In this document: in pieces, positions 1-64,000 of the stretch
Layout: every line of letters begins with the position of its first letter
Position numbering within the stretch: position 1 is the stretch's first letter
Assembly (NCBI GenBank): GCA_017654855.1
Contig: CM030338.1
Coordinates: forward strand, 1,426,001 to 1,490,000
Direction of reading: 5' to 3'
Length of the DNA stretch: 64,000 nt
Source: Podospora anserina
Taxonomy: Eukaryota
The notes under the pieces: generated by a model
The model's input: the letters and a program-made list of their open reading frames with translations, nothing else
Told to the model about the DNA's origin: nothing
The model's database searches: none
Translations under genes and position numbers: made by a program

Positions 1-1237
1 GACGAGCCCAGAAGCTGGGGATGGATCGTTCTTCACCCACCTTCTAGGCCGTTCTCCCCATACTTGCTTCTCGGCCTCACTGGCCACACTCAACTACATC
101 TACCACGCAGCCACCCTTTCTACAAGACTTGTATTGAACGCCGCCAATTAGACAAGTTACGGGTACCAAGATACGGGTACAGGATGCGGGTAGCGTAGGG
201 CCTTGCCCACGCACTTCCCACCTCTCTCAACCACACCTCCATCTTCCTCACACCACTGGACTCACGCCCCCCTCCCTCTTCTTCCACCCAAACCCCTCCC
301 TTCTCCGCCGACACTGCAACTGCTCCCGTACCCGGGTCCCATCTCTCATCACATACCACCTCCAGGATCCGATCCGATCCAATACACCCTTTCTCGGCCC
401 CCTCTCGCTCGGCCAGGGCTGGTTACCGACAGGTACACTAACCCCGACACGATAGATCTTGCATGCAAGTTTGCTGCAGGATGCGGGAGGGAATTATGCA
501 AAGTGGATTACACTACCATTGGGGGGCCAGCTAGACAGTGTGTGAGATTTGTGTGTGAGCTGACGTTCACGGTGACGTGCATGAGTTGGAACCCACTCAT
601 CCTGACGGACCTAGACCGAACTATATCAGGTTTTGATTGTAAGACAGTTCTCTGTGGGCGGGTACCATCGGACCGGGGATTTGAGACGGGGAGATCTAGA
701 TCTAGTGTAGATGATGTCTTACGAGTTTGATGATTGAGTTTTCTCGGCGATGAGGGGACGGGGGTTGACATGTGGAGAAAGGAACTACCGTATTCTGGGG
801 GAGAGAGGGGGTTTGTGAGGTGAGGGGAAAGAAGGGGTAGGGGATTCTAGATTGGTGGAGGAGTGGATACCGACAGTTCGATCATCTGCAGGTGAGTGTA
901 TGTATGTTGTTTCTAAACTGAGTAGTATTGCGCGGTTAGAGGTGGGGGTTTGGGGTGGGTGGTTGGTTGTTGGCTTTCTACTATTGTATGTATAGATTCG
1001 ATCCATCCACTGTGTGGAGTTCATATGTCTGTGATAGAGTGTTGTTTTTCGCTTCAGTTCATCGCTGATTACTGGCACTTGCGAGGTTTTTTTGTGGTGG
1101 ACTGATTAGTCGGGAGCGAAAAGGGGGGGGGATGGCGGGGGGAGTATACTGTCAGTCAGCACTTTAATCTGACTTGTCATTTGTGTCTTTTTCGTATTGT
1201 CCCCAGTGTTAATTAGTGATGGCTTACAGATATATAG

Positions 1238-1266
<29 letters not shown>
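1238..1266. repeat. Poly(A) homopolymer, 29 nt
   Basis: Uninterrupted A run read directly from the sequence. Confidence 0.9.
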
Positions 1267-1268
<2 letters not shown>

Positions 1269-2388
1269 CGTTGAGATTTTAGAGGGCGGTTGGCATCGGG
1301 AATGAGACAGACAGACAGACAGACAAGAAGAAGTTTGTGATGGGAGTACCTTACCTTGGAGCAGCTATTCGGGAAGAAAAAAAGGATCTTGTGTGGTCGG
1401 AATCCTTGCTTGACAACGAGACAGGATTCCCGAGAATGGAAAAATCGTCCGAACATTCAGCCTAAGCCAAGGAGGGGAGGGGTCGGGGGGGTGTTACACG
1501 ACAGACAGATAGCTAAAAACATCAAAAAACACACAACATCGAGGATTCCCCAGCGGTCACCCAACCTGAGTCCTGGTTCGACTCTCAGCCATTTTGAAAA
1601 TGAGGGCAGAGCGGACGGGATACCGTATATTTTTTTCTATAGCTGGATATGGTCGTATGTGCTATCCAACTCCGGAATTGGGCCCTTTTGCATCCTCCCG
1701 TTGATATCGTCAGACAACAGACATGATGAATTCCCGAACAAATCCAACAAGTTTGCTGTCCCATCTCTTTCGCTTATTTGAGGGATGGATGTATGAAGAA
1801 GATATTCTCAGGTTATAATTCAACACATCAGTCCTCAAAAGCCACACTGGGGTGAGGAACAATACAAAAAAGAAAAACACAGAAAAAGATCTAGAAGTAA
1901 ATAAGTCAGTAGCACCGCAGCAAAATTTTGAGCCCATCACATCATCATGATTCTCTCAGTCAAGTAGCGAAGGAAAGACAAAAGGTCAACATCAATTATT
2001 CCAAAAACACAGATTTTAAAAAGGCATCCCCCATGTATCTAACTCGGCCTTCTCTCATCCCAAATACAGCATGTCTCTCTCTGCCTGCCACGATCTATCT
2101 AGTATACATCCAACAAGCTGCAAAAGACTAAACAACAAACAAAGATGCTATTTCAATTAACTCCACGCTTTTTTGGTTATCATGAGCTTTTCAAGCGGAC
2201 CAAAATGCTGCCTTCACACAAGATTTTCCCCTCCTCCCCTGATCACCTCTCCTCCCCTCCACACCCCTTTTGCCGCTCTTTTGCCTTTTCTTTTGTTTGT
2301 GTGTCCAGCCACCCCAGTCAAGTCATAAACCGTCATCAGCTTTGGATCTTGTATGTACATCTGGGTCGTCAGAGAACCGGCTGTCAAT

Positions 2389-3966
2389 CTATGCCGACGC
2401 GGTGGTGGTGGACTCGAGGGTGGCCTCGACAACAGCTGAGGGCTGGATCTCGACCACGGCGACGAGGTCCTCGGGCTTGACCTCGGCGATGTAGTTGCCC
2501 TTGCCGTTGTAGCCATTGTAGCCATTGTAGCCATTGTAGCCATTGTAGCCATTGTAGCCATTGTAGCCAGGGCCGCCATAGCCATTGTGACCAGACTTGT
2601 GCCCTTCATTACCGTAGCCAGGACCGCCATAGCCGTTGTGGGCAGACTTGTGCCCTTCGTTGCCATAACCAGGGCCGCCATATCCAGACTGGTGGCCACC
2701 ATAGTTTTGCCCATCGTGTCCATGCTTGTTCCCATCATGACCGTACTTGTTCCCATCATGACCATACTTGTGCCCTTCGTTACCATAGCCAGGGCCACCG
2801 TAGCCAGACTCATGAGCGCCATAACCAGAGCCGTGCCCACCGTAGTTGTTGCCGTCAGGGCCACCATAGCCAGAACCGTGAGAGACACCACCGTAGCCGC
2901 CCTGGCCGAACCTGTGACCGTCGTGACCATAGCCAGAGTTGTGACCGTCGTACTTGTTGCCATAGCCGTCATTGCCGCCATGGACAGAGCCATGGCCACC
3001 GTAGTTGTTGCCGAAACCATTGCCGTAGCCGTCGTAGTTGCCATGGCTGTTGTGGGCGCCAACATAGCCGCCGTAACCACTGCCGCCATAGTTGCCACCG
3101 GGCCCGCCATAACCGGAGCCGTGACTGCCGTAACCGGAACCGTGACCACCATAGTTGTTGCCGTTCCCGTAGTTGTCACCGTGTCCGCCGTAGTTGCCGA
3201 GCCCACCATAGTTGTTACCGCGGCCACCATAGTTACCACCAGGTCCATAGTTATTGCCGTGGCCACCGCCATAACCGCCGTAACCGCCACCGTACCCGCC
3301 CTGACCACCATAACCCCTCTGGCGGCCATCGCAGTTGTCATAGTTGTGGCTATTCTGGTCGCAGTAACCCTCCGAATCATAGCCGGAAGGTGAGTAGCCA
3401 GCGCCGTAGCCCCGACCACCACCATAGTTGTTGCCGCCATAGCCGCCATAGCCGCCACCACCGTAGCCCTTGCCACCGTGCTTCTCGATCCATCCGGGGG
3501 GAACGGGGCGGAGGCAGCGGATGCGGCCGTTGTACTTCTTCTCAAGGTCGTAGCAGCCCTGGAAGAGGATGCCAAAGTACTGGCCACCGCACTCGAACTT
3601 GCCGTGCTTGTCCTGAAAGCCACCGAAGGCGGCAGCCAGACCGTCAACGTAGACGGACTTGCGGTGGTCGGCTACTTTGGTCTTGAAGAAACATGTGTCA
3701 GTAAATCAACAAGCAAGCCTTGATGGGGCAGGGAGGCTTACATCGCAGTTGAGCTTATTGCGGTATTCGTTACCGTTGTTCTTGTTGCAGTCGCAATTGT
3801 CATAGACGGTGAAGTCGCTGTAGCTGGCCAGATCCGTGACGGCAGTCAGGTTTACCGCAGGAGGAGGGATAGTGTTGAGATCGAGCTCGGAGGGAGTCGG
3901 GGCCGCTCTGATGCCGTGGGCAAGCACCAAGGCCGCGAGGCCGGTGCGGAGGGTACTCAAAGACAT
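2389..3966 (-). CDS. Secreted Gly/Tyr/Asn/His-rich low-complexity protein with Cys-rich N-terminal domain, ~505 aa, 2 exons (3966-3742, 3681-2389)
   Basis: ATG at 3966 gives a signal-peptide-like start (MSLSTLRTGLAALVLAHGIRA-APTP). A 60-nt intron (3741-3682; GTAAGC donor, TACTGAC branch, AAG acceptor) joins in phase to a stop-free 1293-nt exon reading TKVADHRKSVYVDG...FECGGQYFG...GGYGGNNYGG...(GYN)7 G...TTTASA*. Codon usage (GGC/TAC/AAC) is typical of fungal genes. The track's 2214-3647 and 2587-3393 ORFs are off-frame shadows. Confidence 0.85.
2503..2568 (-). repeat. Coding 9-bp tandem repeat (GGCTACAAT)x7 encoding (Gly-Tyr-Asn)7
   Basis: gccattgta occurs 6 times perfectly plus one variant copy on the plus strand. 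Confidence 0.9.
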
Positions 3967-5057
3967 GACGCTGGTACTCAGAATGCTGCTCAAAGAAATG
4001 AGGAGAATACGAGGCCGATTGACTGGATGAAAGAGGATGATGGAGGAATGAGCTGATGGAGGCCTGGGAGAGATACTGGGAGCTGGAGTTCTTATGTTTT
4101 GGCTTTGCCCCTATCTTCGCGCCTCATGTGCGGATGGAATGCCCCTTGACCTCATCTCAGTATCATGAACATGACTCTTGGGCTGCTATGGACGAGAGTC
4201 CGACTGTTGATGTCCACGATGTGGAGGGGGCTAGGGGATGGGACCATGGTTTTGCTGTCAAGTTTGATCATGGAACACGAGGCCAAGATTGAGTCCGCAG
4301 ACAACCGATCTGTCGAGTGGTGTTTTCCCTGAATTGGTCCCTGACCGAAGTTAAGTCGTCCCCGTGGCGTCGGAGGTGCGAAAGTCAGAAGAATGGGGAC
4401 TGAGATATGGCGAACAAACTGGATTGGCTGCTAAAGTGCGGAGGGCGTGGTGCCTTAGTGTTGGTTTCCTCGTGGCGGTTGCCGCCAAAGCTTCAGTTGA
4501 CTTCATGATCGTGGTGGTAGCATTGGTTGCCGTATGCACTTATTTGAGTCAGCATCTTCTGGAGTCTGCCATGACAGAGGGGATGTCCGAAGAGAAGAAA
4601 GCGGTCTCTTTGGTAGCTCTTTCCTTCTCCCCACGATGGCTCCTTCCCTGTCTGCGGGCTTTCCCTCTGTGCTCTTTCATTGTCATTCCACCGTTCCTTC
4701 TTGACCCTCACGGCTCCTTCCTCCTCTTGAGTCTTCATTTCCCTTGGCTCCTTCCATTTCACATACGGTACAGGAGTGTGTATAAAGTGTGCCAACGTTA
4801 CCTATCTCATATGTAAGTAGGGTACACGCTCCACACATCAATGCTGCTCTGTTCTGCAATTCATCAATCCTTCCCCCTATCTTCGTATCCATCATGTCTC
4901 AATAAACCCCTAAACCCCATAAATGTCAAGTAAATCAAGAAAGCAAGCAAGAACCCAACCCATTACCAATCCCAAGCAAAACAAACCCACCGCTAGACTC
5001 CAAACCCAAAACTCCAGACCATGCCCTCTTCTTCACTCGACCCATCCCACTGTCGAT

Positions 5058-5480
5058 TCACGTAACCTTACAAAGCAACTCCGCCTCCAGAATGAACTTT
5101 CCCTCCTTGTACTTCTCCGAGCTCTCATACGCCCTGTCATACTTCCACCCCACCACATCCTTGCACTGCCGGCACTGTATATCCCTCACGACATGCCTCC
5201 CCGTCGTCATGTTGCGTTCCGAGGGGTCGCCCGTCTCGACGTTGACGACCGTGTTGAAGAGGTAGGCTTTGCCATGTTGGCCGCGGAAGTTCTGGTGGTG
5301 GGAAATAGGCGAGCGGTTAGCGAGTCCCCTGTTGTACAAGGAGGGGGGGGGAGAAGGGACAATGGAAGGGGAAGGACATACCCGCGAAATGATGTCATGG
5401 GCGTTAGCCAAGTGTGCCTTACAGTTCTTGCAGCCGTAGATGACGTCCGAGTTGAGGTAGGTGTTGTATGTTAGGCCCAT
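5058..5480 (-). CDS. MOH1: Yippee/Mis18-family zinc-binding protein (Moh1/YPEL5-like), 110 aa after removing a 90-nt in-frame intron (5381-5292)
   Basis: YGCKNCKAHLA...IISR|NFRGQHGKAYLF...ERNMTTGRHVVRDIQCRQC...VGWKYDRAYESSEKYKEGKFILE; two CxxC pairs; GTATGT...GCTAAC...CAG intron. Confidence 0.92.
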   Translation of the reverse strand: MGLTYNTYLNSDVIYGCKNCKAHLANAHDIISRVCPSPSIVPSPPPSLYNRGLANRSPISHHQNFRGQHGKAYLFNTVVNVETGDPSERNMTTGRHVVRDIQCRQCKDVVGWKYDRAYESSEKYKEGKFILEAELLCKVT

Positions 5481-6506
5481 GGTTGCGGTTTTGGGGGGCG
5501 GCTCCCTTGGACCACTCTCCCTGCCTAGCTAGCTGGCGATGGGTAGCTTGATTTCTTGTGTCTTGTTTTACTTTGGTTATGGCTGTTGCTGGCTTGGGCC
5601 GATATGGATGTGGTAGTTGTTAGCGACGGCGGTATTCTGTGAGGTGCGATCAGGACAGATAAACACGAATAGACAGGCGGTAAGGCAGCACGAGTCGACA
5701 GCAGGCAGGAAAGCACGGGATCTGGTTCGGATATCGGATACTGGCTCTCTCGAGTCAACACCTCGGGATCGGGGATCGCTATCGGGGGCGTCGGGAGTGT
5801 CGGGATTGGGCTACTTCGGCAGCGGTAATGAACAAGTGGTGAAACAGACGACAGTACAGGTGCAGTAGATATCCCACGACAAGGCAAACAAACACAAGAG
5901 AATAGTTGGGAAGTTATCACGGGATGAACCCCGAACCTTGATGGATAGGATGGAGAAACAAGCAAATGGCAAGCAAGTGTAATGATGACCAGCGATAAGA
6001 CAAGGGCGCGTGGGCACACCTGGCAGCGCTGATAAAGAACGAGGTTCCCAGTGAAGGCCAACCGCATTTGGGGGAACGCCGGAACGACGTCACGAGCGTT
6101 AGCCCCCAGGCGGAGCTGTTGGGTGTGGTCAAATGCGGGGTCGACTCCTCCCCCTGTCACTGGGCAGCATGCTGAGTGCCGTGTGACCCCCTGAATGGTA
6201 ACAACAACACACCGAAGAGAAGCTGAAATGCAACCGTGGAATGGAAATATAGATAATCAAATATTTACAATATGAATGTTGTTGTGTGAGATCCAAAATA
6301 TTCTTGGTATCTATCTTCTCATCATCATCAGGCTTGTCTAAGCCTTTTACTTCCTCTCCTGAATCGCTGCGCGATACCTCGGGTGAGCGCCAAAATCGAA
6401 TCATCCCAACTCCAGAAAAACAAAGAAAAAATATGTACAAGGGAATGAAAATAAATATGCAATGCCACCACCTCCTCTCACTCCCCTTTCATCTCCTATC
6501 GTGTGA

Positions 6507-8357
6507 CTACCACGAAAAGGCCTCCTCCACAAAGTCCACAGCTCCGTTATACTGCTTATTTCTCACTGCCCGCCTGACCTCATCGCTCAGCGCGCCTGGC
6601 CCGCACACAGTCACAGCCATGGTGCCGATCTGGTTCTCCATCTCCATACCCAGCAGTGTGTCGATGTTGGGTCGGCCGGGGAACATCTGTACTGTCGAGC
6701 TGGGGCTGTGAATTTCCTTGGTCGAGCGAGGCCTGCTGACGAACAACATGATCTTGAGAACCTCGCGGCGCTTCTCCATGGCCAGAATCTCGGTCATCCA
6801 GGGGCGAATCCATTCGAGGTGCTCAGGAGTCTGGATCACCCAGACCATGATGACCTTGCGAGCAGCAACTGTCCCGTTGCTATAACCAGCGACGAGATCA
6901 CGGACGTGGGGAACGGCCTGGGTCACACCAACACCACCGGCAAAGAGCATGACTGTTCCGTACGAGTGAAGTTGATGAGAGCCGCGATAGGGACCCTCGA
7001 CAAGACAACGGGTAACAAGCTTTCCGTCGGGGTTGGCGGCCGCGCGGCTGTAGAGTGCACCAGTGAAGCCGGTGCGGCCACGGATGATGAAAGAAACAGA
7101 CGTCTTCTTCTGATACAAGACATCGTGGCGGTCCATCGGGAGACCCTTTTCACCGTCGAGCTGCTCAGCTTCGTCGCTCCAGGCTACGGTGAAAGGGTGA
7201 GATTGCCAGAAACCGATAGATGGCATGTAAAGGTAGGCGTGCTGTCCGGGCCGGAAATCCCAAGGGCGGGCCATGCTGACAGTCACGCGGCAGGCACCGC
7301 CAGGGAGAGCCTCAACGAGAGTCTTGGTCCCACCGGCTCCGATGTTGCGATATCCGACACGAAGGAAACGGGCAGCACGGTCAAAGATCCACAGGGCACA
7401 AACGGCGTAGAGATACTTGAGCTGTGGGAGCTTCTTGAGGTCGAGGTGGTACCAGAGACCAAGAACCGCCAAGATGGCGAGGGCGATATGGGCAATCTTG
7501 AAGGTCTCATAGTAGGCGTGTCTGAAAATGCTGGATGCCTGAATGCAAAGGGCAATCATGGCACAGGTCGACTACAGAACTTTGTTAGCCATGTTCCTCG
7601 ATACATTAGATCCAAGATAACTTACAATGAATCCCCACATCAGAAACTTGACGGTGATGGCAGTGTTGAAAGCAGCGCTCCAGCCATTCTTGGAAGCATT
7701 GCCAACCAACCAGGCCACTGTGTGGGCAACAGACTCCAGCATGACAATACGCCCAAACCAGCGGTGAAGAAGATTGAAGGTGTCGAAAGAGATGCCGAGA
7801 AGATTGATGAGAGGGTTGTTGCGGCCAGCCATGAGGAACAGAGGGATCATGTTGACAACAGCGAGGTATCCGGTCCTGTTTCTAATGAGTGCCGCAACTT
7901 GACCAAGAGGGCCGGAGAAGTCGATGGTCATGACGCAAAAGGCAACGTTGGTGCCAAGGTAGGCCAAGAGGAAAAAAAGCTGAAGACGGGACGGAAGAGT
8001 GCCGACATTGAGGGCCGAGCTGATCTGGAACTCGCGGTTGTGCCTCTTGCTAAAGATGGGTGCGTAGAGGATGTTCTTCTGGAACCATGAGTAGTTGTGG
8101 GATGGCTTGGCGAAGTATCGCTGTTGGTCGTTGTGAAGGCAGGTTACCGTCCTGACATATCGGACCAAGACTGTGGTAACTCGCCAGATGAGCAGGGCTC
8201 CCGAGACTGCACCCAGAACAATCAACAAGTAGTGAGAAAGCATCTTGTTCACGACAGCATGATCCACGCTGCTGGTAGCTCCTCCCACTGCTGCTCCATG
8301 GCCCCCTCCACCTGCCTGCGCGCCAGCTGTGGCATTTCCCGGAACCGATACCGACAT
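6507..8357 (-). CDS. Ferric/cupric reductase transmembrane component (FRE family), ~598 aa, intron 7625-7572
   Basis: Heme-ligand motifs FNLLHRWFGR...AHT and YETFKIAH...WYH, FAD-binding HPFT, NAD-binding VEGPY and FAGGVGVT, C-terminal VCGPGAL...EEAFSW. A GTAAGT...GCTAAC...TAG intron joins the two track ORFs in frame. Confidence 0.93.
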
Positions 8358-9715
8358 GTTGAATCCTCCCAAATTCTGTCGAGTTATTTTGATGTTCCTG
8401 TCTCCAACAAAAACTGAATCGTGCTCCACTCTATCTTAGTAGGTGGTGTTTGGTAAGTTGAATCGCAACCTATGTCAAAGGTTCATCTGATGTCGCTGAA
8501 TGCTGTCGAAGCTGTACGGGCCACCGATTGTTTTGCCGAGTAGAAAAGAACGAATGCTGTGGTATCCAGATTTCCTGTCCAAGTCCTGCTGGAAGGTTTG
8601 AATACCTATTGTTGAGTGGATTGAGGTGGTGCTCAATGGGATGATGATCAAGGAACGTTGAGCTGCGTGACTGTGATTGCTGATTGTCTGTCTGTCGTCT
8701 TTTTCCCAGTACCCCGATATCTCGCTTTCTATGTCGAATGCCAACCAGATGTGGACAAAAAAAGAATGAAATTGTATGTTTAAACCACACAATGCGTGCC
8801 TCAAGGTCGCAAGGACAGAAGAGAAAGCTCTCGGCCAGTCAAGGGAGAGTGTTGATAGCAATCAAAGGGGGTGGAAAGAATGAAATGCAAAATCAATGCA
8901 GGCTGGGTGGTGCAAGGGGAAAGAGAAGGAAGTCGTCCAAGGACGAAAGATGATGGCAGATCTAGCCAAGAATCCAAGAAACCGGGGGACTGGGAGACAG
9001 ATGAAGGGAGAGACGATGAAAATTGAACGGCTTGTCGACATGGGGGGGTGCGGGAAGCCCGCCAGGGGGCAGCGACCCCTCCTATTTCCTAATTGGGCAT
9101 CTTGCACCGGTCCGTACTGACGCGTCCCGGGGTTGGTACAAGATGGTATTTTCACAATTCCACGGCTAAACTTGCACGTTACAGCGAAAGATGGCGCTGC
9201 TGATTTGAATTTCAATACCATATCTTACCATCCGATCCTGTCTCACCACCCAGCCCCAATGTTCACCTTATGACCCGCGACAAGAATCGAGACCCGACAT
9301 CTGTCTTGCTCCCAGACCAGACATGGCCGCTTGCTGCAACAAGCTCGCCCTGCTTCTTCTGCCAAAGCTCGGCTGGAAGCTGATCCCAGCAAAACCACTT
9401 GACTGGATTCCCGGAGACACATGCTTCGTAATGGTGGTCCGTCCGCTCATGCATTGGCCACCAGGCCTCCTCATCCTCCGCAGCGCAGCGCGGCGGTGCG
9501 AGTGCAAACAGGTACGGGATGCCAAGACAACGCACGAACGGAGCTTCGATTGGGCAAAGGTGAAACGCCACAGGGGAGACCATCGCCTGGGTTGTCCCTG
9601 TGCTGATCCAAGTTCCTCAGCACATCACCTCCTCCCACCACCACAAGAAAAGTCCCTCGGCCAGACTCCCAGAAAATCCAAAAGCCAAGCCCGGCTAGGC
9701 ATCACGACGTAATCT

Positions 9716-10276
9716 CCTGTTGGTTACGGGGTCTAGCCACATCAGGTAAAAGATCCCACAAACATCGAAAAACAGTCAAAACACACCAAAATCAACCGCA
9801 TTTTCGTGTAGAGCTATCTAATGAATATTCTAACTACTTCTTGCTAAAAAAATTAACGCTATTTATATTTGTAAGCCTAATTATGGCAGGATATTAAGTA
9901 AAAGCTTTAAAGCTTATATTATTAAATTTTATTTTTAAAGCTAATAGTTACTAATTTAGTTATAATATTAGTTATTAAATTAGTGATTCAATTAGTTATT
10001 ACATTAGTTACTAAATTAGTTATTAAATCAATTAATTCACTAGTTATTCAATTAGGTAATTATAACTTTTTTAAAACTTTTTTTGGCTGTAATGTATACT
10101 AAAGTATTATTTATATTAAATTTTCATGCTTTTAAATCTTATTTTATATTCATTTCACTTTAATTTAACTGACTTTAGCCTCATAAATATATGTAGTTGT
10201 ATCTGTAAGGTGTCCTTGTGTTTTTTTATGTTTTTCGACAGAAATACTAAAATAAGTTAGGCCTGTAACAAACAGG
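9716..10276. mobile_element. RIP-like degraded non-autonomous TIR element (MITE/Tc1-mariner-like relic; solo LTR not excluded)
   Basis: Abrupt AT-rich, TpA-rich island in ~50% GC DNA. Imperfect inverted ends CCTGTTGGTTACGGGGTCTAGC versus revcomp CCTGTTTGTTACAGGCCTAAC, with a shared subterminal TCGAAAAACA. TA at 9725-9726 and 10266-10267 could be a target-site duplication. No ORF. Confidence 0.7.
9944..10063. repeat. Ten tandem 12-bp units (consensus TTAGTTATTAAA) inside the element
   Basis: ATAGTTACTAAT/TTAGTTATAATA/TTAGTTATTAAA/TTAGTGATTCAA/TTAGTTATTACA/TTAGTTACTAAA/TTAGTTATTAAA/TCAATTAATTCA/CTAGTTATTCAA/TTAGGTAATTAT in exact 12-nt register. Confidence 0.85.
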
Positions 10277-12321
10277 CAACTGCGCGGTGATCCCTAGCCG
10301 GGCACCAAGCTCCGTTCCGCCACTCACGCTCCGGCCCTACCGGAGAGAACACGATTGAAAAACGGAGAGCCCAGAAGGAGAATACCGGTGGCTTTTTTTG
10401 CGTTTATAGCTGTCCACAGCCATGCCGCCTCACTGCCTATTGCCGAGTCTAGACTCTCGCTGTCCCAACCAGAGTATGACAGTAGCATATTTGCATCAAT
10501 CCAGGGACGGTGACACCACAGGACAAAAAAAGAGACAATATTAGGGATACCAAGTGAGACCAACCCTACCGGGCCGCATGTTTTTGTTTGTTGTCAGTTG
10601 TTTCCAAACCGATGACTCCTGTTGAGAACTTGCACACAATCGGTGCATTATCTTTCCAAATCGCAAAGCCTCATCCTCATCATGCCACACTCTCCGCGCC
10701 TTTTCAAAAGATGCTGGAAACTCCAGCCGTAAGGCGGCCGTTGGAAGGGACCTGCTTGCCTGTCTGCCCAGCAAAGCAATGCGAGGCGGCGGTGCAGCGA
10801 TGCAACCTGGCCTCTCATGATGGCCCGGGGAAGGGGTCGGGGTTGCCTTACGCAAGCAGCCGTTTGAGCGTAGAGACGATAGTCGGGATAGCAAGTCAAG
10901 CTTTTGGGACAAAAAAATTGAGACAAAACACCACCACCTCTCTCCCTGACGTACCTATCCAGATCATTGGGGAACTCTCTCCTAAACTTTCACCAACTCT
11001 AACATCGGCGGTTTTGTAAATCATCATATCTTGTTGTAAGTGTATTCGGATAAAATTGTCTCTCAGCTCACATCATTCAGTTTTCGTGAACGAACGGCTA
11101 CCCACACCATCGGAACGGTCATGAAACATTGGGCTACACTACATCCGCGGGGGGGTTCGATAGTCGTGGATGTGTTCTTCATTATCCAACATCACAGCCT
11201 TGAGAAGCGGGGTATTGCGTCAGCGTTCAGTCAGTCAGCCATGAACCATCACCAACCTACCCACCTGCCCTTACATTGCTGTGTGTGTGAGGAAATGGCC
11301 CGAATAGCCTCATGCAGTTGTCCACCATGTCTTTGTTTTCTGTTGTTTTCGTCATATCCCACCACCTCCACTACACCATTCCTCACCGTAAGAAAGTATC
11401 CGGTTAGTGGAAACCTCTCCTGCTACTCCTCCGTACCTTGGCTACGGTAGACACCGCACCCACTCACCGTACACCCAACTGATCAGCCGTACAAAGCGAG
11501 ATGATATCTGTAAACCCCAATTTTGTAATATCCCATGGTTCACACCCTCTCCTCAAAATCTCACTCAGCAAAAGATGGGCCGGCAACCCGCATAATCATC
11601 ATCACCAAGGATGTCGAAGATCTCAAACAACCCCACCACTACCCATAGGCATCACGGAGATCATATCAGATGAGCGAGATGATGATATGAGCAACGGCAT
11701 GGATCTAAACCCGGGTTTTCATAAACGGGATGTGGGTTGGGTTGACGGGCAGCTCCAAGCGAGATGGCTTCAGTGTTTCAGGTTTTCTACCATGTCCCGC
11801 AGTTAGAATTGATACCTAACCAACCGTTACCATGTGACGATGAGATGGACAGTCTGATGGGACATTCTCTACGACGATACGTATCCAATATCTTCTTACA
11901 TCACATTTTTTTGAAAACTTCATTACAATTATTCCCTCTGTACAGATATGTTCAACGGTCCATGATGACCCTCTACCCTGTACCAGTCCTTGGCAACCTG
12001 CATCACACCTAGTCTATTAAAAAACGACTCCAGGAGCCCAAACTCCAAAAGGCTGCTCAAATCAATAGGCATTCCTTAGTTTCCAACAATATACGTCTCA
12101 CCAACCGCATCATAATGTACGCATGTGAGGGTCTGAGCTCACTCTTCCCATCCAAACAAAATCACACACCCATAGTTATAATCCCAAACATAGTTCCAAC
12201 CCCATCATGCAATGCCATACCTGCCCTCCCCGTCTTATTCCCATCCAAACCAAGCTCGTAGCGTGCTCAAAACCGGCCAAATTCAAACATGGCCCCATCT
12301 CAAGGTAGTAGTAGTAATAGG

Positions 12322-14946
12322 TCAGAGAATAGACAACTCATCATCACTATCATCAGTCGCGCTATCCCCAACCCCCAACGACACTCTCGACGGCCTCGCC
12401 GGCCGAAACCTCGCAGGCTTGTTCCTGTTGAGCCAACTGCTCGTGCTATCTCTCGTCACCAACACCTTCTTTCCTGAACTGCTGCTTCCGTCCAAGTCCA
12501 TCCCTAGCTCATCACCACCTCTGGTGATCGGTCTTGATAGCCGTCTTGGTCTGGCCGAGAGGAGGCATTTCGGAACAACACGGCTTGGTTTGGTAGGCGA
12601 TGAGGGCGGTTGGTCAAACCCGTCGTCGTCGTCGTTTTCCGGGAAAAAGTTCTCTTTGTTGTTGTCCTCAACTTCTGATTGGTCGTCTTGCTGGGCTTCG
12701 GAGGGGGAGGGTTCCGTGATGGGAGAGGTTGGGTCCACATCGTCGTCGTCCTCTGACGCTGAGGAAGAGTTGGGTGCTGTGCCCTGCTCAATGCTGTCTT
12801 CTTCCGTGGCAGATGGAGGTTCTTCATGCTCCGAATCATGCTCGCCAAAATCCACCAGATCTTCCGCGTCGACATCATTCTCATCACTGACTTCATCCCC
12901 ATGGTAGTCCTCTTGACTCTCCTCCTCAGAGTCCAACACCTCCGCAATCCCTGCTGATCGTGCCGCCATCGAACCACGACCAACCCCCTTCTTCCCCCCC
13001 ACCGTCCCAGGCGTAGCAGCAACCCACTCACTAATAACATCATCCCATTTGATACCCGAAAAATTCCCCCTCCTCCTCCCCCCCTCCGGAACCGGCGTAG
13101 CAGCCGCGTTCATCTTCGCCCTCAACCCCTCCGCAAAAGCATGATCCCTCATGTTCCCCGTACTTTCCGCCACGCGAAACGCAGCATCAACCTGGATATT
13201 ACTCAATGCCCCCCTGGGCAAATCCAATTTCTGAAGCTTTTCGCACAGCTGCAAAAGATACATGTGCGTGTCCAACCTCGTCCCACGAACGCAGTACTGC
13301 ACTATCGATGCCAACAATGCGATGGTGGCATCATACTGAAGCATCAGACTGGCGTTACCCTTGCAATTGAGCACACCCCTCCATGATGACTCTATCACCG
13401 CAGAAGAGGTAGTCGTGTCGACGCAGAGAAAGGAGCAAAGAGCAAAGAGGTAGGTTCCGAGCTTGCGACCTTCCTTTTTGCGGTGTCTGAGTTGTTTGGT
13501 GCACGTATCTACCACGTATTGCACCCTTCGTCGGATGGTGGATGTTCGGTCTGTTGATGACGAAGCAGCTGCCCCTTGGTCCTTTCCTTCCTGGCTGAGA
13601 AGAACGACAGCTCCGAGTGCTCCGATGGCATCGACGAGTTGACTTTGTGGTTTGCCGCGAATGCGGGTTTGAGCAACGCCTCTTGGTCGGGTTGGTGAGG
13701 CATGGTCGCAGAGAAGTGTCAAAGTGGTGGTGGCCAGCTCAACCACATCATCGCATGGCTTCATTTGTGCTATCCGGGCGATGGTTGAATACCATAGGTT
13801 TCTAAAGCCTCCCGTCAGAATCCACTCTGATGGTAGGAACCCACCTGAAAGTAGTGAGGCTACTTTATTGGGTGTAAGATCAGTGCTGTGACCCAGCGTT
13901 TGGATCACTCGTATGGGATGTAATGCTTGACAATGATCAAAGTCATTGTCCCTCGAAGCTGGTCTTGGGTACTGGCGGAATATGAATGTATCGATAAGTG
14001 GCATGAATTCATTGCTCGGTAGGTATTCGTGGCATAATCTGATCAGCAAGGTCACTATGTTGTCGTCAAACAGTCCCTCTTCAGCAGCTTCATGAACAAT
14101 CTGTATGCTGTGAGCTCGTACAGCCAGACAGAGATTCTTCCAACCATCAGCAGGCCCTAGGGCTTCCAACTCGTCGTATATTTCGAACGAGACGCCGCAG
14201 TCTTGTGGTTCTGGTTGTGAATCCTGATCCTTTTCGATCTCTTTCTTCTCCCAGCGTATGTAGGCTGGTATCTTCCGGAGACACATTGCCATCAGAGACT
14301 TGGGAGCCGCAATATTCTCAACGCGGTCCGGCCTGGTCTTTTTCAACAATGAATCCAGGGCTTTGACGACATGATAAAATAGCGCAAGCCTTTCGGGATC
14401 AATAGATGAACGAAGGCGGGCTAGTTCCTCGTCAAACCTGCATCTCTTGACGCAATTCGAGTGGCCGCAGACTGTTATCTCAATTCTGTTTTCTTGGATA
14501 ACAGGAGAAGACTGCTCGTGGTTTCTGATGCGGCGTAGATGTGGTGTTGGGAAAACGGTATCTTGGGAAGGCCTGGCTCCTGGTAGATTCCGTTGTCTTA
14601 CTGTACCATCTCTCGGGGGTGTGGTTGTCGCTGATGATGAATCCTCGGCTGGTGACCTTTGCGATCCTTTCCGAGAGTATTTCCGAGTCACTTTCTTTTT
14701 GGTCGAGTACTCTTCATCAGACTCGGGATATCCTCTGTCCCTCTTGCCGAGCACGATACTTTTCCGTGGCCGGCCTCTTGTTATTTGGCTCTGCTGGGGC
14801 TGTGTTGAATCCGAGTTGCGCCTAACTGCAGCCTTCCGTTCCTTGATCTTTTTGAGAGCGGCGATATGGGCCAAGAGAGGACGGAGCAAACGGTGGCATT
14901 GTTTGGCAGTCCATAGCCCCTGCATCACGGGCGCGGACGCCCTCAT
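12322..14946 (-). CDS. Hypothetical protein, 874 aa, probably nuclear (AT-hook-like RGRPRK, basic NLS-like tracts, helical core, acidic disordered C-terminus)
   Basis: Intronless 2.6-kb ATG ORF divergent from CLU1; no family confidently recognised. Confidence 0.8.
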   Translation of the reverse strand: MRASAPVMQGLWTAKQCHRLLRPLLAHIAALKKIKERKAAVRRNSDSTQPQQSQITRGRPRKSIVLGKRDRGYPESDEEYSTKKKVTRKYSRKGSQRSPAEDSSSATTTPPRDGTVRQRNLPGARPSQDTVFPTPHLRRIRNHEQSSPVIQENRIEITVCGHSNCVKRCRFDEELARLRSSIDPERLALFYHVVKALDSLLKKTRPDRVENIAAPKSLMAMCLRKIPAYIRWEKKEIEKDQDSQPEPQDCGVSFEIYDELEALGPADGWKNLCLAVRAHSIQIVHEAAEEGLFDDNIVTLLIRLCHEYLPSNEFMPLIDTFIFRQYPRPASRDNDFDHCQALHPIRVIQTLGHSTDLTPNKVASLLSGGFLPSEWILTGGFRNLWYSTIARIAQMKPCDDVVELATTTLTLLCDHASPTRPRGVAQTRIRGKPQSQLVDAIGALGAVVLLSQEGKDQGAAASSSTDRTSTIRRRVQYVVDTCTKQLRHRKKEGRKLGTYLFALCSFLCVDTTTSSAVIESSWRGVLNCKGNASLMLQYDATIALLASIVQYCVRGTRLDTHMYLLQLCEKLQKLDLPRGALSNIQVDAAFRVAESTGNMRDHAFAEGLRAKMNAAATPVPEGGRRRGNFSGIKWDDVISEWVAATPGTVGGKKGVGRGSMAARSAGIAEVLDSEEESQEDYHGDEVSDENDVDAEDLVDFGEHDSEHEEPPSATEEDSIEQGTAPNSSSASEDDDDVDPTSPITEPSPSEAQQDDQSEVEDNNKENFFPENDDDDGFDQPPSSPTKPSRVVPKCLLSARPRRLSRPITRGGDELGMDLDGSSSSGKKVLVTRDSTSSWLNRNKPARFRPARPSRVSLGVGDSATDDSDDELSIL

Positions 14947-15227
14947 TTGTTGCCGTTATAGAGTCTTGATTTTCCAAAAGATATAAAGCGCAACGTATTG
15001 TATTTATGTACGAATAGGCATGGATAGCAATCGCAGCGGCGTGCGTAATAAGTCGTGTAAGTCAAGTCGATGAGATGCCGCGATGAATGAATGAAGTGGA
15101 TGTTTTCATTCGTTGTCTGGGGTCAATATGTTTACATCATCCCCGGATGCGGCCTAGCGTGCCACCCAGGATTCTGGAAAGTCGCCAACCCGCCAAGTCT
15201 CCCGCACCGCATCGCTGATGCTCAAAT

Positions 15228-15254
15228 CCCGACTCGCCCGACTCGCCCGACTCG
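15228..15254. repeat. (CCCGACTCG)x3 in the divergent promoter between the 874-aa gene and CLU1
   Basis: Three perfect 9-bp copies. Confidence 0.7.
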
Positions 15255-15752
15255 TGCCGAGAGGCGACGAGAGGCCCGTGTGTGGGGTACTTGGATACTT
15301 GACTCAGTGGGTTGATCACTGAGCCGGCATTGTTTCCGCCCCGCCCCGTTAGGCCGGCCTGAAATCTGCATCATAGGTTGCCGGCAAAGAAAAAAAAAAG
15401 TTAGAAGAATATTCAGCGCAAAAAAGATAAAAAAAGAACCCCTCATCAGTTGGCTCAGATCAAGCGCAAGAAAAACACAGTCCTTCTGTCCACTATAGAC
15501 TGTCTCTTCCTTGCCTGGACGCCTGTATATTCTTCTGATTGGGCCTTTCTTTCCTTTCCTTCCAATTCCTTGGCTCGACGCTCGACACTTCCAATTTTTT
15601 CACCCACTTTTTGCTTCGACAGCAAATCTCGAAATACCAACGGCTGGAGGTCGCACCCACATCTTTATAGAACACATTCTACAGCCGCCTTGTCTTTGCT
15701 CAGCATTGCATCCTTGCGATATCGGCAACTTAGAAAAAGAAATTAAGTCAAC

Positions 15753-18700
15753 ATGGCTGACGCAACATCCACCACTGCTGCTGCTGCCCCTCCCAGTATG
15801 CGACCCCTCACTTATATGATGATGGTGGTGGTTCTGCTTGTCTAACACACGAAAAACCTACAGAGGAACCAGTAGCCGACGAGCAAAACGTCGAGAAGCC
15901 TGCCGAGACCCAGACCGAAGGGGTGGTGGAGGAGGAGGAGGAGGAGGAGCAGCTTGAAGGTGTGTGACCACCTACCCACCTCATCTACACTATGCCATCC
16001 TCTCTAACCTTCCTGATAGACGCTCCCTTCATTGTCAAGATCGTTCTTCCCCACGACGATAAGACCTTTGAACTCCCGGTATGTTGTGTGGTGCCATGTA
16101 TGGCGCTGGAGGCAGTATGCTAAGACAGAAGCGCAGGTGTCACCATTGGAACAAATCCACGAAATCAGACAATCGATCATTGAACACCCGATTGCTGTAC
16201 AATACTCGTGTTTCCACCTCGAGCACAATGGGCAGCGCATCAACGACTTCATCAACGTTTCCGATGTTGAGGGCCTCGCCAACAATTCAGAGTTGCATGT
16301 GGTGGAGGACCCATACAGCGAAAAGGAGGCCAGAATTCACTTCATCAGGGTCAGGGAGTTGATTGGCGCCGCCGGGGACCGTACCGACACGGTACAGGGC
16401 ATCCTGTCGGGTGCTTCGGTCTTTGACGATGTGGTAGCCGAGGCTGACAAGCAGGCCGGGGCCGAGGTCGCTGTCCAGGAGTACAACTTCGAGGCGGGCG
16501 TGAGCCCCTCCATTTTGCTTCCCAAGGAGCACGAGGCTGCGCCGAAGACTGTCAAGCTGATCACCTTGTCCTCATGGAACCCTCCTCCTGCGCCTCTCAG
16601 GCAAAAGGGCCACTTGCTCTACCTGACCATCACAACAAACGAGGGCGAGCAGTTCCAGGTTACCTCCCACGCCGGTGGTTTCTATGTCAACAACTCTTCC
16701 AACAGCAAGTTCGACCCATCACCGAAGCAGGACAAGAAGGCTGGTGTTATTTCGGCCCACTCCTTGTACACTCTTCTCGAGAAGCTCTCACCATCGTTTG
16801 CTGAAAGCTACGAGGCCTTCCAGAAGTTTGCTAATCGCAAGGATCCCCTCGCCACTTTCCAGATCGGCAACACTGTGCCATCCGCCCCATGGCTCGTGCC
16901 ATCCACCTCCTCACCTTTGGTTGCTCACATTGCCGACCCTACGAGATCACAGGAGACCTTCCTCCTCGGTGGTGCCGAGAATACCGACTCGCTCCGTGAC
17001 TGGAACGAGGAGTTTCAATCTGCCAGAGAATTGCCCAAGGATACCATCCAGGACCGTGTCTTCAGAGAGCGACTTATCGCAAAACTCCACGCTGATTACA
17101 ACGACGCTGCTGCTCGCGGCGCCGTTCTCGTTGCTCGTGGCGAGGTTGCTCCTCTCAACCCTACCGAGGGCCGGGATGCGCAGATTTTTGTCTACAACAA
17201 CGTCTTCTTCTCGTTCGGAGCTGACGGCGTCGGCACCTTCACCAGCGAGGGCGGCGACGAGGCTGCCAAGGTTGCTACTGGCAAGGACGTTTTCGGTGTG
17301 AAGCTCGTGAATCAGCTCGACATTGACGGTCTTTACACTCCTGGCACCGTTGTCGTTGACTACCTTGGCAAGCGGATTGTCGGTCAGAGCATAGTACCTG
17401 GCATCTTTAAGCAGCCCGAGCCTGGTGAGAACCAGATTCACTACGGTGCTGTTGATGGCAAGGATGTCGTTGCTGCCGATGAGGCCTTTGCCCCCGGCTT
17501 TGCGACGCTTGCTAGCTATCTGCGGGTCAAGAAGCACGCCGTTTGGGACAAAGAGAACAAGCGCCATGATCTCGAAGCCAGTGTTGAGATGAAGGGCCTT
17601 CTTGGAACCGACGGTCGCAAGTACGTCCTTGACTTGTACCGCATCACCCCCTTGGATATCCAATGGATGGAGGAGGCCAGCCCCGAGGGTGCTGAGTACC
17701 CCCACCGCATGACTGTCCTCCGTCCTGAGCTCGTTGAGTCCTTGAGCAAGCAGAAGGCCCGCGAGTATCTCAGTGCTGAGGTCAGCAAGCGTGACTCTAA
17801 GAAGACCAAGGAGGTTAAGGAGGAGACCAAGGAGGAAGCCAAGGAGGAGGCCAAGGAGGAGGCCAAGGAGGAGACCAAGGAGGAGGCCAAGGAGGAGACC
17901 AAGGAGGAGATCAAGGAGGAGGAGGAGAAGAAGGAGAGAGAAGCCAAGGAGGAGGGTGCCGAGGAGGCCGAGGAGAAGAAGGAGGAGGAGAAGACTGATA
18001 GGATAGACATGTCTGGCTTCAAGTTTGCCCTGAACCCCGATGTCTTCAGCGGCCAGGTCCCCCAGACCGACGAGGAGAAGGAGGAGATGGCCAAGGACGA
18101 GCAAGACGTCCGTGATGCTTGCAAGTATCTCACCGAAACCGTCATCCCCACTCTCTTGCGCGACCTCAAGGAGTCAGATATCAGCTTCCCCATGGATGGT
18201 CGCTCTTTGAGCGCTCTCCTCCACCGCCGCGGTATCAACATGCGCTACCTTGGCAAATTGGCCCAGAAGAGCGCTCCGGAGACGACCGACAAGGAGGAGA
18301 AGGTTGATGGCGATCGTCTCAAGTGCTTCCGCGAGGTCTGTGTGCGCGAGATGATCGCCAGAGCGTTCAAGCACATCGCTGCCAAGTACCTCAAGAGCCT
18401 GCCCTTGTCGCTGACCTCGGCCTGCTTCGCCCACCTTTACAACTGCCTTCTCGGCTTTGGTCTCAACCCCAAGCCCGAGGCTGAGATCGACGAGGCCTAC
18501 CGCGCCCTTTTCAGCGATGCTGATCTTGCCTTTGAGAAGGTTACTCCTGAGAGTCTCAGGGAGGAGGTCCAGCACGAAGTGGCTCGCCGCTTCAGATACA
18601 CCCTGGCCGAGAACTGGTACACCGAGGCCAGGCCCGTGCAGCTGCTCCGTGAGACTGCCCTGAAGCTCGGTCTTCAGCTTCAGGCCTCCAAGTTCCACTT

Positions 18701-19892
18701 CACCCAGGCTGAGGCTGATGCCGCCGCCGCTGCTGCTGCGCCGGCGCCTGCGCCAGTCCAGACTAACGGCCAAGCTGCCACTGAGTCTACCGGCAGCAAG
18801 AAGAAGAAGGGCAAGAAGGCTCGTGATGCTTCCCCATCCAGCATTGTCTCGACCACGGTCCCGCACACCTTCAGCTCGGATGACTTCGTCAACGTGGTGC
18901 CCCTCATCAAGGACTCTTGCCCCAGGAGCGCCTTGGCCGAAGAGGCTCTCGAGGCTGGCCGTCTCTCTATTTACCAAGGTCAAAAGAAGATCGGCGAGGA
19001 CCTCCTTCTTGAGTCCCTCTCTCTCCACGAGCAAATCTATGGCCTCGTCCATCCCGAGGTTGCTCAGATGTACCACACCCTTTCTCAGATGTATTTCAAC
19101 CTAGACCAGAAGGATGCGGCCGTCGAGCTTGCCAGAAAGGCTGTCATTGTGAGCGAGCGGACGCTTGGCATCGACTCGGCCGAGACGGTGTTGAACTACC
19201 TCAACTTGAGTCTCTTCCTCCACCAGCGTGGCGACAGCAAGATTGCTCTCGTGTACGCCAGACACGCGCTTGACGTGTGGAAGTTGATTTATGGACCGGA
19301 CCACCCAGACACCATCACGACGATCAACAACTACGCGGTGATGCTGCAGAGCATCAGGGCCTACACTGAGTCTCGCCGGTGGTTTGAGGAGTCTCTCCGG
19401 GTCTGCGATCAGGTCTTTGGCAGAAACTCGATCAACTCTGCCACTCTTCTTTTCCAACTCGCCCAGGCTCTTGCCCTCGACCAGGACGCGAAGGCTGCTG
19501 TTGACCGCATGAAGGAAAGCTACAGCATCTTCAAGGCCCTCTTGGGTGCGGACGACAAGAACACCAAGGAGGCCGAGCACTGGCTTACGCAGTTGACACA
19601 CAATGCTGTGTCCATTGCCAGGCAGACAAAGGAACTTGCGGCCAAGAGAGCGCGTGCCGGCTACAAGTTCACCTCGAGCGGCGTCGGCGTGGGTTCGGTC
19701 ACTGGTGCGCCCGCGCAGCTTCCTGGCGCCAGGGGAGCTGCTCCTAGTACCAAGGATAGTCGTAACATTGATGAGCTTATGAAGTACATTGAGGGCGGTG
19801 ACAAGAAGACCAAGGGCGGGAGCGGTGGTGGCAAGAAGCGCCCTGGTAAGGCCAACCCCAAGAGACGGGGTGGCGCTTCCGGCACTGCTTGA
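15753..19892 (+). CDS. CLU1: Clustered mitochondria protein Clu1/Tif31 (CLU domain + TPR); three short 5' introns
   Basis: SSWNPPP...GHLLYL, LRDWNEEFQSARELP, VVVDYLGKRIVGQSIVPGIF, KGLLGTDGRKYVLDLYR, LLHRRGINMRYLG and C-terminal TPRs (YGPDHPDT). True ATG at 15753, with introns ending near 15863, 16019 and 16136. Confidence 0.95.
17808..17991 (+). repeat. Coding 12-bp tandem repeat encoding (KEE[A/T])n charged linker in Clu1
   Basis: aaggaggaggcc/aaggaggagacc units giving KEETKEEAKEEAKEEAKEETKEEAKEETKEEIKEEEE. Confidence 0.85.
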
Positions 19893-21108
19893 ATCTAGTT
19901 CTTGACGTTGTCTCGCTGTTCTTTTTCCTTGTTTCGGGGCTAGCTTTTCCAGCAAGTTTGGTGCGGGAAAGGGTGAGGGGGGAAACTTTCTCGGGAACAA
20001 AAAAGTTTTTTCCATCTCTATCATCTTCTGTCACTGTATAAACTCATAGGGCATTTTTTTTTGCTTCCTTTCTCCATCACTCACACGGTGCGTTGGATGA
20101 AGACACATAAACATGGCTCTTATGCACAAACCTCTTGTACTTATTGTCTTTTTTCTCTTTTCGTCGTCATGGCACTTGTACATATTTTACTGCTGGAAAG
20201 GCTCAAAACAGGGAAGGGGAAAAAGGGTATTTTATTGATGAATAAAATGGGATGGGGGTTGAGGGAAGGAGGGAGACAAAACATCATTGACGCAAAGCGA
20301 AAAAGGTGGAAATGCAGCGATGAGTGATGGGAAAATTGGGAGGGGAGAGTTTATTTTTTGGGGGGGAGATATACAAGCGGGAAAAAAATGAGAAATCTTC
20401 ACTCCTACAGACTGATGTGGCTTTATTGTTTTGGATTTTGTGGTTGTGAGGTTGGGCGTGTTTTTTCGGTGGGTGGTGGCTGGGGGAGAAGAGTGGTAGG
20501 TTTGTTGACAGCCCCTTTTTTTTTTAAGGATACTCCTGACTGGGAGGCTGGGCAGGTTTTATTTGGGGGGGCTGCTTTCACATGGGAGCTTGAGGAGAGG
20601 GATTGTCTTTGTTTGCATTTTGATAGAGGTCTTGGCTTAATTACTGCAGAGTTGATTCCAGTACCTGCAGAATTGTTGCCGACTTTGACAGGAGATGGCT
20701 CGAGACTCGATGCTCTGACAAAGTGTGGGCAGCCGCCAGTGAATTAAGTTTGAGGCGCAACCCCTTTCCTTGGGTGACTTTTTTTATTGTTTTTATCTCT
20801 CACAAGATAAGGTGTCAGTCAAGTGGATATCTTGGAGATTGCACATGGGACACAAAAAAGTTATTGATTTTATTTTTTTGAACTTTTGGGGACGAGGCTG
20901 GGCAGAGAATAAAAACAGGGAAAGCAAACAGCCACTTTGCCTGCCTGCCACCTCTTTTTTATCTCCGGATTGGTGAGGGACGACTCCTTTGATGACGAAC
21001 AAAGTCGACGAGGATTGCACGTGCGTTTCCACAGTTGCCTCCACTGTAAGGGCGAATCCATGGCTGTGATTGGTTGAGTCGAGAGGTCGCGCGCCTTTGA
21101 ATCGCCCG

Positions 21109-21116
21109 ACGCGAAA
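21109..21116 (+). promoter_or_regulatory. Possible MCB/SCB-like element (ACGCGAAA) upstream of the forkhead gene
   Basis: Motif match about 520 bp upstream of the ATG, near TCGCGCG and an inverted CCAAT. Short motif, could be chance. Confidence 0.3.
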
Positions 21117-21635
21117 AACCAGCGTTCGTGTGGTCAATTAAACAATCGCCCACCTTCACCAAACCAACACCAACAAAAGTGCGCCGACTCGACCAGTCCG
21201 AGGACTCCTTCGTCATTGTCTCCCAACGAAGCAATCGCGGGATCGCCCCTCCGACCACTCACACTCCACACGCTCCTTTATATACATTTTTACTTTTTTA
21301 AACTTGTTACTGTCGATCAAGTTAAAGTTTATCACGGAGTACTCCCACCAGTTCCTAACCCCAGTGCGCGTGTCGCATTCAAGCAAGCTCCGAGCGACAC
21401 CTAGAAACCAGGAAGCAGCATCACCCACTCCCACTCCCAACCGCAAAAAGCTCTCTCCTTGAGCTCTCCTCAGCTGCCCTGCGGCTCAACCTCTCTGCTG
21501 TCCATTCATTCGTCCACATCCGATAACAACCCCTCACTCGGAACGCCGTCGACACCCATGGTCACAGCCGGCGCATCTTGTTTGCGACAATCCAAATAAA
21601 AAAAAAGATAAAAAAAAAAAACACAACATCCAACA

Positions 21636-24083
21636 ATGCCTTCACCCCGCGCACAACGCGCCCGCAGAGAGACTCGCAGCGAGGCTGTCGTCGAGCACTC
21701 TTCCCCCTCGCGCCCGTCGAAGCGTCGTAAAAAGGTACCCCATCTCCATCTCCAACCCCGCGCTGGCGCTGGCGCATTTGCAACTGAAGCCGCATCGTCA
21801 ATGTTTTCCTTGAACCCCTCCCCCTCCTTTTCTTGGACCTGCATCCCACTAGCTCCATCATCATGTATGGGTCGCTAACATGTAATGTGTCAAACGATAG
21901 AATGACGACGTCGCCGAAGCTCCCGATGCGGCTGTCGAGCCTGCCGACGAGGGTGATTCCTCGCATGTCGCCGACCAATCGACCACGCCCTTGACGGACG
22001 AGGAACTTATAACAAAGGTGTCCCGTAGTCTGCACGCGTCCGCGCAGCCGAACCAGCTCGTCCAGGCCAGCAGGGATCATTCAAACCTGCTTCACGAGAA
22101 CAATAACGAGGGTGTTCAGGCCTATGCAAAGCTTGCCGCCTCGGACTGGACTTATTTCATCAGGCAGCTCAAGGTCAATATTGGACGCTGTCCCGACCCT
22201 CCGGCCGCACCCTCTCCTGCGCCAGCGCCGGCCGACACTCAGGGGAGCTCGGCTCCGCCTGTCGCTGACGACAATGCCGTTCACGTCGATCTCGGACCTA
22301 GTAAGATGATTTCGAGGCTGCACGCCGTCATCTACTTTGATGGGGACCAGGAGGCGTGGCGCCTGACGGTCAAAGGTCGCAATGCGCTCAAGGTCGATGG
22401 CATCCCTTGGAGGAATGGGCAATCTGGCGTTTTGAAGAGCGGTGAGGTTATCGAGATTGGCGGGGTCGAGATGATGTTTGTCCTCCCTGTTGAGCTTAGC
22501 CCGCTCGCCATACACAAACAGTACCTGGAGCGCGCGGGAATCGGGAAGCCGGAACCAGCTGCCGCTCCCGTCCGGTCGGTCCGCCATCCGCTTCCCTCGG
22601 GTGATGGCCTTCACTCGAGCTCCCCCAACAAGTCATCTCGAGGTCATGGTGCCCAAAAAACGCTGGCGCCTGCGCCTCCCGACTACAAGCGACCGGGTAC
22701 GCCCCCCTCGATTCGTCGTGTAGGGTTGGGCGTCAAGGGGCCGAATGTTGATTCCACTCCCGGGCCTATCTTGATGACCAACTCGGATGTCGATCTGAGC
22801 CTCGATGAAAATGCGCACATCAAGCCCCAATACAGCTACGCTCAGCTAATCACACAGGCCATCATTTCCACGCCCGATCACAAATGCACACTGGCGGGGA
22901 TTTACCACTTTATCACTACCAAGTATGCCTACTACCGCCATCAACCAGCTGGTGGCTGGCAGAACTCCATCCGTCACAATCTTTCCCTACACAAAGCGTT
23001 TGAAAAGGTGGCAAGGCACTCTGATGAGCCGGGCAAGGGCATGAAGTGGCAGCTGGTGGCCGAGAACCGCGAAGAAATGATCAAGCAAACCTGGCGTGTC
23101 GGTCGAGGCGGCCACCGCGGGGCGTCTAGTAATCCGTCCTCACCATCGTCGGCCCAGCTGAACTACATCACCTCGGGACCGCGCGACATGGCCGCAGCCA
23201 GGGACCCCGTCTCTTCTGCCCGAAAGAGAAAGGTTTCCCCTTCTGGTTCCCCGCAACCCCGGACGGTTCTCCGCACCACCGAAGCAGCGGCTCACTCCAC
23301 ACCCGTCCGAGCGACCAGGAAACCCCTCCCTGACGAGCCGGGAAAAGATCTTGACGGCAGCCCGTTGCCCCGGGCGGCGAGGAAGCCGGCGGCTTCGAGC
23401 GCTCTGGGCAAGGTGGAGAATGCTCCCGGTTCGCCGACGCTGACGTCGAGCTACGACGCGAACGAGGATCACTTGTCGCAGTTCGTCACGCCTGCCCCGC
23501 CGAGGGTGCACCCGAGGCTGGCGCCGCCGAGCACGGCGCAGAGGCCGAGTCAGCACATGCCTACTAGTTCGCCGGCGCCGTTTTGGAGGTATGCTGATTT
23601 TGGGAGCACACCGCTGAAGGCACCGGCGGGGTTTGAGGTGGGCAGTCCGACAAAGGGGGGTCCGGTGGGGGGTTTGGGGGGGGATGTGAAGGGGGAGCAG
23701 CAGGTGGCTAGCAGTCCACCGCCGGTTGTGCAGTCGAGGAGGGAGAGGAGCAAGAGCCCGGTGGGGGGTGTGCCGCCGCAGAGTCCGACGAGACGAGGGG
23801 GCAGTGTGGGTGCTGTCGTCGCGCCTGGGGGGTTGGAGGATGAGGAAGGGGAGGTGGGGGGTGGGATGCCGGAGGAGGAGGGGTTTGATTTGACGAAGTG
23901 AGTAATTTTTATTTTTTTTGTCTTGCCAATCTTGATGACGAGAAGCTAACAAAGAATAGGGGGTTCCAAAGCATTAGCAGTTTCCACGCCACGGTCGTCA
24001 AGCCTGGTTCCAATGGGGAGTCGCAGTCGCAGTCTCAGGGGACGAATGCCAATGGAGATCCTGAGACGCAGGAGAGTGTTTGA
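21636..24083 (+). CDS. FHA + forkhead transcription factor (Fkh1/Fkh2-like); exons 21636-21734, 21901-23897, 23960-24083
   Basis: FHA: VQAYAKLA...IGR...DLGPSKMISRLHA...GRNALKVDG. Forkhead: KPQYSYAQLITQAI...GWQNSIRHNLSLHKAFEKV...EPGKGMKW. Spliced C-terminus FDLTK|GFQSISSFH; canonical GT-AG introns. Confidence 0.93.
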
Positions 24084-25451
24084 GCTTTTTTCGTACATTT
24101 TTTGTTTCTGTGTGGTGGTGATTGATGTCAACACAGACACGGGCAAACGATTCATTGGTATCGCCACTCTTGTTTGGTCAAAGCTGAGGACGCATCATCC
24201 TCAGGTAACATGGGCATTTTTTTTCTTTTTTTTTTCGTTTCAGATTGCCTGTTTTATTACCCTTTTTTTCCTATTCTTTCTGCTGAAGGGCTATATGGTG
24301 GGTTTAGGGAAAGGAAAGGGAGTGTGGGTGGTGCATGGGACACTGGTGTTGATTTGTTTTTAATTGACTGAGTATAATCATTACTCGTATGGGAATATGG
24401 GATTATTGATTGGGGAGGCGGGGGAGGTGGACTTTTTTTTTCTCTTGTTTTTTTTCACTTGTTACTGATATCTTTTTTCTTTTTCTTTTTCGGTTGCTGG
24501 ATTTATCACTAGGAGTATATGGAGTTTGAGGGCCCTCGGTTTTTTCAAGTGGTGCAGAGAGGGTAAACACACACTGTGTTGTTGTTGTTGTTGTTGTTTC
24601 TCTAGGAAGAGAGAGTCAGGGGGTGTATACCTACTACTGGCCTGAGTTGGGGCAGGATGAGATGTGATTGGAGGGAAAGGGAGGGTGATCAAGGAGATAT
24701 GGGGGGGGATGTTTGATGAGCGATGTGGGAGGAGGATGGCAGGGAGATAATATTATCGATTGGCTCTTGTTTTGTCAAATGGTAGTGTTATTCTTTTGCT
24801 GTGTTTTTGGTCGAGGGAGGAAGGAAGGAAGGTTTGATTGTCAAGCTTTGCTGATAATGGTGGGGGTTTTATCAATTGCTTGTTGGGAGTTTGTGTTGTA
24901 AAGCGTTCAACAGCTGGGAATGAATAGTGTTAGGGGGGAGGGGTTAGCTAGCAATGGAACGTGGGATGCCGAATAGTTGGAGTTGTGCTTCCGATGTGGT
25001 GTGTGAATAGGTAATGATGGTATGGTTTGCGAATAACGATGATAAAGATGTCTTGTGAGAGAGGAGGCAATTTCTGGACCCTGGATTCCATACAAGTGAT
25101 GAAGAGTGGCAAATAGGGGTGCATGGCGGCAAGGGGGGGTTCGGCTTCTGGAATGGGGAATGTCTCGGGTAGAATGGCTGGGGGTCGGGGTTGATAATAT
25201 GGGGGAAAGGAAGTGGTCAGAGAAGGCTGAAGCTAGGGCCCTTATGACGACAGCGTGAGCTACCTTGGCTTGTGGTAGGAGCTACCCCTTTAGCTGGGTG
25301 CCTACCTGACTTGCACATCACCACCACCCATGCATGCGGCTCAACTCGAGCAGATCACCATTGCCAATACCAGACCTCCAACCAGGACACACCCTCCATT
25401 CCCCTGCCTATTAATCAGACTTAACGATATCCGCTATAATACCACCACAGA

Positions 25452-26323
25452 ATGTGGCCCTCCTCTCCACCAGGCCCTCCCCCACAGGCACACCCGCACG
25501 CTATAGTCAACCCCCTTCGCGACGAGGAACAGCAAGCACTGCCCCCGCCGTCTTATTACTCTTCTGTTCTCCAGCCTGCCGGGGGTAACAACAACCAACA
25601 GGAGCAGCCACCACCAGTGGACAACAAAGAACTAGAAACACAACCCCCAAGGATAGGAGACCGAGCCCCGAGCCTAGGGCCAAGTATCACCTTCCCAACA
25701 GACAAACCCCTCCTGGTAGTCTTCCTTCGATACTGCGGATGTCCATGTAAGTCCATCTCTCCCCCCCCCCCACCCCCCAACCTCCATATTCGTGTCTAAG
25801 CTAACCCCTCACAGTCGCAGAACAAGCTTTCACCAACCTCACCACCTTTTCCACCACCCACCCCTCCATCACCTGCATAGCAATCACCCAATCCCCCCCC
25901 TCCGAATCCGACACCTGGATCATCTCCCTCGGCGGCCTCTGGTCCATCTCCACCGTCATCCCCGACCCGTCTTTGTCACTCTACCATTCCTGGGGATTAC
26001 ACCAAAACAGGTCATGGTACGACTGGTTTGTGGAGAACCTCAAAGTTCCCATCACCAAGCCGGTGAATGTCACCAATCTGGAGCATAAGCCTCATGGGAG
26101 GTACGAAGGAGAGAATAAATGGCAGCAGGGGGGCGCGTTTGGGATTGACCAGGATGGGTTTGTGAGGTGGGCTTGGGTAGGGAGGAAGGTGGATGAGGTT
26201 GTGGATTTTGAAAGGGGCGGGGTGGTGGAGGCGCTTTTGGGGAGGGAGAAACAGAAGAAGAAGAAGGGGGGAGAGGGGGGGGACAATAAAGATGAGGGGG
26301 GTGGGAATGGACAGCTGATGTAG
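25452..26323 (+). CDS. Peroxiredoxin-like thioredoxin-fold protein (AhpC/TSA_2 family); intron 25747-25814
   Basis: LLVVFLRYCGCP|FAEQAF, ...VIPDPSLSLYHSWGL, ...KWQQGGAFGIDQDGFVRW; GTAAGT...GCTAAC...CAG intron restores the frame. Confidence 0.85.
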
Positions 26324-26451
26324 TATGAGGTTGTGCTTGATGATTGGGAGAGTGAGTGATCAAGGGGGGAGATGGCAATACAGAGATGAGGAGAAAGAGA
26401 TGTGCAGTAGAGTTAATCATCAGTATTCATTCAATCACTGTGCTGTTGGTT

Positions 26452-26456
<5 letters not shown>

Positions 26457-26494
<38 letters not shown>
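26457..26494. repeat. (TG)19 microsatellite
   Basis: Direct reading. Confidence 0.9.
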
Positions 26495-26495
<1 letters not shown>

Positions 26496-26554
26496 AAAAT
26501 AAAGAGATAAAAAAGGAAACGCTGGGAACGCTGCCCTGAAAATCAAACGCTGTG

Positions 26555-26627
26555 TGACGGGCCAGGAGTCGAACCTGTTTTTTTTCGCTCAAACTTGGGA
26601 GTGTAATAACCGCTATACTACCGCGCC
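26555..26627 (-). pseudogene. Degenerate tRNA-like element (possibly tRNA-Gln(UUG)-derived) with intact Pol III A and B boxes
   Basis: Minus strand GGCGCGG TAGTATAGCGGTTATTAC ACTCCCAAGTTTGAGCGAAAAAAAA CAGGTTCGACTCCTGG CCCGTCA. A box, D arm and T arm (GGTTCGACTCC) are present; the acceptor stem needs one inserted base and the anticodon stem is unpaired; TTTT lies about 15 nt downstream. Confidence 0.65.
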
Positions 26628-27182
26628 ACGGAATAGTGATTAGAATTTGAAAACTATATACCCCCGTTGGTTGGGTTGGGTTCTGGTCGGTGGTTGTGGT
26701 GGAGACAATGATGAAAGTGGCGTTGTTTAGGGCGGAAGGTTGAAGATGTTACGTCTTGACGGCATGTGAAAGAGTAACTATACAGAACAGTGACCAGCAT
26801 TGCAGATGGACAACATATCAAACGAGGTGTCAGGACATGACAGCCATTGTAAATGGGGAGATGAAATTGTATTGAAGCAGTCAAAACAACATGTAAATGA
26901 ACAAGAACAAACAGCTAGGGAGCAGAACCCCAACAAGATATCATAAAAAGTCAAAAGTGAGAGACAGAGACAGAGAGAGAGAGAGATAGAACTATGATGC
27001 TTAACGATAGAGAAACACACATGTTTACTCCTTCCAATCCCATTCCTGTCAAAAAGAAAATCTCCGATTATTGTATCCCATCATCATAACAAGGCTTCAC
27101 AGCTCCACCTCTTCTCACACACTCATACACACACGATTCTCTCAGTCCATGTCTCGTACATTCTAACCGGTATCGCTTGCAT

Positions 27183-29341
27183 CTAATACTCCATCCCACC
27201 AAAGCTCTTATTCCTCACCAGCGTCGCCCTCTCCAAGCTCGCCCTGGGAAGCTGCTCATGGCTCCGCGTCCTACTGCGCGCTGTGCCCGGCCGCGAAGGG
27301 GCGTCGCCGTCTTCGACAGCGCTCATGATATCCGCGGGGACATCCGGATCATCCCTGATGCGGTGGATGAAGAAGGCCGAGATCAGCACCGTGATGCCAC
27401 CCAATGCCAGCACAATCGCGATACTGTGGTCTCCCGGCTCGCCGCGGGGCTTTTGGAAAATTTGGAAGATCACACTGCTGAGCAAGGTGGCGATGATCTG
27501 AGGGGCAGCAATGGCCATGTTGTGGATCCCCAAGATGACACCGGCCTGGTCGGCGGCTTCGGCGTCTTCCCCTGATTCGAGCTCGCGGGCCTCGTCGGAG
27601 TTGTAGCCGTCCATTCCGCGGGTGGGTGAGAGCATCCTCTGCGCTCGTTGTTGGCGACGGTCTTCGTCGCGGCGGGAAATCTCGGCGCTGATGATAGCCC
27701 ATGGTGCCCAGAGAGTAAGAGCCCAGGTGATACCGACGAGGCCAATGAGTACTGTGGCTGCTGTGACGGTCCGCACGAAAACAGTGCAAAGCATGCTGCA
27801 GGTGAAAAGAATCTGGGCAAGCATCCAGGCGCGGCGAAGCGTGAATCCAGGGATGACGAGGTAGTCCAACCAGGACTTTTCCTCGTCGTAATCCTTGAGC
27901 GAGCTGGGGCCGCCCTCGTCAGGGGAGACAACAGCACTGCCAGGTTGAGTTGTGTATGTTGGCGCAATGAAGAAGGGGAGGAACACATTCGTTGCCAGAC
28001 TAGTGATCGCAAAGATGAGCAACGCAAAGGTTCCCTCCCGAGTGGCGTCTTCATAGAGCCTGTCGAGTTCCTCAGGGGTCATGTTCGGGTTGGCCTCGAG
28101 ATATGGTTCGGCATAAATCTCGCCAATGTACGACGAAGTGTAGAAGAGCATAGGGAAGAAACCAATCCATGCGCAGAATTGGACTTCGCAGACTTTTCTG
28201 GTCTGGGGCGGTAGCCGTTGAATGGAGGTGAAGATCTTGTTGAAGAAGGCGAGGACGCCAGGCTTGTCCTTGATGGGTGGCCCCTCGAGTCGGGGATCGC
28301 GTTCGCGGATAAAAATGCAGGTAGCGACAACCGTCACTCCCAGCGCAATACTCGCGATGGCGCAAAGGTCCTTGAATTGGGTATCACCCAAAAACCAGAG
28401 CACACTGGGCAGATCGGTATAGCCAGCGAGGTAGCCTGCAATGTTTCCAATACCGACAAACCTGCTTGCCATGGCATTCGCAACCTCTGTAACAGGCGTT
28501 AGACTTGAACTAAATCAAGGGGCATAGAATAACTGACCTTGCTGATGAGAGGGTGCGCAGTCGACAATAAACGCTCGAATCGCGGCTTGCACTGCAATGG
28601 CTGGTCAGCACACAAGTCCTCCTATCCGGTCCTGTGCAATAACCTACCTGTATTGATTGCAAAGTCCAAAATATACACCCACAAAACTGCAATAACGATA
28701 ATGGAGTTCTTCACAAATGCCGACTCTGGGTCTGCTCCGAATACGCCAAAGAAGCCCCCAACGATGTCTTTGGTCCAGGCAAGGAACATCAACGATATGA
28801 TGGTGGCAGCAGCCCCTCCGAGCATGAATGGCTTGCGCTTGCCCCAGCTCAGACGACAATTGTCGCTCAGCATGCCAACATATGGTTGCACCAATGTCCC
28901 CGACAACGGCCCGGCAATCCAGACCAGTGCCATCAACGACTTGCTCAGACCGAGCGAGAGCAGGTAAGGAGAGCCATTGGACATCTCAACCGACCATGCG
29001 ATCTGCAGGCCACCGATACTAATAGTCAAGAGGATGAGATACCAGACACTCTTAGTCGCCTGGTGCTCATCCTCGCCGTTATCGAGCGCTTGGGCGCGGA
29101 TGAAGCCATCGTCTTCACCCGAGCCGGAGGAGGGAGAGAGCAGCGGCGACTGCTCGTTCAGACTGTCCGTGTCGAATACTGGCTGACGGTCATTTCCACC
29201 TGATGATGGGTTGCCTGTCCTTGATGATTTCGCCTGTTCTTTGCCCTTGGCCGATTGATTCGTGGGTATTGATGTCTGTTGGCGTTGGCTGTCGCCTGCG
29301 GGGTGGCCCCGATCTGGAATTGCTGCTAACGACGACGTCAT
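27183..29341 (-). CDS. Sucrose/general alpha-glucoside:H+ symporter (Sut1/SLC45-like MFS); two introns near 28490-28650
   Basis: LTISIGGLQIAWSVEMSNGSPYLLSLGL, WIAGPLSGTLVQPYVG, WGKRKPF, LDFAINT|VQAAIRAFIVDCAP, QFCAWIGFFP, AGVILGIHNMAIAAPQ. First ATG at 29341. Confidence 0.92.
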
Positions 29342-30950
29342 GCGGAGCAAGAGCTTAGAAGCTGCCACAGCAACAACGGCGGTTCGCGCGCTTCCGTGTC
29401 GCTCGACCTGGCACGGAAAAAAACAATTGACGGCGTCTTCTATGCGAGTTTGTTATTTTCTCGATGTGTTGGATTCGAGCGAATAAGCTATCGGTGGTAT
29501 CGTAAGTGGTGGTCGGGTTGGGCAAAAAGCAGGACGGAAGAGGGCGTGGGAGGTGCTTGTGAAAGAAGAGCTGAGGTGCCTGAGTTTCGGCCGTGCCGGG
29601 ATCGTCCCTGAGAGCACAGGTCGCGGCGAATACAGGAGGCTGTGGCACTGGACGGAGCTGGGAGGGCACCGAGGGATGCTCGCAACTGATATAAACTTGT
29701 AGAGGAGTGAAAATATCACGCGGCCAAGTCAACGTCTGCCACGAGACCCGTCGTGGTTCGAGTGGTGCGATTGCGGAAGCAAGTCGAGAAAACCCCGGCT
29801 ATCTAGAGGAGGCAGGGCTGGTCTGTGACAAAAGATACTGCAATGCAGAGCAACTTGAGCTTCGATTTTGGTTGGTCCACGAATGACAACCATCAGAGAG
29901 ACGCCAGGCGGCACGGGTCTGGATCTCTTGAAGCTGCAGGGGCGCATCATGGAAGGCCCAGCGCCGAGCGACAGGCTTCTCCGGATTTTGCGGGCACTAA
30001 TTATGTCAGGCAATTGGAACCACAGCGGGCCGTTATTCTTTGTTCCATGGATCGCAGCACTGTTGCTTCAACGTCCAATCTTTTGACTAGGTCTGAGATC
30101 TCTGACTCGGATCCCTTGGCAGAAACAACCACCAAACATTCATTCCAACTTGTTCCGAGTATTGGGGATTGTCTTTGAACTCCAGCAACAGATCAGAATC
30201 ACATGTTTTGGAGCAGTGGCTGCCATGGTGCACAGTGTAAAATACGAAGCAATACGGGGGCTTCACATGGCCTCGATTTAATCCCAACCCAAGCAAGCAC
30301 TAGTAGCCCAGGTGACAGCTTCATGAGCCCGTAGTTGATATTTTGCTGAACCGGCTGATGATGCGAAGTAGCACAGAGTTGTATTTTTGGCCATCTTGTA
30401 TTTATTGTTGGATATGGACGCGGATATCGAGAGTGATGCTGGAGCTTGATATATGACCGAGAAGACTGACACAGCATCTGCTATGCAGTTCTTATCCTGA
30501 CCTCCCCAGGACTTAGCAGAACAATAGGTGCTATGAGTGAGGTTCAAGATGTCTGAACAGCTCAACTTAGACACATGCTTCCCCTCCAAGTGCCAAGCCT
30601 ATTGACCCACCGATTGGGAAGCTCCCCTGTTGGCGGTTGGTAGTGGCTTGCGCGGATTGGCCGCCTCATGGTCATCGGCGGGTCTCGGCAGCGATCCTTG
30701 TGGACACTTTCTTGAACCTGGCGACGTCTCAAACTTGGGATGTTGAGCTTACCAAATGCCAACCAAATCAGCCTGTCCAGACGTGCCATCGCCGTCCGTC
30801 TCTTACGTACCTTTTACCAATTCATGCTCCTTCGCTTCCCGTGAGCCTGAGAGTCCTGAGCCCTGCCGTGACCTCTGAGCTGAACTGAGCTTCCCCAACC
30901 CTCGTCCGCGCCGGGGCCAAGCCCGCTGTCGCTGTCCAACAGACGCCGCC

Positions 30951-33211
30951 ATGCTGTCAGAAGTTGTCGCGAGCTCCCTCGTGGAACTTGCCAGTACGCG
31001 CATTCCCCCTTTCTCCCTCCCCAACCCCAAACTATCCCACGAACAGGCTCTAACAGAATGCTTCAGAACGAGAGGAAGAAGACCCCGCCGGTATGCCCGA
31101 TCCCCTACATCCATCATCCGAACTCCCCCCTCCCGCCGAACGAACATCTCGAGACCCTCGACAGCATGCTAACTGCGCGATACAGGCTCCGACCCGCCCC
31201 ACCAGGAGAAATACTCATCATGGGCCATATTTATTCTGCTGTCGCTACTCATTGTGTCGTTCTGCACGAGCTACACTCTACAACAGAGAAAGATCACAGC
31301 TATTCATGAAACTGTCGTATCCATCTTCGGCGGTACGAACGATTCTCCTCCATCATCCCCGACGAACCTCACCCTAACCAACATATTTCTAGGCATGACC
31401 ATCGGTCTCATCCTCCGCGTATCTGGCTTCGATTCCGTCAGAGACTTGGTCAACTTTAACTACCAATACTTCTTCAACCTTCTCCTTCCCCCGATTATTC
31501 TCTCGTCCGGCTACGAACTCCACCAAGCCAACTTTTTCCGAAATATAGGAACAATCTTGAGTTTTGCTTTTGCGGGAACGCTCATCTCGGCCGTTGTGAT
31601 TGGCGTCTTGCTCTTCTTTTACACTGCAATCTCTCCCGAGGGGCTGGATGTGTCGTGGACCGATGCCATCGCCGTCGGCGCAACGCTTTCTGCCACAGAT
31701 CCGGTCACTATCTTGGCAATCTTCAACTCGTACAAGGTTGACCCGAAGCTGTACACCATCATCTTCGGCGAGTCTATTCTGAACGATGCAGTGGCCATTG
31801 TTATTTTCGAGGCTTCCCAGGCCAAGCATTCTTCCGGGTCAGGGGGTATTGGCATCTTCAGCATCCTGCATGGAATCTGGTACTTCTTGAAAGAGTTCTT
31901 TGGCAGTTTGGCGATTGGCTGCATTGTGGGCGTAATGACTGCTCTCGCCTTGAAGTACACCTATGTCAGACGGTATCCAGCCATCGAGAGTTGCTTGGTT
32001 GTGCTCATTGCTTATGCCAGCTACTTTTTCTCTCAAGCTATTGAGATGTCTGGTAGGTCTTCCCGTAAGCGCCCGTACTTGAGAATCGTGGATTAACTTG
32101 GTGCTCAGGAATTGTATCGCTTCTCTTCTGCGGCATCACGCTCAAGCACTACGCTTACTTCAACATGTCCCGCCGAACGCAGCTGACGACCAAGTACCTG
32201 TTCCAAGTTCTCGCTCACCTGTCTGAAAACTTCATCTTTATCTACCTAGGTCTGGCCCTCTTCACGGAGAAGAACCTCGTCTTTCAGCCCCTGTTGATCA
32301 TTGTCACGGTTGTTTCCGTCTGTGCGGCAAGATGGCTCGCTGTCTTCCCGCTTTCTCGAGCGATCAACTGGTTCCGCCGATATAGAGCCTCCCGACGTGG
32401 TGGCGAAGCCGATGAGTTGCCCTACAGCTACCAAGCCATGCTCTTCTGGGCCGGTCTTCGTGGAGCCGTCGGCGTCGCTCTCTCAGCCCGCTTTACCGCG
32501 AAGGAAACCCAAGCTCTGCAAGCGACCGTCCTTGTTGTAGTGGTGCTGACCGTCATCATCTTTGGCGGCACTACAGCCCGCATGCTCGAGATATTAGGAA
32601 TCCGCACTGGGGTAACAGAGGATGCGGATTCCGATGACGAGTTTGATATCGAGGCTATTGGAGGCGGACTTTACAAACGACCGGACAATAGTGGGATAGG
32701 ATACACTCCCAGAAGTCGGAGCCGCGGGTCGGCCGTTGCATTGGATAACGTTGGCGGTAATAACAGCAACGGTGCGAGCTGGACATCAGGAAACAGGAGG
32801 AAACCCAGCCATGGGAGAAAGGGACACAACTCCAAGGACAGCAACGACTTTGAGAGGTCAGAGTTGTTGGGTGTCAACAATGGCGGGAACAGTAACACTG
32901 ACTCTGAGTTTGGGAGCGACATTGACATCTCAGACTTGCCACCACCGGCGCCGAGGAGGAGGTCGAGCCCTATGCCAGGAGGGGATATCCCACCAGCTTC
33001 GACTGCGGCCACAACCCTTGGCTCTGGCCAGAACAGTGAGAGTGGGAATCATTCCACGCCACTAACAGCGTCTGCTGCGATTAGACAACTCTTCAGAACA
33101 GACGACCCATCTGCCCTGTTTAGACAGTTGGACGAAGACTACATCAAGCCAACGCTGTTGCTAGATGGGAGTCATGGTAGAGGAGGCAGTGGTGGTGGAG
33201 GCTCGCATTAG
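30951..33211 (+). CDS. NHX1: Endosomal/vacuolar Na+(K+)/H+ exchanger Nhx1; several short introns
   Basis: IHETVVSIF, FFNLLLPPIIL..GY, LSATDPVTILAIF, IIFGESILNDAVAIV, LSENFIFIYLG, WAGLRGAVGVAL, FGGTTARMLEILGI, DEDYIKPTLLLD. Confidence 0.93.
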
Positions 33212-33754
33212 ATGTTGTTTTCCTTTCTGGTCAGGTCAAGCCCTGAATTTTGGCTCGGTGCATATAGGAGGGATATCTTTTGGCAAAAGGATGCCAGGCG
33301 AGGAGGCATACACCGGCGGCGTTTGTTCTTTTTTCTTTCTGCTGTTACTATGATTAGATGTCTTTGTTCTGTTTAGCTGGGAAACGCTGGCGTGTTTGGC
33401 TGGCTGGCTGTTGACTTTCTCAGTGCGAACTTGAAGGAATAAAATGTTTGGATCATTGTTAGTCCCATCTCAGTACCTGCCTGCTCTATCGCAATAATGT
33501 CTTTTGGGATGGAGCAATTTTCCATGCAAAGCCGATCCATTCGGACATTGCTAGATTTTATCTATCATAAACAAAAGAGTAGGGTATCCAAACAATCTAG
33601 CTGTAGCTTACTGACCAATGCTAAACAACAAAAATGCAGTGTCCGTAATCCGTGGTATATCTCAAAAAGATATGCCAAAACAAAATCAAGCAACCAAACC
33701 AAAACGCCATGCAGTAAGGACTCCCCCTTCATTATCTTCCCCATTCTCTCCCCG

Positions 33755-35566
33755 TTACATCTTCACCCCTTTTTCCTCCTCCCCGGCCGTCTCTTCCCCT
33801 CTCACCGTCTCATCCTCACTCAACACACCCCCTCCCATCTTCCCCTCCTCGCCGCTGCTCTCCTTCCTCTCATGACTCATCTTCATCCGTCCCAAAATCT
33901 CCTCGGCCTCCCTCGCGTACTTGCACCTCTTCCTGATCCTCGCCCCATACTTCCAAAACAACAAGGGGAAAGGCACGCACGCCAAAGCGAGAAACGCCGG
34001 GACGGTACTCGCCCAGTGGATCCCCAGGTCCTGGTACATGTACGTCGTAAACAGCGGAAACGCCGCACCAAACAAACTTCTCAACACCGAGTTCGCGGCC
34101 AGGACCGAGGCGGCAAAGACGGTGTAGCTGTCGATCATGTACGTCAACAAACTCAAGAACACGGCCACCAGCCCCGCGGCGAAAAAAGCGGATGCAGTGA
34201 TGGAGACCATCCAGTGGATTTCAGGGCCGTTTGTCCACGCGAACCAGAACAATCCGACAGGGAGGAAGATAGACCCGACGATCGCGGGAGGGAGTCGAGA
34301 CTCGGGGGTTGCGAGGCCGGAGGAGAGGAGGGGCATGAAACGGGTTTTGTTGTCGATCATGGCGTATGTGACGGCAAAAACCATACCGACGGCCACGCCG
34401 ACAAAGGCTAGGCCGCCGATGCCGGGGGACCAGCCGCGGTTGAGCTGGTAGACTATGGGGAAGGCGGCGAAGAGGAGGTAGAGGGTTCCGTAGACGATGG
34501 CGAGGTAGATTGATGTGAAGAGGACGATTGGTTCTTTGAAGAGCAAGACCCAGGGGCGGGTGAGGGTTGTTTTTATTTTTTGGGACTTGGTCGAGGGGTC
34601 GAGGAGGTCCATTTTGGAGATGTAGATTTTCCCTGTGTGGGAGGTGAGGGCTGCCGCGCGTTTTTGGAGGAGGACGGGGGCGTAAGTTTCGGGTACGTAG
34701 AGGAGGCAGAGGAGCCAGAGGGTGCCGGTGAAGATTGCTGTTAGGCCTTGGATCCAGCGCCACCCTAAAGATTCGCCGACGAAGCCGCCTACGATGGGGC
34801 CGATGGAGGGCCCGAGGAAGGGAGCCATTGCGAAGACGCCGGCTGCGGCTCCTCTTTCTTTTTGGGAGTTAGTATAGGGGAAAGATGGATGGAGAGGGAG
34901 GGGAAAAAGGGGGGGGGGCTTACCGTTGACGTCAAACATGTCTGCTACTACGCCGCCCGAGTTGGTGAGTGGTGATGAGCCAAAGGCTCCGGCGAAGAAG
35001 CGGAGGATGACGAGGGTTTCGATTGTGTCTGCCCCGGCGGCTCCGGCGCAGAATACCATGAGGGCCATGTAGGTCAGGGCGAAAATCGGCTGGCGTCCGT
35101 AGAATTCACTCAGGGGCGCCCAAAGTAACGGACCGATGGCGAAGCCAAAGACGAAGAGAGAGATGCCCAGGGTGGCCATTGTTGGCGTGACTTGGAAGTA
35201 TCTGATGATTTCAAAAACGCCGCCTGAATAGGCGGTGGAAGCAAAGGCCACTGCCAGGGTTGCGACGGCCTGCAGTAACGTGATGATCCATTTCTTGTAG
35301 TTGGGGTAGGTCATGGGGTTGAAGGGGTCGGATTTCCCTGGGAGGAAGTCGACGATGTAGGGAGAGGATTCTGTGCCATCTCCCGGGTAGGGGTGGGACA
35401 ATATGGCGGGCGTGAGGTGAGAAGGGGACAGTACGAGACGCCAGTGAGGGACATGATTGCTGTTGCTGGTGGTGTTGTAATCAGTCTGGGACTCCATATC
35501 TGGCTTTGGTGTTGGGGAGGGTGGTGTAGTCGGCAAAGCCGTCACCGACGACGAAGAGGATGCCAT
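33755..35566 (-). CDS. MFS drug:H+ antiporter, DHA1 family (Tpo1-like); one in-frame intron near 34858-34923
   Basis: GISLFVFGFAIGPLLWAPLSEFYGR, LRFFAGAFGSSPL, APFLGPSIGPIVGGF, WRW, PETYAPVLL, PESRL, AASVLAANSVLRSLFGAAFPLF. Confidence 0.92.
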   Translation of the reverse strand: MASSSSSVTALPTTPPSPTPKPDMESQTDYNTTSNSNHVPHWRLVLSPSHLTPAILSHPYPGDGTESSPYIVDFLPGKSDPFNPMTYPNYKKWIITLLQAVATLAVAFASTAYSGGVFEIIRYFQVTPTMATLGISLFVFGFAIGPLLWAPLSEFYGRQPIFALTYMALMVFCAGAAGADTIETLVILRFFAGAFGSSPLTNSGGVVADMFDVNGKPPPLFPLPLHPSFPYTNSQKERGAAAGVFAMAPFLGPSIGPIVGGFVGESLGWRWIQGLTAIFTGTLWLLCLLYVPETYAPVLLQKRAAALTSHTGKIYISKMDLLDPSTKSQKIKTTLTRPWVLLFKEPIVLFTSIYLAIVYGTLYLLFAAFPIVYQLNRGWSPGIGGLAFVGVAVGMVFAVTYAMIDNKTRFMPLLSSGLATPESRLPPAIVGSIFLPVGLFWFAWTNGPEIHWMVSITASAFFAAGLVAVFLSLLTYMIDSYTVFAASVLAANSVLRSLFGAAFPLFTTYMYQDLGIHWASTVPAFLALACVPFPLLFWKYGARIRKRCKYAREAEEILGRMKMSHERKESSGEEGKMGGGVLSEDETVRGEETAGEEEKGVKM

Positions 35567-36836
35567 GTTGAAGTTTGTGACCAGTCTGCTATGGTAACGA
35601 GTAACGATATCGGAATCTTATATCATGATATGGTGATACAAAAGAAACCACGATAAGATATTGTAACCGCGAGAACAGAAACCCAATGCCATCCGGACAC
35701 CCAAATGGGGGAACCACTCGCCGTTTTATATGGCCAAGCCCGCCCTCTCCAGCAAAGCTTCCTCAACTCCGTTCCCCGATCCTGATCAAACGAAACCAAC
35801 AATAGCAAGATTAACAAACCACTACCCGCCCACGCCGCCCATCATGGACTTTGGATTTCTGAATCCCGTTCCTGGTCCCACAACGGACGAACTGCCAAGA
35901 GCATGAGGCTCCTCCATCTCTGACAACACTGGACCCCTGACGTGATCTCCTGTCAGAATGAGCGTGCTCCGTCAGATCTGTAAACGGCCATTATGGATCA
36001 CAAGATTGGCGACGACTGCGGCAAGTGGACTGGTTGTAACCACCGCTGGACGGTTCCAAAAAGTCGGGACTCGGACAGGAAGAAGCACCGTGAGAAACAA
36101 CAGGAGAATGAGTGATGACAAAACGGCATTGAAGGCACTCCACTTGAAGGACACGCCCAGAACGATAGCCTCGCAACTTCTCGAGGATTCTCATTTGTGG
36201 GCTCTTGGTCTTGCTAGGCCGCGTCGTTGTCCTTGATTCAATTTCGCAGCTGGTTTTCCAACGGCCGAGGCATGCGGAGTATTTCTCGCAGGCTTACAAA
36301 CCAGGCTTTCCAGAAGAACGACAAGCCCAATTTGCCCCTGAGAGAGAGACGAAAAAAATCGGCGAACGAGACCACAGAAAAGAGAGACTGTTGTCGGGAT
36401 CGTGGAGCCGCAAGATCAAAGCAGCGGTGGGTGCCAATGCCGACGCACCGAGGTTAGCGCTCCTTGAAACTTTTTGAATTGTAGATCATCGGCGGGATTC
36501 ACATGCTCCTAACCTCCAACTCCGGTCGTGCTGACATCATGCACAGACTTACTCTGAATTTCCAGTCATCTTTCTTTTGACATCTTGGCATTGGAACCAA
36601 ACATTGTTGAAGCCCAATATCGGACTGTTGTCGTCCAAGCTCGAAAATGCAATAGCAAAGCCATGTTTCGGCACCGGAAAGCTCGGTTCCAAAGCCACGG
36701 GATATCAGCCCATCCCACGCAATGCATGAACTGACCATCGTATAAACCATCATGGGGTGATGCTGGATGTATTCGTTGGCAGATCCGCCCCGGCTCAGCC
36801 TTGTAGATGGGTATCTTTCCGATCTTTGAGCAGGAT

Positions 36837-38709
36837 CTAATCGTCAAACCCACTCCAATCATCCTCACTCTCATCCTCGCTCTCTTCATCTGCCCCCTTC
36901 TTCAGAGTCGGCATCCCATCCGGCCCTCTCACGATCCTCCCGTCCCCATCTCTCACAAACGGCCCCTCTCCCTCACTCCCACTCCCAAACCTAACATCCC
37001 CTTCCGTATCATCCACCTCAACCGCCTTCCTCCCGGTAGCCTTCAACGTCGGAATCCCATTCTCATCCCTCACAACCCTCCCCTGTTGATCCCTCACATA
37101 CGGCCCCTCCTCATCTTCTTCCACTTGTTTCTTCTCCCCATCCACCGTCCCGTCCCTCACAAACATCACCACAAAAAACCCCATCGTCCCCCGTCCATCA
37201 TCCCTAAAAGCCCTGACACACCCCTCGGCGACCTCCTTATCCCCCTCACAACCCTCCACCTCCCCCCTAACATCCCACTCCCACATCCCCCTAACCTGCT
37301 CCTCCCGCCTCAAAACCCTCCACCCCCTCCTCCTCGCCACCTCGGACCCCAACGCCCTGATCGTAACCCCCTCATTCTCCCCCTTATGAACCGAACACGT
37401 AGAATATGTCACCTTCCTCGCATTAGGAAACTCAAACGCATGCAAAACAATCTGCAGCTGAAACGCCGCCAAAGCCTCAATCCTTTGCTGTAGGTCCTTT
37501 TCAGAGGAAACCACCGTTTCCTGTCCATCATCATCCACCATCATCGCCGGTGCCGGTTTCATCTCCTCTTCCCCCTCGGCCCGTTTCCTTTTCTTGTTTC
37601 CACTCTTCCCATTACCCGGTTTGTTCTTGCTGGCTAACGCCTCAGGGAGGCAAAGCTCAGGAACATCATCACGGCCGACAATCCCACTCCCCGAACAACT
37701 CGGATCGAGCAGCAGCGCCCCGACATGGGCGTATTCCTCCGCCTGGGGATCAGCTCGGAGGAAGTCCTCTGCTGGGTGAACCACCGTCTTTGCGTCACTT
37801 CCCGCGATTTTGATCATTTTCTGCAGGGTCTTGGCTCTGTTTCTGTCTTTTTCAAATGCATGGATGGTTTGTCCTCGGGCGAAACCCCGTTCGGAGAGTA
37901 TCCCGGCGAGGTGGGTGGTTTTGTTTCCTGGGGCGGAGCAAGCGTCAATGATATCCCCATCTTCCGGTCTTGGGTCAAGTAGATAGGCAGGGAAGCAAGA
38001 GGCTTTGTCCTGGAGGATGATCTCGCCCTTTTTGTAGGCTTCCGTCTTGGTGAAGTCGAGGACGGAGGGGGGGACGGCGATGAGGTTGGGGATGTGACCG
38101 TCAAGACACAAGACTTTTTTCTTGCGGGGGGCGGTCATGACTTGGGTTATCGAGGGGACGACTTCAAACCCTTTGAAGGTAGTCTCCAACTGTGCGTCAA
38201 GGGTTGATTTAATAGCATTGACGCGGATCCATCGGGGATGCTGAACTGGGCCGGCATATTCCGCTTCTATCAAGTCGCGAAAGGTTTCGATGGTGGGACA
38301 TTTCCTACGGATGCGGGCTTTGGTGAATTCCGAGGTGAGGCGGGCTTTGTGGCGGTCGATGGATTGGCGGAGGCCGTGGGAGGCTGGGAGGGCGATACCA
38401 CCTTTTGCGAGGAGGTGGTCGTGGACTAGGAGGATGGAGAGGATGGGGGTGAGCTGAGAATGATTATTAGTAGTTGATACTGCAATGGGTGAATGAAGGA
38501 AAACACACCTTGCGCTCGTGCTTGAGTAATTCGGCATTCTCAACCACTTCTTTGAGCACAGAACTCCATTTGCATGTCTCTAGGGCCAGGGCGTAGACCT
38601 GCGCTGGGGGGGACTTGAGGTCCTTGTTGCTAAAGACTCGTGATTTCAAGCTGCCGCCGTGTGTCGATGGCCCTGTGAGCAGCGCTGCTGCTTCGTGGTA
38701 GAGAGACAT
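36837..38709 (-). CDS. RCM1: 25S rRNA m5C methyltransferase Rcm1/NSUN5 (NOL1/NOP2/Sun family); one 5' intron
   Basis: N-terminus MSLYHEAA..., HPRWIRVN, ILQDKASCFPA, IDACSAPGNKTTHLA, LLDPSCSGSG, YSTCSVHKGENE. Confidence 0.92.
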
Positions 38710-39446
38710 TCTCAGTTACAACAGATGTCCGAGGCGTATTATTGATCCATTCAATTGAAATTTTTGAGTCGGGCCAAATGAGTTTGGGTTACTTGAGCTG
38801 AGTGATGAAGGTGAACTGCTGAAATGAGTTGTGAGTTGTGAGTTCTGGTTGGTTGCCTTGACATATTGCAAAATTTTGGAGGCCCAGGGTTAGGGATCAT
38901 GGCCGTTGATGTCGCTGAGAACTCAACCAAGAAGTCACGCGTTCACCTGCACAGATCATCAGTCACCAAAGTCATGGAAGAGCATATGTTTGCGTAAAAA
39001 ACACGCTTTCTCTAGCCTCTGGAGTATCTCATATTCCCTTCTATATATATGTCCCATCCCTCCCCGTCTTAAAAATCACCAAAAAAACCCAATGTTCCAA
39101 AAATGTTGTTCAGAAGAATCGAAGAATAAGTGATACATACACGAAATGTAAGAAGTGAAGTACAGCAGCAGCCACCAACGACAAAAACATATGGCGCTCT
39201 TTTGGGGGGGATCTCTTTCGTCATAAATCATCGTTTGATAGATAGGGAAAAGGAAAAAACACCGGAACATCCAAACACCCCTTCCCATATGTCCAGCCCT
39301 CCCCTTTTCCTACCGCTGAAAATTGTCCGCCCAAAACCAAAATTGGTATCCATCCCTAAATGTAAAGAGAAGGGCTTGACGCCCGCCCCGAAAGAAGTAA
39401 AAAGGTATCAAGGAAGAAGAAAAACCCCGTGTGACCAAGTCATCGT

Positions 39447-41321
39447 CTACCTCCGGTGGAGATGACGAGAGGGAATGCGGGCGTGGTGCGCAAGGTGGTT
39501 GTGGTTGCGCACATGGCGCTTCTCAGCCTTGGCAGGGGCAGCGCCGCCCTTGGTGAAGACGGTCAAGGCCCAGTCACCACCGCACTTCTGGCTGGCATCA
39601 CCCTTGCAGGTCATGTTGCACTTGGAGTCGTCAAGCTTCTCGACAGTGTTGAGGCTGTTGCCGCAGTAGCACTCGCCGCCGTACTCGGTGCCGGCAACAG
39701 AGAAGCCCTTGGAAGAGCAGTACTCGACGCAGGCGGTGTTGCTCACCTGGCCAATGTTGGGGAGAATCTTGCCAGAGATGACACGGTCAGACTGGTCCTT
39801 GTAGCAGCCGGCGGCCTTGAAGCCCGAGATCTCAGCACCAGACTTGGCAGACTGGGTGGGGCCGGCAGGGGCCTCGTAGACGGTCCTGGTCTGCCAGACG
39901 GTGACGGTGTCGTAGACAATCCTGACCTTGGGAGAAGCCGCAGGAGGAAGGACAGCCTCGCTGGTAGGCTCGGGCTTCTCAACGACAGGGGGTTCCTCAA
40001 CCTTGGTGGGGGCGGGAGCGGGAACGGTGACAAGGGTGGTGGAAGGTGGGGGCGGCGCAGCAACAGAGCTCGACGACGGGGCCGGAGCGGGGGCAGCAGA
40101 AGTTGATGGCTCTACCTTGATAGCAGGGGCGCTGCTGGACTTGGGAGTCTCCAGCTCGGGCTTCTCGACGACAGGCTCGGGCTCGGGAACAGCAGGAGCG
40201 GGAGCGGGCGAGACATTGCCGCCGCCATATTTCCAACCAGCGATGGGGTTGTTGCCGGGAAGCTTGTCAAGGGTGCCGGCAATCTTCTCCTGGATCGGGC
40301 ACTCAATGTTGCAGCTCTCGCTGTCAGGGTTGACACCATGCTTGAGGCCGGGGCAGTTGTGAAGACCGGCATGGCCAGCGTCGCAGGTGTCGATGATGTG
40401 CTGAAGCTCCTCCTCGTCCCAGCCGGAGATGAAATCACCGTGAGCCGAGAAACCAGTGGCATCACCGTTGGAGAAGACGAAAGGGCTCTCCTTGCCAAGC
40501 AAGTGCTGGTAGCGAGGCAAGAACTTGGGGGTGTTCCAGTAGGTCTCAAAGAACATGTGAGGGACGTGGATCCAGCCCTTGGGACAGTTGAGCTTGCCGC
40601 CGACAGGGGTAGGGAAAGCCATGTTGTTCTTGTAGTTGGTGAGGCCGGCGGCGGGGTTGTAGCAAGAGGGGAAGTGGACATCCACGCGCATGGGAGAGGC
40701 ATAGGCGTCGCAGTTCTGGAAGGGGAAGCCATAACCAGCACCCTTGTTGATCGGGTCACCAAGACCAGCCCTGGAGCCGTCCGAGTTGTCAGGCCAGCTA
40801 GGGGGGTTGTAGTTGGGGCGAGGGCAAGTGATCTGAGCGGCCTGGATGGGCTTGGAGGGATCCAGCTGAAGGGCGCCATCAGAGACATGGCTGGGCTTTG
40901 ACCTCAGAGTGGGGTTTCCGCTGACAATCTGGAGACCGAGAGGGAAAGCCTTGATATCGTCGTCGGTGGCGTCGAAGAAGTAATAGTTGACCATGTAAAA
41001 GAACTCGACGGGCTCCAAGAGTCCGGTCTCGGGGTCCTTGAAGTAGAGTGAAGGAACCCAGTATGAGCTCATGTCAGCCTTTGGCTTGGCTGTGGTGCAC
41101 TTGGACTGGCGCAGAGACTCTCCGGTAACGTTGAAGCCAAAGTTGCTGGCACCCATGACGGCGTGGACGTGGGCAGAAGGGCCTCCTGGTGAGACGATGG
41201 GATCGGCTCTGCATGTCGTCAATGGTCCCCGACCCTTGTGCTGAAGAGTCGCAAAGGTACGTCTATCCTTGGCGGCAGCCACTGTGACGGCCATGGTGGC
41301 CAAGATGGTGGTGAAATGCAT
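39447..41321 (-). CDS. Secreted DUF1996 + Pro/Ser/Thr linker + WSC-domain protein, 624 aa
   Basis: Signal peptide; RADPIVSPG..SAHVH, CTT...DMSSYWVPSLY, FPSC, HGDFISGW (DUF1996); GCYKD...CVEYC...AGTEYGGECYCG...CNMTCKG...CGG (WSC). Confidence 0.92.
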   Translation of the reverse strand: MHFTTILATMAVTVAAAKDRRTFATLQHKGRGPLTTCRADPIVSPGGPSAHVHAVMGASNFGFNVTGESLRQSKCTTAKPKADMSSYWVPSLYFKDPETGLLEPVEFFYMVNYYFFDATDDDIKAFPLGLQIVSGNPTLRSKPSHVSDGALQLDPSKPIQAAQITCPRPNYNPPSWPDNSDGSRAGLGDPINKGAGYGFPFQNCDAYASPMRVDVHFPSCYNPAAGLTNYKNNMAFPTPVGGKLNCPKGWIHVPHMFFETYWNTPKFLPRYQHLLGKESPFVFSNGDATGFSAHGDFISGWDEEELQHIIDTCDAGHAGLHNCPGLKHGVNPDSESCNIECPIQEKIAGTLDKLPGNNPIAGWKYGGGNVSPAPAPAVPEPEPVVEKPELETPKSSSAPAIKVEPSTSAAPAPAPSSSSVAAPPPPSTTLVTVPAPAPTKVEEPPVVEKPEPTSEAVLPPAASPKVRIVYDTVTVWQTRTVYEAPAGPTQSAKSGAEISGFKAAGCYKDQSDRVISGKILPNIGQVSNTACVEYCSSKGFSVAGTEYGGECYCGNSLNTVEKLDDSKCNMTCKGDASQKCGGDWALTVFTKGGAAPAKAEKRHVRNHNHLAHHARIPSRHLHRR

Positions 41322-44300
41322 GGTGAAGAAGTTGTTGTTGTTGTTGTTGTTGTTGTTTGGTATCGCTTGGAAATGTCTAAAGTCTATCCTTTGGTTGTTG
41401 GGTATCTCAAAAGTCGCTCCTCAACGGCTCGAGAAAAGTGTGGGAAGAAGTTGTCGAAGGGTTGATAAGACAAGTCTCTGGGACTGCTTGATAAAAGTTT
41501 CGAGTTGCTCAATACCGGTTGGCTGGAATGAATGGGGGGTTGTGATTGTGGAACAGTCGCTAACTATTCACGTTGGCCGTTTCTATTGTTGGTATTGCTT
41601 GACAGGTAGAAGCTGGATATCAACGGCTAGCGTGGTGGAAAGGACAGTGATGTAAGTGAGTATGTATTGCGCTGAGCAGGCTCCGCAGCTGGTGATGGTT
41701 GGAAAAAAGGGAGTGTAAAGTGATGTGCAACAGCACAACTTGGATTCGAAGGAGAGAGATGAGGCACGAGTGCCAGGAAAAAAAGAGAATGACAGGACAA
41801 CAAAAACCCACAGGAGGTTGAGGAGGAGAAGGGTGAGGGTGAGGGAAAGAAAAGAGGGAGACGGGACGAACTCCCGGCATGGGTGTGACCCAGTTTATAC
41901 GCAACACGAGCCGACGACGTTGTGCTGTGTGTCCACACTTGCCCACCCCACCCCACCCTCAGCCCGGCACCGTGGGTCCAGAAGCACCAGAAGCTGAGAA
42001 GCGAGAGAAGTCCCGTCTCCTTTCACTCCTCTGGCTAGCCCGATTGAGACATATTCGGACGCCCATTCCAAGGAGAGAGAGCGGTCGATGAGCAATTGAC
42101 TGCCAGGATTTTGCCAGGGCAAACATCAGACATCGGAAGGTCCGGTGGAGGAGCTGAAGGCAGTGGATTCCTCACCTCACCATCTGGGCTGGGCAGAGGT
42201 TTGTGGATGTCTAACTGTCTAACAGCTGGCGTGCACTGGCGTTTGTCTACCCTATCTGGGCTGGCCCCTTCATCAAACACGCCGTCTGATCCAGTGGTTC
42301 CTGGCTCTCGAGATGTCAAGAGACTTCAGATGAGAGGGGGTCGGCGAACCGCCATGGTGGACGAGAGCACGAGGGAGAGGAAAAAAACTGTGCGCTCAGG
42401 GGTAACGCTCGCTCAGGCCACTCTGTACCTGCATCTTGCTCATCGCCACTGCGGATCCCATTGGCCGGATGTTCTGCAAGCTGCAGGTCGTTAGGTGTGT
42501 GCCTGAGTTGGCACAGGGCGGGACGGCAGAGGATAAAAAAGACAAAGAAGTTATGTTGTTACGCGGCGCGAATGGCGTCCAATAGGATCGATCGACTGGC
42601 AAACTCGAAAAACGGGAAACTTCCAAATATGGTGCCCTCCTCCTTCCAGACCCTCCAAGTATTCAAGTATCACCGTCAGAAACGGAGTGGAAGGCGGACG
42701 CCGACAGACGGGTAGCCAACATGTGGGAATTGGGCACAAAAATGCGGTCCCTGGGTTTTTCATCTCGTCTGTGTCGCGGGATACCAACGGTTCCCTGGAC
42801 CGGCCCGACACCAAACTCTCGACGACCTGACGTTGCGGTTGGGAACTTTGGTTCCCCGCACACCTGGGTTTTGGGGCTTCTTTTTATTTTTATTTTTTAC
42901 GACGGGTACACAAACGGCGCCTGAAAATAAATCGCCCATTATAGCGTCATATCTACCAGTCTTTGAGAAACCAGCTACACTGAATAAATAAACCATCCCT
43001 TTCTTGTTTCTTGTTCTTCCAGAATAGCTGCTGACAGTCGCAGTCCAAGGCACAGAATGTCCGATATCATCATCACCATCACTTACGAATCCTCTCTCCT
43101 CTCCCTGCCCCGCACTTTTCCATCTTATCAATGCTCCGTGCCAACAGCAAGGGGGTTGACCCTCACTTGGAACAACCGTCCAATCACAGCCTCACAAAAC
43201 ACACCAAGCCAGGGGATTTGGGGGGCCCCAGCGTGTTCTCGTGCGTTTGAAACACAACCAACTCCCGAACGGAGCCTACCCAGCAAGCCACTCCCTGTCG
43301 TCGCTTCCGCCGTCAAAAGAAGAAGCATCTCAGAGAAGTCCAGAGAAGACGGGTCAGATCTGACTGCTCTCCCGAGACAGTTTCTTCCGAGATCTGATTT
43401 TCGACGATGCTAGCGTAGCTCTGAAATGAGGAACCCACCGTGTCTTCAGAAAGATTGACGACATCACTTCTGCTACGGTATCATCATTCACCGCAGCTTT
43501 TGTTATCACCATTCTCGCAGTGGTGTCTGATCGCAGCAGTCTTGCATCAGCTTTTAGGCCCTGCATTTACATATCCAGCCTATGCCAAAACGGTGCAATC
43601 TTTCCCTATGGTCTCTCCCTAGCACACCACGCGCGCGGTTCAACTTTCCTGGCCTAGATAGCCGCCAAGTCTAGTATCTTCCGTTTTGTCGGCGGCGAGT
43701 GATGGAAACACTCTGTAAAGTCGCCGATATTCACCATGTTCTGTGGCGGCGGGTGTTTGCGCGCGCAGTCTTGTGGACTCTTCACATTCCTCCTCCCTCT
43801 GGCTGAACAAGGCCATTTACGCCCCCCCGTTTCAAGTGTCAATACTCTTGGGTCCGTTGACGAGCTGCCGACGGCTGACGACTGAGACTTGGCCCCCCCG
43901 ACTCACGGATGCTATCCGGACGCTCATCTTGACCTGAAAATCACTACGGGAGGCACCGCTTCAACCTGGCTGGATTACGGGCCTGAATCACCGCAGTGCG
44001 ACCCGGTCAGCTCTGGGGATTGGGCGTCTCCCCGAGTCTTTTGACCGCCACCGACCTTGACGGAGAATTTTGAGAAACCTACAGGACCCGGGACCGAGAA
44101 AATACTAGGCATGAGCTGCTGCTGAACCTCCTCCCCCCTTTTCTTCGGCGCCGTTGGTAGGGGCGCCGAGGGCGTCATGGCTCTGTGCCACCCACGAAAT
44201 CCCTCCGGCGGCGCAGGCAGAAAACCTACAAACAGTTTCTTGCTTGGCGAAACACAAGTCCCAAAGTCTATCACGACTCTCTATGTCAGCAAGCAGAAAG

Positions 44301-44701
44301 CTGGGAAATCCTAAATCCGACTGCATCTGCCCAGAAAAAGGGATCACCAACAGACAAACGGTCCTCCGGAATCACTGACCGTCTTGTCTATCCTTGATAC
44401 AAATCCAAGCAAGGCGCCACCTCCCTTTATTTCACCATGAAAGAAGGCAAACCACTCCCTTCCGTGGCGTCAAGGGACATAGTGAACACCTTTGCTGCGC
44501 ACAATATGCGACAGAAGAAAAAGAAAAAAGACACAGCAGTCTGCGGTGACCAGTCGAAGTGAATGGCCTGATGGCAGACAACACACCAGACATGATTTCT
44601 TAGATGACGTGGCACGGCCTACTCTGTGGCCTGTGGTCTGAGGCCTGACGGGCAGCCACCGGGGGCCACCTGCCTTGTCCTCACTGTAGAGATGTAAAGT
44701 G

Positions 44702-44705
<4 letters not shown>

Positions 44706-44742
<37 letters not shown>
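44706..44742. repeat. (TG)18 microsatellite
   Basis: Direct reading. Confidence 0.9.
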
Positions 44743-44743
<1 letters not shown>

Positions 44744-45730
44744 GGGTTTGCCATACAAACCTCTCATCACATACCTCCCAGATACAGACACAAGGCACCG
44801 CATTATGGTCGTCATTTTCTTTCTGGCCTTTTGGCTACACTTGCACTGAACAACAACTAACTACCAATCACCACAGGCAAGGCTGCCAACCCTGAGAGAA
44901 GATCATTTTTTCCAAGGAGCGAAAACAAGAAATAGGAAGGAGGTTGAGAGATTCCCAATGTAATCTGCACGATTCTACTAGTGTTCCTGCAAGTTGCCGT
45001 GCCCAAAGAAAACCTGCCCGCCAGCCTGGGGATGCACGACACATAACACCACACACCACCACATGGAGATACTAAAGCAAGGTACGAGCAGCAGCATACA
45101 CGTAAGCTAAGGTGAAGTGGGTAGCCAACTTTGATGCAGATACCCGGTAGTCGCTGCGGGTTATTGACCACTCATGGCTCCAAGACGAGATGGAGTGGGA
45201 TGTGACGGCCCGATCTCGCACTTTTTTGCTGCCGTCGTTTTCCTCGGATTTTGGAGATGGGTTTGATGGGTGAGATAGGATAGGATTCTAGATGTAGGTG
45301 CACAAGTGTAGTATCTTAGTCAGGTCGGGGTAGGGTTGCGGGTCGGGTTAGGTGAGACCGATGCTCACTTCTCTTCAGCTCTTTTGTTCAACCATCCCAG
45401 AATGGCCACGGACGAGATGCAGAGTACTCCATGTAGTATCTACCGACCTTAGTTTGCTGTCAACTGGCAGTTGTGGTCTGTCCTGTCACTGGTGCTGCAA
45501 CGAGACCAATATCCCACCCTGAAAAGCCCTCCAGCTAACCATATCCCACGTGCCCACCACATACTAACAACTAGAATCTAGACAACCTGCAAATCATCAC
45601 TAGCGCCGGCACTTCGCTCGCTTGAAATAAACCTTGCCACAAGCCATGCTCTTTTCTCACTCAGCTACCGAACCCCTCAGGCCTACCCCCACACTATCAA
45701 ATCCCCGACGGGGTTTCTAGACCATGTTTT

Positions 45731-46125
45731 CCTCACCCCAGCTACCAGGAATGGCCGCCATAGGAACTTAGGGGTAGTGTTTCTACATTCAATATTACGG
45801 GACAACTACCGAGAGATTACCAGACTACAGACATCCATCAAAGATAGGTAGGTATCCAACATCATCCGATGGATGAAGATCCTCACCCACCTCGTGCTTT
45901 GCCCCGTTTGCGGAAGACAGCCGCCTCATGTAGGTAAGCACAACTGTGTTTTGAAGTTCAATATTACGGGAAAGATATCCGAGGGTTTTTACCAATCCAA
46001 ACCTCTTCTACAGCTGGGTAAGGTGGGTATCCAGCCTCAACTGCCCCAGAAAAGCCGCCCTCGAGAAGAAACAGTCGACACCAGGCGAGGGGACGACGTC
46101 TCTAGATCCAATATTGCGGCACAGG
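45731..46125 (+). repeat. Three degenerate ~150-170-bp tandem units, possibly a decayed repeat-protein gene
   Basis: Collinear anchors CCTCA(CCC)...GCCGCC...TTCAATATTACGGGA...GGTATCCA in units 1 and 2; TCCAATATTGCGGCA in unit 3. Confidence 0.55.
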
Positions 46126-47276
46126 ATCTCCTCCTCAACGGCACATGATCCCGTCCTCGCAATCTAAGCATGCCAGCGGAAAGCAACATTTGCCACGCGT
46201 CTTCAATACCTCTTTCTTCAGCCGGAGCTCAAAGTCGCAGCCAACCCAGTCAGACATCTTGGGCCACAAGCTGACAAACTCACTGCTACTTGCTGAAGAT
46301 CACCAGGACCCGTTTTCGACTTCAAGACCGAGGCTAACCCGGCTGTGCTCTCCTGTCTCGGTTCTAGAAAGCTGGAGTTGAAGCCGTAGCTTGAGAATGT
46401 CTGTCGACTCGGGCCCTCGATACTTTGAGCAGGTAGTGAATTACCACAATACCCAGAATAAACACTCCTTTATATGTCAAACAGATGGATAAACAATGCA
46501 ATCGAAAGCCCATAGGAACCCCTAGATCAAATGAAAATCACCGTAGAACAACTCAAAGCATACAACACAGCTAGCCTAAAAGTGTGTTGATGACAAAGAG
46601 TGCTTGCACACCGCCTAAAAGGTCCAACAAGGGTCCTGCCAGAAAGACACCAGGATGTGTATCTAAACTTTACACATAGGTATTACAATACAATAGCTGC
46701 AGTAAGAAAGTCGCAAGCAAAAAAGAAATACATAAAAAAAAAGAAAAAAGAAAGGCCGTAGAGGCAAAAACTCACCGGCCAGCTCCGTAGAGGTGGCCGT
46801 TTACGAAAACCTCGGTGGTTTTACTTCGGCTCGAACTCGGGGGCTATCGGTTGCAAGCCCCCGGCGGGGGGGGGGTAACAGCAGCTCTTCCACCTTGACC
46901 ATTTGTCCTGACCACAAGTGTGGCGCCCTGACCAAGATCTTCGAGCTGCTGTTGGAAGGTGGGTTGTGGACCTAACATATAAACCACTGGGTGCTCCTTC
47001 TATTCGGAGTGTTGTCGTGAGCTGCTCCTTCCTTGTGAGGCCTCGGCTTGGGAATGAGGCAGGTGCTTGGGTCACGAGGTAAACAAAGGCGAGTAGGCAA
47101 GAGCTATGAGCTTCTTCAGTCAAGGGCATGGGCTTGGTGAGATGAAAGTCAGGTTGGTAGATAAAAAGCCAAATATAACAGAGCTAAATAGACAAAGTTG
47201 CTTGTTATGACAGCCAGTACAACACCCAACATACACAAACATAACAACAACCTTTCCCATGTTGCAAACAGAGGAC

Positions 47277-50165
47277 TCAATCCTCATTAACACACTCCCA
47301 CCCTCCCTCCAACACCACCCCCCCATCACTCCAAACCTCAACCTGCACCCCCCCTTTCCCTCCCCCCCTCGACACCCCCCCAATCTGCTCCAACACAACC
47401 CACAACCCCCCCATCCTCCTCACCACCTCAGGGTCAACATCCACCTCCCCCTCATCCAACCCCAAAACCCCCCACTCCTGAGTAAACCCCCCCCCTTTAC
47501 TCTGTCCAACCACTCTCCTCCCCACTCCCGTCCCCAACTCCAGCTTCATCCTCAGTCCTCCCCCTCCATTCCCCGCCTCCCCCCCCGCAACCGCCGCCCT
47601 CGCAACAACACTCAACCTGGTCAACCTCCCAATCCCCACGCGTCCCCTCAACCTCTCCTCCCCATTCTTAAAAACCGCCACTTCCGGGAACACCGACCTC
47701 AGCTTCCCCGCCTGCGACGACATCACCTGCCCCACCACCACCCCTTCCACCTCCGTCGCCACCCTCAGCACAAACTTCCCTAGCTGGCCCGGTTCAAAAG
47801 TAGACAAGATGACCGTGTACGTCCCCGCCGCCAGAGGCTGCGACCCGTGAGTCTGGCAAAACGTCGCGCCTCGCTGGTATTCCGGTGATGACACCAGGAT
47901 ATCTCTGCCAGAGATGCTGGTTATATTTTTTGACGAGTAGATCAGCGCGATGTGAATTGGCAAGTCTTTCACATCTGTCGAGAGTAAAATGGACAGAGGG
48001 GTGGTTTGGGGAAGCGTGATGGAGTACTGCGGGTTGATGAAATAGGACGGGTGAGCCGCCGAGCCGCCTGAATTCCGCCGGTTCCAGGCGCCGGTGATGG
48101 TTTCGCTGTGGCTGAGCGGTTCAGGGGCTTGACGGATAGTCAAGGGCGAGTTGGAGAAGAAGGATAGGGTGAAGTTGTATGTTGGCAGCGGAAGCTCACC
48201 CTGGGCCACGACGAGGGTTTGGGGGTTGTTGGGAGTGGGATCGTAACGCAGCAATGTGTTGGGGCTGTCAACGTAGGGTCCCTGGTGGAGGCACCGGTGG
48301 TTTTCTGGCAGTGGGAGCCGGGTACCGGGCGGGAAGGCGGCAAAGATCGAGAGGGACATGAACCCGAGCTGCTTGGAGACATGAGCGAGGGAAGCGTTGT
48401 GGCGGTCTCGCTCGGCTTTTCGTTCTCGCAGGATTTCAAGCTCGCCATCTTGCCAGTGACGGCTCAGGAGGACCCATATGGGGCTGTTGGAAGAGGATAC
48501 CACGCTGTATTGCGGGTTCTTGGTGAAGACCAGCTCTTCTGTTGCGTCCGGCATGTCCCATTTGAAGTGGTGGTCTTGGCGGAACTGGAAGAGGTTTGGG
48601 TTCCAGTTGACGTAGAGAGAGTCAAAGTGCTGCAGAGCATCCTCAAAGGCCATCCAGAACTGGTTTGTTGCGTGCTCAGGTTTTGATCCCACGGTGTGCG
48701 TCTTGAGGGTTGCTGAAGACCCTACGCCTGTCCACACCAGGCTGTCAACCCAAGGGTTCTTGATCAGCAATGAACGACTGTTACCATCGCTTCGTACGTC
48801 AAGAACTGCATAGTCATGTTCCCTGACCAAACCCAGGGCCTCTTCTTCTTCTGGTGGGATATTCCCCGTCCCCAACGTCAAGATGGCGTTTCCATCATCG
48901 TATCCTTTCTTAATTCTGTCCCAGGTTTGGTCGAGCTCGATGTCATCACTTTGAACAGTTAGCATGACCACGCACTAATTAGCTGAGAAGTCATCTCACC
49001 TCTTCAGGAAGATCTGTTCTGGTATCCAACCAGTCAAGACATGCAAGTCTGTGCCGGAGTTGCTTCCGGGAAAGTCGTAGCCCCCGCGTATTTTCAGGTA
49101 TGCCTTCTCAACCAAGGCAGGCCATAATAGTTTAGGATTGCGCCGATCCACCACGTACAACGTCCGGTCCGTTGACGTAGCCGGGAGGCGGTCATCAACA
49201 GCAACAGAACGCCAGCATCCATTAAAGTTGAGACGAAAGAGATATGGGCCATTCTTAACAACCTTGGGACGCTTATGCTCATAGTCGAACGGATACATGA
49301 GCGAGGAAAGCAACTACCAACAAGCATCAGTACGCATGAATGATAATTACAGGAACGGTCGGATCCTCTTACAGAACCCTTCTCCGAGGTAAAGTGGGGA
49401 GAGGCAGCACACAAGCTGGCTACGACGGAACAATCCGTCGCCAAATCCTGGGCCAGGTCGATTGGGTTCTCAGCAGTCATCATCCATTCCAGATTGCCGT
49501 CGTCGACCCCGGGCACCAGTTCCAAAGGCCGTTTCCAACCAGAGAAGATGGCCCGCTGCTCGGGAGAGAGAGAAAAAGGCGTGGAATCACTTTCGATTGG
49601 ACAAGGACGAGTTAGCAACACCTTCCAGGGTCAGGTGTCAAGAGCAGCACGGCGCATGGTGCACCCACATATAGGGGTCGGGACTCTGGTTGAGGGATGT
49701 CCCTGAGAACACCTTGGATTCGGTGTCTGCCGTCCAAGGCGGAAAGATGAGGCCATGGAGCTTCGAAGACCTTAATAGAATAGTCCTTTCAGACGTGGAA
49801 AGGACGCGGGTGGATATGAGCTCAGGAGGTCGAGAGCTGAGGCCTGCTTGCTTCTCATTTGCCTTGATGGTCTCGCCAAGCTCAAGCAGATATGAGATCT
49901 TGTTACGAAGTTTAGCAGCGTCTACCCCTGGAGCCCCATTCTGGATGGCCTTCATGTAGAAGTCGGCAGCAGAGATGGCATGCTTCAAAGCATCCTTCCG
50001 CTTCCCGTCCATTAGAAGCGCTTCATATTGCTATTTAGGGAATCAGCCACGTTCTTGGTGAGCATGATGACAGGCAGTGTGTAGGAAGAGGGTCCGTCTC
50101 ACCAGCCCTTTCGCCTCATTCTGTCTATTTAGTGGACTGCTTCTGGAGTTCCAGTTCGCTGACAT
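47277..50165 (-). CDS. palB: Calpain-like cysteine protease PalB/Rim13 (ambient pH signalling); multi-exon
   Basis: Catalytic motifs LAQDLATDCSVVASLC, EHDYAVLD and LIKNPW; LWPALVEKAYLKIRGGYDFPGSNSGTDL; SSKLHGLIFPPW; C2-like domains (NPQY). First exon 50165-50103 inferred from splice signals. Confidence 0.92.
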
Positions 50166-51408
50166 TGCTACTTGGTTGTCAGAGTGAAGTCGTGTAACCA
50201 GTCAGTCGGGCAAGGAGTTTGACGACAAAGGGTGCGTATATGAGTGAATGTCGAGTCCTAGTTGAGTAGCGATCGCCAAGGCTCAATCGTATGTTCTATG
50301 GCCGCCCAATCACCACTGACAGATGCCGTCTGCGAGATCTGCGAGCAATTCGACGCGCTGCTACTCACTGCCGATAATCGAGCACCAGTGGGGTATGATA
50401 CCGAGTGTCTGTTCTGGGGTAAGTACCTCGATGACCAGTTACTAGCCACGCGGGGGTGGCTGGGTTATCCATCATGGACGTCTGAGGCTGAGCATTGAGA
50501 CTCCAAATACAGCAGTTCTCTCTCAAGCCATTACCCTCATATAAACCGCGGCTGCGCAACCCGTCTTCCGTGAAACATCTCATCAGCAGTCCCCCATCTC
50601 GAATCGCGAAACAAGCATCTCGTTCTTTTTGATCCGTCGCCAAGCTGCACTGGACGAACTAGGGTCTCCCAGTCGGCTGGTTCCGAGGCCGGTGCGGGGC
50701 GCCACACGATCTTATCAAAGCGATTCATCTACAACGTGATCCATGAGTCGGGGCCCGGGGGGTGGTGGAATGCATGTGTTTTGAGAAGCCAAGTCCCAAT
50801 CAACAATGGCATTCATCAGCCTGCCAGCGACAAGTCGATGGGATAAAGAACAGAAGGAATGCGGGGCTGAGGAGCGTCTTCCAGGCACTCGTATCGTTTG
50901 CCGCATTCAATTGGCGTTGCCCCGAGCACACAATCGCCAACCGAGGTTATCCGGTTCGGTAATCGACATCACGGGCTAAAAAGACACTGGGTCCCCCGCG
51001 GCCGGTGGACCGCACTTGCCGGATGCACCTCGGCGGCCTACAGCGTAAATACCATGGCCAGGCCCCCTATAACCTATTAGAGGTGTCCCTGTCGTCACTT
51101 TTTTGTCGTCGTCGTCATCTTCACCATTGCCATTGCCTTGCGTGCGTGTTGTATATCTGGTTTTGCTATTCATTCAATCTCGCAGGCGGACGTCCCCAAC
51201 ATTCGAATTACTTGCCGAGCCCATCTGCCGTCATCGCGATTCGCAGATAGCCAACCACCTGGAAATCATCCACCGGCCGATATCGATATACACCTTTTTG
51301 TGACGTATCCACTTATCGCGAACGACAGCGCAACCACCGGAGGAGTTGCATTCAGGTTGTAAGGAGAGCCCTCTTTCGAGGTGCAAGGAGTAAACGAGAA
51401 ATCACACA

Positions 51409-52613
51409 ATGGGTGCTCAGTCAAAGCCCGCCCCAATTGGGCCCTGGGGTCTTGCGACAGCAGGCGCTGCCGGTGCTGTGTTTGCCAACACGCTGGTGTA
51501 TCCTCTCGATCTGTATGTTTGATATGCAGCCTGATCGGCCAAGAGGTTCTGGGGAATCCATTTGCTAATCTACCATCCATGCTGTAGCGTCAAGACCAAA
51601 CTCCAGGTGCAAGTAAAGGCCAACTCCGAGAAGGGCGAGGGCGCCTCCGATGAGCCGCACTACAAGTCATCATGGGACGCTATCTCCAGGATTGCTTCCG
51701 CTGAAGGAATTCAGGGTCTCTATGCCGGTATGGCTGGATCGCTGCTTGGTGTCGCTTCTACCAACTTTGCCTACTTCTACTGGCATTCGACTGTTCGCAC
51801 TCTGTACCTCAAGCACAGCAAGCACACGGGGCCCACCTCGACCATCACCGAACTCTCCATCGGTGCTGTTGCAGGCGCGCTTGCTCAGCTCTTCACCATC
51901 CCAGTCGCAGTCATCACCACTCGGCAACAGACGCAAAACAAGGAGGACAGAAAGGGTTTCTTCGACACTGCGAAGGAGGTTATTGAGGGCGAGGATGGCG
52001 TCTGTGGGTTGTGGAGGGGTTTAAAGGCGAGTTTGGTGCTGGTCGTCAACCCGTCCATCACATATGGTGCCTATGAAAGGTTAAAGGAGACTCTGTTTGC
52101 CGGCAAGAAGAACCTTTCTCCCATGGAGGCATTCGGTAAGTTCGAGAATATGACCCCTTTTGATGTTGGATATTTCTAATCTCACTACCCCAGCCCTCGG
52201 TGCCATGTCCAAGGCTCTCGCCACTATTGTTACTCAGCCCCTTATCGTTGCCAAGGTCGGCTTGCAGTCTAAGCCGCCAGCGATTCGTCAGGGCAAGCCA
52301 TTCAAGAGCTTCGTCGAGGTGATGCAGTTCATCATCCAGAACGAAGGAGCTCTGGGTCTCTTCAAGGGCATCGGACCCCAGATTCTCAAGGGCCTGCTGG
52401 TTCAGGGCATCTTGATGATGACCAAGGAACGGTGCGTTCGCCCTCCATTACCAGACATGCTGCATGCTTTGAGACTGACCTTATTCTCACAGTGTCGAGC
52501 TTCTTTTCATTCTTTTCCTCCGTTACATTCAGCTTGTGCGTTCCAAGCAGCTCAGAAGGTCTGCTGACCTGACTGCGGCAGCCAAGCTTGTTTCACCTGT
52601 GACTGTGAAATAA
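51409..52613 (+). CDS. ANT1: Peroxisomal adenine nucleotide transporter Ant1 (mitochondrial carrier family); 4 exons
   Basis: MGAQSKPAPIGPWG...AGAAGAVFANTLVYPLD|LVKTKLQVQ, GVASTNFAYFYW, LFTIPVAVITTRQQT, GLKASLVLVVNPSITYGAYE, SKALATIVTQPLIVAK, KGIGPQILKG. Confidence 0.9.
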
Positions 52614-53073
52614 ACAAAGTTCAAGCCGATTGCGGCATAAATTACAGAAGAATACCCATATCGCCAACATGGCGAGGCCTGAGATGTTATGAGCGGGGGC
52701 GCTTGAGTAGAGGACGAAGGAGAGGGACATTTTGTATATAAGAACGCCATATAGATAGGTCATATCTGAGAATAATGATTGCAATGTGTTATGTTAAGCT
52801 CAAGCCTCATACATGAAAGTGAAAGTATCAGTTGAACTGGGCAGTTGCAATGAGATGAGCTCATGCCTTTGGCGGTTGGCGGGAGCTGTCCGGGCCCGCC
52901 AAGAAAGCTACGCACGGGGCAGCCACACACTCCAGCCCCGCATGAGCCACACCCACCAGATTAGGGCAATCCAAATTTCTCCCACTTTTTGTGTGCAGAG
53001 CTACGCACCTACCTTGCACCCCGACTTCCCAGACCTTAGCAACCGTCCACCATCTGAGTCGACATCCTTCACA

Positions 53074-53471
53074 ATGGCCAGTACGTAACTTCTCGAAATG
53101 CTGCCGGTCCTCAGAGACAGAAATACTGACTGAATCGATTCCAGAGTCCAAGAACTCGTCTCAGCACAACCAGTCGCGCAAGGCGCACCGGAACGGGTAC
53201 GACGAATCGAACGCCGACCGAGCAGAGCAGAACGAACGGAGGGCTAACTCGAGATAATACTGCAGTATCAAGAAGCCCAAGACTTCCAGATACCCCTCCC
53301 TCAAGGGTACCGACCCCAAGTTCCGGAGAAACCACAGACATGCTCTCCACGGCACCGCCAAGGCTCTTGTACGCACTCCGAGCACACACCGACGACCCCC
53401 TCATCGAGAAACACGGCCGCTAACGATTTCTACAGAAGGAGTTCAAGGAGGGCAAGCGGGAGACTGCTTAA
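53074..53471 (+). CDS. RPL29: 60S ribosomal protein eL29, 65 aa; exons 53074-53080, 53145-53196, 53266-53368, 53436-53471
   Basis: Spliced product [65 protein letters not shown]; exon lengths sum to 198 nt; GTACG...AG introns with branch sites. Confidence 0.96.
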
Positions 53472-54128
53472 TTTCCCTATTTCAGCGCGCACGGGTAGGG
53501 ACGACCATCTTCGGGCATGATCATTACGAAGGAATTCTGCGGTTACTTGATTTGCACCGCTATTGGGCCGGCTTTTCGAGGTGTTATCTAGGGCGTCATT
53601 TTATCTACCAACGGAATACATTGGCCTCTGGAAGAGGCGGACCTGCCGGGGCGCATCCCTCCATCAATGCTGCTCTCCTCTTGGCTATCAGTGGTGACGG
53701 GAGATCATCATGAACGAGCATGTGTTCTCGGGCAAGACATCCCAATGACGAAACGACCGAACCGGCCACCATCACCCATTCATTCCCCTTCCCCTTCCCG
53801 ATATCTTGGGCTTCACAACCTCGAGATATCAAAACGGCATTAGTGTGTACAGCTCTGAGTCTACTACCCGTACTCTTTTAGCTGAAGGATAATTCTTCGT
53901 GCCAAGATCAAATCCCATGCCTGGCTATTACCAAACACCTCTGTCTGCCACATAGACTCAAGGTGCATGAAAGCCAGTCAACATTTCTTCCAGACATGAT
54001 CCCTTTGCTTATGTCCAGATGACGATCTCACTTCCACGATTTGGAAGCTTTGCACTACTCCTGTGGTGAGGGGCAACTGCTTTCTTGGTCTGCGGAACGG
54101 TGTGCCACTAGCTATTTCAACGCTTATA

Positions 54129-54196
54129 TGCTCTTCTCCAGAGTGCTCTTCTCCAGAGTGCTCTTCTCCAGAGTGCTCTGCTCTGAGTGCTCTCAG
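54129..54196. repeat. 15-bp minisatellite (TGCTCTTCTCCAGAG)x3 plus two degenerate copies
   Basis: Direct reading. Confidence 0.85.
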
Positions 54197-55133
54197 TGGC
54201 AGATACGAGATGCTGATCGCAAACTGAGCCGCTTTACTGCATAGTCCGTTTGTTTGACATTCTGACTTGGAGTGGCCGAGTATGACGATGTCAGACTGAT
54301 CCTTTTGCCACCAGGTTCCTAACACCAGATACACTAGCAACAATAAATAAACAGCATGTTTTCTAAGACTGGCTCAGGATGACCTTGACATGTCTTGTGA
54401 CCTCTCAACACATCTGATCAGTAGAACATTGGAACAAGAGTGGCCTGTCGTCCCATGTGGAATGTGTCACCCCTGGCGGCTGCGGAAGCCGACAGCCGTG
54501 GGTGAGGTGCAGAGAGGCGAACGGCACGGTGATGTTAGGGGGCGGGGTTTAGGTAGCGGGTTCCACTGCAACCCCTTTTTGTGTCCCAAGGCTGAAGCTC
54601 AACGAGGAGTCCAATGCGCTGAGGGGCTTGCGGTTGCTCTGGTGGATGGATGCACAGCGCAATGTCAGTTGATTTCTAGGTAATGTAGTGGATGGTGGAG
54701 ATGATGCGGAAGACTCCTAGATATCCACCCCCAGCAGATTGTCAACAGTACGAATGGGGTGTCCCCAAACAACCCAAGAATCCCCCAAGAAAAAGACATG
54801 TTTTACCACTGACAGGGCGCTCCATTGTTGGTGGGTTAGTGGATTTGGAAGAACTGGAGAAGCAGTCGGTAACGCCGGGGCTGGGTGGAGGTCAGGGACG
54901 TTTCAAGAATCAACGGCCAGCTTTTATTAGTTAGCGAGGCTCAGCGCGCTAACGGCTGACTTTCTCACACTTTATAGCCAGCTCTTGGCTCTCCCTTCCC
55001 TTTCCACCACCTCTTCTGAGTCCTGATCAGGTTCTCTTCCTGCCTGTCGTGTCGTCGTCCCTTCACCTTGCGGAACCACCTTCCTCGCTGCTGGGCCAGG
55101 TTCCTCTTTTTTGGTCGGGTTGTTATTTTATTA

Positions 55134-56022
55134 ATGGGTACGTAAGACTTCTCCAGCTCTTTGCGACATTGGATGGCATTGTTCTCGGGGTGCTCTGGCT
55201 GCTATTGTTCCTGTTGCTCAGGGGGCCACCAGCCTCAACGGAGAATGGACTGGACGAGATGGCAACAAACCACCCCCCTTCCGCTTTGTCGTCGGGTCTA
55301 TTTTCTCCTGACAGCTGGAGTCTGTTGTTCATCCCGCGCTCCTGCCTTTGAAGCTGCACACCGCTTGCCATGTAATACGGCCGTTGGTTGCTTCTTGCCT
55401 TGGCCTCTCCGCTCTTTCTTCGAGGGCTGTGTTCGAGTATTTATCGAGGGTCTGAAGAGGCCCAGTGCACTGGTTTCCTTTCAACAACCAAACAAACGGC
55501 ATCCAGTATCATTATCGATTACTGACATGGTCTCTACAGCTCGCGCAGTCTAACACCGCTTCTTTCGCGATATTTCGATCCTCCTTTGAGGCCAGCGGGT
55601 TACTGCAGGAGAGCTTTCGAAAGTCTTTTCGCGCCTTTTCCAAAATCGCCCTCTTTCGCTCCCGACTTCGAAAGTCGCTCGAACGCCGAGTCTAATAGCC
55701 ACACAACCTAATCACGCCGAACGCATCTTTATCTGCCCTTGGTACGTCTGACGTGGTCAAAAAAAACCTACAGCATAAAGCAAACTCCTTCGAGAAAATC
55801 ACGAAACAATTCTTGGCTGCCCGTGCCCACCCCCACGGGCCACTGATCTACAAGGACCCTGCTAATACATCAGCAGCCGCGAGCTCTGTTTCATCCTGGC
55901 AACTGGCACCGAGCAGTCTTTGGAGAAGTTACTCTGATTCTTCCACTCTCTTGACTTGGGACCATAGTCTTCTCCAACATATTTAAGCCGCCGACAATTG
56001 CATACCGGTAGCTTCCGCGAGC
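55134..56022 (+). promoter_or_regulatory. Probable long spliced 5' leader of VTS1 (introns 55138-55539 and ~55742-55873) with a spliced uORF MARAV*
   Basis: ATGG|GTACGT...TACTGAC...CAG|CTCGCGCAGTCTAA; second GTACGT...GCTAAT...CAG pair; in-frame stop at 55984 excludes an N-terminal extension. Confidence 0.5.
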
Positions 56023-57971
56023 ATGCTCAATATGTCCAACATTATGAGCAACCGCAACAGCACGCCCGAGGCGTCCAACGTCTCATCGCTGCGCCCCCCT
56101 TCTTCGAGGGCCGTTGGCGCGAACCCCCACCCTCTTCGTGCCTCTGCCGATATCTCTACTCTGAGCAACCAGGCCGCCGCCGCCCGCATCCGCCCCTCGT
56201 CGGACTTTTATGGTCAGGTTCAGGGCGGACAGGGCCAAGGTGCTGCTGAGTTGGATCCCCAGGATAAGCTTACCCAGCAATGGATTGCCGATATCGACCA
56301 GTATGAGAACACTCTCGAGGAGATGGCTGCTGCCACCTTGGACCAGGACTTCAAGGATGAGCTCAGCGCCATTGAACAGTGGTTCCAGGTCCTGAGCGAG
56401 GCTGAGCGTACTGCGGCTCTCTACGCCCTCCTTCAGCAAACCACCCAGGTTCAAATTCGCTTCTTTATCCAGGTATTGCAGCAGATGGGAAAGAACCACC
56501 CCATGTCGGGCGTTCTTTCCCCCGCCAACTTTGACAAAGGTGAGTTTGATTGCGGAATAGGGGAATGTGTGACCTGAACTGTGCCTGATTAAATACTCTG
56601 ATTCCAGATCCCATGTCCAACCGCTTGAGCGATGCTATGAGCAAGCTCAATGTAGACTCGGCTCGCAACTCGATGGCCCGCGCGAGCCCCGCTGCGAAGC
56701 GTCAGTCTGGTCTCGACCCCAGCACGATCAATGCCATGTTTCCCGATGCCGCCGCCGCCATTGCGACTGAGAAGGCCAAGTTCACTCAGCAGACGGGCCA
56801 GCCCCCCTCCACCCGCAACAGCCTTGTGGACAACCGCAATTCGCTTGCGGCCCCCACCATCTCGGCCCCCGCCGAGGACCCCAACGGACAGAATCCTGCT
56901 TCTCCTTGGGGTCCCAACGATGCGAACCGGCCCAAATCGTCTTCTGCTGGGCAGCCGCCGATGGGCCAGTTCGTTCAGCCCCCTCCCTCGAGCGGTGCTC
57001 TTCGTTCACCTCGCCCCAATATCACTGGAAACACCAACATTCAGTCTACCACCTTGACGACCGGTGACAAGGGTGTTGGTGATTTGCCCCTGCTTTCTCC
57101 TTATACCGCCAGCGGCAACTGGGCGTCCATGGTCAACACTCCGATGGTGCCCACCTTCAATCAGGGCGGTAACAACGCCGATATGGTGGCCAACGCCACA
57201 GCCATGAAGCTGGCTGCGCTTTCTACCGTGAACAACCGGTTCGCGCTGGATGATGTGCGCAAGTATCGTCGTGCCCGATCCAATGATCCGGATCCGGGCC
57301 AGAACCCGCTTTCTCCTGGTCTTCCCAGCATCCCCGGTGCCATCATGGTCAGCCAGCATGGCGGTGGCATGGCTTTGGGCCGGGATGGTATGTTGAACCT
57401 TCAGCAGCCGCAACAGGGCATGGGCTTTGTCAACCACCGGTCTCGTCCCAACTCGCCCGGCGTTCCCCTGCAGAACTCGTATGTTCCGGCCATGGCATTT
57501 GCCTCGCCGCAGAACAATGGATTCTTGAGCGCCTATGATGGGTCGGCTGGGCTTATGAACAATGGACTGGCTCCAAACTTCCCACCCCACATTCAGGTCG
57601 GATTTGAGGGCGGCGGTTACCACTCTGATCACTCTGATATGGTCCGCGGCCGCTCTCCGCGTGGTCGGAGAGGCACCTCGAAGCCCCCTGAGGATCCCAC
57701 CGACCCCACTCTTTTGCAGGACATCCCGAGCTGGCTACGGAGCCTTCGTCTGCACAAGTACACGGATAACCTCAAGGACATGAAATGGACAGACCTTATT
57801 GAATTGGACGACAAGCAACTGGAGGAGCGCGGCGTCAATGCACTGGGTGCTAGACGCAAGATGCTCAAGGTCTTTGAGCAGGTCAAGGGTAAGTGTTTTT
57901 TTATACTGACTACAAGATCAATGCTAACTGGTTCTGCAGAGGCCAAAAACGAGGGCAAGTTGTCGAGCTAG
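56023..57971 (+). CDS. VTS1: SAM-domain RNA-binding protein Vts1 (Smaug homologue); introns 56540-56608 and 57889-57939
   Basis: [42 protein letters not shown]...QIRFF; SAM domain [18 protein letters not shown]...[20 protein letters not shown]. Confidence 0.94.
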
Positions 57972-59209
57972 ATGCGAGGCGACCATGAATGAACAGATGA
58001 AGCAGACGAAAGACAGCGAAGACACCACGCAGAGCGAAAGCATCACAGAATACATCATGGTGTAGAGGGGACGGCTAATAACTAGTGATTCTTTTCGTGC
58101 CTTGGGTTTTTTCACACGAAGATTGGGAAAAGCACATGGATATATGGCGGCACTATCTCAAGCGTTACATGCCGGTGCTGTTCCTTGGCCGAATCTGATC
58201 CTTTCTTTTTTTTCTTTTTCTCGAGGCACGATTGGACATGTTGATATGTTTTTGTATGAGCGGGATGAGATACATGGTCTGGGGGGTAGTTTGGGCGGGT
58301 AGCGTGTTGCGAGGCTACCTTGATATATCTATAGGTGTTGGTGCGGTGAATTGATCAGTTTTTCTGAGTCGAGACTTGAGAATGTCTTGTTTGCTGTGTT
58401 GTGACTAGTTAACGGGGCATGTCTGCTGACTGGGATATCTTGGGTGTATATTTAGACTATTCTATTCTACCAACGAGCATACCATCTTCAGCAGCATTAT
58501 CAGCCCTGGGCCCGTATTTTCCAATGACAAAGTCGCAACCAAACTCGAGGAAGAAGCTAAGGCCATTCCCATTTTCAACCACCACAATGGGCCACCCATT
58601 CAACCTCCCATCGTTCAAAATCATGCCCAAAATCTTGTTCCTCCAATCACGTGCTACATCACGTGAATACATCACAATGCACGGTCCAACCCTCATATGC
58701 TCACAACTTTTGGATGGCGCCGCACTGTGCGGTTAGCTGCAGCCTCGAATTTCGAGTTGCTCTTATTCATGAGAGTGTGAACTTGATCCTCAAAGTTTGC
58801 GACTTTCTCAGCCAAAGTTTACGACAGTCAAGAAGTAATAGACTCTTCAAACTCAATATCTGTTTCTGAGATTTCTCAACATTGCCGGGCTTCCTTACTG
58901 GATATCTCGACACATGACCAAAAGAGGAAAATTTCAGCCTTGCAAGTCGCTGAGAGAAGGGGGTCGTCGTTCCTGCTTCAAGTGGGTGAGAAGGAGGGGG
59001 ATATTGAAGATTTGGTGGGATGGAGGGGGACGAGGGACGCGTTTAATCTGGTTACCCCGCGATTGAGCAGAGAGAGAGAAAGTTTTCATCGACTTTGACA
59101 GTGGTTTCGAGTTTTGTTGCAAGTCGTTGATCTCACTACTCTTCATTCACCTCCACCACGCTTTACTCACGATAAGGAAGCACGACTACACACATCACAA
59201 CTATCCAAG

Positions 59210-62200
59210 ATGAACACCTTCTCCTCCGGGCTGGGGGGCATCCCCATGGACATGCTCGACCCATCTCTCTTCCCCGAGGGCCACCGACCTCTCCCCCCAG
59301 CTCAGCAGCAAGATCAGGATGCTGAAATGGGAGACTGCCCCGCTCCTGGTGACGACCACCTCGAAGATGATGGCGAGGAGTCAGACGTCAGCGACATGTC
59401 TGTCGACTCTGACGCCATGGAGCTCGCTGCCGAAGTCGCGAGGTTCGACAAGCAGCAGGAGGAATTCGTTGCTCGCCAGAGGGCTGATGCTGCGGGTGTT
59501 CCTTATCATCCCCCTGCCAAGTCGGTGGCGGCGGCTGGAGAGAAGAAGACAAAGGGGGGTGTGATTATCGCCAAGGGACGCAAGCGCAAGTCAAAGACTG
59601 TCAAGGGTCCGAGACAGGCGGTCAAGCCCTCGCCGGATATCCTGTTTCGATTGAACTTGGCTCAGCAGGCGTTTCAGAGGGGGGATTACGAGGCGACCAT
59701 GACGATGATTTCGGAGATTATCCGGATCAATTCCGAGGTTATTCATGCTTGGGTGTTGCTGTCGTCGGTGCACGAGGCGCTGGAGAACCGGTCCCAGGCG
59801 GTGATGTGCCGGATTACGGCTGCGCATTTGACGCCGAGGGATGTGCCGCAGTGGATCGCGACGGCGGAGTATTGTCTTGAGGGGGTGGACGAGATGGAGG
59901 ATGATGAGGAGGGGAATCAGACTGCGGAAAAGATTGAGACGTTGAAGAGAGCGTATGCTTGTTATAGTCAGGCGTTGGAGGTGGACAGGACGCATATCCA
60001 GGCGAGGATTGCGAGGGCGGATGTGATTATGATGATGGGGAATCAGCAGAGCAGGGCTTTGGGGGAGTATCAAAAGGCGCTTGGGTACAGGCCGTATAAT
60101 ATTCGGACGGTGAGGAATATTGCGGATGTGGCGCTAGATGTGAAGGATTTGAAGAAGGGGGCGGGGATTGCGAGGGCAGCGTATAGGAAGGTGATTGATT
60201 ATTTGATGGAGAGGGGGACGTTTGAGGCGGAGGAGGGGAGGTTTGAGTGGAGTGATTTGAGAATTTATCTCGAGTTCTTTGGGACGTTGGAGTTGTGGAG
60301 GGAGGGGTTGAAAGAGCTGAAGGAGATTGCCAGGTGGTTGTCGGGGAGAAGAGAAGAAACGTATTGGGAGCAGTTTGATGATGGGCCGATGGGGGATGAT
60401 GATCGGGAGTGGGATATTGGGGAGGAGAGGAGATCGGGAGTGCAGGGCTTTGTGCCGGGCAAGTTTCCGAGAGAGAGTTATGGCTTGGGGATGCCCATGG
60501 ATTTGAGGGCGAAGATGTTTGTTTACCGGTGCAAACTGGGGTTCCAGGATACTGAGGCCAGGCGACATTTGGAGCTGCTTGATCCGACAAGGCAAGAGGA
60601 ATTCATGGACTTCCCGGACTGCTTGAAGGATATCGCGCTTGCGCTGCTGGATCAGAACAAGGCTGCGGAGGCGAAGCAGTATCTGGACCTGTTCAAGCAC
60701 ATTGCTGAGACAGAGGGCACGAGCAGCATCGATGCGGACTTCTTGGTCTGTCAAGGTCGATATCACATCTCTTTGGGGGAGAAGCAGACCGCTGAAGAAT
60801 GTTTCATTGCTGCGATTGAGGACGATGAGGACCACATCGAGGCTCGCGTGCAGCTTGCCAATATGTACGAAGGAGAACAGGAGCAGGAGGGCAGGGAGGA
60901 AGCTTTCTTGCTGGTTCATGAGGCCCTGAACCTGCAGAAGCTGGGACCAAGAAAGAGACGTGGTCCGTATGGTCCCCGGAAGAACACTGGGCCGCGCAAA
61001 CCCAGAAAGCCAAGGGATCCAAATGCGCCAAAGTCGAAGTATGTGCCGCGCCGGTTGCTCAATGCTGAGAAGAGGAGACAGCAGGAGATTGAGCAGACAA
61101 AGGAAGCGACCAAGAACTACCAGATCATGCAAGAGATGGAGGGCAACGCTTTGCTAGGGGATGAGGAGGCCAAGAGCAAGTGGATGGCGGCTGCGAAGGC
61201 GTTGGTTGACGACTTCCGGGCTTACAAGCAGTTTTATCCTTGGGACAAATACATCAAGTTCCTGGGATACGTCAACCCTTCCGAGGGTGGCCAGCAGGCT
61301 GTTCCTGCCAGGAACTTGAAGCTCGCCGCCATGGAGGAACGTTTGCGTCAGAACCTCGCTCCGGCGGATGGTGCGGACCCGGCTACTGCGGCTACCGTCA
61401 ACAAGCCTCATTTCAAGATTCCCCAAGAACATCGCGGCATTCCGTTCACGGAGTGGTTGAATATTTTCCTCAACTACGCCTTCGCCCTCGTCCGCGCCGG
61501 TCAGCATAGAGAGGCTTATGCCGTCTGCCACGCCGCCCGTGACTCTGTTGTCTGGACATCCATCGACAACACCTTTCTTATCCACGTTGCCTGGGCATCC
61601 TGCGCCGTCTACGCTGGCGACGAAGAAACCTGTGTTGCTATTGCCCGCTATTTCATGAGGGATTACCGCCCAGGCACGGATTCTTACCGCATGTTCTCGG
61701 CTATGTGCCGAGTCTGCCAGACGCCCGTGTCGTGGTACACGTCGGGCCCGGCCCAAAAGTTCATTTTGAGGCAGATCAAGACAATGGACAACATTGTCAT
61801 GAGACAGCAGCAATCGCCGTCTGGGGAAAAGGACGATTCGATCGGGTTGGACGTCTCCCTGCTCACTATTTACGGGCACATTCTCTTCACGACCACCTCG
61901 TACACCTACGCCCTGTCCTACTTTGCCCGCGCTGCCTCGATCGATCCCACAAACTGCCTCATCAACCTGTCCACGGGCCTGGCGTACATCCACTACGCCT
62001 TGAAGAGGCAGGCTACCAACAGGCAGTATCTCCTCAACCAAGGCTTCAGTTTTTTGTTTAGGTACTATGAAGACAGGCTGGCGGAGGCGGAGAGGAATGG
62101 GAGTGCGGGACAGAGGCAGGAGGCGCATTTCAATATGGCGAGGGCGTATTCGCTGATTGGGCTGGGGAATGTGGCGGTGGAGTTTTACAAGAAGGTGTTG

Positions 62201-62374
62201 GAGGAGCCGCCGGTGCCAAAGGTGGATAGGAGTGATGAGGAGAGGTGGAAGGGGGGGTTGGCGGAGGAGGATTTGAGGGTGGAGGCGGCGTATAATTTGA
62301 GGAGTATGGGGTATTTGTTGGGGGATTTGGAGGGGGCGGCGGAGGTGGTGAGGAAGTGGATGGTTTTGGAGTGA
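59210..62374 (+). CDS. TFC4: RNA polymerase III factor TFIIIC TPR subunit (Tfc4/tau131/Sfc4), ~1054 aa
   Basis: TPR helices (AQQAFQRGDYE...EIIRIN...AW..LSSVHE, ITAAHLTP), GMPMDLRAK, YIHYALKRQATNRQY...QGF.FL..YY, QEAHFNMARAY, LRVEAAYNL, terminal KWMVLE. Confidence 0.88.
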   Translation: MNTFSSGLGGIPMDMLDPSLFPEGHRPLPPAQQQDQDAEMGDCPAPGDDHLEDDGEESDVSDMSVDSDAMELAAEVARFDKQQEEFVARQRADAAGVPYHPPAKSVAAAGEKKTKGGVIIAKGRKRKSKTVKGPRQAVKPSPDILFRLNLAQQAFQRGDYEATMTMISEIIRINSEVIHAWVLLSSVHEALENRSQAVMCRITAAHLTPRDVPQWIATAEYCLEGVDEMEDDEEGNQTAEKIETLKRAYACYSQALEVDRTHIQARIARADVIMMMGNQQSRALGEYQKALGYRPYNIRTVRNIADVALDVKDLKKGAGIARAAYRKVIDYLMERGTFEAEEGRFEWSDLRIYLEFFGTLELWREGLKELKEIARWLSGRREETYWEQFDDGPMGDDDREWDIGEERRSGVQGFVPGKFPRESYGLGMPMDLRAKMFVYRCKLGFQDTEARRHLELLDPTRQEEFMDFPDCLKDIALALLDQNKAAEAKQYLDLFKHIAETEGTSSIDADFLVCQGRYHISLGEKQTAEECFIAAIEDDEDHIEARVQLANMYEGEQEQEGREEAFLLVHEALNLQKLGPRKRRGPYGPRKNTGPRKPRKPRDPNAPKSKYVPRRLLNAEKRRQQEIEQTKEATKNYQIMQEMEGNALLGDEEAKSKWMAAAKALVDDFRAYKQFYPWDKYIKFLGYVNPSEGGQQAVPARNLKLAAMEERLRQNLAPADGADPATAATVNKPHFKIPQEHRGIPFTEWLNIFLNYAFALVRAGQHREAYAVCHAARDSVVWTSIDNTFLIHVAWASCAVYAGDEETCVAIARYFMRDYRPGTDSYRMFSAMCRVCQTPVSWYTSGPAQKFILRQIKTMDNIVMRQQQSPSGEKDDSIGLDVSLLTIYGHILFTTTSYTYALSYFARAASIDPTNCLINLSTGLAYIHYALKRQATNRQYLLNQGFSFLFRYYEDRLAEAERNGSAGQRQEAHFNMARAYSLIGLGNVAVEFYKKVLEEPPVPKVDRSDEERWKGGLAEEDLRVEAAYNLRSMGYLLGDLEGAAEVVRKWMVLE

Positions 62375-64000
62375 TTATGAGGAAGGGGGCGGGGGTATGG
62401 GGGATATGAGGAAAGGGAAAAGCATGGGATGGCGTTTAGGGGGTAAGATAGGGGGTTTGTTTGTTTTTGTTTTGTTTTGTATTGTTTTTATATACCATGG
62501 CATTGTGGGCGGGGATTATTTGGGGGAGGGGGGGGAGGATGGGTGTTTTTATAGGCTGTAGGGCTGGTTATATATTGTTTGCTGGCTAGCTAGTTGAGAA
62601 GGAATAATTACTGTAAAATATGTGTCATATGTGTGTGTTTGGTTCTCAAATAACCCGGTCGGTGTCTGTTTGGAAGGGACCTTTTTGTCTTTTATGCAGT
62701 TCTAGATTTGGGTTATGTTGATCCAAACTTTTTCAGAGTTCATTCGAGCTTATAATTGAGATATCCATAGTGAACGCTGCTCTCTTTTTCTTTTTTTTCG
62801 CCAGCGAGCGCTGCTGTCTATATATTTTTTTTGTTCGTACGCAAGCGCTGCAATATTTTCCATTTTTGTCTACATTCATCGTGAGTAAGCGCTGATGTCT
62901 TTTCCAGTCCCATGTTAGGTTTTTCCCAGGCATCGCAGGCGAGCTAGTTCGTTCCCATGCACCGCAGCCGAGCGGGATTGTGGTCAGCAAACGAAGGTCT
63001 ACGTTTGAAGTTGAGGAAACAAGGGTCAAACATGGCGGATTGTGTGCCGCTTGATGCAGCAGAGGCTCGCATTTCTCGCGCAGTCCATCTAGCATCGTCT
63101 CCCCTCTCCTTGTCACGGCTGCTGCTGCCGCGCTTGCTGCCTTCAGCAGCGAGCGGGTGGGCTGGTCTTGTTGAAAGGACTAGCCGGCCTAAGTAGGTTG
63201 TCCAGCGCCGCCAAGTGAGTAAGCTGTCTCTCCGTGGCTGTTGTGGGAAAACATCTCCGGGCAGGGCCGGGTACGTGCTTGGCTATCCTCCTCCGAACCG
63301 ACAAGAGAATGGGCCTTGCGCTGAACTTTGGTGGACGCTTCGTGCCCCCCTCCCGACCCAACAACACAATCACGCTATGACGTTTTCGTTCTTTAGCTGG
63401 AGAAGCTGTTGGAGAGCTGAGCGGCCTTCAGCAGTACCGGGGATCAATGAGCTTTGCAGTGAGGATAGGTAGGTAGGTAGGTCGCTGGGTGAATGGGCAG
63501 TCTTCAATGGTTAGCCGAGAGAGTCGCCAGTAAATGGGAGTTGATCTCTTCCGAGCTTTGGTGAAAATATCTTAAGCTGGGACGACTTAAAGTGTAGGTT
63601 TCTAGATTAAATGTATACAGTGGTGCTAATTGTTGGTTTTATTCCCTTTATGTCGGCAAAGGAAGTAGTAAAGATCTAAATGGATGGTGTTACACGAACC
63701 CGCTTTCTTTATTTTAGGGGCAGGGGCGAGTTCGTTTGGTTCTTGTTTATGAAGAGCTCCTAGCTATTGATATCCCTCGTATGTTGATAAATCCCCCAGG
63801 TCTTCCGGGGTTGACGGACAAATACTCGAGGGAGGCTCTTGCATCATGCCAGAAATAGTAAACATTTAGACATTCACCGAACCCCAGTCCACGTCTATGC
63901 CCACCCCCTTCGTAAGCGGAGCTGTCACTGTTGACACTGGGTGATACACCAGATATCTATCTGGTTTTGTTGGATAAATATTCTTCCAATTCTACACTGT

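Follow-up and report, generated by a model that had tools for sequence, protein, structure and literature searches.

Gene structure and transcript evidence

The window analysed here, a stretch of 64 kb of Podospora anserina DNA taken as a whole, carries on its minus strand a gene of two exons (3966..3742 and 3681..2389), whose spliced product is a protein of 505 residues. Translation starts at the ATG at 3966 and ends at the TAG at 2391..2389, so that the coding part of exon 2 covers 3681..2392. Exon 1 (3742..3966) comprises 75 codons which, judging from the sequence and from an alignment with the homologue P0003, encode a putative signal peptide, a Pro-rich linker, a single N-x-T sequon (N39) and the beginning of a Cys-containing head (Cys 58, 60 and 74). 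The frame of exon 2 is open over 430 codons, and the GC3 of the gene is 68%, compared with a GC content of 53% for the window. The exons are separated by a 60-nt GT..AG intron (3682..3741) with a GTAAGC donor, a CTGAC branch-like site, an AG acceptor and an in-frame TGA at 3708..3706.

The original prediction, made from the DNA letters, had proposed this intron and demanded a spliced transcript. Such a transcript exists: contigs that skip exactly 3682-3741 were found in three of the four runs mapped (X1, X2 and X7), which come from three studies. In the fourth run, X3, the contig stops at 3742 and its 15-nt loose end corresponds to 3667-3681, in agreement with the junction, while no further joint is listed in the contigs of the four runs. 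The mapped runs had been typed “RNA?” by guess, and their RNA nature rests on the intron-skipping contigs themselves. Two runs of study P2 were left out of the mapping, as they hold next to none of the words of the stretch, and give no evidence either way. Contig depth (788 in X1 and 670 in X2) was not used to rank expression. The junction is also colinear with P0003, in which residues 47-67 align with residues 55-75 of exon 1 and residues 68-134 with residues 1-67 of exon 2. In Table S2 of PMC9801653, the gene is not among the alternative-splicing events. The locus is thus a real, spliced gene of P. anserina.

The 5′ UTR lies at 3967..4128. A transcription start near 4087 is given in Table S1 of PMC9801653 (5′ UTR of 121 nt), and the longest spliced contig, from X2 (2540..4128), reaches 4128. 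The sole upstream ATG, at 4127, opens an ORF of 11 codons. The 3′ UTR (1952..2388) is delimited by a published transcript end near 1952 (Table S1, PMC9801653) and is covered by contigs of X2 (2290-2536 and 1851-2096) and of X1 and X3 (both 1800-2536). Every RNA contig breaks at a repeat array within exon 2, ending at 2536, 2540 or 2569. Three long ORFs in other frames lie over the repeats (2214..3671 on the minus strand, 2440..3393 and 2481..3686 on the plus strand). They were discarded as by-products of low complexity, and their ATG-started forms are missing from the protein collection.

The gene coincides with Pa_7_5640. For Pa_7_5640, Table S1 of PMC9801653 gives CDS ends that are no more than 1 nt away from 3966 and 2391, and the coordinates listed there for a neighbouring gene match its start and stop codons just as closely. 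In addition, the products of all seven neighbouring ORFs considered belong to clusters with orthologues of PODANS_7_5670..5800, and the ferric reductase encoded at 6507-8435, 2.5 kb upstream of the gene, is Pa_7_5660. The description of the gene as hidden therefore holds for a plain ORF track but not for the published annotation. There, Pa_7_5640 is a “putative protein of unknown function”, binned as “Orphan” by BLASTP in 2016 (table of PMC4835503). A full-text search of one literature collection found no paper naming Pa_7_5640 in its main text; among Pa_7_5610-Pa_7_5660 only Pa_7_5660 is named, in one paper, and no mention was found of PODANS_7_5630/5640/5650 or of Pa_7_5635/5645/5655. The gene was likewise missing from those supplements of PMC2441463 that were covered. 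Within the 64-kb window, tblastn revealed no paralogue (best off-target E 0.066).

Architecture of the predicted protein

A four-part protein had been predicted at this locus, consisting of a signal-peptide-like start, a head with six Cys, a low-complexity body and a tail, and each of these parts was recovered. The N-terminus (residues 1-~21; 3904..3966) displays the pattern of a signal peptide (MSLSTLR + GLAALVLA + HGIRA) with a putative cleavage site after it, and the first 25 residues have a mean hydropathy of 0.75. Beyond the N-terminus there are no hydrophobic segments. Cysteines occur at 58, 60, 74, 106, 118, 131, 182 and 192, an even number. The part of the conserved head encoded by exon 2, defined by alignment of homologues, corresponds to residues 76-139 (3490..3681). 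It carries Cys 106, Cys 118 and Cys 131, with the motif CLRPVPPGW at its end.

The body is a low-complexity region of 329 residues (144-472; 2491..3477), in accordance with the roughly 330 residues rich in G, Y, N and H that had been anticipated. Its composition is 41% G, 16% Y, 13% N and 8% H, with 5 Arg in 329 residues. It is built from repeats that include GYGGPGYGNEGHK (three copies), GYN (seven), HGSGYG (four) and GHDGNK (two). At the DNA level, TRF delimits the (GYN)7 array at 2503..2569 (9-nt unit, 7.4 copies, 98% matches), as well as arrays of 51 nt x 2.4 at 2563-2686 and of 21 nt x 4.3 at 2698-2787. A small Cys pair with the spacing C-x9-C (C182 and C192; 3331..3363) is embedded in the repeats.

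The C-terminal tail (residues 473-505; 2392..2490) is acidic and hydrophobic, with one K+R, six D+E and a mean hydropathy of 0.48; on visual comparison it bears a faint likeness to the C-terminus of P0003. As had been stated for this tail, no GPI-type signal was found: the last 33 residues have a mean hydropathy of 0.48 and finish with the hydrophilic LESTTTASA. The hydrophobic N-terminus, which is also seen in the homologues, the even number of Cys and the presence of a single hydrophobic segment suggest that the protein is probably secreted.

A small head family in the Sordariales

An exhaustive phmmer search of the head against 1.84 billion representatives (E<=0.001) returned five matches, four of which are credible (P0003, P0005, P0006 and P0007; E 3e-13 to 1.8e-5). 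The fifth, the bacterial repeat protein P0004, aligns only through a Cys-free stretch of 27 aa repeated 6-7 times and was dismissed as a chance match. P0003 (KAM7194989.1, Naviculisporaceae sp. PSN 640; E 3e-13, 48% identity) and P0006 (KAK1751897.1, Echria macrotheca; E 6e-6) are full-length proteins of Sordariales, and in each of them a long low-complexity body comes after the head. The fragment P0005 stops 16 residues into a G/S/D/Y stretch after the head, and in P0007, a fragment of 110 aa, the low-complexity body is not seen. Homologues retaining both head and body, which the original prediction had called for, are thus represented by P0003 and P0006, together with the fragment P0005.

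When the five sequences are aligned, ten columns never vary: A, G, C, G, L, G, C, C, P and P. They include the three Cys of the head encoded by exon 2, and the terminal motif C-x-[RK]-P-x(1,2)-P-x-x-[WY] is likewise present in all five. A fourth, upstream Cys is aligned in P0003 and, by eye, in P0006. Hence the head of the P. anserina protein does contain the six Cys first described, but only four of them are conserved in the family; C58 and C74 form an additional pair relative to P0003 and P0006. The resemblance to these two proteins extends over the hydrophobic N-terminus, the four-Cys head, with C-[LI]-R-P-V-P-x-G-[WY] at its end, as well as the long low-complexity body. The N-terminus of P0003 has an n/h/c pattern like that of the P. 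anserina protein, and in P0006 such a pattern occurs at an internal Met. Between different families of the Sordariales the head is 40-48% identical and keeps its four Cys. The body, by comparison, is almost wholly changed: the composition after the head is G18 Y17 D15 N10 H6 in P0003 and G16 D12 N10 P9 in P0006, and short Cys pairs number five in the body of P0006, none in that of P0003 and one in the P. anserina protein.

No characterised family accounts for the head, as had been anticipated. With exon 1, exon 2 and the head alone as queries, Pfam returned no family at E<=10. The PDB sequence search gave a single match at E 1.3, and a profile of A2 gave none at E<=10. In the ESM Atlas, the P0003 head reached a best score of 0.86, under the lead level of 0.9, and the exon-2 product had no usable match. 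Word-index searches retained 0 of 18, 2 of 7999 and 2 of 752 candidates, with nothing beyond the phmmer set, and a metagenome scan with a single head produced 598 pattern matches, none of which was confirmed. AlphaFold2 models, each built with five aligned sequences, have low mean pLDDT values (40.8 for the P0003 head and 55.4 for the exon-2 head of the window), at which only short beta strands are readable. They are consistent with a small, all-beta-looking head that would be stabilised by disulfides. From these searches, the head appears to define a tiny uncharacterised family, so far seen only in some Sordariales.

Several known protein classes were also considered. The hydrophobin pattern is absent: the six Cys of the head include no adjacent CC, compared with eight in the arrangement C-CC-C-C-CC-C, and Pfam gave no match. 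CFEM, cerato-platanin, LysM and the other Cys-rich fungal domains of Pfam were equally absent at E<=10. Judged from hydropathy, the C-terminal hydrophobic signal for GPI attachment of a wall protein such as SsGsr1 is missing. The repeats lack the dibasic (KR/RR) sites of a Kex2-processed repeat protein; dibasic pairs are confined to the head, where RK and KK occur (residues 7 and 48 of exon 2). Finally, the long G-X-Y run of a collagen-like protein is absent, Gly recurring at every third position over at most 9 triplets, and the Pfam Collagen family is not matched.

Tyrosine spacing and pH-dependent charge

The repeat region contains 54 aromatics in 333 residues, and these are spaced much more evenly than in shuffled sequences: the standard deviation of the gaps is 2.64 versus 5.40+-0.70, a value as low being reached in 0 of 5000 shuffles. 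Adjacent aromatic pairs are absent, compared with a mean of 8.5 after shuffling (0 of 5000 as few). Most Tyr are flanked by Gly or Asn (24 GYG, 11 NYG and 7 GYN), while the 25 His are mostly found as GHG, GHD, SHG and GHK. Assuming a His pKa of 6.3, the computed net charge of the region passes from +18.1 at pH 5.5 to +5.1 at pH 6.5 and -3.6 at pH 7.5.

The homologues differ in both respects. Their bodies are acidic (Y/D/G/N/H in P0003 and D/E/N/G/Q/P in P0006) and their Tyr are unevenly spaced. A spacing deviation as low as the observed one occurs in 2207 of 5000 shuffles for P0003 and in 4709 of 5000 for P0006, and the body charges at pH 7.5 are -31 and -55, respectively. The original prediction had put forward an extracellular polymer that self-assembles or is cross-linked through Tyr, for example in a spore sheath, a fruiting-body matrix or an adhesive. 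Such a polymer would agree with the regular placement of Tyr and with a charge switch governed by His, but because neither the spacing nor the near-neutral isoelectric point is found in the two full-length homologues, the physics proposed below may be specific to this species or irrelevant to function. With 41% Gly, the repeat region is unlikely to be a classical amyloid former.

Comparison with known low-complexity proteins

Prion-like domains of the FUS/hnRNPA1 type are rich in G, Y, N and S and carry evenly spaced aromatic “stickers”. The repeat region shares this composition and the evenness measured above, but those domains belong to cytosolic or nuclear RNA-binding proteins, while the P. 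anserina protein has a signal-peptide-like start and Cys of the kind that form disulfides. The glycine-rich proteins (GRPs) of plant cell walls are stress-induced and cross-linked through Tyr. Their features are a signal peptide and repeats of the (GGX)n or GYGG type, and a role as scaffolds for wall deposition was proposed for them (PMC10269696); they belong to another kingdom, show no homology and have no equivalent of the head.

A literature search for characterised Gly/Tyr-rich secreted proteins of fungi yielded comparators only. SsGsr1 of Sclerotinia sclerotiorum is a GPI-anchored wall protein with glycine-rich tandem repeats that differ from species to species and among alleles, and it was likened by its authors to plant wall GRPs acting as scaffolds (PMC10269696). 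Compared by description only, this secreted fungal wall protein has Gly-rich repeats in common with the P. anserina protein, which is itself probably secreted. It differs in its GPI anchor, for which the P. anserina protein has no corresponding signal, in its 11-aa repeats near the N-terminus, in its Ser-rich C-terminus and in lacking a Cys head.

Further parallels come from animals. The His-rich proteins of squid beak stay in solution as long as His carries a proton and form coacervates through Tyr contacts around neutral pH, and the Nereis jaw protein NVJP-1, with GYGHG/GYGGH motifs, undergoes a pH-induced beta transition (PMC9999432). Like these secreted, disordered Gly/His/Tyr-rich proteins, the repeat region has Gly-flanked Tyr, and its computed charge passes from +18 (pH 5.5) to -4 (pH 7.5). 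Homology with these animal proteins is not expected and was not found, so that the analogy would be one of mechanism only. The region also departs from them in its His content (8% versus 27 mol% in NVJP), its richness in Asn, its lack of a GHGxY pentapeptide array and its Cys head. In tick cement, the secreted GRP tick-GRP77 is disordered and has aromatics at regular intervals, as here; it phase separates and then ages to an adhesive gel (PMC11794139). It relies on Arg-aromatic cation-pi contacts, while the P. anserina region contains no more than 5 Arg among its 329 residues, is far longer and lies behind a folded head.

Expression

In the parts of the published data sets consulted, the only condition-specific expression in print is an induction by bacteria in vegetative mycelium, and not at a spore or fruiting-body stage. 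On lawns of Serratia fonticola, Pa_7_5640 shows a log2FC of +4.74 at 2 h and +4.10 at 6 h (Table1.xlsx, PMC4835503). This single study thus indicates an induction of ~17- to 27-fold within 2-6 h. In the table of the same paper, no value is entered under S. marcescens or vegetative incompatibility, so that the response is recorded for S. fonticola only, and the cells of the neighbouring ferric reductase Pa_7_5660 are blank as well, which gives no sign of co-induction by bacteria. According to PMC4835503, it is chiefly in the response to bacteria that genes for oxidative stress and for small secreted proteins are expressed. In ageing cultures (days 6-14), transcript levels are 0.39-1.74 tpm (Table S4, PMC3869774).

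A single selected Pa_7_5640 transcript is recorded in PMC9801653. It stems from 1 of 37 runs, ERR2224049, which is part of the “sexual development” data set. The PaKmt1 intron is expected to be retained in that run (PMC9801653), and the unspliced form of PaKmt1 was described from mycelium aged 4 days and from fruiting bodies aged 2 and 4 days (PMC8105982), suggesting that ERR2224049 is a sample of older mycelium or fruiting bodies. The gene was not found in the portion of the supplements of the PaRid sexual-development paper (PMC6709928) that was covered, and has no occurrence in the parts of the copper-regulation study supplements consulted.

Proposed function and alternatives

We propose, with a probability of about 0.45, that the gene encodes an inducible, probably secreted modular protein, in which a disulfide head is joined to a sticker-and-spacer body that would self-associate or become cross-linked outside the cell. 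Expression would occur on demand, with near silence in standard cultures and induction upon contact with S. fonticola. In the acidic secretory pathway, the His-rich body would be strongly cationic (below ~pH 6) and remain soluble, while at pH 7 and above it would be nearly neutral and could self-associate at the hyphal surface as a condensate or gel, possibly maturing to a beta-rich or oxidatively Tyr-cross-linked material. The Tyr residues, nearly all flanked by Gly or Asn and evenly spaced, would be the stickers of a disordered, fast-evolving body, and the head may be an anchoring or recognition module.

The induction by S. fonticola, strong and early, might equally be expected of a defence effector acting directly on bacteria, either through an antimicrobial body or its fragments or through a toxin- or lectin-like head, rather than of a structural protein. 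Antimicrobial peptides rich in Gly and His occur in plants as well as in arthropods, and the repeat region is cationic below pH 6.5. A possible direct action on bacterial cells is also suggested, by the authors of PMC4835503, for the secreted proteins that bacteria induce. However, the body is not cationic at neutral or alkaline pH and those of the homologues are strongly acidic, the absence of dibasic processing sites in the repeats makes the release of peptides not evident, no induction by S. marcescens is recorded in the consulted table, and a length of 505 aa is beyond the class of <250 aa discussed in that paper. We therefore regard a direct antibacterial role as doubtful.

A structural protein of sexual structures, such as the fruiting-body matrix or an ascospore sheath or appendage, as the original prediction had suggested, would accommodate the origin of the only selected transcript in the life-cycle data set (ERR2224049). 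The two named homologues come from the Naviculisporaceae and the Schizotheciaceae, in which a gelatinous sheath or appendage is a frequent feature of the ascospore (PMC7565071), but this link between appendages and taxonomy is a coincidence of two genomes. The induction within 2 h in vegetative mycelium, as well as the failure to find the gene in the consulted part of the PaRid supplements, make such a developmental role unlikely.

It is very improbable that the protein primarily binds or buffers metals outside the cell, with His (and Asp in the homologues) chelating Zn, Cu, Fe or Ni and self-assembly being secondary. This reading draws on the 25 His of the repeat region, on the HY(D/N)G repeats and HHGHRGH stretch of P0003, on the assembly of the Nereis jaw protein triggered by Zn (PMC9999432) and on the ferric reductase gene 2.5 kb upstream. 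Against it stand a His content of 8%, compared with 27 mol% in the jaw protein (PMC9999432), the blank cells of that reductase in the bacterial data and the absence of the gene from the copper-regulation supplements consulted. Lastly, a young orphan gene with incidental transcription and splicing and no selected function, as the 2016 “Orphan” bin and the almost entirely different bodies of the homologues might imply, is scarcely credible given a head 40-48% identical across families of the Sordariales with its four Cys and C-x-[RK]-P-x-P kept, the 430 open codons of exon 2, a GC3 of 68% against a window GC of 53% and the strong, specific regulation reported in PMC4835503.

Implications

Much work has been devoted to secreted low-complexity Gly/Tyr/His proteins that form animal biomaterials or are components of plant walls; in filamentous fungi they are, to our knowledge, almost unstudied. 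The gene described here sits in a genetically tractable model fungus and combines a confirmed gene model, a conserved unclassified head and a published hint of a bacterial response. If the inducible protein proposed above does not condense or cross-link outside the cell, the locus would be one more lineage-restricted orphan. If it does, the remodelling of the fungal wall under microbial attack would become directly testable, and materials work would gain a new pH-switchable sequence.

A more specific and speculative version, to which we give little credence as a whole, is that of an inducible extracellular “armour”: a hypha touched by certain bacteria would secrete a His-gated Tyr-sticker protein, soluble as long as it is in the acidic secretory pathway. 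In dung, with its neutral-to-alkaline pH, this protein would condense on the wall, where the conserved head would hold it, and be cross-linked through Tyr by the oxidative burst of bacterial contact. Were this the case, the protein would represent a fungal counterpart to the oxidative cross-linking of structural proteins in plant walls, joining a new head domain to a phase-separating body.

Gene model and splicing

The gene lies on the minus strand at 3966..2389. Exon 1 (3966-3742) provides 75 codons from the ATG at 3966 and exon 2 (3681-2389) a further 430 codons followed by a TAG, separated by a 60 nt intron (3741-3682, GTAAGC...CTGAC...AG). Because the intron length is a multiple of three and an in-frame TGA lies inside it, a stop-to-stop ORF list shows two pieces in the same frame, the longer of which has no ATG. 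This accounts for the original prediction of a "hidden" gene, a description that is true of the ORF list but not of the annotation, where the gene already figures as Pa_7_5640.

Contigs from sequencing runs of four studies (X1, X2, X3 and X7) were aligned on positions 1800-4600; the RNA nature of these runs is only guessed, a contig without the intron being itself the evidence. The predicted splicing at 3682-3741 was recovered in three of the four runs, with one contig each in X1, X2 and X7 joining 3681 to 3742 and skipping 60 nt (CT..AC on the plus strand), while the X3 contig stops at 3742 with a 15-nt loose end identical to 3667-3681. These contigs showed no further joint over 1800-4600, hence use of the out-of-frame TAG acceptor, which had been raised as an alternative, was not seen. 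BLASTP aligns residues 55-75 of exon 1 with 47-67 of P0003 (KAM7194989.1), and residues 1-67 of exon 2 with 68-134. An intact protein of another fungal family thus runs colinearly across the splice junction, which gives the gene model a second, independent support. The CDS has a GC3 of 68%, compared with 53% GC in the window.

Long wrong-frame and opposite-strand open frames of 485, 317 and 401 codons also cover the repeat region (2214-3686); such artefacts of the Gly-codon-rich repeats could mislead ORF-based annotation. At position 3062, the window's plus-strand A is read as C in all four runs, changing GTT to GGT and Val to Gly in GYGGYVGAH, so that the unit becomes more repeat-like; the mismatch comes either from a difference between strains or from an assembly error in the window. 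Further differences, at 1969, 4016 and 4121, all fall outside the CDS.

The X1 contig with the spliced gene extends upstream beyond 4600 by 1355 nt, in the direction of Pa_7_5650 (Yippee-like; published 3′ end at about 4805-4808). Overlapping UTRs, read-through or an assembly that joined same-strand neighbouring transcripts may explain this. On the other side (1576-2388), X1 and X3 contigs cover about 960 nt from the CDS end to below 1800, and X2 covers the downstream region in two parts (2290-2536 and 1851-2096), which may represent a long or variable 3′ UTR or a second downstream transcript. Positions 1-2300, below the gene, contain a long poly-T/A tract and no Pfam-recognisable ORF.

Locus and annotation

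One transcript is published for Pa_7_5640 (TSS 1407396, TES 1405261, 5′UTR 121, 3′UTR 439; Table S1, PMC9801653). A single offset places its CDS ends at 3966 and 2391, and those of Pa_7_5650 at 5481 and 5060, each at most 1 nt from a start or stop codon of the window; the predicted gene is therefore Pa_7_5640, and its existence is not new. Its entry reads "Putative protein of unknown function", with "Orphan" as the bin (Table1.xlsx, PMC4835503), a table in which the numbering passes from Pa_7_5620 to Pa_7_5640 without Pa_7_5630. In an old automatic annotation it carries 30 mutually inconsistent GO terms, such as cell wall, collagen trimer, nucleus and ATP binding (Table S2, PMC3869774), and these automatic terms evidently stem from low-complexity BLAST hits. 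Full-text searches by gene identifiers found no paper mentioning Pa_7_5640 in its main text.

The neighbours (Yippee-like, ferric reductase, CLU/eIF3, forkhead, transporters, NSUN5, DUF1996-WSC and PalB) are ordinary housekeeping genes and offer no cluster context. The products of seven long ATG-to-stop ORFs elsewhere in the window were all found exactly in the protein collection, in clusters containing PODANS_7_5670, 5720, 5740, 5750 and 5800 and the counterparts of sibling Podospora species. The ferric reductase gene at 6507-8435 is Pa_7_5660 (PMC3495915); on the minus strand, it too shows two same-frame ORF pieces (6507..7571 and 7572..8435) with one stop between them, the same in-frame-intron signature as in Pa_7_5640.

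An unclassified cysteine-rich head

The spliced product has 505 aa, and the predicted motif counts proved correct on it. A signal-peptide-like segment (residues 1 to about 21) precedes a Pro-rich linker with the only N-x-T sequon (N39) and a head with Cys 58, 60, 74, 106, 118 and 131. The low-complexity body (residues 144-472; G 41%, Y 16%, N 13%, H 8%) contains a C-x9-C pair (Cys 182/192), and the acidic, A/V/E/T-rich tail (residues 473-505) has a hydrophilic end, with no GPI-type end on the product.

The head matched nothing in Pfam, nor in the PDB by sequence or profile, in keeping with the expectation that it belongs to no characterised family. An exhaustive phmmer search with its 71-aa exon-2 part returned five proteins at E<=0.001. 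They include P0003 (405 aa, Naviculisporaceae sp. PSN 640; E 3e-13, 48% identity) and P0006 (KAK1751897.1, 647 aa, Echria macrotheca, Schizotheciaceae; E 6e-6); P0005 and P0007 are fragments. The fifth, P0004, a bacterial repeat protein of 1673 aa, was rejected as a homologue: the match is confined to a Cys-free 27-aa stretch, VA.N.QSV.(V/L).GL.AEFGGF...G.F, present in 6-7 copies at about 789-1613 and 48-52% identical to exon-2 head residues 3-29, without the Cys. This likeness was judged to be chance or convergence. Profile searches, word searches and a metagenome scan gave no further relatives.

All five aligned sequences keep three Cys, several Gly and the closing motif C-x-[RK]-P-x-P-x-x-[WY] unchanged, and a fourth, upstream Cys is aligned in P0003. 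The family core thus comprises four Cys, to which the window protein adds a pair, C58 and C74. As predicted, homologues retain both head and body: the full-length P0003 and P0006 have a similar hydrophobic N-terminus, the head and then a long low-complexity body (G18 Y17 D15 N10 H6 and G16 D12 N10 P9, respectively). The bodies have little in common beyond composition (best HSP for the repeat region, E 1.5). With five aligned sequences each, AF2 gave mean pLDDT values of 40.8 for the P0003 head and 55.4 for the window exon-2 head, too low to yield a fold.

The Pa_7_5640 product and its Podospora-complex orthologues are absent from two large protein libraries in which all seven other ORF products are present; very-low-complexity proteins may have been dropped during library building. 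Since such proteins seem to be missing, the four relatives are a lower bound.

Sticker and charge pattern of the body

The body is a disordered Gly/Tyr/Asn/His region with evenly spaced Tyr, underlain by 9-, 21- and 51-nt arrays (TRF). Between head and tail, 54 of the 333 residues are aromatic, and the sd of their gaps (2.64) lies below all 5000 shuffles (5.40+-0.70). Adjacent aromatic pairs are absent (shuffle mean 8.5; 0/5000 as few) and the longest gap measures 14 (25.9 in shuffles). Tyr is found in GYG (24), NYG (11) or GYN (7), and 2.7% of the residues are aliphatic. No G-x-x run exceeds 9 triplets, and the repeats have no dibasic processing sites. With the His pKa set at 6.3, the computed charge falls from +25.5 at pH 4.5 to +18.1 at pH 5.5, +5.1 at pH 6.5 and -3.6 at pH 7.5.

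Squid-beak His-rich proteins and a Nereis jaw protein are soluble with protonated His and self-associate via Tyr near neutral pH (PMC9999432); by analogy, the body would share their design of a His charge switch combined with Tyr. Its periodic aromatics also resemble those of tick cement GRP, which undergoes phase separation and then gelation (PMC11794139). Even spacing and the charge switch are absent from P0003 and P0006 (spacing sd as low in 2207/5000 and 4709/5000 shuffles; charge at pH 7.5 of -31 and -55), which argues against generalising.

Expression and possible function

When mycelium was transferred to Serratia fonticola lawns, Pa_7_5640 scored +4.74 at 2 h and +4.10 at 6 h (Table1.xlsx, PMC4835503). 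Negative entries, a smallest magnitude close to 1 and that paper's Table 1 indicate that these are log2 fold changes. No value is entered for the gene with S. marcescens, nor in the seventh column, "Colonne1", taken to be vegetative incompatibility. Cultures followed during ageing (days 6-14, with liquid medium for the final growth) gave 0.39-1.74 tags per million (Table S4, PMC3869774). The selected transcript came from only one of 37 RNA-seq runs, belonging to the life-cycle set (PMC9801653), and statements in PMC9801653 and PMC8105982 suggest that this was probably a 4-day mycelium or fruiting-body sample. The gene is not listed among the alternative-splicing events in Table S2 of PMC9801653.

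Pa_7_5640 is thus a spliced, regulated gene, and its conserved Cys head is a member of an unclassified family. Our tentative reading, with a probability of about 0.45, is an extracellular self-associating or cross-linked protein. The product would be secreted, self-association would be gated by pH, with possible oxidative Tyr cross-linking, and the head may serve as an anchor or recognition module; the protein may act at the hyphal surface during bacterial contact. Among the alternatives, direct antibacterial action of the product is unlikely, and a material of sexual structures is slightly more doubtful. Metal binding is improbable, and a gene without function highly so.

Literature searches by gene identifiers and a few composition keywords found no prior account of the head family, the four-part architecture or the sticker/charge pattern. 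The family relationship of the head ends the "orphan" status of Pa_7_5640. Its product is best filed as a fungal "secreted low-complexity Gly/Tyr structural-type protein" with an uncharacterised head domain.
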